NCBI GenBank assembly: GCA_000004985.1
Contig: GG739181.1
Reading direction: 5' to 3' (one strand)
Length of the DNA: 4,507 bases
Source: Naegleria gruberi
Taxonomy: Eukaryota
Part shown: one piece after another, positions 1-4,507 of the stretch
How positions within the stretch are numbered: position 1 is the stretch's first letter
Layout: each line of letters starts with the position of its first letter
Notes under the pieces: generated by a model
The model's input: the letters and a program-made list of their open reading frames with translations, nothing else
Told to the model about the DNA's origin: nothing
The model's database searches: none
Position numbers and translations under genes: made by a program

Positions 1-1
1 A

Positions 2-843
2 TTGAATGAAGTTCAAGAACCAAAGGTTGCTGATTTCCGTAAACATTTGCAAAAGACTTGGTCAACCAGAGCTGAAGAAGTTATGTGTAAATTAGGTTCA
101 ATCCTTTCTGCAGGTATTTTAGATGCTGGTGGTAGAAATGCTACAATTTGTTTGCACAGACATGGTAATAACAAGATGAGAAATATTGTTGGTCTTGCTC
201 TCTTTACTCAATATTGGTTCTGGTATCCATATTTACATTTCTTGTCACTTTCTCTTGAACCAACTTCAATTATTGGTTTGAATACTGATTTGAAGATGCC
301 ATCCCAATTCACTTTCAAGAGTAATCAAAAACCATCCATGTTTGCCTATCCACCTCCACTCAAGACTGAAGAAGAAAGAAGGAAGTTACTGTTGGTCCTG
401 TTGCTGAATTGTCTCTCTCTGCTAAGGCCAGAGTTAGAGAAGAAAGAAAGAGAAGAAGACCAGAAGGTAGTGCTACTCCTCTCCTCACTCCTCTTACTTC
501 AACTCCAACACCACAAGTTGATCCAAAGCAACTACCATCACAACCTTCACAAACAGATAAGGATACAAAGAAACAAAAGAAGAAGAAGGAACCAACTTCT
601 GAATCTCTTACAAATCCTGCTCGTGTAACACCTTCACAACTTAACTTTATTTCATTCGATACAACCAGTAGATATGTTCCTATCAAATTATCTTCTTCAT
701 CTGGTATCAATTTGGGTATTAACGTGCTCAGTGATACAAAACCAGGTGAAGATGCTGATATTTTAACACCTCAAGCTGGTCAAAAATCAGAAGAAAAGGA
801 AGAAAATGAACCACAACCACCAGCAAGCTTTGAATGGAATTAA
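2..843 (+). CDS. RPN2: 26S proteasome regulatory subunit RPN2/PSMD1, C-terminal portion. The 5' end lies outside the window. The reading frame changes from frame 2 to frame 1 near 370-385, and the gene stops at TAA 841-843.
   Basis: Frame 2 (2..~380) translates to ...GSILSAGILDAGGRNATICLHRHGNNKMRNIVGLALFTQYWFWYPYLHFLSLSLEPTSIIGLNTDLKMPSQFTFKSNQKPSMFAYPPPL. I recall this as closely matching the conserved C-terminal block of human PSMD1 and yeast Rpn2 (FTQFWFWFPLSHFLSLA...IGLNKDLKMP...KPSTFAYPAPL). Frame 1 (from ~385) continues with a KEKE-like Lys/Glu-rich segment, then NPARVTPSQL...RYVPIK...FEWN*, which matches the PSMD1 tail (NPARVMPAQLK...CRYQPFK...FEYIDD). The two ORF-track entries 2..628 and 409..843 belong to one gene, and their TTG 'starts' are artefacts of ORF calling. 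Confidence 0.85.
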
Positions 844-890
844 ATCCAATTGTACAAAAATAAAGTCTTAAACTTGATTGTATTGGTTTA
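844..890. terminator. 47-bp convergent intergenic spacer containing the 3' end-formation region for both RPN2 (+) and the GTPase gene (-).
   Basis: TAA 841-843 ends the + gene and TAA (revcomp 891-893) ends the - gene. An AATAAA lies at 859-864 on the + strand. T/A-rich efficiency-element-like sequence (tttattttt) is present on the - strand. Confidence 0.4.
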
Positions 891-1961
891 TTATTGTTTT
901 TCTACAATGAATTCATGATCCTCATGTTCTAGTAACTGTTGCATATCTGAAATCTCTTCTAATGAATTCTTAGTGGTTATTTTGATATTGTCATAATCAA
1001 ATTCATTCTTCAGCTCTTCTACAAGTTCTCTGAATTGCAAATTCTTTAATTTATCCCAAGAGAAGCAAAAGGAGGAATTCTTTCCCTTTCTTCTGAATTC
1101 AATGCTAACTTTAAGGGCATCATACTTCTTCAAACTATTCCATTCTTGTTCAACCTCTGCAACTGTTCGTTTTGCTGTTGTCTTTAAATCTTCCCAAATT
1201 ACATCTCTTATTTCTGACATCATGTTTACACCCCAAGGTTTCAATTGGTGGATATTATTTATAGCTGGGTCAACTGAGGTCAAAATTACTCTTGAAATAT
1301 CTACACCAAGTTTGAGGGAACATTCCCTTCTTGTGTCATCAAAATGGTCTTTTGTCATATTCATGTTTGGCTTATATAACGCATCTGCCTTGTTCATTAA
1401 AACAATGAATCTGTGATCATTACTTTGTTTGATAACATTGATATGTTCTTTGCATTCTTCTTTATCACATTTGGAAAGGGCATCGTATACAACAACAATA
1501 TAGTCCAATAAAAAACGAGAAGTAATAAATTGAACTTTGTGGAGATGATCCTGACTTTCATAGTGTGGGAAGTCCCAAACAGCAAAATTGGATGAGTTAC
1601 TTGTTAGTGGGTATGCTTGAATTTCAGTTGTAGCTATTATACTTGAGGCGTTAGCATTTCTATGAAGGAACTTTTCGACAAATGTTGATTTTCCACATTT
1701 CTTCATTCCAACAACTCCAACGTAGAAGTTTTTCATCAATTCTTGTCTGATTTGATAGTTAATACACGCAGATTTCAACACTCTCAATACTTTCTTCCTT
1801 TCGGAGACACTGACCCAACCAATGGTAGACCCCTTTCCGAAAACTTCTGACCAGTGGTCAAGAATGTAAGCATTATCATCATACTTCAATAAATTGGTGC
1901 GAGTCCAATCAAAAATCAATTTTTCCAAAGTGATACAAAGTAGGTATACTGTGTGAATAGA
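891..1961 (-). CDS. P-loop GTPase domain protein (TRAFAC-class G domain followed by a predicted helical C-terminal region). The 5' end is unresolved: it is either an exon 2 or a segment fused to the upstream lipase ORF. Stop is TAA at 891-893.
   Basis: The ORF track gives 891..1928, but the 'M' at 1926-1928 is a TTG. The same frame stays open up to 1961, and TAG 1962-1964 bounds it. G1/Walker A is GVVGMKKCGKST (1683-1718). A switch-I Thr candidate lies in ATTEIQ. The G3 position reads FAVWDFPH (D at 1572-1574), so the Gly of DxxG is replaced. A beta4-like YIVVVYDA follows, and G4 is LMNKAD (1383-1394). The protein-like sequence MEKLIFDW...SERKKVLRVLKSACINYQIRQELMKNF lies upstream of the first in-frame ATG, so translation cannot begin at an ATG within this frame. 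Confidence 0.7.
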   Translation of the reverse strand, partial: SIHTVYLLCITLEKLIFDWTRTNLLKYDDNAYILDHWSEVFGKGSTIGWVSVSERKKVLRVLKSACINYQIRQELMKNFYVGVVGMKKCGKSTFVEKFLHRNANASSIIATTEIQAYPLTSNSSNFAVWDFPHYESQDHLHKVQFITSRFLLDYIVVVYDALSKCDKEECKEHINVIKQSNDHRFIVLMNKADALYKPNMNMTKDHFDDTRRECSLKLGVDISRVILTSVDPAINNIHQLKPWGVNMMSEIRDVIWEDLKTTAKRTVAEVEQEWNSLKKYDALKVSIEFRRKGKNSSFCFSWDKLKNLQFRELVEELKNEFDYDNIKITTKNSLEEISDMQQLLEHEDHEFIVEKQ

Positions 1962-1984
1962 CTATATAAAAGCTGTCCATGAAT

Positions 1985-2674
1985 NNNNNNNNNNNNNNNN
2001 NNNNNNNNNNNNNNNNNNNNNNNNNNNNNNNNNNNNNNNNNNNNNNNNNNNNNNNNNNNNNNNNNNNNNNNNNNNNNNNNNNNNNNNNNNNNNNNNNNNN
2101 NNNNNNNNNNNNNNNNNNNNNNNNNNNNNNNNNNNNNNNNNNNNNNNNNNNNNNNNNNNNNNNNNNNNNNNNNNNNNNNNNNNNNNNNNNNNNNNNNNNN
2201 NNNNNNNNNNNNNNNNNNNNNNNNNNNNNNNNNNNNNNNNNNNNNNNNNNNNNNNNNNNNNNNNNNNNNNNNNNNNNNNNNNNNNNNNNNNNNNNNNNNN
2301 NNNNNNNNNNNNNNNNNNNNNNNNNNNNNNNNNNNNNNNNNNNNNNNNNNNNNNNNNNNNNNNNNNNNNNNNNNNNNNNNNNNNNNNNNNNNNNNNNNNN
2401 NNNNNNNNNNNNNNNNNNNNNNNNNNNNNNNNNNNNNNNNNNNNNNNNNNNNNNNNNNNNNNNNNNNNNNNNNNNNNNNNNNNNNNNNNNNNNNNNNNNN
2501 NNNNNNNNNNNNNNNNNNNNNNNNNNNNNNNNNNNNNNNNNNNNNNNNNNNNNNNNNNNNNNNNNNNNNNNNNNNNNNNNNNNNNNNNNNNNNNNNNNNN
2601 NNNNNNNNNNNNNNNNNNNNNNNNNNNNNNNNNNNNNNNNNNNNNNNNNNNNNNNNNNNNNNNNNNNNNNNNNN
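1985..2674. other. Assembly gap (690 N).
   Basis: Uninterrupted run of n from 1985 to 2674. The X-runs in ORF-track entries 1916..3610 and 1979..2884 arise only from translating these N. Confidence 0.99.
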
Positions 2675-3610
2675 TTCCTCTTGATGTTCAGTAACTATTT
2701 GCTTATTGTTAGAATAGGAAATGTGAATGTGATTACCAAAAGGAGAAAACTGTGGTGCATATTTGTGAATTACCTTGGCAATTACTTTAGAAAACCACTG
2801 GAAAACAGATATACCAGAATTAATTATTTCTGCTCTATGAACCCTTCCTGTAATACTGGAGATTGCCGACACAACAGTTTTTAGAAAGTTTGACACTTGG
2901 TCAATCAGATCTGATTCAGCAGAAAGACTGATAATTTCACTAACAATACTAATAGATCTTGGAACACAATCTTTTTCGTTGATATAAAAATGGAAATAGT
3001 TCGACTGTTCATCTTTTAGAATTCTTTCTTTGAACTTAACATCAGCCAGCAAGGGAACTCCAAAACCAATGAATTGAATTGGTGGTTTCTTGATGGCCTT
3101 TGCTTCAGTAGCTTGCATCAATCGCGTTGCAAGGATGGCCCCAACTGCTCCACCCATGCTGTGTCCAGTAATAACAACTTGATAACCTTCGTTAATCTTT
3201 TCTAAAAAGTAATCAAGTGGAATGAATTTGGCTCTTTCCAAGAAGCCACTATGTAAAACGCCATATCCATAGTAATTCATGGCAGGGATCAACTTTACAT
3301 CTGTCAAAATATCAGACTTGGAGTAGGAACCTCTAATTGCTACAACAATTCTTTTACGATTTTCATCAGAACAATCAGCCACAACATATCTTGTTTCAAG
3401 TGTTGCCTTTGCGTCCATATCATTAGTAATACTACTACATAGTTTCTTGATACCATGCTCAAATTGGGAATACTCCTTGTTTAATGTGTACAATGGATCA
3501 GGCATGTACGAAATTTCACAAGCAATGGCACAAGTCAACAACAGTTGACAGTATGACTTTGCGTCTGAATAGACCTTGTTATCTTCAGATAATACAGATT
3601 CAAGAACCAT
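2675..3610 (-). CDS. Class 3 (fungal/Rhizomucor-type) lipase domain protein, N-terminal 312 codons. ATG is at 3608-3610 and the 3' end is lost in the gap. No N-terminal signal peptide is apparent.
   Basis: Lipase_3 hallmarks appear in order: RIVVAIRGS (the 'IVVAFRGT'-like block), VLHSGF (VHxGF), the nucleophile elbow VVITGHSMGGAVGAILA (Ser151 codon 3158-3160), FGFGVPLLAD (FGxPRvGN-like), KDCVPR (the RDxVPR Asp at 2969-2971), and GNHIHISY (catalytic His ~2723-2725). An in-frame stop (revcomp 3626-3628) sits immediately upstream of the ATG. An A-rich -1..-8 context (aaaaaaaaccaaATG) precedes the start. Confidence 0.85.
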
Positions 3611-3973
3611 TTGGTTTTTTTTGACTTAGGAAACGAGAGCAAGAAATTAAATTGACATTGACATTCTTCAAACATTACAACGAATTTTGTGATTTTGCTT
3701 GCTATTTTTGAAAATTAAGAACTGATTTGAACTAAAAATCAATTTGATTGTTTTTTTATTGTGTGCCATCAAGGTTGTCCCTAGCTAAAAGCGATTTCCT
3801 AGCATTTACAGTTTAATCAGCTTGATGAAAAATGTGGATTCAATCCAAAAGAAAAAACTGTAAATACTTGATCATATTAATTCTGTCCAAAATCCTAATC
3901 AACATCACATTTTGAAAATCCAAGGCACACAGAATGACAAAAAAGCAAAATCACGTTTCACATATTTAAAAAA
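3611..3973. promoter_or_regulatory. Divergent intergenic promoter region shared by the lipase gene (-) and the TLDc gene (+).
   Basis: This 363-bp non-coding, AT-rich interval lies between two divergently oriented start codons (3610 and 3974). It has A-rich tracts next to both ATGs, a T-run at 3744-3757, and a slightly GC-richer core at ~3761-3800. Confidence 0.5.
3651..3665. repeat. Short tandem repeat (ATTGAC) x2.5, 41-55 nt upstream of the lipase ATG.
   Basis: Direct reading: attgacattgacatt at 3651-3665. It could be a duplicated factor-binding site or simply chance. Confidence 0.5.
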
Positions 3974-4507
3974 ATGTCTTTACCATTCCATGACATTTCA
4001 TTCTCCTTTGATTGTGAAAGTGTACACAATTCCGAGACTCATGGCCATATGAATCTGTACACTCTCCTAAAAACAAGTAAATTCGATACAAATCAATCAA
4101 ATTCTCTACAGGGATGGTGTTCTCCTATTCAACAACAAGAATTATTGCACCTCATCAGGAGTAAATTGGGATTTACTCGTAATTGTTACTTATCTTTGGT
4201 TTTTTCATGTGATGAGAATAGACCATTCGATTATTCATACTTCCACAATGTTCAAGCCAAATACAATCAACCAAATCTGATATTATTCGAAACAAATAGT
4301 GGTTCAATATTTGGAGGATTTACCAGTAAAGCTTGGGTAAGACAACGATCAGACGTGGAGAATGTTAGAGATGAGCATGCCTTTTTATTTTCCATCAACT
4401 TGAATCTTAACAGTGATTCTCCAATACAGAGCATCACCAATGAATCATGTGAAAAATCCAACTTGCACATTTATGGATTGGCTCATTTCCAACAAAAAGT
4501 TGCCATT
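3974..4507 (+). CDS. TLDc-domain protein (Oxr1/NCOA7/Rtc5-like). Start ATG is at 3974 and the 3' end lies beyond the window.
   Basis: Frame 2 is open from the stop TGA 3935-3937 to the window end. It translates to MSLPFHDISFSFDCESVHNSETHGHMNLYTLLKTSKFDTNQSNSLQGWCSPIQQQELLHLIRSKLGFTRNCYLSLVFSCDENRPFDYSYFHNVQAKYNQPNLILFETNSGSIFGGFTSKAWVRQRSDVENVRDEHAFLFSINLN.... This fits the TLDc pattern (W..LLYS..rDG.S...FH..c.....PtLllI....g.vFGGf.S..W.........FLFsL). The start context aaaaaaATGTCT matches the yeast high-expression consensus. The ORF track does not list this ORF because it has no stop within the window. Confidence 0.65.
   Translation, partial: MSLPFHDISFSFDCESVHNSETHGHMNLYTLLKTSKFDTNQSNSLQGWCSPIQQQELLHLIRSKLGFTRNCYLSLVFSCDENRPFDYSYFHNVQAKYNQPNLILFETNSGSIFGGFTSKAWVRQRSDVENVRDEHAFLFSINLNLNSDSPIQSITNESCEKSNLHIYGLAHFQQKVAI

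Follow-up and report, generated by a model that had tools for sequence, protein, structure and literature searches.

The minus strand of the window, the whole stretch of 4,507 nucleotides from Naegleria gruberi that was analysed, carries at 894-3610 what is, with high confidence, a single intronless gene. Two faults interrupt it, an assembly gap of too small a size and one base at 1925/1926 that is most likely spurious. The lipase and the GTPase pieces flanking the gap are opposite ends of one chain of 1069 residues. This protein belongs to a conserved but unstudied family of protists, whose members unite a GTPase with a class-3 lipase and a hydrophobic membrane segment.

One gene on both sides of the gap

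A gap-free version of the same gene was found in N. gruberi. XP_002668194.1 (P0103) has 1069 amino acids and is encoded by a second scaffold of 3253 nt, which carries NAEGRDRAFT_60092. In a protein-level comparison its residues 1-312 correspond to positions 3610-2675 of the window with 100% identity, residues 707-725 to 1983-1927 and residues 726-1069 to 1925-894. For the last of these segments mismatches and gaps are confined to the upstream end, around the frameshift. Within the window, a stop lies in frame five codons 5' of ATG 3610, from which the reading frame is free of stops over 312 codons to 2675. At the other end the gene is closed by TAA at 893-891, with a second TAA directly after it. 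The positions of all features are given in Table 1.

Table 1 Features of the lipase-GTPase gene in the window (residue numbers as in P0103)
Feature	Position	Strand	Basis or remark
5' part, codons 1-312	2675..3610	-	ATG 3610 to gap edge, ORF listing; class-3 lipase domain short of catalytic His
Nucleophile elbow GHSMG, residues 149-153, putative catalytic Ser151	3152..3166	-	motif and family alignment
NEKDCVPR, putative catalytic Asp, residue 214	2957..2980	-	motif and family alignment
Assembly gap, 690 N	1985..2674	.	stands for codons 313-706 (394 aa, 1182 nt), read from gap-free P0103
First coding bases 3' of gap	1927..1984	-	third frame; tblastn of P0003 and P0103 against window, frame -2 match; codon-by-codon reading
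Extra G in GG pair (CC on + strand)	1925..1926	-	shifts reading frame
3' part, codons 726-1069	894..1925	-	pre-G helices, G domain, two helices, C-terminal beta-grasp-like module
G domain core, residues 794-904	1389..1721	-	
G1 GVVGMKKCGKST	1683-1718	-	
G2 Thr	within 1620-1634	-	
G3 DFPH	1563-1574	-	
G4 NKAD	1383-1394	-	
G5-like LTSVD	1269-1283	-	
C-terminal module, ~73 residues, beta-grasp-like, beta-beta-alpha-alpha-beta-alpha-beta	894..1112	-	AlphaFold model

According to an earlier note on this DNA, a single gene would encode a Lipase_3 domain at the N-terminus and a G domain of the NKxD type at the C-terminus, and the gap-free protein, which has both and is identical on both sides of the gap, bears this out. 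The note had also reasoned that the GTPase part needs upstream coding sequence in or beyond the gap; residues 313-706 of the gap-free protein fall into it. Its estimates of size were too low, as the product has 1069 instead of about 900 residues and the 690 N represent 394 codons, whereas a linker of no more than 230 had been assumed. Nor is the hidden part a plain linker, since the catalytic His and the hydrophobic membrane segment lie in it along with a conserved beta-rich module.

Both halves were already joined in a GenBank model, XP_002668250.1 (P0002, 635 aa), which crosses the gap by an invented intron. Thus, the fusion of lipase and GTPase as such is already on record. XP_002668250.1 and XP_002668194.1 are one gene in two database entries; the shorter one is a gap-bridging artefact in which the catalytic His is missing together with the middle module and the membrane segment. 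The invented intron of this entry, and likewise a false 80-nt intron in the model of the Willaertia magna orthologue, would fit two separate genes, a lipase ending in the gap and an independent GTPase starting in it, with the database fusions being annotation artefacts. This is extremely improbable. The gap-free N. gruberi product is unbroken between both parts, and four homologues (P0016, P0010, P0064 and P0045; 934-1213 aa, metagenomic contigs among them) are single uninterrupted ORFs with both domains. In the W. magna locus a single frame is open from the beginning of the lipase to the end of the residues matching window positions 1983-1880.

The coding stretch in front of the G domain also argues against an independent GTPase gene. 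As the earlier note had observed, the GTPase region opens without an ATG. The first one in frame (1736-1734) lies six residues before GVVGMKKCGKST, 75 codons after the opening of the frame and 64 after a TTG at 1928. Stops make up about 5-10% of the codons in the non-coding frames of the window, and from this count the chance of 75 stop-free codons before the ATG is roughly 0.002-0.004. By codon usage, the GTPase frame has the best score over the upstream stretch. These 75 codons are conserved, and in the AlphaFold model residues 11-77 are helical, with means of at least 90 for blocks of ten residues from residue 11 on. A translation start at the internal ATG 1736 was therefore rejected, the codons 5' of it being conserved and, according to the model, folded.

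Reading frames at the gap edge

All three frames are open beside the gap. The frame from 1984 stays open for 22 codons up to a stop at 1916-1918, and TAG 1962-1964 is followed at 1961 by the opening of the GTPase frame. The former had been regarded as the lipase frame entering from the gap. This designation is meaningless at 1984, because phase is not transferable over a run of N of estimated length, and the coding frame proved to be the third one, 1983-1927, which matches the gap-free protein. Base 1984 is the final base of codon 706, and 1983-1927 encode residues 707-725, FMDSFYIVYSHSIPTLYHF. Removing one G at 1925/1926 gives FMDSFYIVYSHSIPTLYHFEKLIFDW, which equals residues 707-732 of the gap-free protein; in W. 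magna the same point is read without a change of frame as ...PTLYHFEKLILQW.

The overlap of open frames at 1919-1961 had been ascribed either to a 1-nt indel or to a splice junction. The first of these holds, since deletion of the G restores the gap-free sequence; one extra G shifts the third frame (1983) into the GTPase frame, which speaks for an indel and not for a splice site. The GTPase frame does open straight after ...TTTTATATAG, and over the 66 nt adjoining the gap the codon-usage score is poor in every frame, as noted in favour of a splice acceptor with the AG of TAG 1962-1964 in a single gene. Nevertheless, such an acceptor has a negligible probability. The 19 residues encoded by 1983-1927 agree without exception with the intact protein of N. 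gruberi and are also conserved in W. magna, hence these bases are exon sequence and TAG 1962-1964 was ruled out as acceptor. Furthermore, the sibling scaffold of 3253 nt has no room for an intron, because 1069 codons and the stop take 3210 nt.

Miscalling of a base at a contig end most likely accounts for the extra G. The distance of the frameshift to the end of a contig is about 60 nt, and over the rest of the coding sequence both copies are identical. The neighbouring RPN2 gene on the same scaffold has a 1-nt frameshift of its own. The 4.5-kb scaffold appears to have at least two single-base errors. It is unlikely that the window copy is a pseudogene, a genuine, recently disabled duplicate or allele of the intact gene with a frameshift that is real in the organism, although the same gene is present on two scaffolds of one assembly and the window is frameshifted both here and in RPN2. 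There are zero amino-acid differences over the other 675 codons common with the intact copy, and the shift is placed in the zone of lowest read quality. RPN2 is an essential proteasome subunit, and the frameshift in its gene suggests poor sequence and not decay.

Domains of the 1069-residue protein

About residues 1-345 form a predicted class-3 lipase with the triad Ser151-Asp214-His334/335. Residues 89-220 match Pfam Lipase_3 (PF01764) with E 1.9e-17 and 63.9 bits (cut-off 22); the full-length protein scores 61.3 bits. Residues 1-312 from the window share 64% identity with residues 10-315 of the W. magna orthologue (P0003). The column of Ser151 holds Ser in 17 of the 28 members aligned there and G, C, E, R or D in the others. 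Conservation of the Asp, D217 in P0003, reaches at least 90% in 29 long homologues. The putative catalytic His lies outside the window sequence, because residue 333 onward falls in the gap. In the gap-free protein it is part of QHHKMTNYF, which aligns with a conserved [QD]-x-H-x-[MI]-x-x-Y column, and most members retaining the Ser retain this His as well.

Among PDB sequences the best matches were PAD4 (E 4.2e-9) and EDS1 (E 3.3e-8), followed by Rhizomucor and Rhizopus lipases (about 1e-5). With class-3 lipases (PF01764), including EDS1 and PAD4, the protein shares the alpha/beta-hydrolase core, the GHSMG elbow, the Asp in D-x-VP and the His in H-x-x-x-x-Y. Catalytic residues are lost in some relatives within the EDS1 family, and some relatives of the N. 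gruberi protein lack them, too. In contrast to these lipases, that of N. gruberi is the N-terminal third of a 1069-residue chain that continues with a membrane segment and a G domain, and the protein has neither a signal peptide nor an EP domain. No match to the EP domain of EDS1, PAD4 and SAG101 was obtained in Pfam scans of the gap-free protein and 29 homologues. An N-terminal signal-like or hydrophobic segment is absent from the product, which is compatible with the cytosolic lipase that the earlier note had guessed at.

Beyond QHHKMTNYF the part hidden in the gap comprises a beta-rich module with a THFN motif, a DLLYMYA helix and a hydrophobic stretch. The conserved beta-rich module and the helical segment take up about residues 390-640; a profile of the middle region built from 12 sequences had no match among PDB sequences. 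The hydrophobic stretch is rich in Gly and Ala and covers about 50 residues at about 641-690. Hydropathy exceeds 1.5 in nearly all 19-residue windows starting at 643-673.

For the GTPase part, a helical neck (about 695-790) is predicted to pack on a G domain of Era/EngB type (794-930). Its specificity is probably of the NKxD kind, and its switch II has the unusual motif D-[FY]-P-H. Matches were obtained with the Pfam families MMR_HSR1 (E 7.2e-8, 33.0 bits, cut-off 21.9) and Roc (30.1 bits, cut-off 27). Dynamin_N stayed below its cut-off of 27 with 17.9 bits, and IIGP and AIG1 were not among the Pfam families listed at E <=0.1. In an alignment of 86 sequences the G2 Thr is present in 85, and in the G4 motif N occurs in 73 and D in 74. 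In the column of the G3 glycine, 64 of the 86 have H and 13 have G, while N and P are found twice each; the window reads DFPH, not DxxG. As the glycine has given way to His in these 64 relatives, hydrolysis of GTP in the normal manner cannot be taken for granted.

The AlphaFold model of the GTPase part was calculated with the 86-sequence alignment (mean pLDDT 91.7, pTM 0.82); a single-sequence run reached pLDDT 43 and was unusable. The C-terminal module consists, in model numbering, of strands 286-291 and 297-301, helices 302-306 and 310-321, strand 326-330, helix 340-345 and strand 350-355. It could be assigned to no known family, all Pfam matches being below threshold.

Era/EngB/TrmE-type TRAFAC GTPases share with the N. 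gruberi domain G1 GxxxxGKS, the G2 Thr, G4 NKxD and an MMR_HSR1 match above the cut-off. They differ in having DxPG where N. gruberi has D-[FY]-P-H, and the N. gruberi domain is placed within a helical neck and tail and fused to a lipase. Unlike in this comparison group, no RNA-binding (KH-type) module was found in the N. gruberi protein. Top hits of the model in a Foldseek search against the PDB were IRG proteins (Irga6, Irgb6, Irgb10), GIMAP, Toc33/34, EHD and mitofusin, with E values of about 1e-7 but low TM-scores of 0.31-0.41. In these dimerisation-driven membrane GTPases helical bundles flank the G domain as well. The mitofusin chain contains a hydrophobic membrane segment, a further feature common to the N. 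gruberi chain. None of them has a lipase.

Family, literature and possible function

Among the homologues of at least 844 aa, 27 of 29 match Lipase_3 and 22 of 29 MMR_HSR1. The search for orthologues with both domains in one polypeptide, proposed in the earlier note, was successful for W. magna and for 27 of the 29 long homologues, with Lipase_3 upstream of the G domain. Further related sequences come from the assembly of a rotifer and from a metagenomic contig, densely packed and possibly of bacterial or viral origin, to which P0045 belongs. Word-indexed searches with segments of the window returned nothing for the GTPase part and no more than one weak match, a fungal lipase, for the lipase part; this negative result is uninformative, because identical database proteins were also missed. 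The PADLOC library of defence systems gave nothing meaningful.

The earlier note did not recognise this as a standard described architecture. A literature search on the architecture and the accession numbers found no description of it, but the fusion is already deposited in GenBank. The records for the gene are 'predicted protein' entries only. Zhang et al. 2012 (PMC3482391) mention lipase and GIMAP-type GTPase domains together only in multi-domain bacterial effectors. These effectors of amoeba-associated bacteria likewise have both kinds of domain within one large polypeptide, and here too the setting is related to amoebae. In contrast to the N. gruberi protein they are bacterial toxin-type proteins with several further toxin domains, and the likeness drawn here is one of domain content.

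Judged from the architecture, the stretch of about 50 hydrophobic residues would be long enough for a hairpin that enters and leaves the membrane. As an N-terminal signal-like segment is also absent, lipase and G domain would then be located on the same, cytosolic, face. Most likely the protein would be a lipase or phospholipase anchored in the membrane. The nucleotide bound to its G domain would determine how active or clustered the enzyme is or whether it reaches its substrate, and dimerisation may be the means. Those relatives that have lost the Ser and the His may be non-catalytic partners or regulators.

A more far-reaching proposal is tentative and rather doubtful. These proteins may be the first recognised members of a family of about 1000-1250 aa, widespread in protists, in which the DxPH-type G domain would be a nucleotide switch activating a membrane-anchored class-3 lipase. 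They might serve as effectors of cell-autonomous defence or organelle remodelling by a logic like that of IRG/GBP GTPases and an EDS1-like lipase, and the paralogues lacking Ser and His would be regulatory pseudo-enzymes.

In general, each of the two domains is common. The covalent linkage of a class-3 lipase to a GTPase via a membrane segment is conserved in distant organisms. The repeated loss of catalytic residues among the relatives is reminiscent of the lipase-like regulators of plant immunity. Should the lipase be under the control of the G domain, the protein would provide a direct link from a nucleotide switch to the hydrolysis of membrane lipids.

The lipase-GTPase gene across the assembly gap

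The coordinates proposed in the earlier note for the lipase and GTPase frames of the window (4507 nt, G+C 34.9%) were found to be correct by ORF listing, Pfam matches and frame reading. A stop in frame with the lipase ATG lies five codons upstream of it, and residues 89-220 of this ORF were matched by Lipase_3 (E 1.9e-17, 63.9 bits, cut-off 22). The GTPase frame was matched by MMR_HSR1 (E 7.2e-8) and Roc (E 6.2e-7). Its earliest ATG is located at 1736, 75 codons in and 6 residues ahead of GVVGMKKCGKST. With stops at about 5-10% of codons in the non-coding frames of the window, the chance of 75 open codons upstream of this ATG was calculated as about 0.002-0.004, and the codon usage of the stretch scored highest in the GTPase frame. 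Thus, the claim that the GTPase part requires coding sequence further upstream is well founded.

A total of 86 relatives were retrieved when the 356-residue GTPase frame was used as query in an exhaustive HMMER search. The top relative was the N. gruberi 'predicted protein' XP_002668250.1 (P0002; NAEGRDRAFT_82367, 635 aa, 99% identity). It joins ...HISYSNNKQI straight onto YDDNAYILDHW..., hence this model bridges the gap by an invented intron. The second was a protein of Willaertia magna (P0003, 1040 aa), a heterolobosean amoeba as is Naegleria, with 64% identity to the window over the lipase part and 57% over the GTPase part. The search seeded with P0003 led to P0103 (XP_002668194.1, NAEGRDRAFT_60092, 1069 aa), a gap-free copy from another N. 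gruberi scaffold. The 1069 codons and the stop occupy 3210 of the 3253 nt of this scaffold, so the gene is intronless there. Mismatches and gaps in the alignment of P0103 residues 726-1069 were restricted to the upstream end, near the frameshift. According to the alignment, the N run stands in for residues 313-706, i.e. 394 codons or 1182 nt; with 690 N the gap is too short by about 490 nt. The central idea of one gene with both domains was confirmed by P0103, and XP_002668250.1 and XP_002668194.1 are one gene.

A word-indexed protein search with window segments missed the identical N. gruberi and the 60%-identical W. magna proteins; both were returned with P0003 as query. Since identical proteins were missed, negative results of this search for window sequences are untrustworthy.

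Coordinates of features in the window, in the protein encoded by the gene and in one relative
Feature	Position	Strand	Remarks
RPN2 3' end (26S proteasome)	2-843	+	Pfam RPN2_C
GTPase frame	opens 1961 after TAG 1962-1964, ends TAA 893-891	minus	MMR_HSR1, Roc
N run	1985-2674		690 N
Lipase ORF	ATG 3610 to gap edge 2675	minus	312 codons, no stop before gap
TLDc-domain protein gene	ATG 3974, 3974-4507, runs off window	+	Pfam TLD E 2.6e-8
P0103 residues 1-312	3610-2675	minus	100% identity
P0103 residues 707-725	1983-1927	minus	third frame
P0103 residues 726-1069	1925-894	minus	GTPase frame
Nucleophile elbow GHSMG	protein residues 149-153
Putative catalytic Asp	in NEKDCVPR
Catalytic His	QHHKMTNYF, residue 333 onward		falls inside gap
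Gly/Ala-rich hydrophobic stretch	protein residues 641-690
934-aa relative (P0045), Lipase_3 and MMR_HSR1	L005 (ENA ERZ25067493 ctg159106) 10001-12805

The junction frameshift and neighbouring genes

On the coding strand, none of the three frames has a stop just 3' of the gap. If the lipase phase is carried through the N run, it continues in the frame starting at 1984, which has 22 codons before its first stop and which the earlier note had followed as the lipase frame. Such a continuation is meaningless, as the length of the N run is only estimated, and this frame is not coding. The coding frame is another one, TTC ATG GAC ... CAC TTT, encoding FMDSFYIVYSHSIPTLYHF, after which the window reads GG AAA AAT TG. 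Deletion of one G (+ strand C, 1925/1926) yields ...HFEKLIFDWTRTNLLKY, the exact sequence of P0103, and W. magna reads ...PTLYHFEKLILQWTHNN, close to it, at the junction. Of the two explanations offered before, a 1-nt indel was therefore right and a splice junction wrong. We attribute the extra base to a sequencing error, because the contig end is only about 60 nt away, the other 675 codons in common with P0103 are free of differences, and the adjacent RPN2 likewise carries a 1-nt frameshift. That the frameshift at 1925/1926 is real and the window copy a disabled allele seems improbable.

In RPN2 the RPN2_C match is split, with profile positions 1-33 in frame 2 and 49-159 in frame 1. A single ORF is regained by a one-base insertion anywhere within 367-419, and the shift likely lies in the purine run GAAGAAGAAAGAAGGAAG. 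This frameshift, too, is probably due to a single-base error of the scaffold, the second after that at 1925/1926. In practice, two database entries collapse to one gene and the scaffold probably has at least two single-base errors. The RPN2 stop (841-843) faces that of the lipase-GTPase gene (893-891) with 47 nt between them (844-890), so both 3' untranslated regions are very short or overlapping. The TLDc gene is divergent from the lipase-GTPase gene, with the ATGs 363 nt apart.

The W. magna locus is affected as well. The sequence annotated as an 80-nt intron (L001 8212-8291, JBEGDK010000122.1) codes for conserved residues (QWTHNNSIAQKTPKYIIQHWSEIF), and at its end, near TTTCCAATGTAAAATT, the reading frame shifts. 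The intron is false; it probably bridges a base error, so that about 27 residues are missing from the 1040-aa model.

Domains of the protein

The solved structures closest to the lipase part by sequence were PAD4 and EDS1, followed by fungal lipases. The catalytic Ser is kept in 17 of the 28 aligned family members, and about a third of the long relatives lack it; His is kept by most members with Ser and lost in most without it. For the conserved residues ~345-640 no relative was detected in Pfam or PDB sequences. A hydrophobic stretch comparable to the Gly/Ala-rich one precedes the P-loop in many relatives.

The AlphaFold model of the G part, based on the 86-sequence alignment, reached a mean pLDDT of 91.7 and a pTM of 0.82. 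Residues 11-77 of 356, all before the first ATG, were modelled as helices with 10-residue block means of at least 90; the first ten residues, an out-of-frame translation, had a mean of 63. The motifs G1 (GxxxxGKS), G2 (Thr), G4 (NKxD) and G5 (T-[CS]) were identified. G3 (switch II) reads D-[FY]-P-H, with H in 64/86 relatives and the usual Gly in only 13/86. IRG proteins, EHD2, mitofusin 1, GIMAP7 and Toc33 were the leading Foldseek matches. Their TM-scores were just 0.31-0.41, so membership of the IRG or dynamin family is not demonstrable; with these motifs the G part is an Era/EngB-like TRAFAC G domain with helical extensions. The C-terminal ~73 residues showed a beta-grasp-like order of elements in the AlphaFold model and no family match.

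Distribution and proposed function

A search for homologues with both domains had been proposed earlier. Among the 29 relatives of at least 844 aa, Lipase_3 was found in 27 and MMR_HSR1 in 22. Four homologues (P0016, P0010, P0064 and P0045; 934-1213 aa) are each encoded by a single unbroken ORF on their own contig. Two of these contigs look eukaryotic; a CASP golgin gene is present on one of them and a hAT transposase gene on the other. P0045 is located on a densely packed 32-kb contig (L005), whose neighbouring genes, including DUF5906 (primase/helicase-type) and PT-TG/colicin-pyocin DNase genes, suggest that members of the family may be present in a bacterium or large virus too. The database name of one relative is 'lipase, partial [Brachionus plicatilis]'.

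Both domains fall in known superfamilies. In GenBank and UniProt the combination is labelled only as 'predicted' or 'hypothetical' protein, 'lipase, partial' or, automatically, 'EngB', and no description of a lipase-GTPase architecture was found in the literature searched. The nearest mention concerns bacterial effectors of amoeba symbionts (PMC3482391), in which GIMAP and lipase domains occur together with other toxin domains.

A lipase with all three triad residues, a hydrophobic segment and a G domain that retains its nucleotide-binding motifs are united in the single chain of the N. gruberi protein. An N-terminal hydrophobic segment is absent, and the length of the hydrophobic stretch would allow a hairpin. 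Hence, the stretch may anchor the protein in a membrane, with both enzymatic parts presumably on its surface and facing the cytosol. The activity or the assembly of the lipase could then be set by the G domain according to its nucleotide state. Regulatory variants may exist in this family, as suggested by the replacement of Gly by His in switch II and by relatives that are catalytically dead.
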